Assembly (NCBI GenBank): GCA_021613535.1
Contig: CP075497.1
Span: 7,192,001-7,256,000 of the forward strand
Direction: 5' to 3'
Source of the DNA: Adineta vaga
Taxonomy: Eukaryota; Animalia; Rotifera
DNA length: 64,000 nucleotides
A model generated the notes under the pieces. The model was not told the DNA's origin. It made no database searches and worked only from the letters and a program-made list of their open reading frames with translations. Shown one piece after another: positions 1-64,000 of this stretch; within the stretch, counting starts at the first letter, position 1, and each line of letters opens with the position of its first letter. Position numbers and translations under genes: made by a program.

Positions 1-178
1 ACTCTTTTATTCGGAATGAAAGAAGAGAGAGCGATGAAAACGTCCATCCACAATGATTAAATGAGCAGAGAAAAAATCCGAGCTTTTTTCTCATTTCATC
101 CCGACAAGTTCATTTTTGTTTGAATAGAAAAGAATCATTTGTCAACTTTAATTTTCTTTTCCTAGTATTAATATTAAC

Positions 179-2156
179 ATGGATGTAAATACGATTGAAA
201 AGAAAAAATATACAAGAGAAGAAATAGCACAACGGATTATCGATCATGGTGATTTACTTGTTATTTATTTTAATAAAGTTTATCGACTCAATGCTTGGAT
301 TAAACATCATCCTGGTGGAGAAATGGTTATTTTACATATGGTTGGCAAAGTAAGATAAAAAGAAGAAAAGAAAGATAGATATGATAATAAAGTAATCATT
401 TTTTTTCAGGATGCAACTGATGAAATAAATGCATATCATTCGGATCATGTTTTACGTACTAAATTACCATTATTCTATTTTGGAGATGTAGATGATCAAA
501 ATGGTGAAGGTTTTAAATCTCTTATTGCTCCAATACAATATAATTGGCAACAAAGAGATATTAATAATAATCGGGTTCTAACACCTGAATCTTTATTATC
601 TTTTAAAGATGAAAAAATGATACAAGAGACTAATGAACAGAAACATATCATTGAAGCTTATAGAAAACTTGATTATAAACTTCGTTTTCTTGGTAAAAAA
701 AATCATAATCTATTCTTATCTAAACTACAATTTTCTAATTTTTCATAGGTTTATTTCAATGTAATTATTTGGATTATGCTCGAGAATGTATACGTTATTT
801 ATTTCTTGCATGTTTGGCTCTTTATTTCTTCGTGACAGCAACGAAACCGTGGCACTATTACTTATCAGCTATATTTCTCGGTGCTTTCTGGCATCAGTTA
901 ACATTTACCGCACATGATGCCGGTCATCTTGGAATTACACATTCATATCGTATTGATACGTTTATTGGAATGTTTATTGCTAATATATTAGGTGGAATAT
1001 CAATTGGTTGGTGGAAGTATCATCATAATATTCATCATATTGTCACTAATTCACCTGAACATGATCCAGGTGAGAAAATATGATAATTTCTAAAAGATAA
1101 ACACGTCATATGTCTCGACGTGTATTTCGTTAAAAGATTAATATAAATAATCGATATTCATTTTGACATGTTTTTCATTTTACAAGTGAATTGATGATGA
1201 TTATTAATGCATGTTTAGTTATGCATCGAATTCATAGATGATTACTAATGAGATCGAACATTTTCTTGAAATAAACTAATCAAGAATATAAGTCATACTT
1301 GATTCAATTCATAGATAATCTCTGTGAGTATTGGTAGAAATATTTACTAGAGAAAGTCTTAATTCAAATGTATTCGACGGTTTCTAGTCTGATAAAAACT
1401 ACTTTATATTGTTATAGAAATTTACACCATGTCATTTTATAACTGATTCTTTTAGACATTCAACATTTACCATTTTTTGCTATTACACCACGGTTTTTTC
1501 AATCGATTTATTCAACATATCATAAGCGAATTTTATCGTACACCTGGATTTCTGCGGCTATAATTCAATTTCAACATTTCACTTATTACATTATCATGTG
1601 TTTTGCTCGTTTTAATCTTCAAATTCAATCGTATATTTATCTTGTGAAACATCCGAGATCAGCCTATCGCTTTGTTGAATTTTGTTCATTGTTAATGTAT
1701 TGGTATTGGTATATACTCTTACTATCATATATTCCAACTTATACACAACGTTTCCTATATTTATTCATAAGTTATATGGTAACAATGCCATTACATGTTC
1801 AAATAACTTTATCACATTTTGGTATGTCAACTGAAGATTATGGTCCATGTGAATCCTTTCCATCTAAAATGCTTCGAACAACTATGGATATTGCCTGTCC
1901 AACGTGGTTGGACTTTTTCCATGGTGGTTTACAATATCAAGCCGTTCATCATTTATTTCCACGTATGCCAAGACATCACTTACGTCAAGCAAGTTATTTT
2001 GTTAAACAATTCGCTGACGAAGTTGGCCTTACATATCATATGTATGGTTTTGTCAATGGAAATGCTAAAGTGTTGAATGTTTTGAAAGATGTTGCTATGC
2101 AAATCAAACTTATGCGTGATGTTGCAACAACGACAAATATATATGATCATCATTAA
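179..2156 (+). CDS. Cytochrome b5-fused delta-8 sphingolipid desaturase, fungal type (4 exons)
   Basis: Exons 179-349, 410-692, 749-1069 and 1456-2156, with GT-AG introns in consistent frame. b5 motif HPGG...MVGKDATDEINAYH; histidine boxes HDAGH, HNIHH and QAVHH. Blocks WHQLTFTAHDAGH, TNSPEHDPD, PLHVQITLSHF and LDFFHGGLQYQ are typical of fungal SLD enzymes. Confidence 0.9.
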
Positions 2157-2694
2157 TACATTCATCTTTTTAAGTGATTACTTTTTCAATTTCCGGTGTC
2201 GTATTTGTATTATGAATGTTTGTGAAAAGATCCTAAATCTAGTCTTTATTTATGTTTTCGTACATGTGATTAAATAAAGAATACAAAATAAATTAATATT
2301 CAAAAATATATAGCCTTAATACAGCAAAGTTTATATGCGAGTTCTTGATATCTGAAGAATAGTCCAGTCTACTTAATGCTATGATTTCATTGAATCATAC
2401 AATTTACATAAAATTATTATAGTTACTGAATATTTGTACTCGATAAAGTGTTCCTTCTGAATATGAGCGACATCTGTATTATAAATCAAATTGCGTAGTT
2501 AAAAACGACTTTTCTTTTTTTCTATAGTTTTGATTTATAAAGAAATTTTGATATAGAAAAAAAATTGTTTTTCATTATATCAATCAATACGATCTAGAGT
2601 ATTTCCAATACGGTAATAGATTTTCTTTTCTAGTCTAGTAAAACAAAACTAGAATAAGAATAACGTCTTTTTCTTTGGAGATTTAATATCTCAG

Positions 2695-4531
2695 ATGGAA
2701 GAACAAGTGCGACAAGATATTCTTGAAGCAAAAGCACAATTTGAAGTAAACAACAACAAAAAGACATACTTATTTTTGCAAAATGATTAATTCGTTTTTG
2801 TAGAATCAAGATGCTCAATCATCTACATCAACAAATCCCTTATCTCATTTTCGTTTTCGAATAATTCCTAATCTTGAATTTAATGAATTTGATAAATCCT
2901 TCTCCAAATCATCGAATATATCTCCCGAATGGGATCATATTATGAATTGTACTTTAACAACCAAAGGTACGAAGAAAACATTGATTTTCTTCATCAACGA
3001 ACATTTTCATTATTTAGATTTCGAAATGTTAAAACAATCATTATGGTTCATTCGTGATGAAAATGATCTATATATTAGAAGAGCTCTTACTACTGAATAC
3101 ATTCGAGTGTGTTAGTTTAATCAAATCTATTTTTTATACATAAATAATACTATCTTTTCAAAGGTTGTTATTTAACGGATGAAGCTGTAAATGATTGCGC
3201 TGATCATCTTCTTGAATATCTTCATCAAGATGTAGGTGATTCATACTTGAATCTATTGTAATAAATATAAAATATTTCTAGATTGTAAGTACATGGCAAT
3301 ATGATATTAACTTTTTGTTCGAACTTTTACATAATATTGGTGTGAATGTCGAAAAATTGAGTAGTTTATTAACTGAATTAGAAATAAAAGATTTATTAAA
3401 TGAGTAAAGTATTGTAAAGAAAAGTTTTGATTTATATTCGAGAGATTTATTTGTATTTTAGTGTTCAATTAAAATCAAAACTGAATTATTATGAGCAGAC
3501 GAAAAGTCAAGCATCGTCCAATGAAATAATTAATTCAATAAAACGTGTCTTTCGAATTGTTTTATCCATGGGATATTTTCAAGTAGAAAAGTATGAAAAA
3601 AAACATCAATCCAAAATATATTCTCATATTTGTTTAATAATTAGATTGAAATCAAATCTATCCAATGATAATTATTTATTTTTATTTCTACTTGGATTTT
3701 ATTTACAACTTGATAAGCGTTTTCAAGATATTAATATTATTCATATAGCACGACGTTTAATGGTGAATGCATTGACACTAATTACGACAACATATTGGAA
3801 TGAAAAGGTACGTGATCTTCATTGAAATAGATTTTTCATTATAAGATATGTTTGTAATACCAATCGTTCCTTGCTTTCATTCATTCATTCATTCATTTAG
3901 CGTGATTCTCTTGTGAAATGTTTGTATACTTTGTCATCGAAAAATGTTTATATTGTCGAGTTATTTTTAAAAACAAATGAACGTACTGTTCGTATACGAA
4001 CTCAACTTGCTCTATTACATCTGAAACGATTAGTAAATATGATTGAACATGAGAAAAAAAGTGAAGTAAGAGAAGAAAAATGAAATTTTAATGTGTGAAT
4101 ATGTTTGATTGCATTTCTAGGCAATGATTATCGATGAAATCATTCAACATAAACTAAATCCACGTTTATTTGAACGACAAATTGATTTTATTGATTGTGT
4201 ACGATTACTTGGAGATATTGTTGATAGTTATCCAATTGAACAACAAATAGTAAGACTATTTCTAGACGAATTTTTCTTTTTCATTTAATAATAATTTAAT
4301 TCTATTAGAAATGTATTTCAAAACTAATTAATGCTATTCAACCCTATACTAAAGTTACTCATGAGAAATTATTAACAGATGAAGTATGTAATTTAGTTTT
4401 TAATTTAATTCTTCTTCGTCTTTTTCTACTAGCATGTGCTTCTACTTTTCGATGATTGGCAACGATGGACGACAATGCTTAAACTTCATTCGAATGATAA
4501 TGATTTACATAAACGCTTTAAAAGAAAATAA
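2695..4531 (+). CDS. Multi-exon protein, probable divergent SLF2/FAM178 family (SMC5/6 localisation factor, C-terminal domain)
   Basis: About 10 short exons splice into one frame from MEEQVRQDILEAKAQFE to HKRFKRK*. Colinear blocks resemble the SLF2 C-terminal domain as recalled: WQYDINFLFELLHNIGV, FLLGFYLQLDKRF, YWNEK, NERTVRIRTQLALLHL, CVRLLGDIV. Start codon is uncertain. Confidence 0.55.
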
Positions 4532-4629
4532 TTTTTTTTCTCTTATTCTTCATGTTATGAGATATTTAATAAATAGAATTGTTAAATTTATATTATTTTG
4601 TAGATCGATAGAATCAAACCAGACACGCG

Positions 4630-5662
4630 ATGAAAGGTCTGGTCACTTTAGTTACGGGTGGTGCCTCCGGTTTAGGTCTTGCTTGTGCAAAACGATTTTC
4701 TCAACAAGGTTCACGTGTGATTATTTGTGATTTACCAACATCAAAAGGAAGCGAAGTTGTGCAAAAATGGGAGACTATCTCTCAAACTTCAACTCAAGAA
4801 CTCGATGATCAAGCAGAAAAATTAGCTGCTCCACAACATGTATGAATTCTAATTGAAAATCAATATAGATTGTTTTATTATTGTTGTTCTCTTTACAGAC
4901 ACGAGGTGATGCAAAAAATACTAGTGATAACAAGAATACTATTTCTTCTTTGGGTCAACTGAGTCAAACACAAGGACCTCAATTCTTTCCTGCAGATGTT
5001 ACAAACGAACAACAAATTCAAGATATGTTTAATAAAGTTAAAGAAAAATATGGTCGTCTTGATGTTGTAGTTAATTGTGCAGGAATTGGTGTTGCTTTTC
5101 GAACTTATAATATAAATAAAGTAAGAAGAAAAGAAAACAACATTGATGATCAATTCTGTTTCATTCTGATTTCTCTTCTACTTATTTTTAGCGTTCAATG
5201 CATGGTCTTGATGAATTTAAACGTGTACTCAATGTCAATGTTGGTGGTACATTCAATGTAATTCGTTGGGCTTGTCATACAATGGCTGATAATCAGCCAG
5301 ATTCTCAAGGTCAACGTGGAGTTATTATTAACACTGCATCTGTTGCTGCTTATGAAGGTCAAATCGGTCAAGTCGCGTACGCTGCATCTAAAGGTGCAAT
5401 TGTATCTATGACATTACCATTAGCACGTGATTTAGCTAATATGGGTGTTCGTGTTTGTGCTATTGCACCTGGTGTCTTTCATACACCGATGCTTGGTTCT
5501 TTGCCAGCAAAAGTTCGAACATTATTGGGTAATATGGTACCATTTCCAGCTCGATTAGGGAATTCGGATGATTATGCGCATTTAGCACAAGCAATTATTG
5601 AGAATCCTTATCTCAACGGTGAAGTCATTCGATTAGATGGTGCACTTCGTATGCCACCTTAA
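4630..5662 (+). CDS. HSD17B10: 3-hydroxyacyl-CoA dehydrogenase type 2 (scully/MRPP2), SDR family
   Basis: Exons 4630-4839, 4899-5120 and 5192-5662. Motifs [46 protein letters not shown] and C-terminal [15 protein letters not shown]. Confidence 0.95.
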
Positions 5663-7820
5663 TGATTCTTTGAATAATACAGACATGAATTTTCATTTGT
5701 TTGTTTGTTTCAGTTTGATTAAGAAGTTCATATCATTGAAATTTGTTTTCTATTTGTAATCATATAGGCTAAAAGACTGTATTAATACAGAAAAAAGAAA
5801 GCAAATCACTTTGTTAGTAACTGAAAGTTTATCAAGTTTAGGTCGTGTTCATATGAAAAGATTTATATATCAACTTAATCAGGATTAAAATCAGTCATAT
5901 CTTCTTCCTCATTATTTCTACCATCAGATGTTCGAAATGTTTTCAATACTTCATTCGAAGAACAATGTGAACAAACGTCATATGCAGTATGAAAAGGAGC
6001 TGTCACTGAAATTATCCGAATATTAGCAGCTGAATTAATAATAGAAAACAGAAGTGTAGGTACGTTTGTTCCTGGTGCTCTTCTTCGTATGTCATCATAA
6101 TATAGATTATACTCTGACAATCTTTGATTTCTATCTTTCTTTTGATAAACATCACAATTGGTAATTGAATAAAGCTATCTCAAAGATTTTTTCAATTTTT
6201 AAAATAACTTGCAAGAAAACATAGGTCTTTATTTATTACTTTGTCACTTATTCTGATTCCGTAAGAAGAAAAAGATCTATGTAAGATATGTAACTCATAA
6301 ATAACGAACAGATTTCTCTATTATATTATCATTGTTCAAGATTAGTTTTATTATAGAGAGACAAATAATTTTGACATGCTTTTTTTCTATTTAATTTAGT
6401 CAATATCGTTATAAATCAAGAAGAATAGTGCTTCTTCTGCTAAAAACACTCTTTGCAAAGGACTTTTAAATAGGATATACGGGAGGGAATAAATAAATAT
6501 AGCATTCTGTTAAAGATTTTTTTTTTGTTAGAAATTATGAATGATAAATGTCAAATTATAGAGTTTGGTATTTTGATATTGATGTTGTTATTCGAAACAC
6601 TATCATCATTGTCTAATCAATACGTTGCATCACTTCCTACTTTCAATGATCTGTTCAGTACGGTTTTGTCTGATTACCGAACCATCCCAAATAAGAGAAA
6701 GAACAGAAAGATTTCTCTATAAAAAATCTCATGTTATAGAATTGGATGTCATCAAGTTCTATTTCTGAATATGAATTTTCCAAAAATTGTCCTTCACAAA
6801 CTCTTATTATGATGTCTATCGGAAATACGTAACAACTGATAACATATGTTCTAGAGAAAAAGAAACACATGCGAAAGTAAGGAAATAGTGTGAGGGTATA
6901 ATATTTGATCCTCATTATCATCCTCCCACACCCACACTTTCAATATTAAATGTACATACTAAATGAATTACGTCGCATGTATATTAATTGAGTTCATATA
7001 TCTTGACAACCTTGTCGATAAAACAAATGACAGCCATCTGAAAATATTGATCTCATAGATTAAAAAAGTATGAGTTTTACATATTAATGGGAAATAAGCA
7101 TGTGTAATCGAATACTTATGATAAATAGATTTATTGTCAAAAGAATTGAATTTATTCATTTGTCTCGATAATTTAATAAACATCTATCATGATAGACTCT
7201 TTTGATAAAGAAAAGTTTTGATACTATCATACCATCTAATTACCAATCGATATATATATATCATCACACATGTTCAACACTTTCAAATAAGTCCCAAAAC
7301 TACTCTACAAATTGTATTCCTTCTCTCTAGTGATTGAATCTTGTTTAGTACTGATCTGGATGAGTATAAAAGAACTTTTCGTTCAGTAAATATTCTTATT
7401 TCAAATTTCACAGAAGCGTACAATCAATAAATAGAAACAAAATTTTTATATGAACAATAATTTTAATTCGGAAAATATATTATAGTGAAGTATTGAAAGA
7501 TTTTCAATCTGCTGACGTATCTGAGAAGTGAAGGGAGAATTGCGACAAATATTTATACAAAGAAAACCTCACGATCTAAATTGAATACTTAGCAAACATT
7601 TTATTTTTTTTATCTTCTGTTCACAAAACTCCGACGACATATCCGTTTAAATGCGTTTTTAGGTTTCAAACAATAAAAGAACTCTGTTCAGCCCGTTGGC
7701 CCACTTTTATCATCAATGCCAGATGTTGGCTTCTATGGTTCTATAAATATGGTTGAAATTTTCTGTTAAATACTATTCATAATCGATTTACTCATATTAC
7801 AAAACATCAAGACGACAACT

Positions 7821-8275
7821 ATGAAATCGATCCTTATATTCATCTTGTTATTCATCTTAACTATTATGGTTCCTCGCAGTAAGTGTTTTACTAAACGAAA
7901 GAGAAAAAAAACAATAATTGTTTTTATTTACTTTTTTTTCTAGCAATTTCATCTGCTAGTCAGAGAAGTCATTTATACCGTATATTACGAGAATCTCCAC
8001 ATACCATTGTTGATTCAATAATGATGCCAATGGCAAATAATGAAGATGCATCTGATTCGACTGATGAAACTAATTCAAATGAGGAAAAAAGAAGCATTCA
8101 AATTCGTAAGGATTGGAGTTCTGACGAACGTCGTAGTTACATTCAACGATTTAAAAATCGACGACCAATTGAAGCTTTTGGAGCATATAAACGAGATACA
8201 GATATGATGATGATGATGCCACCACGTTCTCGACGTATTAATGGTGGTCTCTGGAATAGCGGTCTTATTGGATAA
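7821..8275 (+). CDS. Neuropeptide precursor (unassigned family)
   Basis: Exons 7821-7878 and 7944-8275. Signal peptide MKSILIFILLFILTIMVP, acidic spacer, several KR/RK/RR sites, and terminal RR-INGGLWNSGLI-G-stop amidation signal. TATA-like ctataaat at about 7741. Confidence 0.75.
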
Positions 8276-9206
8276 GAACAAGAATCGATTTTCTTGTCAA
8301 AAAAAAGAAAAAGTTGCTTTATCTGTTTTTTTTTGCTTTGATTTTATGTGAAAAGTGTAGTTTTTGGATGAGATATGAGTGATTTTTTTGTATTTCTTCA
8401 ACTATGAATGCAGAGGAACATGAGTAAAATAAAATAGTGCTGAAGAAAAGTATCAAAAATTTTTCAAGAATTATACCTCACGTTATTCAAACATCCAACC
8501 ATTCATAACGAAGCTATTCATTGTGAAAAGGAGTAAGTTTTCAACTTGAAAAATATTGCATATCTCAATGTATTTTAGTTGAGCGTAATTTTATTTTTCT
8601 GTATTAGGTTCGAGATTTTCATCTCTATAAAACATACAGATAATAATAGTAAAGTAGAAAAAAGAAATAATTGTGTTAATTGTTATAGAAATAGATTCAA
8701 ACGCGTTTAACATCGTGATGCATCTTTTCGACCCATTCAGTTAAATCATAACAGAAAATATTATATAATTTAGTACGTAGTTTTGTTAGACTTAATAATA
8801 ATGTCAATTCAAGTCGAACAAGACGATCTGCAGTATTAGATAATATTGATATCTTATTGTATCTATGTTCATAATTACAGTAATTTCTGTTGGATGAACT
8901 GCTACAATGTACTTCTAGTTCGCGTCAGACACAATAATAATATGGCTTTACAGATCAATTCGTTATTATCTTGTTTTAATTATAACTTAGCCTGAGAATA
9001 TGAAATGTAATTGTGAAAATACTGTGGAGTTTAGTAGAATATAATAGAGATTATGCTAATTAAGTGTCTAAAAAAATAAGATTTTCAAAAGCCTTTTTTT
9101 AATTGTTCACACGAGTGCATTTATTAAATCCTCTATACAACGATCAAATACGATCGCATCTTAAGTTCATTCACTAACTAACATTTTCTTTCTTGTCGGT
9201 AACAAA

Positions 9207-10205
9207 ATGAATACAATATCTAATACTAGCACTGGAAGTGATATCAGTGCAATAATTACAATATCTTCATTGTCGTATATAGGAGAAGCTATTAATCGTT
9301 TTGTACTAATTATTTATTTAATTCTTGGTATAATTGGAAATATATCCAATATTTTATTATTTACTAGTCCAAACTTAGTTCGAACATCAACTTCATTCTA
9401 TTTATTTTTTGCAGCATTAAGTAATTTATTCGTTATTACTTTTGTTATTTCACTTCGTCTACTAGCAGATGGATTCAGTAATGATTTAACATCATATTCG
9501 TTAGCTGTATGTAGATTGGTATCATACATATATTACATTTTTCTAGCTTTACCACCACTTTTTACTGTACTTGCTTGTGCTGATCGATGGACAGCTAGCT
9601 GTGTACAAATCCATCGACGCAGGTTTGCTACTATTTATATAGCAAAACGAATTATACCATGCACTATAATTTTCTGTTGTCTATTATATTTACATATTCC
9701 TATAACATATAATATTGATTTACGACCACCACCGCCGTATTGTTCAGTTAGTGTAGTTTACGCGATGTTTGTTTTGACGTATCAATTGATTATATACTCT
9801 TTTATACCTCCATCTCTTATGATTCTATTTAGTATTGGTATCATTATTAACGTGCGACAAGAACGTAATCGTGTTCAACCTGATGTTCAACTAACTAATC
9901 GACCAGCAAACAGAATAATAATTCGTCGGTATCCACGTCGCCATCTTAGTCAAATGCAAGTTATGCTCATTTGTCAATCGGTTATCGAATGTATCGTAGC
10001 ACTCTCGTTTGGTATCATCAATATTGTATCTATTATTGTGAATAATGATGAACGTTTCCTTTTTGCCTATTCATTCATTCGTCTTTTTATATTTTTTAAT
10101 TATGTTTCATCATTCTATATTTATACAATGAGTTCAAAGATGTACCGACAAGAACTCAAAAAACTTGTTAAGAAATTCTTTCGCTATATAAAGTATAATC
10201 ATTAA
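9207..10205 (+). CDS. Intronless rhodopsin-like (class A) orphan GPCR
   Basis: 332 aa ORF with seven hydrophobic segments, an N-glycosylation sequon near the N-terminus, GIIGN (TM1), CR at TM3 start, DRW (DRY-like), a Cys in ECL2 and FYIYTMSSKMYRQEL (TM7/helix 8). Confidence 0.9.
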   Translation: MNTISNTSTGSDISAIITISSLSYIGEAINRFVLIIYLILGIIGNISNILLFTSPNLVRTSTSFYLFFAALSNLFVITFVISLRLLADGFSNDLTSYSLAVCRLVSYIYYIFLALPPLFTVLACADRWTASCVQIHRRRFATIYIAKRIIPCTIIFCCLLYLHIPITYNIDLRPPPPYCSVSVVYAMFVLTYQLIIYSFIPPSLMILFSIGIIINVRQERNRVQPDVQLTNRPANRIIIRRYPRRHLSQMQVMLICQSVIECIVALSFGIINIVSIIVNNDERFLFAYSFIRLFIFFNYVSSFYIYTMSSKMYRQELKKLVKKFFRYIKYNH

Positions 10206-10988
10206 ATCTATCATTCTTTGCGGCTATTCGACAGTTCAACGATCGAGATACAGACTCTTTCTTTCCGTGTATGTACCATTCTAAGCCGAATATATTTAAT
10301 AAAGAAAAGAAAAAGAAATTTGTCATTTTCGCCTACGTACCTCTCTCTGAACAGAATCTTCGGGCGAATACAGCCAAATATTTTTTTAATGATTAAAAAG
10401 TTTAAAGGAGATTTATTGTGCAGTCGTGCATTGTGGGTGGCATATGAAAGAAACTATACTAACAAGTTCTGTATGGCGTTCGTGATAGATATATGATCAT
10501 CAATACTAATCATGAAGTTAGCACAGTAATAACATTGTTTTAATATGAGTAAATAGCTGTAATTTGTTATTTATGGATTGAATTTATATCATGCGACAAA
10601 CAATGTAATGAGAGATTTGCTATCAAAAGATAAGCAAACAGGATGATTATTCTTATATAATTTTTAAACGTAATGAAAACATATTACGAGGATCTAATCA
10701 CGTTCTCATCAAACTTATGCAACAGTTTCTAAATTCATTCATTAAAAATGTTATTTAAATGCTGATCATTGCCGCTTCGGCAAGACCGATTTTTACATTT
10801 TATGTTCTCGTAAATCATATGATAATCTGAATATTGAATAATGAGACTGATCAGTACTTTTAAAAAGGCATTCATATATTTATTAGAATAGGTTTGATTA
10901 TATAATTGTTAATATATCTTCACACACACAAAGATAATATATTCTATCAAAACGAGAAAGACAAAAAAAAATGAACATTGTTTTATGT

Positions 10989-13196
10989 TTAAGTTAATAC
11001 AACACGTTGTACAAGACCAACAGAACCTGGTGAAGGTGCACCTAAATCATCAAAGATAGTGATTAAATTATTCTTTGGCATTAACCAATCGGATGGAATA
11101 TGATAATATCGTTGTGTTGGTTCCATACAATTGATTTGCGCTTGTTGACAACAACATGGTGTTTTATCTTGACAAAAACCTTGAATTAACCAATAAAGTC
11201 CAAGATCATTACCATTAATAAATGCATGACCACGATTCAAACCTTGAGCATCGAGTAAAACAGGATTAGCATTAGTATCTTCTCTAACGAGATGATCGAG
11301 ATCGAATCTTGCTTGAAACCAAGTTATTGGTTTATTAATACCTTTTGTCCATTGAGTATTCCAATCGACTTTAGATGATCCTGATTCAGTATAAATCTGA
11401 AAATATTCTCCAACTAAACCTTTTTGATGTTCCCAGAGATTGTTTTGATCATTAGCTAATAATTGTCCATCAAGCCAAATATTTCCCACAATTCCTTTAT
11501 ATTCAAAATTATTTTCCTCGACACCATTATCTAATCCAAGTGAAATAGAAAGAATTTCAAATAGATATTGATGATTCGGTTTGAATGTTGAAAGATCGAC
11601 TGCAATAGTTGCTGTTAATCCACCTTTACTATGATCATGATCATCATATTCGCCAAGATATTCACCATTTAAAAAGAATAATAATGCATTAGATCGACGT
11701 GTTTCAACTTGAATTATTGCATGTGCTTGTGCTTGTGTTAGTGTAACATTACGACGATACCATAGATAGATAGTTTCATCATTAGTTATTTTAAGTTGTT
11801 CAATTGGATTTGGTGATGTGAGAACTGGTAAATTAGATTCCGTAGGTTCTGACCATGTTCGCCACTGAAGTGGACCAATAACAACAGGAAAGATTTCTGT
11901 ATTATCACTAGAAATATTACTTGTATTAGCACTATCCCATAATAAATTTAAATTACCATCAAATATACGAACAGAACGACCGGTCATAGAAATATTTTGA
12001 TTGCGAAAGAGTACACCTAATGTGTTATCAAATTGATTACAAACAAAATGAAGTGCTGATGCATAAGAATAAACAAATTGTTGAGTACCAGTTGACCATT
12101 TTGTACCATCCCAATATGGTAATGGTGTACGTGTTGAATAATCACGTAACAATATCTGAGAATAATCAGCAATTAAATGTTGAAGACGACTTAATTGTGT
12201 ATATTTTGGTTCATTAGGTGTACCATCTGCATGAAGTAGAACATCATCTGCATACATTGTTGTAATACCTGAACCTGCTGTTCGTCCATAATTATTGCCA
12301 CCATGCCACATATAATAGGAATGATAAGAACCACCTCCAGCAAACCATTCAGCAACTGAATAAGCAACATCCGTTGTTGTACGAATAGCAACAGCTTGAC
12401 CCCATGGTTGAAACCAACCTTCATTTTCCGTAAATAACATTGGTTTATCTGGATAATCATGCCGATGACGGTCAATCCAACCATCATCTAAACAATTACA
12501 TGAATTACATGTTTCAATAGTTGAATTCGCAGTATGACCATTACACATAATCCATGGGATTTGTGTAAAAGAAAGTTCATTTGTTACTAAACTACCACAC
12601 CAATCTACGTAGGCTTGATCATCACCATTATATTCATTTTCAATTTGAGCAAGAATTATAGGACCACCATTTTTTGCAAGATACGGATTAACATATTCAA
12701 CAATATTCATAACAAATTTCCGCATAGCCGTTTCCCAAGCTTGATTATGTGATCGAAATGACATATTCGGTATTTGATTGAGCCATGCTGGTAAACCACC
12801 ATAATTCCATTCGGCACATACATATGGACCAATGCGTAAATTAACAAATAGACCAGCATCAGCAGCATCTTGAAGAAATTTACTTAAATTAGCTCGACCA
12901 CTGAAATCAAGTACTCCCGGTTTTTGTTCATGAATATTCCAAAAAACATATGTTTGAACAGTATTTAAACCTTGATTTTTCGCCATTTTCATAATATAAG
13001 GCCACATACCAGGTGTTGAACGAGGATAATGAATAGCACCGGCGATGAGCATTGTTCGAGCGCCATTAACTGTAATTGCTCGATTATCATATGAAACTTT
13101 ATAAGGTGTTCCTCGAACATGTTCGTACGTAATAGGACTCGTACATATACCAGAGAAAATGCTAAGACAAGTGTAGAGAAAAATTAATAGATACAT
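10989..13196 (-). CDS. Secreted beta-galactosidase, glycoside hydrolase family 35, plant/protist type, intronless
   Basis: 735 aa ORF with signal peptide; VSYDNRAITVNG, GAIHYPRSTPGMW, LRIGPYVCAEWNYGG, AQIENEY (acid/base Glu), FTENEGWF (nucleophile), YYMWHGGNNYGR and PTQRYYHIP. Confidence 0.95.
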   Translation of the reverse strand: MYLLIFLYTCLSIFSGICTSPITYEHVRGTPYKVSYDNRAITVNGARTMLIAGAIHYPRSTPGMWPYIMKMAKNQGLNTVQTYVFWNIHEQKPGVLDFSGRANLSKFLQDAADAGLFVNLRIGPYVCAEWNYGGLPAWLNQIPNMSFRSHNQAWETAMRKFVMNIVEYVNPYLAKNGGPIILAQIENEYNGDDQAYVDWCGSLVTNELSFTQIPWIMCNGHTANSTIETCNSCNCLDDGWIDRHRHDYPDKPMLFTENEGWFQPWGQAVAIRTTTDVAYSVAEWFAGGGSYHSYYMWHGGNNYGRTAGSGITTMYADDVLLHADGTPNEPKYTQLSRLQHLIADYSQILLRDYSTRTPLPYWDGTKWSTGTQQFVYSYASALHFVCNQFDNTLGVLFRNQNISMTGRSVRIFDGNLNLLWDSANTSNISSDNTEIFPVVIGPLQWRTWSEPTESNLPVLTSPNPIEQLKITNDETIYLWYRRNVTLTQAQAHAIIQVETRRSNALLFFLNGEYLGEYDDHDHSKGGLTATIAVDLSTFKPNHQYLFEILSISLGLDNGVEENNFEYKGIVGNIWLDGQLLANDQNNLWEHQKGLVGEYFQIYTESGSSKVDWNTQWTKGINKPITWFQARFDLDHLVREDTNANPVLLDAQGLNRGHAFINGNDLGLYWLIQGFCQDKTPCCCQQAQINCMEPTQRYYHIPSDWLMPKNNLITIFDDLGAPSPGSVGLVQRVVLT

Positions 13197-14035
13197 ATTA
13201 GTTTCTTTTTAAAATACGTTTCGAAATGATATGTAATCTATATGAATATGTATGCGTTTGATAAATTCTGAAGTTATCTCATTCACCACGTTCTATTTTT
13301 GTTGGAGGTAAGAAATGAAAAAAAGTACAGACGATAACTATATGTTTAACAGTGATCTCGAACTTGATAATGAGAAGAAAAGAAAAAAAAAGAGAGGATG
13401 GATTGTTTGCTGATAATATGTGTGTATTCAAAGTGGCCAATTTGATAGTTAAGATGAAACCCTTTGGAAACAGAGGGCTGTCTATTATTTTTCTTTCGTT
13501 GAATGTTATCAAAATTTTTATCAGATGAAGCACGTCTTAGGTATACATAGTTTTCATAATGAAGCCGATCAAATTTATTATCGCAATATTGAAAACATAT
13601 GAGTAAATTTGCTGAGTCATATTTATTCAAAATGTTGTCTCTATTCGTTGTAGAACAGACAAATAGTAATGTGAATTAATTAAAAAGAGAGAAAAACGCT
13701 CTTTACAATAATTAATAACCTACTGTTAAGATTCGAATATAGATATAAACCAATTAGAAGTTCTTAGTACAATAGTCAATATTTTACTCATTTCATGCCT
13801 ACTAGTTCGATCTTTAATTTACAAGTTTAAGAGTACACAAATGATAATTTATAGAAGAAAAAAAACAACATCTATTTATTTCTTTTTTTGTTTGACTTCA
13901 TGCGTACTTTATATGTGTTTTCACTAACAACCATAATTATCTGACAATTATTAATCATTATAGAGAGAAAGAAAGAGAGAGAGTAAGATATAAAGAAAGA
14001 CAATAGAGATAAGAGAAGGAAAGAAATTGAGATAT

Positions 14036-15633
14036 TCAATCTTTTTTTATCGGTGAACAATCGGCATCGAAAGGAAATGATGGCGATGATAATGATAAGA
14101 TTGGTGAGATCGTTTCTTGTCGAATTAGTCGATGAGACGGACTTGAAATACGATGATCATCCTAATCAATGAATAGAAACAAAAGAATTCTTTGATTTCA
14201 ATTCAATTTTATTTACTTCTGTTTCACTATCACAACGAGGTGGTGATTTAGGTCTTTGAGTACTTGTAATAATATTCGAGACTTGTCTATTTTGTTGTTG
14301 ATCATGAACATCATCATCTTCCGGAAGTAAACTAACATCATCCTCTTCTTCATCTTCAAATAAACGTCGTTTAAGAAAAGAAACATTATTTTGTACAGCA
14401 CTATGTGATAAACGAGATGAATGAGATGATTGATTGGTATTATTGAAACTAGTATCAAGCGAAGTAGTCTGCATTTCAGTACATTGTTCCATCATACAAG
14501 AATCAAAATCAACTGGTGGTCGAGATGGAACTAGAATTAAAAGAAAAAATTTCCATCGTTAATTGTTGCTGGCAATACATGTAAGCAAAGAACTCAAATA
14601 GTACTGAAGATTACTGTCGAAAAATTGATTACTTAATCTTTATAAAAAAAAAGATTATTGTTCTCCAAATTATAATTATGTAATGAAGAGTAGAATACGT
14701 CATTACACACGAGTACTTGGATTTAATTTTTGCGAATGTTGATCCGATATGTATCATTTGTAAGAACGATTACACACGGAGATTTTACTCGCACTTAAAG
14801 TCATATATATGTATATCTGGTTTTTATACACAAAACTTACAATCTCTTTGAAAGATTGATGTCGTTGTTTTAATATCAAAATGAGGAAATGGAGATGTCA
14901 TTGGATGAAGTGTAGATGTTCCAGAGTAAAATCCTTAAATGAAGGATCGAACATAGGTACTTTGTTTTTCAAATCACCTAAGCATATTTACTAACCATAT
15001 CCGTCAACTGTTAGCACTTTTTCTTGTTGATTATTTGGTGCGGCCGGTGTTGGTAGATGAAGTTTACTTGAACAAAACTCACTTGCCGCTCGTTGATAAC
15101 GTTGCATTAAATTTTCATCACTAAAAAATATCATTCATAGATCGATATAGAACATTGGCCGGAAAAAAAATCTACGTACAAAAGAGCAGCATCAATTTGA
15201 ATAAGATTTTCATCTGAAAACTTATTTGGATGAATTTCAGCTAATTGTTCAATAGACCAATCAAAAACAGAAGTTACTGTACTTGTCTAAAAAGGTTTCT
15301 TTTTCAAATGAAAAAGAAAACGAACAATTATTTATTTTAGAAAATATTCATTACTTTGTCATTCTCATCATTCTGTGAAAGTGCACGAAATATACTTGGA
15401 CTAGCAAGACGTTGTTTGAGATGAGCTGATGTTGGAGGATCAAATGGATTATGAACAATACGAAATAGAGGTGGTGTTTGATGGAATTGATAATCTTGTG
15501 AAATAATCATTTTTGTAAGAGGTGTATTATGAACATCTGGAGAAAATCGCCGTGGAAAATTTGTAGAAGAAAAATAATCATCATCTTCATCAAGATCCAT
15601 AGGATGAGCTGGACTTGACATCATGCCGATCAT
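14036..15633 (-). CDS. BORA: Protein aurora borealis (Aurora A/Plk1 activator)
   Basis: About 6 exons. Bora N-terminal motifs in order: NPFD...LASPSIF, FDWSIEQLAEIHP, QRAASEF...LPTP. SP-rich tail ending CSPIKKD*. Confidence 0.8.
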
Positions 15634-16735
15634 TCAAAAATCTATTCAAAATAAAAATGAATTGCTATCAATAGTAGAGTATTTTATTCTTAATCAATTT
15701 CTAATCTTATAACAAATAGTTGTAATTCAAAAATAACTATGATGACTTTGAAAATGATCAAATCCAATTTTCAGATTCATTTCAAGCTCGATTAACTATA
15801 CACAGAATGATTTAGTTTTTGAATTAATTCTTAAATCTAATCAGAAAATGAACTTTGAAACTTGTTCAAAACGAAGAAAAATAAATCAAACAACCGAAAA
15901 AAAACTACAGTAAGAGATAAGAAAAGAAAGGAAGCATTCTATCCACCAATCAAATTCTTTCTTCGATCCTCTCTTCAGAACTTTTTTCATTTATTATTTC
16001 GAATAATTCTAAATCTTGTAAAAACTCCTTCTTTATTCTATTTTCAATTTTTTTTTCTCATATTTATTCTAATTAAATTCATCATTAATATAAATGGAGA
16101 GAGTCAATAAACAAATTGAAAATGGATGAAATGACTCTATCTCTTGAATCACTTCTATTTATTATTATTTCCATTTCCAGTTGTATGTGTACATCATTTC
16201 TAATTCACTCGATAATCTTCTCGTATTCTCTTAAATTCTTTACGGAAGGCCTACATCAATGAAATCTTATCTATGTACTTCTACATGTTAAAACATGACA
16301 TAATGTTTGTCCACGTTCTATTCGTAAACAACATCTCTCGAATATTGTTTCACCATCGTCATATTCGTATCATCAGTTTTTTTACATCTTCTTTCGTTTA
16401 CTTTCAGTTTGAAATTAGCCCTCGAAGTGAAAACGACGTTGACGAAGATCCAATGGAAGAAAAGAATTTGATAAGAATAACGAATTTGCTACCCTTTCTC
16501 TAATGTGACTGTCTTTGATATTTATCTTTTGTCATCAGTTGTTAGTATAGAAGAAGAAGAAAAAGATGCACATTTCGTGTAGTTCGAACATCGATGTAGG
16601 CGTTACTTTTTCTTTTTATGCAAATACTAATTTATAAGTCGATGTGAATACAATCTTTCATAAACTCATCGCAGATCTTTTATACTTCTTTTCAGAATTT
16701 TAAACTTTTAGTACTTCATTCCATTTCATTCAACA

Positions 16736-17407
16736 ATGTCAGCCGTAACAGAAAAATGCCCAGCTTATTCACCGTTTTTTGGTGCTATGGGTGCAACATC
16801 AGCTGTCGTATTTAGTGGTAAGTGGACAATATAATTAATACTATTCTTTTTTTTATTAATTAGCATCTTGTTTTTGTATTTTCTAGCATTAGGTGCCGCT
16901 TATGGTACAGCAAAATCCGGTTGTGGCATATCAGCTATGGCTGTAATGAGACCAGAATTTATTATGAAAAGTGTTATTCCTGTAGTTATGGCCGGTATTA
17001 TTGCTATCTATGGTTTGGTTGTTGCTGTACTTATTGCTAACAACATCACTGGCGACAACTATGGTCTATACAAGTAAGATCAATATTCTTTTTGTTTGCA
17101 TCTATTTCTACTATATTTTTATTCCAGAGCATTCCTTCAGTTGGGTGCCGGTTTATCTGTTGGTTTAAGTGGTTTGGCGGCTGGTTTTGCTGTCGGTATT
17201 GTCGGTGATGCTGGTGTACGTGGAACTGCTCAACAACCACGGTAGATAATCATTGAAAGAAAAATTGTTCTATTGTTATCCGTTGTTCGAAATTTTAGAT
17301 TGTATGTTGGCATGATTTTAATTTTGATTTTCGCTGAAGTACTTGGTCTCTATGGTTTAATCGTAGCCTTAATTATGACCACTAAAAATCAACCTAGTTG
17401 CGATTAA
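16736..17407 (+). CDS. ATP6V0C: V-type H+-ATPase 16 kDa proteolipid subunit c
   Basis: 4 exons; [69 protein letters not shown]. Confidence 0.97.
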
Positions 17408-18719
17408 ATACAAATTCCTGATCATGAATACGCGCATATTTCTTTTCTTCTCTCAACCTTGATTTGTTCTGTTTGTCTATTTATTCTTTGTTGTACGTCT
17501 TGTCTTGAACATTTATCGATCGTTCGTTACCTCTTCGTTCTTTTCTTTTTCTATGTTCACGCGCGCCTAAGAGTATTTTTACAAAACATATATACGAAAA
17601 TGATTCCATTTCTAAACCATTTATATTTATTCCGTTTTATTTTTGATGATATTACAAAAAAAAAACCACACATATACGAAAACAATGTGCAATTTAATCA
17701 TACTGGTGTTGTATTCACATTTAGTTGATTTCTCTTTTTCTTTTCGTCTTTTTCATTATTGTTCTTTCTCATCGGTGTAAGTAGATATAAGTCAGTCAAT
17801 ATGGTGATTGTGTACCATCTTTCCCCTTGATTGTTCAGTGTTATATTATTTTTCAAGAACCTAAACATCACACATCTAAGTGTATCCCAAAAGATTCTTC
17901 GTCGTTATTTAGTCAATTTATAAGAACAAAATTTTATTTATAACCATTCAATTCTGAATAAACATGTCATCAATGATCGATAAAGAGATTCTTGATTAAT
18001 AGAGAAAACAAAAGTATAAATAGAAACTATGAAGTTTATTTAATTTCATTCCAAATCTTAGAGTATATCTAGTGTCTTTTATCTAATTTTACAAAAACGA
18101 AATGGCGAGACGACGGACAAGGACATTGCCTTACTTTTCGTTGAAAGTTTTTTTTCAAGGAGAATTAGTCTACTCAACATATCGTAAAAGCCTGCAATTG
18201 TGATTAGTAAGTGAAAGCTTTTGCATCAACGCTAAAATAACAAAAAATGATTCTTTTCCAGTTGTCAGCGAAAGAATATTAATCATTCAGGGATTTCCCA
18301 TAATGCTTTGTAAAAAATAATCTATTCGTGTTTTATCGAAGTCTTGGTAATTTTCTATGTATTCAATAGGTCTAACTAACTGTGTTAGTCAAAAGTTGAT
18401 GTGTAAGTATATTAGGATGACTTTATTTCAAATAGATCAAATGTATGCAGAGAACAACTTATATTTCGTCATTTGGTTATGTCACGTACGAATGTACACC
18501 CTTTTCTTACTCCTCCTATTTGTTTTCTTTTTTAATTTTTTGATTCATGAATTTCTTCATTGAAAAGAAATGCATTTTCTTTCTATTTCTGTTCGTCTAT
18601 TATGTTTTGGTCGATGAAACTATGGAATTTGTCAAAAGGCGATAGAAGAAAAAAAATGAAAAGAAACAAAGAAAGACTCGTGCAATTGGTAAGATCGTTT
18701 GCATTTCTATTTGTACGTT

Positions 18720-20281
18720 ATGTCTCGTGAAAGTATTTCTGTTTCATCTACACGAAGTAAACATTCCGTACCATCGAAATGTAATCGATCATTGAAGCCT
18801 CTAGAACACGTACCATCGTTACCCGATCAACTTCTTGCTCAATTACTTAAATTTCGTATCGATGGTCAATCAATCAATGCACGAAATGTCGGCGAACTCT
18901 ATCCCGGCTTAGATAGTTTACTTGTTCGATGTTTACGAACAGGTGATTATCGACAATTACATAATCGTTTAAATCGAAATTTAAAACCAGAATATTTATT
19001 AATAACTGGAAAACATATTCATATTAGTGTATGTTCAAGAACACAAGATATTTTAGAGAAATTAATTGAAATGGGAGCTACTGTTGGTAAGTAACTTTTG
19101 TTTATGAAAAATCAAAATTTCTTCGAGTAATCATTATTGAACGATGAATATTTACATTTGTCTGACAAATCTAATATTGAGTACATGATAAAATTAATAT
19201 TTGTGTGATTAGAATAGAAATTGTACTGGGATTCAATGTTCGTTCAAGAGTTCATTCTTCTCAAACATCAGTTTAATTTTAATCTCATCATTTAGATCTT
19301 CATTTCTATGAACCAACTCATAAGGAAGAACTTGAATTAATGTGTAAATATGGTTACAATATCAATGAACGTTTACCCAAATATAATAATCAAACACCGA
19401 TATCATTTTTTATAAATAAAAATTCTTCAATATCGATGTTTGATGTTCTAATCAGAAATGGTGCACGTTTTGATATTCAAGATGATCATGGTCAAACTTG
19501 TCTTCATATTGCTTGTCAATCAGCTATAACTGATCCTGTTTTTGAATTTATCATTAACAATACACCAGATTCATGTTTAAATATTCGAAATCAAATCGGT
19601 AGTACACCTGTTGATCTTATTTATTTATCCACATATGAACAAGCGAGTTTATCGCGAATGCGTCGTTTACATTTATTATTATCTCGAAAAGAAAGTAAAC
19701 TAACTCGATATGGTATGCGTGAACCTAATTTACTTGCTACGAAACAATATAAATTATTCAATATCTTAGCATGTAAAGAATTCTTATTAAAATATCGTCT
19801 TCGAGATATTTTCGAGCCATCAATATGTACATTGACATGGTGTATATTTCTATTCTATGATGTTCTTCGAGCATGTGAGCAACCAAATATTCATTTAAAA
19901 CAACAGACAATTCAACAACGTCTTGATAGTTATTTAATATCTATGATTGAAAATGGAGAAATTTCTTTGAATAAATTAATTTTTCGTCCAAATCGTTGTA
20001 TTGATAATCCATTCTATTTCTTATCATCAACATCCGATGAATTAGATCAACAAAGTTTAATTGAACGACACAATTCCATTTTACACATGGCACAAATCAA
20101 AAATCGATTATGTCAACTACGCACACAAACATTAACTTTAAAAGTTCTCTGTCGAATTAAAATAAAGAATGAAATTCAAACCTATCCAAATGATATTGTA
20201 AAATTAAATTTCATATCCAAAATTCAACAAGCTTATTTAACATTTTATAATCCATTTCTTAAAAGCGATGTAACAAATTGA
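18720..20281 (+). CDS. Ankyrin-repeat and SOCS-box-containing protein (ASB-like)
   Basis: 2 exons; ankyrin-like repeats (DDHGQTCLHIAC, NQIGSTPVDL) and C-terminal SOCS/BC box TLKVLCRIKIK...QQAYL. Confidence 0.75.
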
Positions 20282-20674
20282 ATAAATCCTAATTTTATCA
20301 CTGCTTCTTTATTTCTTTGATTAAATATAATAGATTTGGTTTGAACTTATACAAATATTTTGAATAAAATATAATCACACATAGCTTTTTCAAAATATCA
20401 CGTCGATGTGACTGATTAACTTGAGTATTTATAAGAGTTTATGATTTATTCACACTTTTAGAAAGTACAAAACGGATAGAACTTAGACAGAAATGACTTC
20501 TGTTGTTTCGTAAGGCGAATAGCAGCATAAGGGAGTATTAAGAAGCAGCAGTAAATTTATTTAGTAAAAATAAGAAAAAAAAGACCTTTTCTCTTTCTAT
20601 ATACACGAAATAATAATATTTTGTAAAATGAATAGAAATAAGATCGTTGAGTTTTAATATGCATTATGCTCATC

Positions 20675-21681
20675 TTACTGATTTGCAGGTGGTCGTCGAG
20701 TTTGAATTAATGTTGGTTTGATTAATTTTTGACGAAGAGATTGATTTATATCATCAAGATTATTTTGATCATCGCATGTATGAATAACAATCGATGGTGC
20801 GTTGGAAAGATGTACATTTGAGAATAGTTCATGAGATTGATCTATAAAAACAAGGATTCAATTCTATGAAAATAATATTTTGTTGAAATTTACTTGGTTG
20901 TAGTTGAGCTATAGCAGCAATGAGATTTAAATCAACAATAGGTGGATCTTCAAGTTTTTGTTCCCAACCAACAGGTGGACTAGCAGGTGGAGATATAAGA
21001 AATAGTTTTTCTGGTTCAGGTGGACGTAGATATGTCTCCGAATTAGCTCCACGAAAAACAATTGGCTTAATATAAAACAAAATCAAAATATTCTTTTGAT
21101 AAGAAAAGAAAATTATTGACATACACAAGCAAAATATGTTTTTATAATCGTTCCATAAAATCGATATTCATGAAGATGTAAACGTGCTTGATATGCATTG
21201 TGTGAAGATGTAAATGTAATTCGGACACGTTGAAAAAATTTGAGATAAAGAACAATAATTTGAGGATCATAAACACGAAATAATTGTTCAAATTCATTCT
21301 TTTCAAAAAATGAAATCAATCAAAATAAATATTAAAAACAGACAAACAAACAATCTGTTACTTTTATATTTTGATCAGTAAATAATTGTGGAGGAACTGG
21401 TGTAATAATAAGACTATTCGGTAATGTTGATATATCAAAATCATCGTTTATATCGTGTTTTTGATTAGATTCATGTTGATGATGATGATTATTATTATTA
21501 TTATCGTTGCTGAGAGCATCTGTATCATCACTTATATAATTAATGAAATATTTTGATGCATCTTCATCATCTAATTGAACTGATTTAAGACCATGAGTGA
21601 TTTGATCAAGCTTAATAAAAGTACAAAAAATTGTATTCGATGAGTGATTGAAAAAATTCAACTTACTTTATCATCCGTCAT
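20675..21681 (-). CDS. RCAN: Calcipressin / regulator of calcineurin
   Basis: 5 exons starting MTDDK; RRM-like region (LKFFQRVRITF), signature FLISPPASPPVGW, PxIxIT-like PSIVIH and C-terminal QTRRPP. Confidence 0.93.
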
Positions 21682-22598
21682 GGTGTTGATTATTATGTAT
21701 TTTCTTCTTAGAAAGAATGAATGAATAGATTTGTTTTTTCAATGGTAAAATCAAGTGAATGCTAAGCACCAATAATTATCTATGTTAAAGCGACATCTGA
21801 ATTGATGCGAAAGCAATTGATACATTTCAAATCAGATGTTCACTAAATCTAAACATGTTTTATTGCTATTATTGTGTACCTACAAAAATAATCGTGCTAT
21901 TTTTTTAATGTTTATTAAAAGGATTACTTAGTTAGAAAAATCTTTTATGAACGTGATGATTGAAGTGGATTCTTTTGTGTTTGTACTTTAACGGAAACGA
22001 TAGCGATAAATGAGAAATATAAAGAAAAGTACTTTTTTTTCACTGTTTTTCTGAATAAAAATATTGATGGAACGATTCGAAGATTTTCTTTCTATATGAA
22101 CAAGTGTTTTTTTTTAATGAATTGTATATAAAGTTCTGTCATTGAAAATCTAAAATAATATGTCATCAAGTGAAAAGAACTAAAAAATCATGTTAACAGA
22201 TGATATTTAATATAAATGACATACTCTGATCAATTTATAAACAAAATTCACTTAATTTCACACTTTTACTTATAAATATTTGTTATAAGAGAAAAACAAA
22301 GAAGATGAATTATTTGGTATTCCAAACCGTAGAGTTATTTTTGATAGAAAGAAAGAAAAAAGTGATACAATGAGTAAAAAGTAAGTGAAAATGAAAAGAT
22401 AATTTACTTTGATAGCCCCTAAATGTTGCACGTATTAGATTATTTTAAAAATTTAACAAAAAAATGAAATATAAAGAAATCACAGATGTTTGTTAAAGGG
22501 AAAAGATTATTCAAGCTAAAACATTAATAAATAGATCAGATTGGAATTAGAATGAAAAAAAAAGAAAGAGAATGAAAATGTATTTTTGATTTTTAAAT

Positions 22599-23648
22599 TT
22601 AACGTATAACACCTGGTGATTGCATGTAGGATTGTGGTTGCATTGATGGGGAACCAATGTCAGAAAAAACAGGAGGTTCAGCTTGTGTTTGTTGTACAGA
22701 ACGACTTTTAAAGAATCGTGTTTCTTTAAAGACAAACCAAACACTTCCCATCCAGAGTATAAAATTTAGAAATCCAAACAGAACAGAAACAATGAGATTT
22801 GCATAATTACCAACTATAAGAAATTGAATATAACTTTCAATAAACGATAAATAATAAAACTTACCTGCTCCTTCAGGACATACTGATGATGATGGACAGA
22901 TACCTGAACGTTGACGAATATTATCCGAACCTGTTTGTGAACGAATATTTGTAACACCTTGTGCCCATGCTGAACTTGCAGCAAGCCAAAAAATAGTCCA
23001 CAATAATGTTATAAAAAAATCCAATGTAGGAAAAAGTTCATTATTACGATATTGTTGATTTAAAAAGACATAAGTAAATGTAAATGCTATTGCTAATAAC
23101 ATTGCTGTAACAGAAGTAAATAGGAAAAATTCAGCAGCTGGTTTTGGATCATTTGAAGACGAGATTGTATTGATAGTTGAGCCATTTGATGCAAATACGA
23201 TGTCACTATCACTTAATTTATAAGGATATGACCAAGATGAAGTAATAACATCGCTTTTTCCACCAAAATCAAGCGACATTGAAGAACGACCATTGCATGC
23301 AGTAGCAAAAGCTAATATGGCAAAAATAATTTGAAAAAGACGAATTAAACCACGAGGTTCTAAAACAGAAATCAGAACATTTCTATGCTTATTTCTTATA
23401 TAAATACATAAATTAAGATAAACATCATTTATTGTACTCATTTCTTCGTATGTGATTCACACATTCATAACCTTTCTGTTCTATTCAAAGATAAAAATGT
23501 TTTATATTGACCTCCTCCATCTTTTATATTTTTCTACTAAAGAATTGAATCTTTGATTTCTCTATTTGTGTTGTTCTAATTTACCTTTAAAGATTCCAAA
23601 ATACGATGTCATTGCTTGCACCGAAAGTTTTGATTGAATAGCCTCCAT
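22599..23648 (-). CDS. Synaptophysin-family MARVEL membrane protein
   Basis: ATG at 23648 and a short second exon near 23511-23535. EPRGLIRLFQIIFAILAFATAC, YPY, AAEFF, DFFITLLW...AASSAWAQG, SVLFGFLNFILWMGSVWFVFKET. Confidence 0.88.
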
Positions 23649-25393
23649 TCAGCTAATATTATCGACCAAATAAATATCTAAATAGACAGAAAAGAAACTA
23701 TGATTATCAATGATACTCTCTTAGATTTTCACAAACTACTAATGATATTCATTATCATCTAGTCAAGTAATGGAAAATAAACGATCTTATTTTCTTTTCC
23801 CATTGCTTGTTTATCTATGACATGGATAAAAAGAAAACGAAAAACGTGCTCAATAAGAAATCTAGCAAGAGAGAAGAGAAAGAAAAGTAAACGGGCAATG
23901 TTTCATTTTAGTCCTACCAACTCAATCGATGTAAAAGAAGAAGAAACGAAAATGATTGAATAACAACATAGGTGAGAGAAAGGTTATATTTAACTTTCGA
24001 AAGGAAAGTTGAATTGCTACCTATGTGTATACATGAAACTGATTTGACGATTGATAGATAATTAATGATATTTTGTGTTTTGTTTTTCTTCATATAAAAA
24101 TGAATACATAGAAATCTTCTTTTCGCCTAGAGAAAAACATCTTGTCATTGCTTATAGTTATATTATACATCAGTTAATTAGTTCATTACAAACGGTTGCC
24201 ATTGTCAAAAATCGTATCAGTTACGATTACTCGTCTAAAGTCAATGTAAAATTTGTCGTCTAGAAATCAATAAATGTTTTGTTAAAATATTATCACGATT
24301 AACATCATCTATATTCAATCGATTGATGTCACTACATACTTTTATTATCTTATTGGTACAAAAGATCAATGTTATTTGTATATATAGATATATATATATT
24401 ATATTATATCACATTGATGTTAAATAACAAATCGATGATGAAATGAAAGGTAATTACTCGCACATTGTCTGATCAATCATATTATTCAACATCTATGTAT
24501 TAAACAAGACCATAGTAAGTTAAAAGGAAAGAAATTCGTACAATAACAAAAGACTTTCGAATGATTTAATATTATTTATTTCATTTCCACAATCTTCTTT
24601 TCGAAGATAAAAAAAAAAGATCCTAAGCGTGCGTAATCTGAGTAAATATGAATTTCAATCAAAATGAAAATCCTTATGATGTTTCTCTATCTGACATTTG
24701 CGCTAATATGTTGGATAATGAACTTTAAAATAAATTATATTTCTTCAAGTCATTCTTTGGTGTTTCTTTTTTTGAAAGTCTATAATTCTATATGTCAGAA
24801 TCATTTGATGTTTTATTTTTAATAAATTTTGTTCTTAGATGTTGTCATGTGCATCATATTGACATAATGAAAGATTCATGACTGATTTCGAAACAATGAA
24901 TAGAAGTCTTCTTTCGTTAATATTTTTATTATTAAATTTCGATAGTCATTCGTATGGCTTGAAAGTTATTTGGTTTAATCAATGAAATCAAAGGTAAATC
25001 TTATAACAAACAGCGAAAACACACAATGTTTTCATCGGAAATAAAACATCATGAGACAGGGATCATTTGAGTATGTAAGAGAGTCATATGTCGACTAGTT
25101 GAGTATATTCTCTACGTTAGGAACAATCTATCGAGGCTTTCTTCTGAACATTAGATTAATGAGAAAAGCTTTTGTGTCAAAGAAATAATAAATAGAAAAA
25201 CGTGAGTCATTCAGAGGTGCTCAACATCATGAAAATGTTTGTATTAATCTAATTTAAACAGTTAGACTAGATTTTCAGGTAACTAATGTTAATTACTAAA
25301 TATTTTCAACTCCTCTATTCTCTTACCGATAAATGAATTGTATAAAAAATCTCGCCTCAATTATTTCAATGAAGGCAACAGCTATTTTCGTAC

Positions 25394-25426
25394 CATACAC
25401 ACACACACACGCGCGCGCGCACACAC
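25394..25426. repeat. Compound (CA)n(CG)n(CA)n microsatellite
   Basis: catacacacacacacacgcgcgcgcgcacacac, alternating purine-pyrimidine tract upstream of the nuclear receptor. Confidence 0.8.
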
Positions 25427-25965
25427 CCAAGACAATATCTCGTAATTTAGTATCACGTGGACTTATCGTGATCGTGTTGTGTCTGCTAAATATCAACTGA
25501 CCTTGGAAAAGAAAAGAGAACGAGAGAAAAAAAACTAAAGTTTAGCTAAACGAAGAATTTTCTTCTTTTCAATTCAAAATTTATTAAACGAGTCATTCTT
25601 ATGTCTACATTAGTAGATCAGCATCTTTTTTTCCACACTTTTTTCTCATTCATTCCTCTCATTGTCATTCGTCACACGGTAAAATGAATGGTGAAGGAAA
25701 AAAAACTTATTTTCTTAATCACAACGACGTCGTCTACGAAGAAAAAACAACGCATGTTAGATACTTTTCTCTTTCTTATTTCTAGTAATTATCTTACCTT
25801 TTGATATTTGCTGCCAGTGCTCATGAGATACTGCTCTTTTTCTACATCATACCTGACAGATAACGATAAGAGAAATAAAAAAATACTGACTTAGATTAAA
25901 TTAAATTCAGACTGCTTTTTATAAGCTTCCCAAGTAAAACAAAACATAGATTTATTGCATTTTAG

Positions 25966-27439
25966 ATGAATAACAATGAATTCTGTTTGGTTAAACAAGT
26001 AGATCATTTCGATGTAAATGATTGTTTATATGATCCAAATTTCGATGTATCAACAATGTTAGAAAAGGTTTGTGGAATAGTTTCAGGTCTTATTTAGAAA
26101 TTTGAATCGATTTGTTTTAGTATAGCATTTCAACATGTGAAATAAATCGAAAAGAAAAGAAGCATATAGAAAAGAAAGATTTAGATTGTGTAGTTTGTGG
26201 AGCACGAGCATATGGATATAATTTCGACCAAATAACATGTGAAAGTTGTAAAGGTAGATTGAAATTTGATTTTCTTTTTATTTATTCTTTCGTTTTAGCG
26301 TTTTTCCGACGGAATGCTTTAAAGAATCTCGTAATTAAATTCAATTTCTCTCTTTTTTTTCGATTTCTAAGTACTTTTATCTTTAGAATAATTTTCAATG
26401 TCGATTTGATCGTAATTGTCAAATAACAATTGAAAATCGACGACATTGTACCGATTGTCGAATACGAAAATGTTTTGCTGTCGGTACGTAAATCTGAAAG
26501 ATCAAATACATTTCGAAATTAAATATCCACTGGTATTATTTTAGGTATGAAAAAAGAATGGATACAAAGTGAAGAAGAAAAAACAACTAAAAGAATTCGA
26601 TTAGAAATTAGTCGAAAAATGAAACAAACACAAGTAAAACAAACTTTTTCTCTTCAAATAAAAAGACAAGCGTTTTTCTTTTTAAAAAGATATTTATTCA
26701 TAAACAACCAAGTACTTTCCCTTCGATAGTTTTATTAAATTCAATACATCGTACTCAGCTAAATAATCTCACTCATTGTTATGAACAATATACCGGCGAA
26801 CCAACGATATCGAATTATTCTCCTCCAAAAGAACTTCTCTGTTTGCGTTTATGTGATTTTTATAATCGAAAAAAACCTGTCATTGTAAATTTTGTTAGTT
26901 TTTTTAAACATCTTCCTGAATTTCAACAACTACATATTGATGATCAAGTTTTATTAATCAAACAAAATATTCATTTTCTTCTACCAGTGAACTATGCCCT
27001 ATTAAAAACACCAAATCATTCTCAATTCCGTTATACATATGTTCAAACAATTGATTGTGTTAATAATATAAATCTACATTCACTCTATCAATCTTTATCA
27101 AATAGTTTCGTTTCATTAGTTACAACTGATCCATTGATTATTAAATTATTATGTATTACTTTGTTTTTTACGCCAAATCTACAATATACAAATATTGATA
27201 GGATTGAATATAAACGACTTGAATATATTAAAGAAGTTCAATCAAACTACGTCGAATTATTATGGTTGTATATGTTGGAAAAATTCGGTGAAAAACAAGC
27301 AAGAAATTTATTTGTGAATATGATTATGAAATATCTTAATATTCAAGTAATGATTGACAAAATTAATCAAATTATTCGTTTAAATAATGATATACAATAT
27401 ATTGATGAATTGATGAAATCTATTTTACAATTGACTTGA
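25966..27439 (+). CDS. Nuclear hormone receptor, NR1J (HR96/DAF-12-like)
   Basis: 6 exons; C4 zinc fingers [29 protein letters not shown] (ESCKA P-box) and CRFDRNC...CTDCRIRKCFAVGMKKEW; LBD signature FFKHLPEFQQLHIDDQVLLIK. Confidence 0.9.
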
Positions 27440-28493
27440 GAACGAGAAGTCATGAAAGAAGGTTTTTTTTGTAAAATCTTCTATAGTTTTGTTTTGAAGA
27501 TAAATTTACAAAAAAGAATCTGCTTATTCTTTCTTCGAGAGTGGAAAGAGTACACCAGTCTTTTACGACATAACCAATGAAATAGAAGTATTGTTTTTGA
27601 TCAAAATCATAAGTTAATTTTACTCATGACTCTAACTTGTTATCATTGTCAGGAAGAGAAAAAGAAAGATTAATTAACAGATATTCTGTATTTTTCTTTT
27701 TTAACTATTAAAAATCAATTCCTGATGATTGTACTAATATGATTTTGTTAATCACATATGTAGTGTTAAAACTTGTAGCTATTATTCTTTCTGAAAATAA
27801 AATTGTCATATTTATCTTTGTGTTTTATGCTATGATGATTCGTTGTATTGTTTGTAAGAAGTATTATGTTCTAAGTTATAATTAGAAATATCTTATGGAA
27901 AATTTTTTCTGAGTAATATAAGTAGAAATACATTAATAGATAGCTAATTATCTGAAATTCTCCATTACGTTGCTCAGATTTTATTTACTAATTACCTTTC
28001 TATTCATAATACTCGTTTTTATCTTCTAACTTTGCACATGACTATCAATCACGATTAAATTGAAAGCTGAATGAAAATGCCACTTACCTATAATAATGAA
28101 ATTCTTCATACCATATAAAGAATTCAATCGAATAAATGACTAATAACTTTTTCTCGAATGTAACTACGTCGATGATCATATTTCCATAGTGCTGACCTCG
28201 ATACAATGTGTTCGATTCTCAGAGATATTACTTTGCACTGACTGATTGTATGCAGACTTCATGTACATTTCGCAAGGCAAGAGACAATAAAAAGATAAGT
28301 AGAAGGCTATGTATTGGTTCTATAATATATGGCCTGATTCTTGATATAGATTTTGACAAATTAAATGCGCGATAATCGTCGCACCATATCAATATGTAGG
28401 CGTATTCTTTCTCATATAATCATTATCTATATAAACCATTCTATCGATTTGAATTTTTTACTTATTACTTTTAGTACTGTTTTGATTGATAAA

Positions 28494-29143
28494 ATGCAAA
28501 CCGTTTCGTCTCTTGCTTTTACTCTTATTTCATTAGCTATCATTGCTAATGTTCATGCTGAATATAACAAATTAGATTATAAAGTGTTATCTGCAACTGG
28601 TGTTCAAATTCAAGAGGTCGATGTTGTACCAATGCCAATTCTCAATCCCGGAGAAGGTTTTATCACACTTCGTGCTAATCTCATTCGACCAATTAGTAAG
28701 TTTTGCAAAATTTCGTCAAAAATCGATTCTTATTATTTGTTTTCGTATTAGAAAAAATTCGAACTATCCTTAAAATTGTTCGTAAAGTTAGTGGTATTAC
28801 TCTTCCAGTTAAATGTTATAAAGTCGATGGTGTAGAAGTTGGTTCATGCGATTATGCTGATTTATGTCTTGTACTTCAAACAATGTTACCATCATTTAAA
28901 CCAGAAACTTGTCCTCCAACTGCACTTAACTATGGTGTTGATTGTAATTGTCCATTTAATATTCCTACCGGACAATTAGATATTATCAGAGAAAGAATGG
29001 AATTACCTGATGCTCAAGCAAGTATTGCTAGTTTCATGGCTTCAGGAGATTTTACTATTGAATTGGATACTTATGATTCAACTGGACCTTATGCTAAAAT
29101 TAGCGTTGGTTTTACTGTTAAACCAGTTAAACCATCTGGTTAA
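28494..29143 (+). CDS. GM2 ganglioside activator-like (ML domain) secreted lipid-binding protein
   Basis: 2 exons; signal peptide, PMPILNPG, CYKVDGVEVGSCDYADLC, CPP...GVDCNCPF, FMASGDF. Confidence 0.85.
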
Positions 29144-30421
29144 AATTCAACATAGACATCTTTTCTATTTATTGAAATAAAATTCAAAGACTATCTCGGC
29201 ATTAAATAACACATCGTTTGTTTTTGTTTTATATAGAATTTTGTTGATCAAGATTATTTATTATATGAATTTTATCTACAAACAAACATATTCTATTTCA
29301 TGTGATCAAAATATTTCTATAAGAAAAAACCTATAGGCTTTTAACTCAATATATAGTAGAGTTCAACAAATAGATACGCTTTTGCTGATAAAGTCAATTT
29401 CTTTCGAATGTAGAACAAGTAGTCGATATGTTAATTAAGAATGGAAAGTAACATTGTATTGTGTATTCTTTTTTGTTTACAAAACCATATTATGCATGCT
29501 CGATATCTGTTAATGTCAATTGAACAGTTTCTGTTTGATGAAATAAAGACAATCAAGTGTCAAACGACGCATTCGTTCATAATGAATCATTGATTTCTGT
29601 TCTATAATAGCGAACAATTCATGGCAAGTATAACGAGACGATGATTAAACAATTGATCTGTCTACTGAACAGATCATTTGTTTTTTATGTAAGAAGTCTA
29701 TCGTATATGAAAATTGATGGGATTTATCAAATGTATTGAAATCAAAAGCACTTGTAATGCTACGATTTGATCGAAAAAAGATCATTTGGACAATGATGAT
29801 AATCAATCATCGTGAGAGAAGATATGTGATATGAAACCTATACAAATACAACTCACATCAAATATAATATTTGCTAACTAGGTGTTAACGATAAAGTCTT
29901 TATATTAAAGCACAGATGTTAAATGAAATTGATTTCCGACAAGTTCATAGAAATTGACGAAATGTATATTTGTTATTTCTATTAGGATCGGTATAATTTT
30001 CTTTGGTGTTTTATCATGTAAATGGAATCATTGGATGAACAAAAAATAAGAGAAAGAGAAAGAAAAAATGTAGATAAGTGCAGTCATGTTTTGGTATGTA
30101 CAACTTGACTCATTCTTTTTCTTCTTTAAAGAAGAGACGATTTTTTCATAGTATTATCATCGAACAATTGCAGATGAAAAAGTAAGTTATAAGATAGAAT
30201 ACGACAGATCAAACGCGTAAAGAAATAAATAATTTCTCCTGTAGACAAAACTTCATAGTTTCTTTTTTCTGATTAAATACCTCCTGTCAATATTATCCGT
30301 ATGTTTGTGTCTGTTCATCGATAGATTATCATTCCTGCTGTGTATAATAATCATTTAATCTTATTTGATTTTTCTATTCTTTATTTATGTAGTATAGAAC
30401 TATTGAATAAGTGAAAAGCGC

Positions 30422-30494
30422 GGGGATGTAGCTCACTTGGTAGAGCGCTCGCTTTGCATGCGAGAGGCACCGGGATCGATGCCCGGCATCTCCA
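30422..30494 (+). tRNA. tRNA-Ala, anticodon TGC
   Basis: 73 nt cloverleaf: acceptor GGGGATG/CATCTCC with G3:U70, D stem GCTC/GAGC, anticodon arm CTCGC-TTTGCAT-GCGAG, T arm CCGGG/CCCGG, discriminator A; oligo-T downstream. Confidence 0.97.
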
Positions 30495-31260
30495 TTCACC
30501 ATATATATTTTTTTCTTCTTCTTTTCTGTTCTTTTAATCATATACATATAGGAACGATAACGTCGTTTTTTTTATTATTAAATTTGATCTCATGCTGAAC
30601 AATGGAATCAGATAGAACAAAAGAATGTCAAAATTTGGTGTTCAATTGAATCACCTTGTTTGAAAGATTGATTTTCATATTTTATATATGTCAGTTTTTA
30701 TTTTCAAAAGTTATTTTATGAACCATTATCTGTCTTTGATTTTTTGTAAGTTAATTCAAGCATTTGACATAACCATCGAGAGAGAGAGAGAGAGAAATAC
30801 TTTTATATGATAATGAAGAATGAGTTACGTTATTCATCTTATTAAACAACAACAAAAATAGAATGATTGAATTAAATCTAGTATCGTAAGAATTAACATT
30901 TGACTACCTTGAATAGAGAATCTTATGTAAATCATTCTACTTAGTATCGTGTTGTGTTTTTTAAATCTATCGAAAATGAAACGATGTTCATCAGTCAATA
31001 GAGATGATCGAATGGAATTCTGTCGAATATTATAAACAATCGATACATCACTAAACGTTATTATCTTTTGCTTTTTTTTCTTGGAAAGAATGAGACTGAT
31101 AATGTAGAATAAGATAGACAATACAATGTCTGTCTATTGAGTAATGATGAAGCCAGTCAAACGTAGACTTAAAAACAACGAAATATTTTATTGACAATGT
31201 CTATCATATTCAATTCAAGAAGACATCAATATGATTTTCGATATATTATTTAGATACACG

Positions 31261-32924
31261 ATGTTAACAAGTATTTTGATTATTCTTTGTATGTTTCATC
31301 ATTATCCTTATGCGACTGCAGAAGAAGAATTTGGTTCACGTAAGTATTTTATAGATAGAAGGATTTCATCTCTTTTCTTTCTTATTTCAAGGATTTCAAC
31401 AAGCAATTAAAGATGCAATAACAAAAATTGATAAACTTTCTTCAAGTCCGTATTATCTTTAATTGAATATACACGATATATAATTCTTTTGAATAGATTG
31501 TCCAATGGGAAGTTTTTTTTATAATGGTTCTTGTTATTTTTATTTACCACCAAAACAAATCAATAATATCAAAGGAATACGATTTGATGATGTATCTGTT
31601 ACCGAAGGTAAACAACGAATTGAATATAAAATAATAGTCTATTTTCACATATTAATTTGACTTTTAGCTGCTTCTCATTGTCGTCTATTACGATCTAATC
31701 TATGGGATATTGATACTATTGATGAATTTGCTTTTGTTCTTGATCGAATTTATAATGAAACTCCATCATTAGATAGTCCACGAATAGCTGTGAATTTCAC
31801 TCAAGGTCGACGTTGTAAGTATTAATTGACTATATACGAAAGAATAAATCTTGTTTTTCTAGTATTAAAATTACGACAACGAGCTTCTGATCAACAAAAT
31901 TTATTTCTGAGTAATACAAATGAATATTCCTTAACTTATAAACCATTATATGATCTACCAGCAAAGAATCTTTCTCTAATTATTGATATTAGTAAAGCAA
32001 CAAAACGTATATCATTAGAAGAGAAATTTCGTTTTGAACGACGTAGTGATCATTTTATATGTAAAATGAGTAAGTTCTTATTGCATTTAACGTTAAATTC
32101 AAATTTATTTCTATAGAAATCAATAGTTGTTATAATAATACACGTTGCGGTTCACATGGAACGTGTAAGAATTTAGTAGTGAAATATAAATGTATTTGTA
32201 ATTTCATGTACATTGGTGAACATTGTGAGAAATGTAAGTAAAGATTGATTTTAAAATGATTTAGTAAAATTTTGATGTTTTAAATGAAATGATTAAACAA
32301 TGATCGCTTTGATCTACCATATGTACATGTTTAAAACATTGAAACGAGTGTGATAAATGATGTTTTAGATAGAAGAAGAAAAAGAACAACAACAAAAAAA
32401 AACATTGAGCATCTGTCTTGTTTTATCGTTCTAATCCACAGTTCATGTAGACAAGTATCGTCGAATCAATGAATGTTGGTGGTCATGATTGAAAAACAAG
32501 GAAGAAATCATCTGTGCAATTGAGAGGAATGAATTACTTAGTTGACTAGATGAACTGATTTCGATGTTTGATAAAATGAATGAAACTTCTTCGTTTTTTT
32601 TTTCTTTTCGTTTTGAATAGATTAAATGAGAGGGAGTGCTTAATGGAGATGACAACGAATAACGTCATCCATTATTCAAAAAGGATAATAATGGATTGTC
32701 TATCTTTTCGAAAGTATCATTATTAATGTTGATCTTTTGAAATTGACAAATTGAGAAAAAATGAGTCAGTCATTTTCCTCGTAATTTATCGCTTTTTTGT
32801 TTATTCTAGTGAGTAGTCATGGTGTACAATCAATTATTGGCCTTATTCTCATCTGTTTAGCATGTTTTTTATTAATATTATTTCCAATATTTCATTTATT
32901 ATATCGAATTAAAGATAAGAGAAG
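31261..32924 (+). CDS. Signal peptide + C-type lectin-like + EGF + transmembrane module (3' end unresolved)
   Basis: 7 exons: MLTSILIILCMF signal, CPMGSFFYNGSCYFY, AASHC, HFICK (CTLD-like), EGF CYNNTRCGSHGTC...YKCICNFMYIGEHCE, TM IIGLILICLACFLLILFPIF, then a phase-2 donor at 32925. Confidence 0.75.
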
Positions 32925-33716
32925 GTAAGTTGAAGAGAAAAAAAGGAAGATTTCTTTTTAATGAGAGAGAAAATTTCATTTAATAGATCTTTATTGTTTC
33001 TTTGTTCTCTCAGTAATTGTCTGTCTCATCTATTTGTAAATATCAATTTTATACATTTTATTTCTTTGATGATGAAGATATCTATTTTGTCAAATTAAAT
33101 CTTACTATAGTACAGTTGATTATATAAAAATAAACTTAAAGAGGATATATTCATGCTTGCTCAGTTCAATCATAATGGATTACATTACAGTGTCCCCAAT
33201 TAGAAGAGTAGGGCGTCGAGACATATTGAAGGTAGATGATATCATTATTTTCGAATTTATAACACCCGCTCATATACACATACACATGCAAGACGATGAC
33301 AAACTGCAATGAAACAGAAATTGCTTGCATCATTTTCTTTTTCTCGACTATCTGTTGATCAAGATTCGATGCGAAAAGATGCATACATATATATATATAT
33401 ATATATGATTGAGTATAGATGTATACGAGTCGTATATTATACAACTATTTTCATTCGAATACGGACGCGACTCGCCGATGATAAATGCGATCACGCACAT
33501 CGATGAGTGTACCGAATGCTCATATGTATATATCTTTCATGAGCATCTGTTGAAAGAAAAATTTCGAAAATCTTATGTAACTTTTCATGCATTTTATTTT
33601 TTTGTTTCTCCATTCGTATTGAACGAAGAAGAGAAGAGAAGAGAGAAAAAAACGGACAACGTCACTGTCAATTGACACGAAGCGTAAAGTTTGAATTCAT
33701 TCATTTCCTTTTTTAG

Positions 33717-36372
33717 AAATTCGATGGAGACAAGAAATTCTTCTCGTCTTTCACGAGAGAATTTCTATTCAATTCCAAATTTATCATCTGATCAATTACT
33801 TCATCAAGATGATTTAATAACATCATCTCCACATATTATCGTTGATCTTCGTCGTTCATCAATTCATTCTTCCGTCTCTTCATCATCAGTAATCTTTTTT
33901 CGTCATAATTATTGTTATTATCTTAATCGTTTATTCATTTGTTTCTTAACAATTCTTTTTGCAACATTCTGTTGTTATACAATTTATGAATTGAAAATAG
34001 AAAATTTAAAAACAACAAATTTAACTGATTCGAAATCGCCGAAATTATGTCAATTATTTCAATTAAATTTCAATTTATATTATAAAATTCCTGTGAATTA
34101 TATTTCATTAAGTATTCTTTGTCTTTTAATTCTAATTTTAATTCTTTTCGAAAATTTCACTAAGAAAAAATTCAAATCATTTTGTTCACAATTCTCTTTT
34201 CCAATGATCTTCAATTCGCATTCACATATCTATCGTTTTGAATCAGCAGCTGTGTTCGGTATAATTGCATTAGAAATTCTTCATATATTCGATGAATTTA
34301 TCATTAATGGAACAAAACATTTTCAAAATGGTCCATTAATTGATTTAGTTTTACAATTTGGTATTGGATTAATGTTAGGTTTAAGATATTTTCCAATCTT
34401 AGCCATATTTGAACAAGAAAATAATTATGAAAATCGTCTAGCAAATATTATTTGTTATGGTTTAGCAACGATTTATTTATATTTAGAAATTATATTTAAA
34501 TTACAGTCCGATATTAATTGTAATATCGATGAAAATAAAAGATCAATGATTAAAGAAATTTCCGAGAAATTCAATCGAATGGGTATTAATATCAAAGAAT
34601 ATTTAATTGAACAATTAGGTAAGATAATTTTGTAGAAATATATACAATTTAATCGTCGAAGATTTCCATTTCTTCAGGTACAAATCGAACAGGACAATTG
34701 AATGTAACTTATGAAAATACTCAATCATGGTTTAATGAACAAATAAAAGAACATTTAAGTAATTCAACTTATGATGATCAAACTGAAATGGAGAATGATT
34801 TAACTCGTTTAAATTATTCATTAGAATTAAATAAACAAAGTATCTTTTATAATACATTAAGATATGCTCCTTATTATTATTTTATTGTCTTTTTGGCTGT
34901 TCGATTAACTTTAATGTTCTTGAATACATTTCGAAATACTATTCAACATAAAACTAATTTAAATCAATCATCACCACGTTGGAAATATGTGAAATATAAT
35001 TTATTGAAATCAACAAAATATGAAATTTCTACGAATGAATATTCACGTTTATTTCGTTTTCTTAATTATTTAATCATTTTTTTCAAACAAAATATTTATT
35101 CTATTCGTCCATATTTTCGTTATTCAAAACTCATCATTTGTATTTATACAAGTGCATTAACATTGATTTATTATTTTACATTTTGGATTCAAGATCATAC
35201 TTATGTTTTAACAAAGAAATTATTATTATTTCTCAATTTAATTCTTTGTGCACTAGCTGATCTATCCAAAGATTTATGTTATAATTTAAATCTCAATCAT
35301 ATTAATCGGGATATTAAATATATTTGTTTTCTAACAGCATTTATAACATCTATACAATTATTTTTTGGTTTAAAACATTACCAAACACAAATGTGTCATG
35401 CCTATCGTGGAATTTTTAAGGATATTCCTAAAGCAAAACAATTTTCTTCAATAACAATTGTTAGTAAATCGATGCATTATCCAGGACGTTTTATGGGTAT
35501 GTAAAAATAAAAGAAAGAAAGAATAGTTAGTTTTCATCGAGCATAATTAATCAACGATAGAAAACAGAAAAAAGGTTAAAAGAATCACATAGTTTGGATT
35601 GATTTACTCGATGAGCTTCGAAATAAGTATTTTTTTTAATTGAATTCGTTTTCTTTTAGGTTCGTTAGTTTACAGTTATGGTTTTCTGTTTTTATTTGTT
35701 TCAATTTTCTATATTTTATCACGTTATATTCTTTATTCTTTGATTGTTTTGGAATTTATTGCGAAATTATTTCTTCCTATGATCATATTTTTATTATTTC
35801 AATTATTATTTGTTCGTTTACTATGCAAATTATTGTTCGTAGAAAAAACTCATTTTCTTGCCTTGCGAAATCTTCGTTTGTATTATACATTTTCCTATTT
35901 TAGTTTCTTTTTCGATTGTTTCTTGGGTTTTCTTATGTGTTTAACACGTATAATCAAAGCTTTTCTATGTTCATTAATATTTTTTGGCCGATTGGATTAT
36001 TCACCATACGGTCGAGGATTAGAAATGTTTGATTCATCCTACGCATCGTATGTGAGTTTTTTTCATATAGAAAAAAATCAACGACATCCTGTTTTGAATG
36101 TTTTTATTGATATTATTCGAGAACGTTTAATTGATATACGTAAATTAAAATATAAATTAACAATGGAAAAAATTCCTCGAACATATGAACAGAATAAATT
36201 CTCACAAATTCAACGTTTTCGTTGGGCATTAGCTTATACATTAATTCGCAATGAACAATTGAAGCGTTATCGTAAACATCGATTATCTTCCAACAAAATT
36301 GCTCAATCAAAAACTTTAGAACGAATATTTGATAAAATTGGTTTAACACAAACATTAACAAGAAAATATTAG
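33717..36372 (+). CDS. STRA6-like (retinol-binding-protein receptor family) multipass membrane protein
   Basis: 3 exons; FESAAVFG, FRYSKLIIC, HYPGRF, LRNLRLYYTF...GRLDYS...FHIE...HPV and RFRWALAYTLIRNEQLKRYRK, matching the STRA6 C-terminal calmodulin-binding region. First internal ATG at 33724. Confidence 0.88.
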
Positions 36373-39300
36373 ACTTTTGTTTTTTTTCTCTTTCTTACCG
36401 GTGAATATATTGTATTGTTTACTTATTTAGAACTGTATTATACAAAATAAACAACCATCATTTGTCTTATGTAACTCTTTTGATATTACATCAGAATGAC
36501 TTTTCAATCCTTGACAAAACTATATCATGATGAATTGTTCACCTTGTCCTAGACAATGACTTATTCATTCTTGTATATATATACCCTTTGGTTATTCCTA
36601 ATGTTGGTCAATAAGGACATCTTTTTGTTTCAATTTGTCGTTTTGCATGATTGATTTTATTTGAGCATAGGAGTTCATCGTATAGTTCGTTATTCATATG
36701 ATGCAATTGATCTAACATAAAAAAAGACAAAAAATGTACATCATTGGATTTAATACGAAGATACTTGGTGAGAAGGAGACTCAATATTTACAGACTAAAT
36801 AACATGATGTTGAGACTAAAGTAGTTTTGTTAATAGAACAAATATTATTATCCAAGGCCGAGAGATTGTTCGTATGAATGACGTCATCATGATCGGAAAT
36901 TCTAACAAAATGTTCATTTGATTTGAATTTTGTAAATACGTTCTTTCTATCGATGAATGAATTCTAATTGTTAATAATTTTGAGTTTTCTTTTCTTTTTT
37001 TTTTATAATTAAATCAACGACCATTTGATACAATGAATGATAATGATGTAAATATTCATATGAAAGTCTTTTGAATGTGTTCTTTTATGATTAACTCTAG
37101 ACTATGGAGAAGGAAAAAAGTGCTTTTATGAAATCTCAATGGAATTTAAATATGAATCACGAGATAATTGTCTTTTATTGAGAAGAAAAGCCTTTCTGAA
37201 ACATAACATAACAAGAAGGAAATGTTTATTTTATAAGTTGAAAAGATTTGATTTAGCTTTTTCATCAATCGAATGGAAGAGTTAAGTAGATAAGTATATG
37301 ACAAATACAAAATATATAGATCATCCTACTCAAGTTCATAGCGTTTGTCTTTGAAAAAAAAAGAAATGAATTTTTAATATATACTATTACGTTTTTACTT
37401 GGCATTGACACCAACGTGCGAAAGATGAATGAATATAGAATTGAATTGCCTCGATTTCTTTTATTAAATATTCTTCGAGACAAATCATAACTAGTACAAC
37501 GTATATTTATCTCGAAAAATGAATTGATCAAGTTTTCAATGAAGTAAACGACGAGAGTTTTTTTTTCTTCTCTTCTTCTCTTCTTCATCGTATGGATATG
37601 AATGAAAAAGAATATTGTTAATCAATTCTTAATTTTATTCTTTTCTTCAAAAAAGCAAAAGAAATTTCTTGATCTACATACAAAAATTTTTATATAAATA
37701 TTCAACAGATCACAATGAAAAAAGGTCGTAGTTCTTCACACGATTCAATTAAATATATATATATGACCTGTTAATGAATAGAAACATTTATTTACTGCTT
37801 TTATTTCTAAAAATAGAAAACCTATTCACCTGTTCTTGTGTTGATGTTTTCAATACAATATTCGAATTTCGTTCATTGGTGCGTTTCTATGTATTGAAAT
37901 CATCAAGTAACTATTAGGTTAAATGAAAATAGTGAAATCGCTTTTTCTTTTTTCGCTTGTTTTTTCTTTTTCTATAAATTGACACATCACTTATTTGTGC
38001 AAATAACGACACAAGTGAATGGGTTCATGGATTTTTTTGTCAATACTGTCAGAAATTCTTTTAAATCAATATAATGTTGAATACATGTGAAATATCGTTT
38101 CTAGGTTATTATAAATAGACATATGTCTATCACGTTTTTTATTTGAGATTTAGTCAAATCTTTTTCTTCATGTTATTTTCTTTTTCATTAGGATCGACTT
38201 CATCTAACTTTCTTCGACTAATTTTATACTAGTTAATCGTTATTCAACAAGATTTCGAATTAATTGAGGAACATAAATTTGCCATTTTGTCTTTTGTCAT
38301 TATTTATCGTGATAAGATGAGAGGAAAATCTTTTCTTCATTGTTTATATAAGTCTTCTGCCTTTCTTTTGTCTTATGATTACATATAGGCACTGATTAAT
38401 TTCAAGTCCACTTCTCAAGATAAGAACAGATACCAATTAAATCATCGAAAGACATCGACAAACTGAAAGTGACAATAGCAACATAGTGGCAATCGAGTTA
38501 AGAAGAGCGTTTATTTGTGTTACGGTTAATCAGGATGAATTGCTATGCAGTTGCATACTAACATCCAACACACACACACAGAGGAGAAAAAAAAGAAGTG
38601 CTTGATGAAAGAAGAAAATCAGAAGAGGGAGAGAGCGAGAGAGACAGAGCTCACCATTTGCCATCAGCGTATAAAAAGAGTCATGGAAGATGAAGAAAAA
38701 AGAGAAAGTCTATGACGACTGCTTTTTTTGAAAAAAAAATAATAGAAGAAAGCAGGACGAAGAAAAACGTTTTTTTTATTTTGTTGCCTTCTTATACTGT
38801 CAACAACACAAACGTGTTCAATTTATCGGAGTATGTAACACTTCATTTATTCGTTCTCTATCTGTCTTTTTTGATCATTTTCTTTTCTCTTCATAAAAAT
38901 AAGTAGAATGAGATACTATTAATAGCTAGATAGTATGGTCTTTATTTCAAACAGACATACAATCAAATATGCTAGTTCAATAAAGGTTTCACTCATGCTT
39001 ACTTATTGAAAAAGAATGCATATTCGGACATTTTCTTTCTTTTTTTTGTTCTCTCTCTGTTTCTGTCTCTCGCATTTTCATATATAATTCATTCAAACAT
39101 TACTCTTCTATTTATTCATCAGGTGACAAGCTTACAACACACGAAGGAAATCGAAATGGAATAGGATTAAATGTAGAACTATCGTATGTTCGTTTGCTCG
39201 TATATGCACATGCATAAACATGACTAGTGAATCGATACCACTATAACGACAATATGTAATCGATCAAAGGGCAAACATATCAGGAAGGAAGAGAAGACCT

Positions 39301-39764
39301 CGCTAACGTAAAAGAAGATTATTACTCGACTGCAGATAATATATTAATGGGTGATGTGGCATCTTATTCCATGCTTTTGGGATGAATAGTAACATGACAG
39401 AATAAAACAAGAGAGATCGAAGATGAATATACTATACAGACAGACGACAGTAAAAACAACAGCAAGACATCATAGTCTTTTCTTGAGTATATGGTAGAGA
39501 AGAATATCCATGTCATTTTCTTTTTCTCTTCAATAAATAGCATAGAGATAGGGTAATTAAGAAAGCTTTCTTTCCTTTCCTTTTGTTTCCTTAAAGATGG
39601 ATTGTCAAATATATCGAAGCAATCAATGAATAGAAGTCTACTATCTTTTCTTCTATGACCTCATTTTTGACAGATCGCTGTCAATGAATTCACGAATAAT
39701 CTGTCTTTTCCTTTATTCTAGACACATTTACATAGATTAAATAAATCAAAATAAAAGTACAAAA

Positions 39765-41051
39765 ATGGGTACCAATTCATCATCATCATCAAATAGTACA
39801 TTATCAAATCCGAGTCAAGCCCAAATCGATGCTCAAGTTAGTTCATTTCTTGATACTGCCAAATCAGATTTCGATCATCGTTTTGCTCAACCATCAAAAC
39901 AAACTGCAAAATTAGAAGAATTCAATTTACAACGTACTGTCGGCACAGGTTCATTTGGTCGGGTGATGATTACACAACATGGTACGCAAACACTTGCATT
40001 GAAAATTATGGAAAAACAAACGATCGTGAAATTAAAACAAATTGAACATACATTGTCAGAAAAACGAATTTTACAAGCAATCAAATTTCCATTTCTTGTT
40101 AATTTAGTTTATACGTTTAAAGATAATTCTCATCTTTATCTAGCATTAGAATTTGCTAGTGGAGGAGAAATGTTTACACATCTTCGGTAAGAAAATGAAA
40201 AAGAAAAAGTTTTCATCTTATACTTCTCCTTCTTCTTTTGTAATTATTTACAGAAGTGTTGGAAAATACCCTGAAGATCAAACACGTTTCTATGCAGCCC
40301 AAGTTGCATTAGCATTCGAATATTTACATTATCTAAGTATATTAAATGCTTGTTTTGAGAAGAAAAATAATCGAATGTTTTTCTTTATTCTTCTAGGTAT
40401 TATTTATCGAGATTTAAAGCCTGAAAATATTTTATTCTCCGCCGATGGTTACTTAAAAATAACTGATTTTGGCTTTGCTAAAGTTGTGCGTGATCGAACA
40501 TATACATTATGTGGAACACCTGAGGTAAAGATACTTTTTCAAAGAGAAAAATTTCTATTTTTAATTATTATAGTATATTGCTCCGGAAATTATTATGTCA
40601 CGTGGTTATAATAAAAGTGTTGATTATTGGGCATTAGGAATATTAATATTTGAAATGGCAGCAGTAAGATTCGAGAAAAAATTAATAAGTTTAGTCATTT
40701 TTTTTATAGGGTTATCCACCATTTTATGCTGATCAACCGATTCAAATTTATGAAAAAATTGTTCAAGGAAAATTTAAATGTCCATCACATTTTTCATCGG
40801 ATTTGAAAGATTTATTGAAGAATTTACTTCAACTTGACCTAACTAAACGTTATGGTAATTTAAAGAATGGTACAAAAGATATAAAATATCACAAATGGTT
40901 TGGAAATACTAATTGGATTGCTATTTTTGAAAAACGTGTTAAAGCGCCATATATACCAAAAGCAGATAAAGATCATTATGAAAAGTACGATGAAAAGCCT
41001 TTGACACATGCAGCCAATGAACTTTTTCCAGTTGAATTTGACAGTTTTTAA
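39765..41051 (+). CDS. cAMP-dependent protein kinase catalytic subunit
   Basis: 5 exons; MG start, [68 protein letters not shown], terminal FDSF. Confidence 0.96.
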
Positions 41052-41660
41052 TAGAAAAAGATTTTTTTTTGTATATTATCAGTATGGAGATGACTGTTTG
41101 ACGAAATGGAAACTTATTTTTGATATTCAGATTAAATATTATTCAGTTCAAGTACATCATCCTTTCCATACTCAATTGTCAGAAGTCATTCTAATTTTTA
41201 TCAAAAACAAAAAGAAACCGTTGCTAAGTGTCCCTTCCTTTTTGTTTATTAGAAAAAGCAATCCAATTATTAATTGCATATGAAATTACGTTCCAAGTAT
41301 GCAATAATTCACTGATCTAGTTATCAACTAATTTTAAAAACGAAGATTTAATTATTGTTGAAGTATAATCTTAATAGAAGTACACTTTAGAATATAATCT
41401 GAAGAAGATCGTTCCAAATCAAATCTACGTTAATTAGACTTTCGAAGTAGCTTCGAAAATAATGAAGGATATATGATATATATATATGCTAAATAAATAA
41501 TCGATATGGAAGATGAAATTCTCCTGCGAAATAGGATCATTTCTTCAAAAAATATCGAATTATATACAAAAGCTCAACGGAAGTATCATGGAATACGCAT
41601 CTAAGAGAAAGTTTTTTTGTTTGAACTCATTTATTTAACATCAAGAGAAAAACATGATAA

Positions 41661-42769
41661 TTATTTTCCTAAAGTACATTTAAATAATTTTTTATTCGTT
41701 TGACTAAATTTCCAATATTTTTCAAATAAGATTCGATAATAATATGGAATGGTTTCTTTGTCTTTCTCATTTTTAATTGTAACGATTTTTTCCATCATTG
41801 AACAAAATTTTCCAAGTTCTTTTTTCTCTTGAGATTGAATATTATCAATTAGATCTTCTTTAACAATGCGTTTTAAATGTCCTAATAAATTAATCGGTTG
41901 TTTGAGAAAATTACTTGTACTAGTAAAATGTCCATGTTTACCATTGAAATGTGCACCACCAAAATCGATTAAATTTACTTTATTCTTATGTCGACGATCG
42001 ATTAGAATGTTTCTTTCATGCATATCATCATGTGATAGACCGATTTGATCAAGATTACATACAATAGCCGCTGTTTGACATGAGATAAACAGAAGATCTT
42101 TTGAAGATAATTGATCGATTATTTTCGATAATTCTTCGTAACCTTCGAGATATTCCATAGAAAGTATTCGATAAGAAGATGTTTCCAAATAAGAAACATA
42201 TTTTGGAATAGATGGAATTTCATATTCAGTTAGAAGACGAAGTGCAACAGCTTCACGTAAACTTCGTTCAGTACCTTGATTTTCAATTAATGATTTAAGA
42301 TCGATACGATTGTATCGACCAGCAATGTTGAAAGAAACAATATCAAGTTTAGTCGGCAATTTGATGAATTTAATTGCTAGAGGAAAACTTACAGAATTCG
42401 ATTGACCACGTACTACTAGTCCGTAAGTACCAGCACCAATTAAGGATTGACGATCAACATTCACACAAGTTAAAGCTGGATTTGATAAACATGATTGAGT
42501 TTTTATTGTAAGACTATTCTTCTTTAAAAGATCTAGTTCTTCCGATGTGATTGCATATTCAAGATTTTTTTCCGAACATGATGATCCCAAATTTTTTTTC
42601 GTTGATTTGGTGCAATATTTTATATCATCAGCTAGATCAACTCAAATATTTACATATAATAAAGAGAAATCATTCGTTACTTACATTTGATCTTGCCGAT
42701 ATCACTTGACACTTTGTTAACAAACAGGTGTAAAAAACAAAATAAAAAATATACATTAGGCAACAACAT
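41661..42769 (-). CDS. Atypical protein kinase-like protein with hydrophobic N-terminus
   Basis: Exon 1 (ATG 42769, or 42823) joins in frame via intron 42684-42632 to the kinase exon. GAGTYG, AIK, alphaC Glu (LRE), HDDMHERN, DFG; no recognisable APE. Confidence 0.75.
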
Positions 42770-43611
42770 TCTTGTCGTAACTAGTAGAATTATAGCAAGA
42801 AAGAAATAATAATTTTGCCTCATCTGAGAGAATATATATATCGCTAGATAACGAACATCTGTATCTGGAGAATAGGAAAACATTAGTGATACTAAAATAG
42901 CATTGATCTATAGAGAATATTCATGATGCAGAAGATTGTTGTGCATGAGGACGATGGAAAAGCTTATCGACGTATGGATATGATCAGATAACCTCTTTTG
43001 CAAAAATAATATATAGCATCGCGTCTTCTATACAAGAAACAAATGATGTCGAATAATCTAGATCAGATTTCACATGTCTCTTGAAAATATGCATCAGCAC
43101 GTTTAACCAAAATAGAACTTGATTACTGACTGTTATATTTTATAAAATTTTGTTTCCATGTATCGAATGAGGATTGCTCATTTTTGCGATAATCTCTTCT
43201 ATTTCTCTAAATACAAATACACAGTTATTTGATAATGAGAAACAGTTGTCGTTACGAAAATACAATGTCAAGACATTATCAACTATTCTATGTTGATCTT
43301 TGCACTGGAATATTATCAAATATCTTCATAACTTTCAACTCCATTACTGCTAAATTAATACAAAAAATAGATTCTGTTCGTACTTTTTTTTACGTTATAT
43401 GGGATATATTGAGATATGACGAAATTGTTCATTGCACTATGCTTTCTTTGTATATTCATATATATGAGAATTTTAATTGAAAACTTGATATTTTTAATCT
43501 ATATCTCTTAGTTCACATATAATTGTAATATTTATGTCGCAGACAAAAGTATAACGGCGAAATAAATCATACTATTCGATGAAACAAAGTGAAAATAATT
43601 CTTTTTTTATG

Positions 43612-43752
43612 AGTGGTGTCACGTATCCCGTGGATCGGGGATGTACCCTCATCTCCTGCGGGAGATGAGTCCGTATGCATCGGGAGATGCAGTTTATCTC
43701 CCGCAAGGAGATGAGGCTGCATCCCGATTCTGCCGGATTATGTGACACTGCT
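43612..43752. mobile_element. GC-rich foldback MITE-like element
   Basis: Nearly the whole element is an imperfect palindrome: ends gtgtcacgtatcc / ggattatgtgacac; inner arms cctcatctcctgcgggagat / atctcccgcaaggagatgagg. Confidence 0.7.
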
Positions 43753-44126
43753 GCTAAACTAAATAATATTTTTTTCGTTTAGATAAATCGTTCTTTAAAT
43801 ATTCTTGGTTTTGTTTCAGCTGATGATTGTTCAATTGAAATTCGATATTTTGTTTTAATTCATCATTTAAATGATAATAATATATAATTTTCTTTTGTTA
43901 TGATTTAACAAGTTTACGTTATCGATGTGATGCTAGCACGACGGAGCTAGCATGATGAAGTGCTATATGATGTCATATTAATAATTGTTTGTTTAATTTA
44001 TTACATTAATATTGGAATAATTCGTTCGATACAGTCTTTAAGTACGAACAATTAGAGTGAAAATGATACATTCATGTTTATCGATACTTTTTCCTCTTTT
44101 AGATTTCTCTATGACAAACACTCGTT

Positions 44127-44227
44127 TAGTGGCGTAACCACAAATGATCATCCTGCATAAGTTTCAACTCGGACCCAAGCTCTAAAGCAGAGATCAAATA
44201 CCCCATAAAATCCTGGTTACGCCACTA
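44127..44227. mobile_element. 101 bp MITE-like element with perfect 14 bp terminal inverted repeats
   Basis: tagtggcgtaacca (44127-44140) and tggttacgccacta (44214-44227); gtt directly flanks both sides. Confidence 0.75.
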
Positions 44228-44740
44228 GTTTTGACATATGCACTTATTTTAATCAAATAAATCCGTAGGTCCAAATCTCAACCGATAATCAACATTTACA
44301 AATGTCACATCCAGTGATCCTATTCCGTAAAAAGATGCTTGTGTCTTAAATATGCAATTCTATATAGACGATGAAGATATTGTTCGTTACTTAATTAATG
44401 AGCAGAATTTCGACATTTGATTCAATAATAATTCATCTACTGTTAGAAACCCACTGTTCATCATATTCATCTATGTGTCATGAAATAATGCAAAAATCGA
44501 AAAAGAGAATTTTATATCTGCTTCACAATGATCACAATCAATTTCAATCATTATATGACCAAATTCAAAAAGAACTTTAAAAAATTTATTTTTTTTAAAG
44601 TTTTTTATTAAAAGACGTAATCATGAAAAAGAATGTTTTACCTAACAATAAAGTTTAACAAATGAAGCAACTACTTAGAGTAATGCAATATATAAAAAAA
44701 AGGAAGAGAAACGGAAGAACAATAAAAGAAAAGAAACTAA

Positions 44741-45391
44741 CCCCCCCCCCTCCCCCAAAATAAAAGCCCACTATCTGTGTTATAATTTTCCAGCTATAAT
44801 AGAAGCCCACCTAATCAGAAATTGTAAAAAATGTGTTTATCATTCTTATAAAATTGTGTTCAAGTTTTTTTTATGTAGTAATAGTAAAGACAACGGGGGC
44901 AAAGCGGATCCTCATAGATCCTAGGATTCAGTAGGATCTACAGTGATCTGTGAGGATTCATCAGGATCTATAAAGAGACAACTCACTCGAACTTTGTTTT
45001 TCAACTAAATAATTGAATTAACCATACAATTATCGGTGATAAATACAAAGTAAACGGAAGATGATGAAAACTGAACGAATTTCACTATATTTAGCTATTT
45101 TATCCAATAAATTCAAGGGAGAGAAAACCAAAGTATGAATCACATAAAGTTTACGAATATTGATGGATCCTTATGGATTCTCATAGCTCGTAGGATTCGT
45201 TAGGATCCACTTTTTTTTCGAATCGTAGGATCTATGAGAATCCGAGGATCCATGATCCGCTTTTTCTTCCTTGCAGATTGTTGTAGAGAAGCGAAAAAAT
45301 GGTACCTTAATATAAGCTCACTTTTAGACTTATATTTTTCCGGACATATTAGAAGCCCAGAGGGCTTTTATTCTGAGGGGGAGGATTTACA
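44741..45391. mobile_element. Degenerate non-autonomous DNA element with inverted ends, containing a nested insertion
   Basis: Left end cctcccccaaaataaaagccc is inverse to right end gggcttttattctgagggggagg; internal tagaagccc repeats. Confidence 0.55.
44891..45273. mobile_element. MITE-like element rich in GGATCC/GGATTC subterminal repeats (nested)
   Basis: aaagcggatc (44901-44910) is inverse to gatccgcttt (45254-45263); ctcatagatccta is inverse to taggatctatgag; clusters of ggat(c/t)c at both ends. Confidence 0.65.
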
Positions 45392-45898
45392 TTGAATCTG
45401 ACTCAATCTAATACTTACATCATTTGTTTTTTTATTTTTTTAAGCAGCTTATAAAATCAGATGTAGATGATCGAGATCAATCGTGATGCAACATTGATTT
45501 TTCTTAAATTATTCTTTCAGAAAAGGGTCAGCGAATCCAAAGGATGAGCGGTACTTGTGATATAGCGAGAACCAATGAAATCAATTTTTTAAATCAATTA
45601 ATTTGATTTATTTATTCTTTTTGTCTATGCCTATAAGGCATTGAAATTGAAAATGAAATAACACTTTCTCCTTATTCTCTTCCTTCCTTCCTTTCCTTAT
45701 TCGATTCCATAACCATAACAATGCTCCTCTTTCTATGAAGCAAATACATTTTCAATGCATCTATGCACTTAACATCAATCTGCCATGTCAATGGTCGATA
45801 CCCTTACAACGACTATTCGTAATATTGCTATCTTACTTAATATTGTTGAAATTTGTTTTCCATTGTTATTTTCTCTTCGTAAATCAACGTCATCAGTC

Positions 45899-48128
45899 AT
45901 GCAAAATAATCCAACAGCTTTTCAAGATGCTGTTGCACGTGCAAGAGAAATAGCACAAAAACTAAGTGCATCAGCACCAAATTCAAATTCATTAAAACGA
46001 CCTAATACAGATGATGATTATTCGAATAAACGTCCAGCATTTACTTCTCCAGGTCAATCATCTGATCTTCCGCCACCTGTCTTGCGTGCTCAACTAATAG
46101 CACAACAGATAAATTCACAATTAGGAGTCAAAACATCAGGTGATTCATCTTCACCACTTTCAAATCAAACGACATTTCAAGAAGATTATAAAATACCGGA
46201 TAAATTCGTTGGTCTTGTTATTGGCAAGGGTGGAGAACAAATAGTTCGACTTCAAGCAGAAAGTGGATGTAAAGTACAAATATGCCAAACACGACCAGAT
46301 CCTGTACCAGGTGGTCCAAATCCACCTGATCGTTTAGCAAATTTATCTGGTACACGAGAAGCTATTGAAAAAGCAAAACGTATCATGGATGATATTATCA
46401 TGAAAGGAAGAATGGCTGATGGTGGTGGATCGGGTAGTAGTAATCCATACTCAATGGGTGGAACAAATGCTAAAACAATTGATGTTATGTTACCATCAGC
46501 TAAATGTGGTCTAGTGATTGGTAAAGGTGGTGAAACTATCAAACGATTATCCGTAATAGATTAACCTAATTTTTAAGATAATGAAATGAAAAACGATTTG
46601 TAAACTTTTTCTTTTAGGAAGAATTTGCTGTTAAAATGTATGTTGTTCAAGATTCTTCAGAGATCGATGGAATTGAACATAAACCCTTGAGAATTATGGG
46701 TGAAGCAGATCGCGTTGAAGTAAGTGAAACTATAAATCATATGAAAATTAGAAAATCAATCGTTTATCTGATAAATTCTAGCGTGCTAAACAATATGTAC
46801 TTGAATCATTATTAAAAGCAGGTGGTATCCCTAATTCAGGAAATCGTTCTGGTGCAAATCAATCAGGTTCCAATTCATTTAATGAATACGGTTCACGAGT
46901 AAATATTTCTCTATTAGATCAATTATTTTTATTTCTAAAAAAAACGATATTTTTCAGTCGGGTGGTGCACCAATGACTGGTCCATGTAATGAGGCCACTT
47001 ATCACGTGCCTTATGAGAAAGCTGGAATCATTATTGGCAAAGGTTTGTATAAAATAATGTTGCTTCATAGACTATAAATGACTTTAGGTGGTGAGAGTAT
47101 CAAAGAAATCAATCGAAAATCGGGTGCTTTTGTTGAACTTGATAAAAGTCATATTCCACCAATTGGTAATTCCTCTGAAAGAGTCTTTAAATTACGTGGT
47201 ACACCTGACCAAATCGCGAAAGCACAACAATTAATGTACGAAAAAGTTATTAATAGTCCTGGTGGTACTGGAGATATGTTGACACCTGTTTTATTCCAAC
47301 AACAATTTAATTTACCATCAAGTGGAGCAAGTTCATCTGATAGTTGGAATGGAAGTAATGATCCATATGGAAATGGTGCAAATAATACTGATCCGTATAG
47401 CCAATGGGCAAATACATACGGACAATGGCCACAGAGTAAGAATAAACGAACGAAAAACAAAGGAAAGAAATCACTATTACTTTTTGTTCTAGTGAATCCA
47501 TATGATCAGAATTCATCAAATAATAATAATGATTCCTCAGCAGCAAATAATTCGTCTGCTATGGCAGGAATGGATCCAGCATGGGCAGCCTATTATCAAT
47601 CTATGAGTTATTATAATATGATGCAATCAAATATGACAGGAAGTGCGTCTTCAGGAACGTCAACTAGTACAACAACAACAAAACCAACAGATTCAACAGC
47701 AAGTACCAGTGATGCAAGTTCCGCGACATCAGGTTTGTTACTTTTCGTTCTTTCATTTTCATATAAATATTTCTATTATAGCAACGAATTCAACTACTGG
47801 ACAACCAGATTTTAGTCAACAATGGATTGAATACTATCGTTCTATGGGACAAAATGAATATGCCGATGAAATCGCTCGACAAATGAAACAAGTAAATAGA
47901 CGACAAGAATTATTTCTTTATTTGCTAATGTTTTCGTTTTCATTTTAGTCCACTTCAACTGCAACTAATTCATCGTCAACAAATTCAGCTGCTGATGCTG
48001 CTCAAGCCACAGCAGCGATGATGTCAGGTGGTCCTGCTTCTTGGGCAGCCTATGCTCAACAATGGGCAAATGCAGCTATGTCGAATTCAACCAATGGTAA
48101 TAATTCCTCCAGTGTATCAACTTCTTAA
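45899..48128 (+). CDS. Far upstream element-binding protein / KHSRP / PSI family KH-domain protein
   Basis: N-terminal AFQDAVARAREIAQK helix, three GxxIGKGG KH domains, and tyrosine motifs AWAAYYQ and GQPDFSQQWIEYYRSMG. Confidence 0.92.
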
Positions 48129-49493
48129 GGTAAGCAAGTAATGTACAATCATCTTTTTCTTTATTTAAACTTGAAAAGAAATGTTTTATACGTTTAAAAG
48201 TCTAATGATGTTTGTAAGTCATCATTGTAAGAAAAATTTCGAAAGTTACTTTGAAGATTCATCTTTTCCCTTTTTTGTTCTTTCATTATTATTATTTATA
48301 GGAATCGAATGATTTATTCTTCTCTTCATCTTTATCTTATACAACAAAATTGATTTACTTATGTTTATGTGTTTTCCTTAGAAGACAATGATTTTTTGCG
48401 TCTTTTTTGTTTTGAAATTATCGACGATCTACATCAAATCTCGTCTGTCTCATCATCATCATCATCATCATCGTCATCATCATCAAATGTTATTTGTATT
48501 TTGTTGTTTTTCTTTTTCTTGCAAACATTACTTGTATAACTGTCGATGTCTTTACTTTATATGATCATTCTGTTCTATTTCTAGCGGAAAAATTATGAGC
48601 CGGTCTCATAATCATTCACAGATACAAATAACAAGAAAAAAGATTCATTTTCTTTCTTTTGTTTTTAGCATTAAATCATTTCGTTTTCTAGCGATAATAG
48701 GAGTTAGGTTTCGACGGGTAACATCATAATTTTCTTATTATTCTCTTCAATATTTTATATAGAATTTACAAAACAACGAAAAAAAACCACAGTCGGTAAG
48801 TTCGATCTATGATAGTAAATCAGTTTTCAGAAACAAGAAAAATGCAACACAAAATCGATTATTGTATTGATGAGATCTTTATATTTTAGCTTTGATATTT
48901 CAATTTAAGTCAAGTTTGAAACGGCACTTTTTACTTCATATATATATTCTGTATATTTCACAAATAATATGTTCGATAAAACTAAATGATTATTTATTTT
49001 TAGTCATTCATTAAAGTTAATCGAAGGAATGGACGGAAGAACGTACGAATATCTTTTGGAATGTAATGAATAGAAAATAATCGAATGATATGTTGTGTTT
49101 TGTTCCTATCTAATGTTGAAAATTTAGAACTAGCATCAGTTTGATTTTACGTGATAATGCATGGCAGAATGGTAAAAACTCTTTTCATATGGCGAGTATT
49201 GCTTGTGACAATACTAAGTCGCACGAGATTTCTTTATATTTATAATAAAAAGTTGTCTAATTTCGACAAAACAAAATCGATAAATCTTTATCCGATATGC
49301 GAATATCAACGTCATGTATGAATTTAAAGACAAGATTCTCAAACATGAGACGTCTCGAAGAAAAAAAACTGAACGATTAATTTTATTAGTTTTAAAACAG
49401 AACCAAAAGAAAATAGCTTATTTCATTCATATATACATACGAAACAAAAAGGAAAGAACGCATACGTCGTCCAACATTCTCACATTAACTTTT

Positions 49494-50767
49494 TCATTCG
49501 ATTGTATGACTATTAGTGATTGCAATACTTTCTCCTTCTACAGCAATGCAACCATTATTTACACTCGCAATATCGATAGCATTTTTTAAATGTATTGCTT
49601 GATCTAATGAAATTCCTCGTTCTATTTCTTTTATCTGTTGATATGTTGGTAAGGTGGTTGTTGATGGTTGTTGAATGTGAGAACCTAATTGATGATGTGA
49701 GAAAATTTATTGCAATTGATGTAATCAAATAATTCATATTCTCATACTTGATGGTAATGATGAAATGGTTGGACGAGCAACAGCAAATTTCACTAAAGGA
49801 CGATTATTAAATTTTGTACCCGGATGTGCAACATGAGGCGGAAGAGTCGCTGTTATCTGTCCTTGTTGTTGTTGCTGTTGATAGACTAGTGCCTGTGCTG
49901 CTAACAATGTTGGTAGAGCAGCTTGAATTTGTTGTGCCTGTGCCTGGAGTACCGATTCTTTAACTCGTTGTTGAATCACTATTAATATGATCAAAAATTA
50001 TCTATTGTTTTTCGAACATTAATTGATAATATACTTGTTGCTAGAAGAGCATTCGTTAACTGATATTGCAATTGAACGGTGGATTGTGCTTGTACCGGTT
50101 GTTGCTGTTGTTGTTGTAAAATAAGTGAATTCATTAATGTTTGAACAACACCTAAATTTGTTTGTGGTTGAGCACTTTGTTGTCGAGCTGCCATTGCTGC
50201 TACAGCTAAATTCTTTGCATGTAATTCTTTTCGATTAGTCGATCCTACATTATGTGTAATTTCAGAAATAGTACTACTTGATGATACTGATTGTAATGGT
50301 TTTGTTGGTTGTTCATCGTTATTTGATGAATTAGAAAATTTCATTTGTTCTGTCTTATTGATTACATTGAACTCTTGAACAACACGAGATAAACGTTGTT
50401 CGCGTATATCAGAGTGCTGCTGTTGCTGCTGATGTCGATGACGTGGTGGTATATTCTCATAATATAATGCATGATTATTGTTTGATGATGAAGATGATTT
50501 GCAATTATACTGTTGTTCATTTTTTGTTTGCCGTCCTTTTCTTACGTGTTGAAATGGTGAAGTATATGAATTACGATATTGATAATATTCATTTAAATAG
50601 AAATCATCATTTGATCGATGATAATCATGATTCCAATAATGGTTTTGATTAAGTAATGATCGTCGATGATATTCATCACGATCAATATAAGCATTCGTAT
50701 TCCGTGATTGATGAGTAGTATTCGTATTGATTCGACGACGTGGTTGTTGTTGTTTTGGTGTTGACAT
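49494..50767 (-). CDS. Uncharacterised Q/N/R-rich low-complexity protein
   Basis: Three exons join in frame via two short GT-AG introns, from MSTPKQQQPRRR to ITNSHTIE*; no domain recognised. Confidence 0.6.
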
Positions 50768-51415
50768 CGATGATATATTTGACGAAGAAGTGAAAAGGTA
50801 ATGACAAGTTAACACCTACACTTGTTGAAAAACCGAGACAATTATTATGAAAAAGTTGCCGCCAAATCTTTACTTAGACAATACGAACTAATTATTTTGG
50901 ATAAAACTTGCACATGACTCTATTTTCTTTATCCATTCGATATACGAACATGTCAACTATCTATGAGAATACTATCACATATTATACCATCCATATGAAT
51001 AGCCTCAGCTATCTTTCGGCGATGTTCAGTGCTTTTTGTTTTTTGACAACCTGTTCTTGGCAGGTTTCGAAAGAATGTTCGACTGGATCAAACTTTTTAG
51101 TTAGGAAAATGATTACAATAGAATTTTATTCTATTCAAACCTCTTTTATCGTTTTAGATTTCAATAAACAGTCACATGACACTTTTGAATTATCCAACTA
51201 AACTTCTAATCCAGTGACCATCGGAAACAGTCATTTTTTATAATCAAACTTACTCATATAAGTCTAATTCAACGACTAAAATATCATCATTTTAAAACAA
51301 ACTCTCCAGAAAAAAAGACATGTTCATCTTTATCTATTCTTTTCTCTTTGTATGTGTAATTATTGAATAATTTTTATATTTGTCAAGAAACAGAAAAACA
51401 ATATACAGTGTAAGA

Positions 51416-54400
51416 ATGAAGAAGCTGGAGAGTAAAATGTTTGGCGATGTTTGTTGTTGGTTTAAAACGTTTGTTTTTGTCACTGTTTTTATTCTGGTTA
51501 CGGCTATTGCTGTTTTTCCATTTTTTATCTGTAGGATTTTTAAAAAAAGGAAAACTATCCATTAATTAATTCCATTCGTACATTTATTTTATTTAGACAA
51601 TTTGACAAGTACGCTAACGAAAGTATCTAATCAATCATATCATCGACTACCAACTAGTGTTACACCCACGAATTATCGCTTATATGTTGATGCAAGTCAA
51701 TTGGAAGAATTTCTTTTTCATGGAACTGTTGATATTGATGTTCAAGTAAAAAATCTTATTTAAAAAAATTGAAATTTTATGAAAACAATTTTTAGATAAA
51801 TGAATATGTTGATGAAATTATTTTAAATAGTGTCAATTTAAATATTATAAAAATTCAGTTTCGACAGAATAATTTCGATTTTGAACCTTATGGAACAGTT
51901 ATATATAGACATGAATATGAACAAATCATTATCAAATTTAATCAACCATTAAATGTAATTTTTCAAAGATTTTCTTTTCTAAACTTCTGTTTTATTTATC
52001 TAGCTTGGTTACGGTCGTTTATCATTAACATTTAATGGAACAATAAATGATCAACTTCATGGATTTTATCGAACTAAAGATCATAATCATATTGGTGCAT
52101 GTACTCAATTTGAAGTAAGAAACATAAATCTTTATTTCATTTCTTTTTTGATACAGATATTCTATTAGCCTGGCTATGCTCGTCGAGCATTTCCTTGTTT
52201 CGATGAACCATTATTTAAAGCTAATTTTTCCATTACTATTCGTGCCCCTAAACAACTAACAACATTAAGTAATATGGTATAGATGATATATCTCTTTTTT
52301 TTCGCGATAGAAAAGCAATCTGTTTGATTTCTTCTAGCCAGTTAAATCACAACGAGATGGTGGAAATCGGACATATATCTATGAATTTGATTCTACGCCA
52401 GTCATGTCAACATATTTGGTTGCTTATGTTATTGGACATTATGATTATGTTGAAACAAGAGATTCAAATAATGTACTTATTCGTGTTTATACTCCAATTG
52501 GAAAAAAAGAACAAGGATTATTCGCTTTAAAAGTTAGTTTGTTTTCTAATATAAATCGATTTAAACATAAAAAGAATATTTTTAGACTGCGGCAAAGATG
52601 CTTCCATTCTATACCGATTATTTCGGTATTAAATATCCATTAAGTAAATTAGATATGATTGCCATTGCAGATTTTGGTTCTGGTGAATGTTATTTTTTGT
52701 CTCTATCTGTTTTAATGCTTGATTTTTCTTTTAGGAGCAATGGAAAATTGGGGGTAAGTCTCATTTGTTGAAAACAAAGTATCTCTAATCAGATGATGGT
52801 TTATGAATTAAATAGATTAGTTACTTATCGTGAAACGTATCTTCTTGTTGATGTACATACATCAACACAAAAAACGAAACAAGAAGTAGCATTAGTCGTT
52901 GCACATGAATTAGCACATCAATGGTTCGGAAATTTAGTTGTAAGTTAAACTTACTTGAATCTATCATCTTTTTTTTTTATATCATAATGATTTCTCTAGA
53001 CGATGGAATGGTGGAATGATTTATGGCTTAATGAAGATAAGTATTCAAAGGATCGAAATATGTTCTAATTTTTTTTTCTTTTGATTTTGTTTTCTACGTT
53101 TTGCATCATGGATTGAATTTCTTGCCGTTGATCATGTTTATCCAGAATATGACATTTGGACACAATTTGTTTCGGATACATTAGCAACATGTATGATTCC
53201 TGATGCTTTACAAAATAGTCATCCAATTGAAGTACCAATACAAAAGCCAACTGAAATCGATGAAATTTTCGATGATATTACATACTCAAAAGGTCTTTTT
53301 CAAGCTTTCATTCTTTTAAAATCGTTCTGTATTTTAGGTTCAAGTGTAATTCGATTACTTCATGCATATATTGGTAATCAGGCATTTCGAAGTGGTCTTT
53401 CGAATTATTTAGCTGAATATGCATATCGAAATACAAATACAGAAAAGCTTTGGTTTCATTTATCAAAAGCATCGAATCAGTCTCATCTATCTGATGTTCT
53501 TTCAACATGGACAAAACAAATGGGTTTTCCTCTTCTTACAGTATGATTTTCTTTGAAAATAGAGATACAATTTAATTTTTCAATATAGGTAAAACAAGAA
53601 CAGAAAGGCAATGATCGATTATTGACTATCGAACAAACGAGATTTTTAGCAGATGGATCACGAGATGATAATTTACGATGGAAAATACCCATTAGTGTCA
53701 GTACGAAAGCAAAGCCGAATGAAATTGTTCATCAACTATATCTAAACGGAGAGAAAAAACGAACATTTCTACTAAAAGATATACCAGAAAATGATTGGAT
53801 TAAATTAAATCTGTTTAGGTAAATTTCCTTTTTTCATTCAACGAAACAAATATTATTCAATCATCATTCTTTAGTGTTGGAATATATCGTGTTCATTATT
53901 CATCATCAATGCTTCAAGCATTAACACCAGCTATTGAAGATCATACACTTTCACCGCAAGATCGTTTCAATATTCAAACTGATGTCTACGCATTAGCACG
54001 TGCTGGTCACATGGGTTATGTTGATTATTTGAAATTACTTCGTCATGCTTATAAACATGAAGATAATCATACGGTTTGGAAATCAATTCTACGGCAATTA
54101 ACTGAACTTAGCTCAATATTTGAATATGCACAATTTAACAGTACAAAACTACTTTATCATTCATATGTATGTGATCTTTTAACGAATATCTATGACAAAT
54201 TAGGATGGGATCCATTGTCAAATGAAGACACACAAATACCTATGTTACGTAGTTTAATCTTAACACATACAGGTGTTCACGGATATGAAAAAACACGTAT
54301 TGAAGCACACAAACGTTTTGAAAGATTTTCTATTGAAAATCAAGATCATTATCGAATTAATCCAAATATTCGTGCCGCTATTTATTTAACTGTTGCAAAA

Positions 54401-55210
54401 ACAGGAAATCTACAAACATTCAATCGATTAAAAGCGGTAATTATACTAACAATTGTCATTTTCAAAAGCATACATAGAGAAAATCGAACTTTTTTGTAAA
54501 TTTACTCATTGTCTTATGATTATGCAAATATTGTTAACACATAACAGTGCTTCTATTTAAAGATGTCATTGCATATCTTAACAGAAAATTTGTATTTTTT
54601 CTAGTTATATCTGCAAGCTGATACCCAAGAAGAACGTATTCGATTACTCACTGCTCTTTGCCGTTTTGATGATGAAACTTTGCAAGATCAAGCAATTCAT
54701 TTTGTTTGGAATACTGTAAATATCTTTTGGTATATATTCATAAACTAAAGACAATGATTTCTGTTAAGGCTGAAGTTCGAAAACAGGATCATTTAACTGG
54801 TTTTGCATCATTAGCTGCACATAATCGACGTGGATGTGAATTATGTTGGACATATATGCAAAAGAATTGGAAACAAATTGAAATGATCTATGGTGAACAT
54901 GATACACATTTACTTCATTTTATTGAAGTAAGAAAAAACTTTTATATTCTTGTTTTTCATGTCTTCAATTGATCTTTTAAGACGATACCAGCATTATTTG
55001 TTAGTAAAGAACGAGCCGAAGAAGTTCGAGTAAGATAAATTCGTAAAGATTTAGAAATTCTTTTTCGATTTTTCAATTTAGAAATTTGCTATTGATCATC
55101 CGAATCCATTTTTGGAACGTTCGATTAAAAAAGTTCTTGAACAAATCAATATTCGACGTCATGTACTAGAACGACATGAACTTAGCATAAATCAATTTCT
55201 AAGTGTTTAA
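51416..55210 (+). CDS. M1 zinc aminopeptidase, puromycin-sensitive aminopeptidase-like, with N-terminal hydrophobic anchor
   Basis: About 17 exons; [74 protein letters not shown]...[19 protein letters not shown]. Confidence 0.93.
53037..53097 (+). other. AT-AC intron (61 nt)
   Basis: Only removal of ATAAGT...TTCTAC restores the conserved LWLNE-G-FASWIE; no AG is present in the acceptor region. Confidence 0.9.
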
Positions 55211-55450
55211 TATAACGATCAAGAAAATTTTTCAAAAACAAACTCGTGTTTTCTTTTTTCTATGTTTTATCTTTTCAACCAAACAAATAAATTCTCGATT
55301 GAAATCCTCATGCATATTATGTATGTACAAATATATGTATTTATTTATATATCATAGCCGTCGAACAGCAACAAAATATTGAGTTTCTTTTTTTTAAAAA
55401 AGTACTGAGAAGAAAAAAATACAGTGCTATTTGAACATACAGAAGAAAAA

Positions 55451-58400
55451 TCAAATGCTGCTATTGAAATTTTCAACATCTGATAATAGTCGTGTTGGTT
55501 TCTTTCGGAAAACATTAAAAAATTTCGTGAAGACATTTTTTGAACTTCGATTATAAAGTGGTGAACTTTTTCGTGATGATGGATTAGCTAAAATAGGTGT
55601 ATCAGAATCATTCGTATCAATACTTCCATTTGTTATGGTTAAACGACGTTTTAATTCATTACGAATTTGTTCATTTATACGAATTTGTTTCAATGTGCCA
55701 GCTAATAAATCATCGACTTTATCATTAATTGCGGCAGATGTTTCCACAAATTTACAATTGTATTTGAATGCAGCATTCCGTGCAGCTAAAAGTCAATGAA
55801 CTCATAGTTTCGTTTATCGTTAATAAAAAATTGAAAACTTACTTTCTTTTGTTACTGAACGTTTTCGTACAAGATCAGATTTATTTCCTACTAATACAAT
55901 TGGCATGGGTCGTTTGATTGGTGATGGATGATAAATTAATTCATTATCACGAAGATTTTTTATCAATTGTATCGCTGTTTGAAATGATTGACGATCAGTT
56001 ATTGAATAAACAACAATATAAGCATCACTTGTTACACTAGATTTGATCTAAATAGAAAATGCTATAAAGTCTAAATCAATTGAAAGTGAATTGTCTCAAA
56101 CATACTTGATCAACATCAATCGTTGTAATATGTAAACGAGATTCGACACCATCGAGCATAATTGGAACAGTATTATCCGGATCATCATCTGCAAAAAATT
56201 CCAAAATAAGCTTGCTGAAGGTTATACATTATCGATCTTGATGGTATTCTTTCTATTTACTTATTAGCGTTCTTTTCTCTATATTTAGATATGTTAATAA
56301 TCTAATCATATGGCATAGGAAAGATCATTAGTCTTCTGATTATTGATGTTTATTTATTGAAGGTTATTTCAACGGAAAATTATCGCTTTCTTTCTTTCTT
56401 TCTTTCTACTAAAAATGATTGTATTCTGGTACAAAGTTTTTGTTTTGTTTAATTAGTTGAAATACAAAAGTTTCTTTTGTACTCTAAAAGCACATTGTTT
56501 TGGTTGTATTTCCTATTTTCTCGTTAAAATAACATATACGAAGTTCCGGTGATTTTTTCATTAAAAACACGATCGATAGAGAACTCCTTTTTTCATAAAT
56601 CTCTCATATATACGTCATTACCATTAGCCATTAATGATCATTTCCTTTTATTGTTTTCTTGACTTACCGAGCGAACTTGAATAATCATATATTCCTCGAT
56701 ATTCTGTTGTTTTAAATTGTCTCATCAATGAACATTTGCCTGTTCCACTCATACCAAGAAGATAAACTTGATAGACATGAACATCTTGTACTCGACCATC
56801 TTCAGTTTGAATTCGTTCAACAAGAGGATTATCATCATCGTCTTCATCATTTTCATTTTGATCGGATAAAGGAACAGTTAATTGCACAGGATTATTCTCA
56901 ATAAAATGACTGTCAAGAATTCCATTAAGATTGAATCCAGAAGAATTTATTAGAGAATGTGTACTTGTTCGTATTTCTTTCACTGACGTAGGAGAATGAT
57001 TAATATCATGTTCGGGAGATGATGTACGATCAGTTGTTGTTAGATTTGTATTGATTCGAAATGAACTACGACGACTTGTTGAACCACTACGTTTTATTGA
57101 ACGTTTAAATGAATCGCTAATAAACATCGATATGAAATAGTAAATTTAATAGAAAGATATTTTTGCTTACCCGCGATTAACAAAACCTTTGGATGTCGTA
57201 TGAAATTGTCTTACAAGATAAATTTGTTGATCACCGTCAGTTGGTAGTTGTAATTGATCAACTGTTAATGAACCTATGAAGGAGAAAGATACTATTAGAT
57301 ATCTTTTGATATTACACAAATCAAATCGATTCTATTCGAGATAATAATTTTTGATTAATTCAGATAACATTCAATGTAAATGATGATGTAAGAAAAATTT
57401 CATTTATCTTACCAAGTCTTTCTGATCTTTGTGTATTTTGATTTGACCATTGATCTTGGGACTCCTCTGTTGATGCCATTAGATCAGTTGCTGAAATTCT
57501 CCCTGTTGTGCCCGTAATTGACTTGCGAGAAGAATCAGAAGTGCCCGTATGAGAAGCATAATTGAGTTGTGGTACTACCGCTGTACTATATTTACGTGCA
57601 GAAAAATCTTGCTGTTGCTGTTGCTGTTGCTGCTGCTGTTTTTGTTGTTCTTTTTCTTTCTTTTGTCGATACTTTTTGATCGATTGTGGGCGTTTATAGG
57701 AACATGATCGTGCCAATGGTTCTAGTGTTTCATTTTGACTATTGGAAGCTTGAAGAAATGTTTGAGCAGTATGTGTTAGAGAGAAATTTTTACGCTTTGT
57801 TCGTGCTGACGGAGGATTATTTAGTTGAATAGTTTTAGGAGGTGATGAGGAAATTGATGATCGATGATTTGTATCAGATGGAATAGTGGATGTATGTTTT
57901 TGTTTGAATGAAGGCGACGATGAAAGTAATGGTTGAGATTTTGCATGAACATGTGTTGGAGTTTCAGGAGATAATAAAGGTGGAGCAGTTGCTGGTGAAC
58001 ATGAACTGTAACAACGAGGATGTGATGGTGCTGCATTGGAACGTGCAAATAATGCATCAAAATGATCCGTTTCTGTATTGATTTGTTCTTTTCCATTGAC
58101 GTCTCCAGCATCGATTGGACCCCAATGAATTATAGGTCGAGCACTATTTGGTGATAACATCATGCCTGATGTTGTATCATTTGATCGAATTCCACATTCC
58201 AATTCATTTTCTTCATTGACATCCGCTATATCATCAAAATGTGGTTCATACATTCTACATAAGAGACAACAAAGAGAAACGGAAATTAATTTTATAACAC
58301 GAAATAACAATTTAGATTCTACGTATATCTTTTAATCAATCAATAATCTTTTGTTCCTAAATATTAAGTACAACCTATTTTTGCGCATATTTTTTCCATT

Positions 58401-59001
58401 CTAGTACAATGACCTAATCGGTAAATTACGTAGGTATCTATACTAAATTGCTCTACACTATATAATTACAGAAATCTTCATCGCTTTGTGAACTAACTTT
58501 TCCTATTGATTAGTTATATTTTGATTCAAACAGATAATTTCTTTTTCTCATTAAACCTACATTCTTTTTATATCATGCAAGAATTATATACCTGAATAAC
58601 TAAGAAGCCGAACGAGATAAGAAAGAAAAAATTAGAATTACTATCTCAGACACCACAAGGTAAAAACAATTTATAAGATATTACTCAGGAAACTATTGTG
58701 TTTAAAGGGGAATAAAATAATTAATGTCTCATGACGAATACAATTAGCTATGGAAGGAAGATTCTTAAAAAAGAACGTAGAAAAACAACAAAACCAAGAT
58801 TATCTTAATCTGGTATGTAATAGTAATGATTTACAAGTGAATGATGATTTTAATCTACTCAAATGACACCCTTCTTCTTTAACTAATCACTTATGCTTAT
58901 CAAAGACAAAACAATATTTACCCGTAAAATTGCACTCGTTTGACTGTAGTCGGTTGATGATGATGAGATAGGGAAACTCTTGGCATGCCTGCCGTTGTCA
59001 T
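55451..59001 (-). CDS. RGK-family (Rad/Gem/Rem-like) small GTPase with long N-terminal extension
   Basis: First exon MTTAGMPRV (59001-58922) splices in frame to G-MYEPHF. VRQFHTTSKGFVNRGDSF, LLGMSGTGKCSL, DAYIVVYSITDRQSF, VGNKSDLVRKR, FVETSAAINDKVDDLLAGTLKQIR. Confidence 0.88.
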
Positions 59002-62000
59002 TGTACAGATTTGCTCAAGTTACTCTTTGTATTTTCTCACTTACAAATACAAATATTGATCACACATCTGTCAGAAGACAAATGAACTATCCTCGTTTGA
59101 AAATGTATATCGGATAAAGAAACGTATATGTTACGTCGACATATATATATATATATATACCGTAAAAATAAAAAATGTAAGAGAACAATCTGTCGCGGTA
59201 TAAATTATATATATTTTTCTTCGAGAAATTTGTTTTCATCCGGCATGTGAAAAAAGAAAAAGAAGAAGAAGAAGAAGAAGGAAATAAAAGAAGCAAGAAG
59301 CTTAACAAACAAGAATAGATACAGAAAATTTTCAAATAAGAAAATAATTCTTAAGTTCAGGGACACTTAAGTAAAAAATTACAGACTGGAATAAAATAAA
59401 ATGTTTTTTGTTATGATCAATTATGTGCTTCAACTGAACTACAATTAGAAAACATCGAATTTTATGAATCATACTATCTAGCTTAATAACAAAAACAATC
59501 AGGAAATAAAACGATAGAAATCTTGGCTAAACAATTGATTATCTATTTTTTATCATCTATGAACATTCTTCTACGCGATGAGAATAGTTTTATTGCTTTT
59601 ATATCGATAGATATTGAGTAAATCATTCCTTTCAAATCTCTATTCTCATTGATGACATTTTTCCATGATTATAAGATGAAAACATAGATGATAATAACCT
59701 TATTAATTAGGGGGGAAAAATGAATAAAACAAATTTGTCTTCAGGTTAGATTATCTTTAGAAAAAGTAAAGAATAAATTCAAAATGAAGCAAGAATATTT
59801 ATTTTATATAAAATATTTTCTACGCAGTTTGAATACATGATAAATAATAGACGTAAAACTATTTTTATCATTTAATTCCATTGAAAACTAGAAGTCTATG
59901 TAAAATAGAAACTAATCTAAAGTACATGTAGATCATTTGTTAGAATAGAATAAGATAAAGATAGTTTAATAGATCAATAGTATTTGTATAGCACATGTTG
60001 TTTTTTTATTTCTGTCTACTTATTTAATTTCTCCGTTCATTTACGTTGATGAGAATATTTGATCGATTTTAATGTATAGAAAAAGAAGCTCGTGATGTAC
60101 TTCTGATAATTATCATTATATTATCAATAACAAAATTTGATTCTTTAGTAATCCTGTCGGCTAATGATTATTCCACATTTAACAAAATAAAGCATAGGTA
60201 ATATCGATTCAATAGGTCGCTTCCACTGAATTAACTATTCTGTCTGTCTATAATGTTGACATATAAATTCACCTTTGAACCGACGAAAAATTGTCATAAA
60301 AGATAGTGAACAATCGATAACAGGTCTCATCTACGTCAGCAATAGTAAAGAAGTTCATCTCCAATACTACCCAGTAAATTCTATAACGAAATATATAGAT
60401 GCTTTTTTCGGTTTTTTTTGTAACGACTAATAGTGAAAAGATTCTAGTCTTTAAATCTATTGATAAACGATAATACAAACACCTCCAACATACCACGTAT
60501 TTTCTGTATGTAGATATTAGGTATTAATTCTGGCTATTGTAGATGATATAATGAGAGCAAACCGCGTGCGAAGTATTAATGATTAGAATAGTACAGACAG
60601 ACGTGTTATTCCTACTCATAATAGAATATTCATTTAGACTCAATGTTCGCTTACCACTTTGTACTTAGACCCGTGGGAGTTCAGTTACGTCTGAGCGCGT
60701 GACAAATGGCAAGCTTGCATTCACAGAAATGCTTTAATGAGCATAAATTCATATTTATTATACTAAATAAACGTTCATCTCATATTACAGTACAATAAAA
60801 ACTCCCTTTCTTTCAATTACGAGAAACGGTTTTTTGTACTAATAGATGCAAAAGAAAAACAAGCTATTTATAATCGAAAGTTCTTTTTTTCACAGTTCGA
60901 TGCTATTCTCTGTATCATTTTTATCATGACATTCATAACAAAATCAGAAGTATGCTTTCCGAAATGAAATTACTATTAGCGAGATATTTCTCTCTTCCGA
61001 AGAGTGCATATCGATAGTTTGATAAACAAAAATAAGTAGGAAGATAACCTATGGGTTTTTCTTAGGAAAAATCTTTCTAGATAAAGAAAACCTACCGAGA
61101 ATATATTATTGAAAGAAGTACAAATGATACTGCAGAGCCATTATATAATTTCAATAGAATTCCTTGAGAGAAAAAGCTGACTTGCATTGCTAATGAACCT
61201 TTAGATGTTTCTTTCTTAAATATAATCTACATACAATTGATCAACTCCTTATTTTTATGACTAATACAATAGATTGTTTGATGCCTTGTTTAATACTCTT
61301 ATCTATGTGACAGAAAAACAAATTAATTAACTAGAGACATACATAATTCTATAAGTATATAGCCGACAGAAATACTCTTAGCTTTCTTTTGTTTTACATT
61401 CTTATTTAACAAAATTCTTTTATCAGATAAGTGTCCAGATATAGCTGGAGGATTGATCAGATAATATGTTCTTCTATAATTCTATTATTTTTCGAAGAAA
61501 ACAAAGACTGATGATCTGATTCGGAATATTTCTATTTATATCTATCAAAAGCATCTTATCTTTCATTGAAATCCTTCTAGAATTCCTTTTTAATAATCGA
61601 AAGATCTATTCAATACAAATAATAGAACGACATTCTATTCTATCTATTGCCTTGACAGCTTCGTTAATTTTCTTGATGGAAAACTACAGTGTTGTACTTA
61701 AAAGACATCAATATACATTTCATATTAATCAAGTCGAAAAAATGATCTTTCTATTTTGTTTTTTAACTTTAGTCCATAGTATATGAGGAAGAAAATAATC
61801 TCAAGAGATTATCTTTATTTTTCCCTCTTACATGTAATATGATCGATGTTCTCATAATAAATATAAACACATATGTTTAATTATTAGTGTGATCGAGATT
61901 TCTATTCTGAATGAAATCGAATAACGTCGAGATAGGATCGGATTAGCTTATTTCGTGATACTCCTGAGAATGTTTTATTATTGGAATGAAAAGAATTTCC

Positions 62001-63781
62001 AATAGATATATTTTAGTTTCTTTGTCTTCGCATTTCCAATTTATATCGTATAAAGATCGATGCGGATTATAACCAGATAAATAAGTTAAGTCAATTAACA
62101 ATATCTTTTTTTACTATGTAAAAGGAATTTTCTTTTTCTCTCTCTCTCTCTCAAATAATATTTTTGTCTGCTTATACTTATCCATATTGATAGTATATAC
62201 ATAGAGACATCCGTTGTAGAAGCGAAAGGAAAAGAAATCGATGACATAACTATGTGATTGCTAATTCTTTTTTTGATAAATTGTATTTTGAAGAAAAGAG
62301 AAAAGAAAAAACTTGTCGGATCATATTTAAAAATGAGTCAGTAAAAAAAAATGATGATGTCATTTCGTCACTCTGGGGAGTCTTCGTATATTTGTGATGA
62401 AATGATAAATGAAGATAGTTAATCCTAGTGTTTTGTTTCCATAATATCAGTTGATCTGTCAGCAAGAAGTCTTCATCACCTTTTCTATTTCTCTCCTAGA
62501 ATAACCTTGTGAGTTTATCGTAATTGTCGACAAAGAAGAATATTATCATTGATGAATACAAGGATAATCGTTATCGTTTCTGTTCGAACAAAAAAAAAGT
62601 CTAACCGAAGCCAGATGCTACCATATGTACTTATATACTTAGAAATAGATTGACAGAATAACGTTGGTCTCTCGAAAAAGAAATGCACTATTGATCATAC
62701 GAAATTAATGTTTGAATAATTCTTTTTTTCTTTCAGAAATATTTTAATAGAAAAATTAATTCAATGGTTTTCTTACTTGTCTATTTGTACCGGATGATTT
62801 TAATTAAATGATTCGAGGTTGTCGTTGTCTATTTGTATATGCTTCTGTTGGTAGTAGCGCGTGTGCTTAGTGCTACTAAGTTTTAACCTTTTGTCTTCCA
62901 GACGAGTAAGCAGAAGAGAGGCAGAGAGAATGGTTGGTATCGAGACGAGAAGAGGAAAAGAAGACGAGCAAAGAAAAACGAGAGAAAAAGCATGGAATAT
63001 ACATAAGAATAAGGAAAAAGAGAAGGAAAGCTGAAAAACGCAATTTGCTAACCGGCCATTGATTTTTTTCTTCTCTTCTATGCCATCTCTTCTTGTCGCT
63101 ATTCTATCCTACATTGGCCTCCTGCTTTCATTGTTGATAGAATTGTTCATTATCTTCTTCGATAGAATATCTCTACAGGAGTAAATTACTAGGAAAGATC
63201 GATCTAGAAATACCAAAAACAAGAAACCATACAGTCTTTCCTTTATAATTTAATGTGTATTTGGCTCCAACTTATATTGCTTCAAGCATATTTTTATTAT
63301 CGTTCTTCTTTATTTTCCCATTAAGCTTTTGTGATTACAACAATGAACAAACTATATCATGATATTTACACGAAAAAAAAACTGAATCCGTATCGAAAAA
63401 TCACATTGGCATGTTTAATGTTTTTTTTTAAGACCATTGTTTGGAAAAATCGATCAGAACAAAAACTAATAATGGGATTTGCTCTTTTTATCTACATTCT
63501 AGAAGAATAGAATTGTATAACATTCATTTATTCTCTTCGGAACTTAGGCGAAACAATGAACGTTCTATTTCTCATTGCTCAAACGATCAATCATCTGTGC
63601 TTATTTGTTACCATAGAAAAATCAGACGTGTAGGCAGAAAATGTTTGTTATCCATTTATGGCTCGTTACATCCAACAGCAGTAACAGCTGCTTGCCATAT
63701 GATTAAAATGTATCATTAAAATATGAAGACAATAGAAAGAAGAGTCATTTCGTTTGTTAATACGAAAGTTTTTATTGTTCT

Positions 63782-64000
63782 TTATAAAGTCGTGTGACTT
63801 CTGACAACATCGACATTGATTGGTAAATCTCTTGATGATACTGATGCTGTCTTTGATCGTGTTGCCTTCGAAGCTTCAACTGTCCATGGATCATAATGAA
63901 TAACAATTGCAGAACGAGCTCGTTCTTCATAAATATTTCTTATATGTTGACGAAATTTAGATGTAGGAATAACTGTATCAGGTGCAATGAGAAATGTTTG
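63782..64000 (-). CDS. 3' end of an unidentified gene, truncated by the window edge
   Basis: Open frame QTFLIAPDTVIPTSKFRQHIRNIYEERARSAIVIHYDPW...VVRSHTTL* with coding-like composition; terminal T-x-L could be a PDZ-binding motif. Confidence 0.6.
   Translation of the reverse strand, partial: QTFLIAPDTVIPTSKFRQHIRNIYEERARSAIVIHYDPWTVEASKATRSKTASVSSRDLPINVDVVRSHTTL

Follow-up and report, generated by a model that had tools for sequence, protein, structure and literature searches.

An AT-AC intron with major-spliceosome signals beside a zinc-ligand codon in an aminopeptidase gene of the bdelloid rotifer Adineta vaga

An aminopeptidase gene on contig CP075497.1 of Adineta vaga, lying within the 64,000-nucleotide stretch of DNA analysed here (the window), raises the question of whether one of its introns is truly removed at AT...AC ends and, if so, by which spliceosome and from what origin. 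U2-dependent AT-AC introns have been demonstrated experimentally for human SCN4A and SCN5A, and the U2-type AT-AC cases on record number 15 in human, 6 in mouse and 3 in fly, corresponding to ~0.003-0.008% of the introns of these species, with none in worm or Arabidopsis (PMC1557818). Bdelloids have undergone an extreme loss of minor introns, a few being retained (PMC10639083), and no account describing non-canonical splice sites for Adineta vaga was found in the literature.

The AT-AC junction and its host gene

The features discussed below all lie on the forward strand, with coordinates given in the window:

51376-55297, forward strand: transcribed gene for an M1 (puromycin-sensitive-like) aminopeptidase, with 17 introns (RNA-like contigs, Pfam)
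52940-52999, forward strand: upstream GT-AG intron of 60 nt, used as internal control (joint 52939->53000); its 5' site varies among orthologs
53000-53036, forward strand: mini-exon of 37 nt encoding 12 residues and the first base of a Gly codon (Pfam profile positions 85-97)
53037-53097, forward strand: AT-AC intron, 61 nt, phase 1 (joint 53036->53098 in X1, X3 and X10)
53037-53044, forward strand: 5' splice site ATAAGTAT, complementary to U1 at -2, -1 and +2 to +8, with a mismatch at +1 (and -3) only
53063-53069, forward strand: branch-site-like TTCTAAT read from the sequence, whose A at 53068, 30 nt upstream of the 3' end, is the predicted branch point
53069-53094, forward strand: polypyrimidine tract, mostly T (pyrimidine fraction 0.88 in the last 25 nt before TAC)
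53095-53097, forward strand: 3' end TAC, with an invariant A at -2 and, here, C as last base
53098-53292, forward strand: downstream exon, from bases 2-3 of the Gly codon through ...YSK to base 1 of the following Gly codon (RNA joint, Pfam)

Profile searches, performed exon by exon with junctions translated locally, match the exons to PF01433 (Peptidase_M1) and PF11838 (ERAP1_C). The GAMEN and HExxH-X18-E motifs of M1 zinc aminopeptidases are present, WLNEG being read from the exons, and the named database relatives of the gene are puromycin-sensitive aminopeptidases. Its product is predicted to be an M1 zinc aminopeptidase of the puromycin-sensitive type. Fifteen joints are listed from RNA-like contigs, and the sequence itself shows two more GT-AG introns, one on either side of the mini-exon for AMENWG; all 16 introns other than the one under study are GT-AG. 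A 'TG..AG' joint at 54714 was considered as a further anomaly and rejected, position 54715, next to a normal GT-AG intron, being polymorphic for T/A.

The intron at 53037-53097 reads ATAAGTATTC at its start and TTTTCTAC at its end, and splits a Gly codon right after the third zinc ligand (WLNE/G/FASW), the upstream exon ending ...CTT AAT GAA G at 53036 and the downstream exon starting GT TTT GCA TCA TGG at 53098. The joint between these positions ('skips 61, AT..AC') is found in 3/3 RNA-like runs, X1 and X3 from study P1 and X10 from study P5, whose contigs are devoid of any intron of the gene, and, as the bases on its two sides are not alike, no shifted placement of it is possible ('both = 0'). 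An AT start, an AC end and an unambiguous RNA junction, as expected of AT-AC II introns, coincide here. A sequence-only reading of this locus had predicted a 61-nt AT-AC intron and proposed a search for the transcript junction, which RNA-derived contigs of the three runs now provide. It had also claimed that removal of exactly these 61 nt gives WLNEGFASW, in agreement with the spliced reading and with the continuity of the Pfam profile: the flanking exons match Peptidase_M1 positions 44-84 and 98-161, and the 37-nt mini-exon together with the split Gly codon supplies exactly the 13 missing positions. Its statement that no AG acceptor is available holds for usable acceptors only, an AG within the intron (53049-53050) lying 13 nt from the 5' end, too near to serve.

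An artefact, be it a terminal sequencing or assembly error, a pseudogene or a contig mis-join mimicking the junction, draws on a purely formal weakness, namely that transcript support comes from assembled contigs (three runs, two studies) instead of raw reads. Against it stand the identity of the joint in the three RNA-like runs of two studies, the intact and conserved exons, and an AT start shared by the ohnolog, by an NCBI contig of Rotaria magnacalcarata and by many metagenome contigs. Moreover, the independent DNA-like run X8 (2013, study P4) is unspliced over 52595-54174 and shows 0 differing letters within 53037-53097. Because the RNA joints and this DNA-like run agree with the reference, the terminal AT and AC are not assembly errors, and the earlier judgement that sequencing error is unlikely is upheld by X8, the ohnolog and the other bdelloids alike. 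We consider an artefact of any of these kinds extremely improbable; the intron at 53037-53097 is genuine and is removed at AT...AC.

Splice signals and their conservation across bdelloids

At its 5' end, the U1 encoded by this genome reads ATACTTACCTG, and ATAAGTAT pairs with it from +2 through its very 5' end. The site follows the U2-type 5' consensus except for A at +1 (in the sense of PMC1557818), as judged by U1 pairing and conservation. Predicted duplexes of this site amount to -5.9 kcal/mol with U1, -2.7 with U11 and -2.4 with U6atac, as opposed to -0.2, -9.9 and -6.6 kcal/mol, respectively, for a consensus U12-type site. The U12-type 5' box [AG]TATCCTT is absent, ATAAGTAT matching it at ATA alone. 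Upstream of the 3' end, the putative branch A (30 nt away, compatible with the 18-40 nt expected of a U2-type branch site) is followed by 88% pyrimidines, and the TTCTAAT heptamer recurs in the ohnolog intron and in both EVI1-like AT-AC introns described below, while some orthologs have no clear YTRAY motif. The U12-type branch box TCCTTRAY, typically ~10-20 nt before the 3' end of introns with no strong pyrimidine tract, occurs in 0/20 orthologous introns, and a strong T-tract is present.

The ohnolog, situated on another chromosome (contig C3), shares the AT-AC intron: ATAAGTATTC, TTCTAAT and TAC are kept and the rest has diverged; on sequence comparison, the intron is older than the split of the two ohnologs. 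Another 18 distinct sequences from bdelloids, Rotaria magnacalcarata among them, hold orthologs that also have an AT-start intron, so the comparison with other rotifers suggested by the sequence-only reading finds the AT start kept throughout these bdelloids. Among the 20 distinct orthologous introns (DNA loci only; the counts are not independent because the rows are mutually related), ATA at +1 to +3 and A at -2 are present in 20/20, AAGT at +3 to +6 and the whole ATAAGT in 19/20, whereas the last base is C in 12/20 and A in 8/20. Lengths range over 46-61 nt, with the branch-like site ~22-30 nt from the 3' end. The neighbouring GT-AG intron at the same loci has AAGT in 12/20 versus 19/20 in the AT intron, a full U1 match at the 7 positions +2 to +8 in 0/20 versus 14/20, and a mean pyrimidine fraction of 0.63 versus 0.77. 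One lineage (L048, L049, L051) departs from this pattern with ATACTC...AA, a poor fit to U1 and a slightly better one to U11/U6atac, its exons being intact.

A tree built from the 192-nt downstream exon forces at least 2 switches of the last base between C and A and gives 7 on its best topology, a count that is uncertain because the tree is poorly resolved. An attempt to derive AC or AA ends from the residues of read-through ORFs (LR versus LS) was dropped, as Arg can be encoded by AGA too. Each C->A change creates an in-frame GT(+5)...AG(+1) alternative, in which Gly would become Asp-Asn or Asp-Lys. In a second bdelloid, an mRNA-like contig free of introns gives WLNEGFATW. For Rotaria magnacalcarata, which has the AT-AA form (contig CAJOBI010327787.1), the NCBI gene model gives E-DK-F in place of E-G-F beside the zinc ligand.

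Major or minor spliceosome

Taken with the RNA joint, the features of the intron indicate that it is removed constitutively and, most likely, by the major spliceosome, as a U2-type 'AT-AC II' intron. Recognition of the 5' site would fall to U1 and later to U6, its A at +1 being offset by the otherwise maximal complementarity of ATAAGTAT; a CTAAT-type branch site ~30 nt upstream and an unusually strong T-tract would recruit U2 and U2AF; and the non-Watson-Crick pair that the first and last bases form for the second step would be A-C, replacing G-G. An A-A terminal pair also seems to be tolerated in related bdelloids, because the last base has been swapped between C and A repeatedly while the genes stay intact.

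The nearest known counterparts are AT-AC II introns of vertebrates, in the sodium-channel genes SCN4A and SCN5A and in TAF2 (PMC1557818; PMC2831892). Shared with them are AT...AC ends with a U2-type 5' consensus except at +1 (A +4, G +5, T +6), a polypyrimidine tract, the lack of a U12 branch box, long-lasting conservation in orthologs and paralogs, and membership in a very rare class. The rotifer intron differs in being very short (46-61 nt), and its presumed dependence on the major spliceosome is read from sequence while that of SCN4A and SCN5A is experimental. In related species the intron ends sometimes in C and sometimes in A, which is undescribed for the known U2-type cases; a last base that varies freely (AC or AA) is on record for U12-type introns and not for U2-type ones (PMC1557818 Table 2).

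This last trait is among the arguments for removal by the minor spliceosome (U11/U12/U4atac/U6atac), or by either one; on that view the intron would be a minor one of degenerate or 'hybrid' character, its signals having drifted. The machinery appears to be at hand: all four minor snRNAs, whose genes the sequence-only reading had advised looking for, are found in the genome above the Rfam cut-offs (U12 at 78 bits, U6atac at 83, U11 at 81.7 and U4atac at 92.8), and bdelloids retain a few minor introns (PMC10639083), as exemplified here by a ZRSR2-like gene with a canonical U12-type intron, ATATCCTT ... TCCTTGAC. The ATACTC of the one deviant lineage is, in addition, weakly complementary to U11/U6atac and not to U1. 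However, the recognition boxes of U11, U12 and U6atac are canonical (AAAAAGGGC, GAGTAAGGAAAA and AAAGGAGAGA, respectively) and ill-suited to this intron, which, although it resembles U12-type AT-AC introns in its ends, its AC/AA tolerance and the presence of minor snRNAs in its genome, has neither a ATATCCTT 5' box nor a TCCTTRAY near the 3' end. The ZRSR2-like intron possesses both boxes. Furthermore, the part of the 5' site conserved in 19/20 introns, AAGT at +3 to +6, is the part read by U1 and U6, and both the distance of the branch-like site from the 3' end (~22-30 nt) and the strong pyrimidine tract behind it are U2-type traits. Removal by the minor or by either spliceosome is therefore judged unlikely. 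The earlier assignment of the 5' site to the U2 consensus with G1 changed to A (U1 pairing, AAGT conservation, duplex energies) is sustained, that of the putative CTAAT-like branch signal to the U2 type fits the sequence (no TCCTTRAY in any ortholog), and the general case for U2-type over U12-type internal signals gains from the RNA joint, from conservation, from the snRNA boxes of this very genome and from the contrast with its U12-type intron.

Origin and significance

The intron may descend from a minor intron by conversion or, alternatively, from a major GT-AG intron in which two changes compensated each other. Under the former reading, a U12-type AT-AC intron would have acquired changes at +4 to +6 while bdelloids were losing nearly all of their minor introns, and would then have been 'trapped' with its AT-AC ends, an origin compatible with U2-type splicing today. 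Such a pathway has been proposed for vertebrate AT-AC II introns (PMC2831892), the loss of minor introns in bdelloids has been extreme and incomplete (PMC10639083), and further AT-AC introns with U2-type signals exist in the same genome, in both ohnologs of an EVI1-like zinc-finger gene and in a dynein heavy chain gene. These have in common with the aminopeptidase intron G/ATAAGT, a long T-tract downstream of a CTAAT-like site and a 3' YAC and, for the EVI1-like pair, retention between ohnologs, and differ in lying in other genes at other positions. On the other side, the search turned up no outgroup carrying a U12-type intron at this codon, and what the genome's closest paralog pair has instead is a GT-AG intron lying 12 nt upstream. 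Vertebrates lack an intron here, because their genomic frames continue without a break from EWWTHL to WLNEGFASW. Non-bdelloid metagenome loci were set aside as outgroups, as they are intronless long frames (transcripts or microbial genes) and hence silent on intron positions, and no paper linking NPEPPS with minor introns was found in the literature. Conversion from a minor intron is accordingly put forward as a tentative possibility, to which we give somewhat less than even weight.

Searching the genome with the class pattern GATAAGTAT..YTAAY..TTTACG gave 5 matches versus 6 in the reversed-pattern control and, with no enrichment over that control, the search cannot count the class; a pattern for short canonical U12-type introns was equally uninformative genome-wide (11 matches versus 21 in the control).

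The U2-type AT-AC class is already known and rare, and the rotifer aminopeptidase intron is most likely an additional example of it. Few such introns have been documented outside vertebrates, and the present case adds dense comparative data from two ohnologs and ~18 other distinct bdelloid sequences. The combination of fixed ATAAGT and A at -2 with a free last base (C/A) bears on the interaction between first and last bases in the second catalytic step, and the data also bear on whether introns of this kind are relics of minor introns, trapped in a lineage from which nearly all of these have vanished. On the practical side, gene predictors mis-model the site studied here. More speculatively, and in our estimate rather doubtfully, bdelloids could carry a whole set of AT-AN introns with U2 signals, relics converted during the loss of minor splicing, with a major spliceosome that accepts A-A besides A-C. 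If such a relic set were real, bdelloids would let one observe in nature how AT-AC introns escape or stay 'trapped'.

The host gene and the splice junction

The window (C6:7192001-7256000 of a 100.8-Mb assembly of six contigs; G+C about 30%, AT-rich) carries an aminopeptidase gene whose database relatives bear the name puromycin-sensitive aminopeptidase and whose exons encode, among other motifs, WLNEG.

Features of the gene (window positions)
about 51376-55297, + strand: aminopeptidase gene, many short introns, exons matching Pfam Peptidase_M1 and ERAP1_C
53000-53036, + strand: mini-exon, 37 nt, upstream of the AT-AC intron
up to 53036, + strand: exon end ...CTT AAT GAA G (read from sequence)
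53037-53097, + strand: AT-AC intron, 61 nt, starting ATAAGTATTC and ending TTTTCTAC
from 53098, + strand: next exon, starting GT TTT GCA TCA TGG (read from sequence)
54437-54604, within the gene: GT-AG intron, 168 nt, three times the length of any other intron of the gene

Evidence on RNA and DNA came from assembled run contigs: X1 and X3 (one study), X10 (another) and the DNA-like X8 (2013). Every intron of the gene is absent from the contigs of X1, X3 and X10, which are therefore RNA-derived. The joint 53036->53098, skipping 61 nt with AT..AC ends, is found in all three without positional ambiguity, together with GT..AG at fourteen other listed joints, and an AMENWG mini-exon is flanked by two further GT-AG introns. 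An unspliced X8 contig spanning 52595-54174 differs from the window at 11 positions, none within 53037-53097, so that the AT and AC termini are confirmed by independent data. The intron proposed in the sequence-only reading is thus real, and excising exactly 61 nt restores the conserved motif as predicted: the exons on either side of the mini-exon and split Gly codon cover positions 44-84 and 98-161 of the Pfam profile, the 13 profile positions missing between them correspond exactly to 53000-53036 plus that codon, and the boundaries cannot slide because the flanking bases differ.

A joint 54714->54769, listed as TG..AG with one letter between, is not anomalous and reflects a T/A polymorphism at 54715 beside an ordinary GT-AG intron; this base closes the exon ahead of intron 54716-54768 and is A in the RNA contigs as well as in the DNA run of 2013. 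At 51376 and 51481, just before the first exon region and within it, contigs of X8, X10 and X1 diverge into unlike sequence, which probably reflects a structural difference between alleles or strains. An mRNA-like ortholog (L056) has no counterpart of the hydrophobic N-terminal segment encoded by the first exon.

Conservation in Adineta vaga and other bdelloids

A whole-assembly DNA search identified a copy on C3 (75% identical) whose AT-AC intron matches in codon and phase; the two introns share ATAAGTATTC, TTCTAAT and the terminal TAC, and their interiors have diverged. Matches pair as C6-C3, C2-C5 and C1-C4, which looks like ohnologous chromosomes, and the AT-AC state is older than the divergence of the two ohnologs. 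In the closest paralog pair (C2:13563806-13564410, - strand, and C5:6412664-6413096), a GT-AG intron interrupts the Trp codon of WLNE in phase 1, 12 nt upstream of the AT-AC position. Among other M1 paralogs, GT-AG introns lie at different nearby positions in L006, L008 and L015, and L013 and L014 have none; the positions form a near-miss cluster around the zinc-ligand motif.

Further AT-AC introns with U2-type signals occur in the genome. An EVI1-like intron on C6 and its C3 ohnolog both read G/ATAAGTAT ... TTCTAAT ... T-tract ... YAC (slash, exon boundary), and removal of a 62-nt ATAAGT...TTTAC intron from a dynein heavy chain gene (C6:4937226-4937287; ATAAGTTTC...GTGTTTAC), which has the same architecture as the aminopeptidase intron, restores the GGR/VTDDW that it splits. 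The aminopeptidase intron therefore belongs to a small family in A. vaga.

Protein searches run one exon at a time, together with contig look-ups and a single metagenome scan, yielded 20 distinct orthologous intron sequences, namely the two A. vaga copies, an NCBI Rotaria magnacalcarata contig and many environmental or Logan contigs with bdelloid-like coding sequence. The comparison among rotifers called for earlier shows the AT start kept in all 20 bdelloid sequences. A C3-type ortholog on an intronless, mRNA-like metagenome contig (open frame >811 codons) reads WLNEGFATW, so the same junction is used by a second bdelloid. A decayed, pseudogene-like copy (L092, metagenome contig Ga0116227_10107115), with WLNE motif and reading frame destroyed, retains a remnant ...TTTTTTAC ahead of a degenerate LVTWIQF exon.

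Orthologous AT introns and, as internal control, the GT-AG intron directly upstream in the same 20 loci (rows are mutually related, so counts are descriptive, not independent)
Feature; AT intron; upstream GT-AG intron
ATA at +1 to +3; 20/20; -
AAGT at +3 to +6; 19/20; 12/20
U1 match at all 7 positions +2 to +8; 14/20; 0/20
Mean tract pyrimidine fraction; 0.77; 0.63
TCCTTRAY element; 0/20; -
A at -2; 20/20; -
Last base; C 12/20, A 8/20; -
Length; 46-61 nt; -

Spliceosome type and the last base

All four minor snRNAs (U11, U12, U4atac and U6atac), a search for which had been proposed, are encoded in the A. vaga genome above Rfam cut-offs, so spliceosome type is not decidable by absence of machinery, and their recognition elements are canonical (U11 start AAAAAGGGC, U12 GAGTAAGGAAAA, U6atac AAAGGAGAGA). 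Complementarity of the 5' site G/AUAAGUAU to U1 (5' start ATACTTACCTG) covers -2, -1 and +2 to +8, the maximum given A at +1.

Predicted duplexes (kcal/mol)
5' site; U1; U11; U6atac
AT-AC intron; -5.9; -2.7; -2.4
Consensus U12-type; -0.2; -9.9; -6.6

In the sole good branch-like element, TTCTAAT, the A lies 30 nt before the 3' end, and a tract of 88% pyrimidines comes after the element, a spacing and composition that read as U2-type traits. In contrast, a canonical U12-type intron on the same chromosome, in a ZRSR2-like gene (C6 about 3557900-3558060, - strand; ATATCCTTTT ... TCTCCTTGAC), keeps both consensus boxes (ATATCCTT and TCCTTGAC), so minor introns of this genome look canonical. The U2-type assignment made from sequence is favoured by predicted U1 pairing, the putative branch site TTCTAAT, the tract and the lack of TCCTTRAY in all 20 introns; the intron qualifies under the defining criteria of AT-AC II (PMC1557818) and would depend on the major spliceosome.

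The main point favouring a U12-type reading is the variable last base, since such variation has been described for U12-type introns and not U2-type (PMC1557818; PMC2831892). The AA end occurs in 8 distinct sequences, including R. magnacalcarata and sequences identical in three samples each, with exons intact over 1.5-2 kb. Both ohnolog lineages contain such sequences; at least 2 C/A changes are required by the well-supported branches, and the best tree, poorly resolved, calls for 7. The downstream exon always opens with G, so that C-to-A also makes AAG/, which with GT at +5/+6 gives a GT...AG alternative, in frame and longer by 3 nt, that puts Asp-Asn or Asp-Lys in the place of Gly. The NCBI model for R. 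magnacalcarata (GCA_905332135.1 CAJOBI010327787.1; P0174) uses GT(+5)...AAG/ and reads WLNEDKFASW (E-DK-F), probably a mis-annotated AT-AA intron beside the zinc ligand. The AT-AA junction is the more likely in AA-ending introns, because Gly is invariant in 35/35 non-bdelloid relatives retrieved, GT(+5) would make a very weak donor (e.g. GTCTCA), and one AA lineage (metagenome contigs L048/L049/L051, ATACTC) has no GT yet is otherwise intact. That bdelloid lineage is identical in three samples (ATACTC...AA at about locus 1146-1198); its 5' site is a poor U1 fit, and its next downstream intron is precisely lost, with exons intact.

Origin and standing

Either of two origins is possible. U2-type AT-AC introns have been proposed to be former U12-type AT-AC introns altered at +4 to +6 and trapped thereafter (PMC2831892), and bdelloid minor-intron loss, extreme yet incomplete, would favour such conversions (PMC10639083). 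No minor intron at this position was found in the outgroups examined: vertebrate genomic frames start at ...Q/EWWTHL and run uninterrupted through WLNEGFASW, hence no vertebrate intron lies there, and the other outgroup contigs are intronless; nor was a literature link between NPEPPS and minor introns found. A GT-AG intron that underwent two compensating changes would serve equally well, that ancestor possibly being related to the paralogs' GT-AG intron 12 nt upstream.

The RNA joint, DNA bases, ohnolog and bdelloid conservation and U2-type signals together support the original reading, its remark on a possible rate-limiting step aside. The aminopeptidase intron is a further, well-documented case of a known rare class; on the U2-type reading, the AC/AA flexibility, the sole point beyond what is described for AT-AC II, would be what is most new about it.
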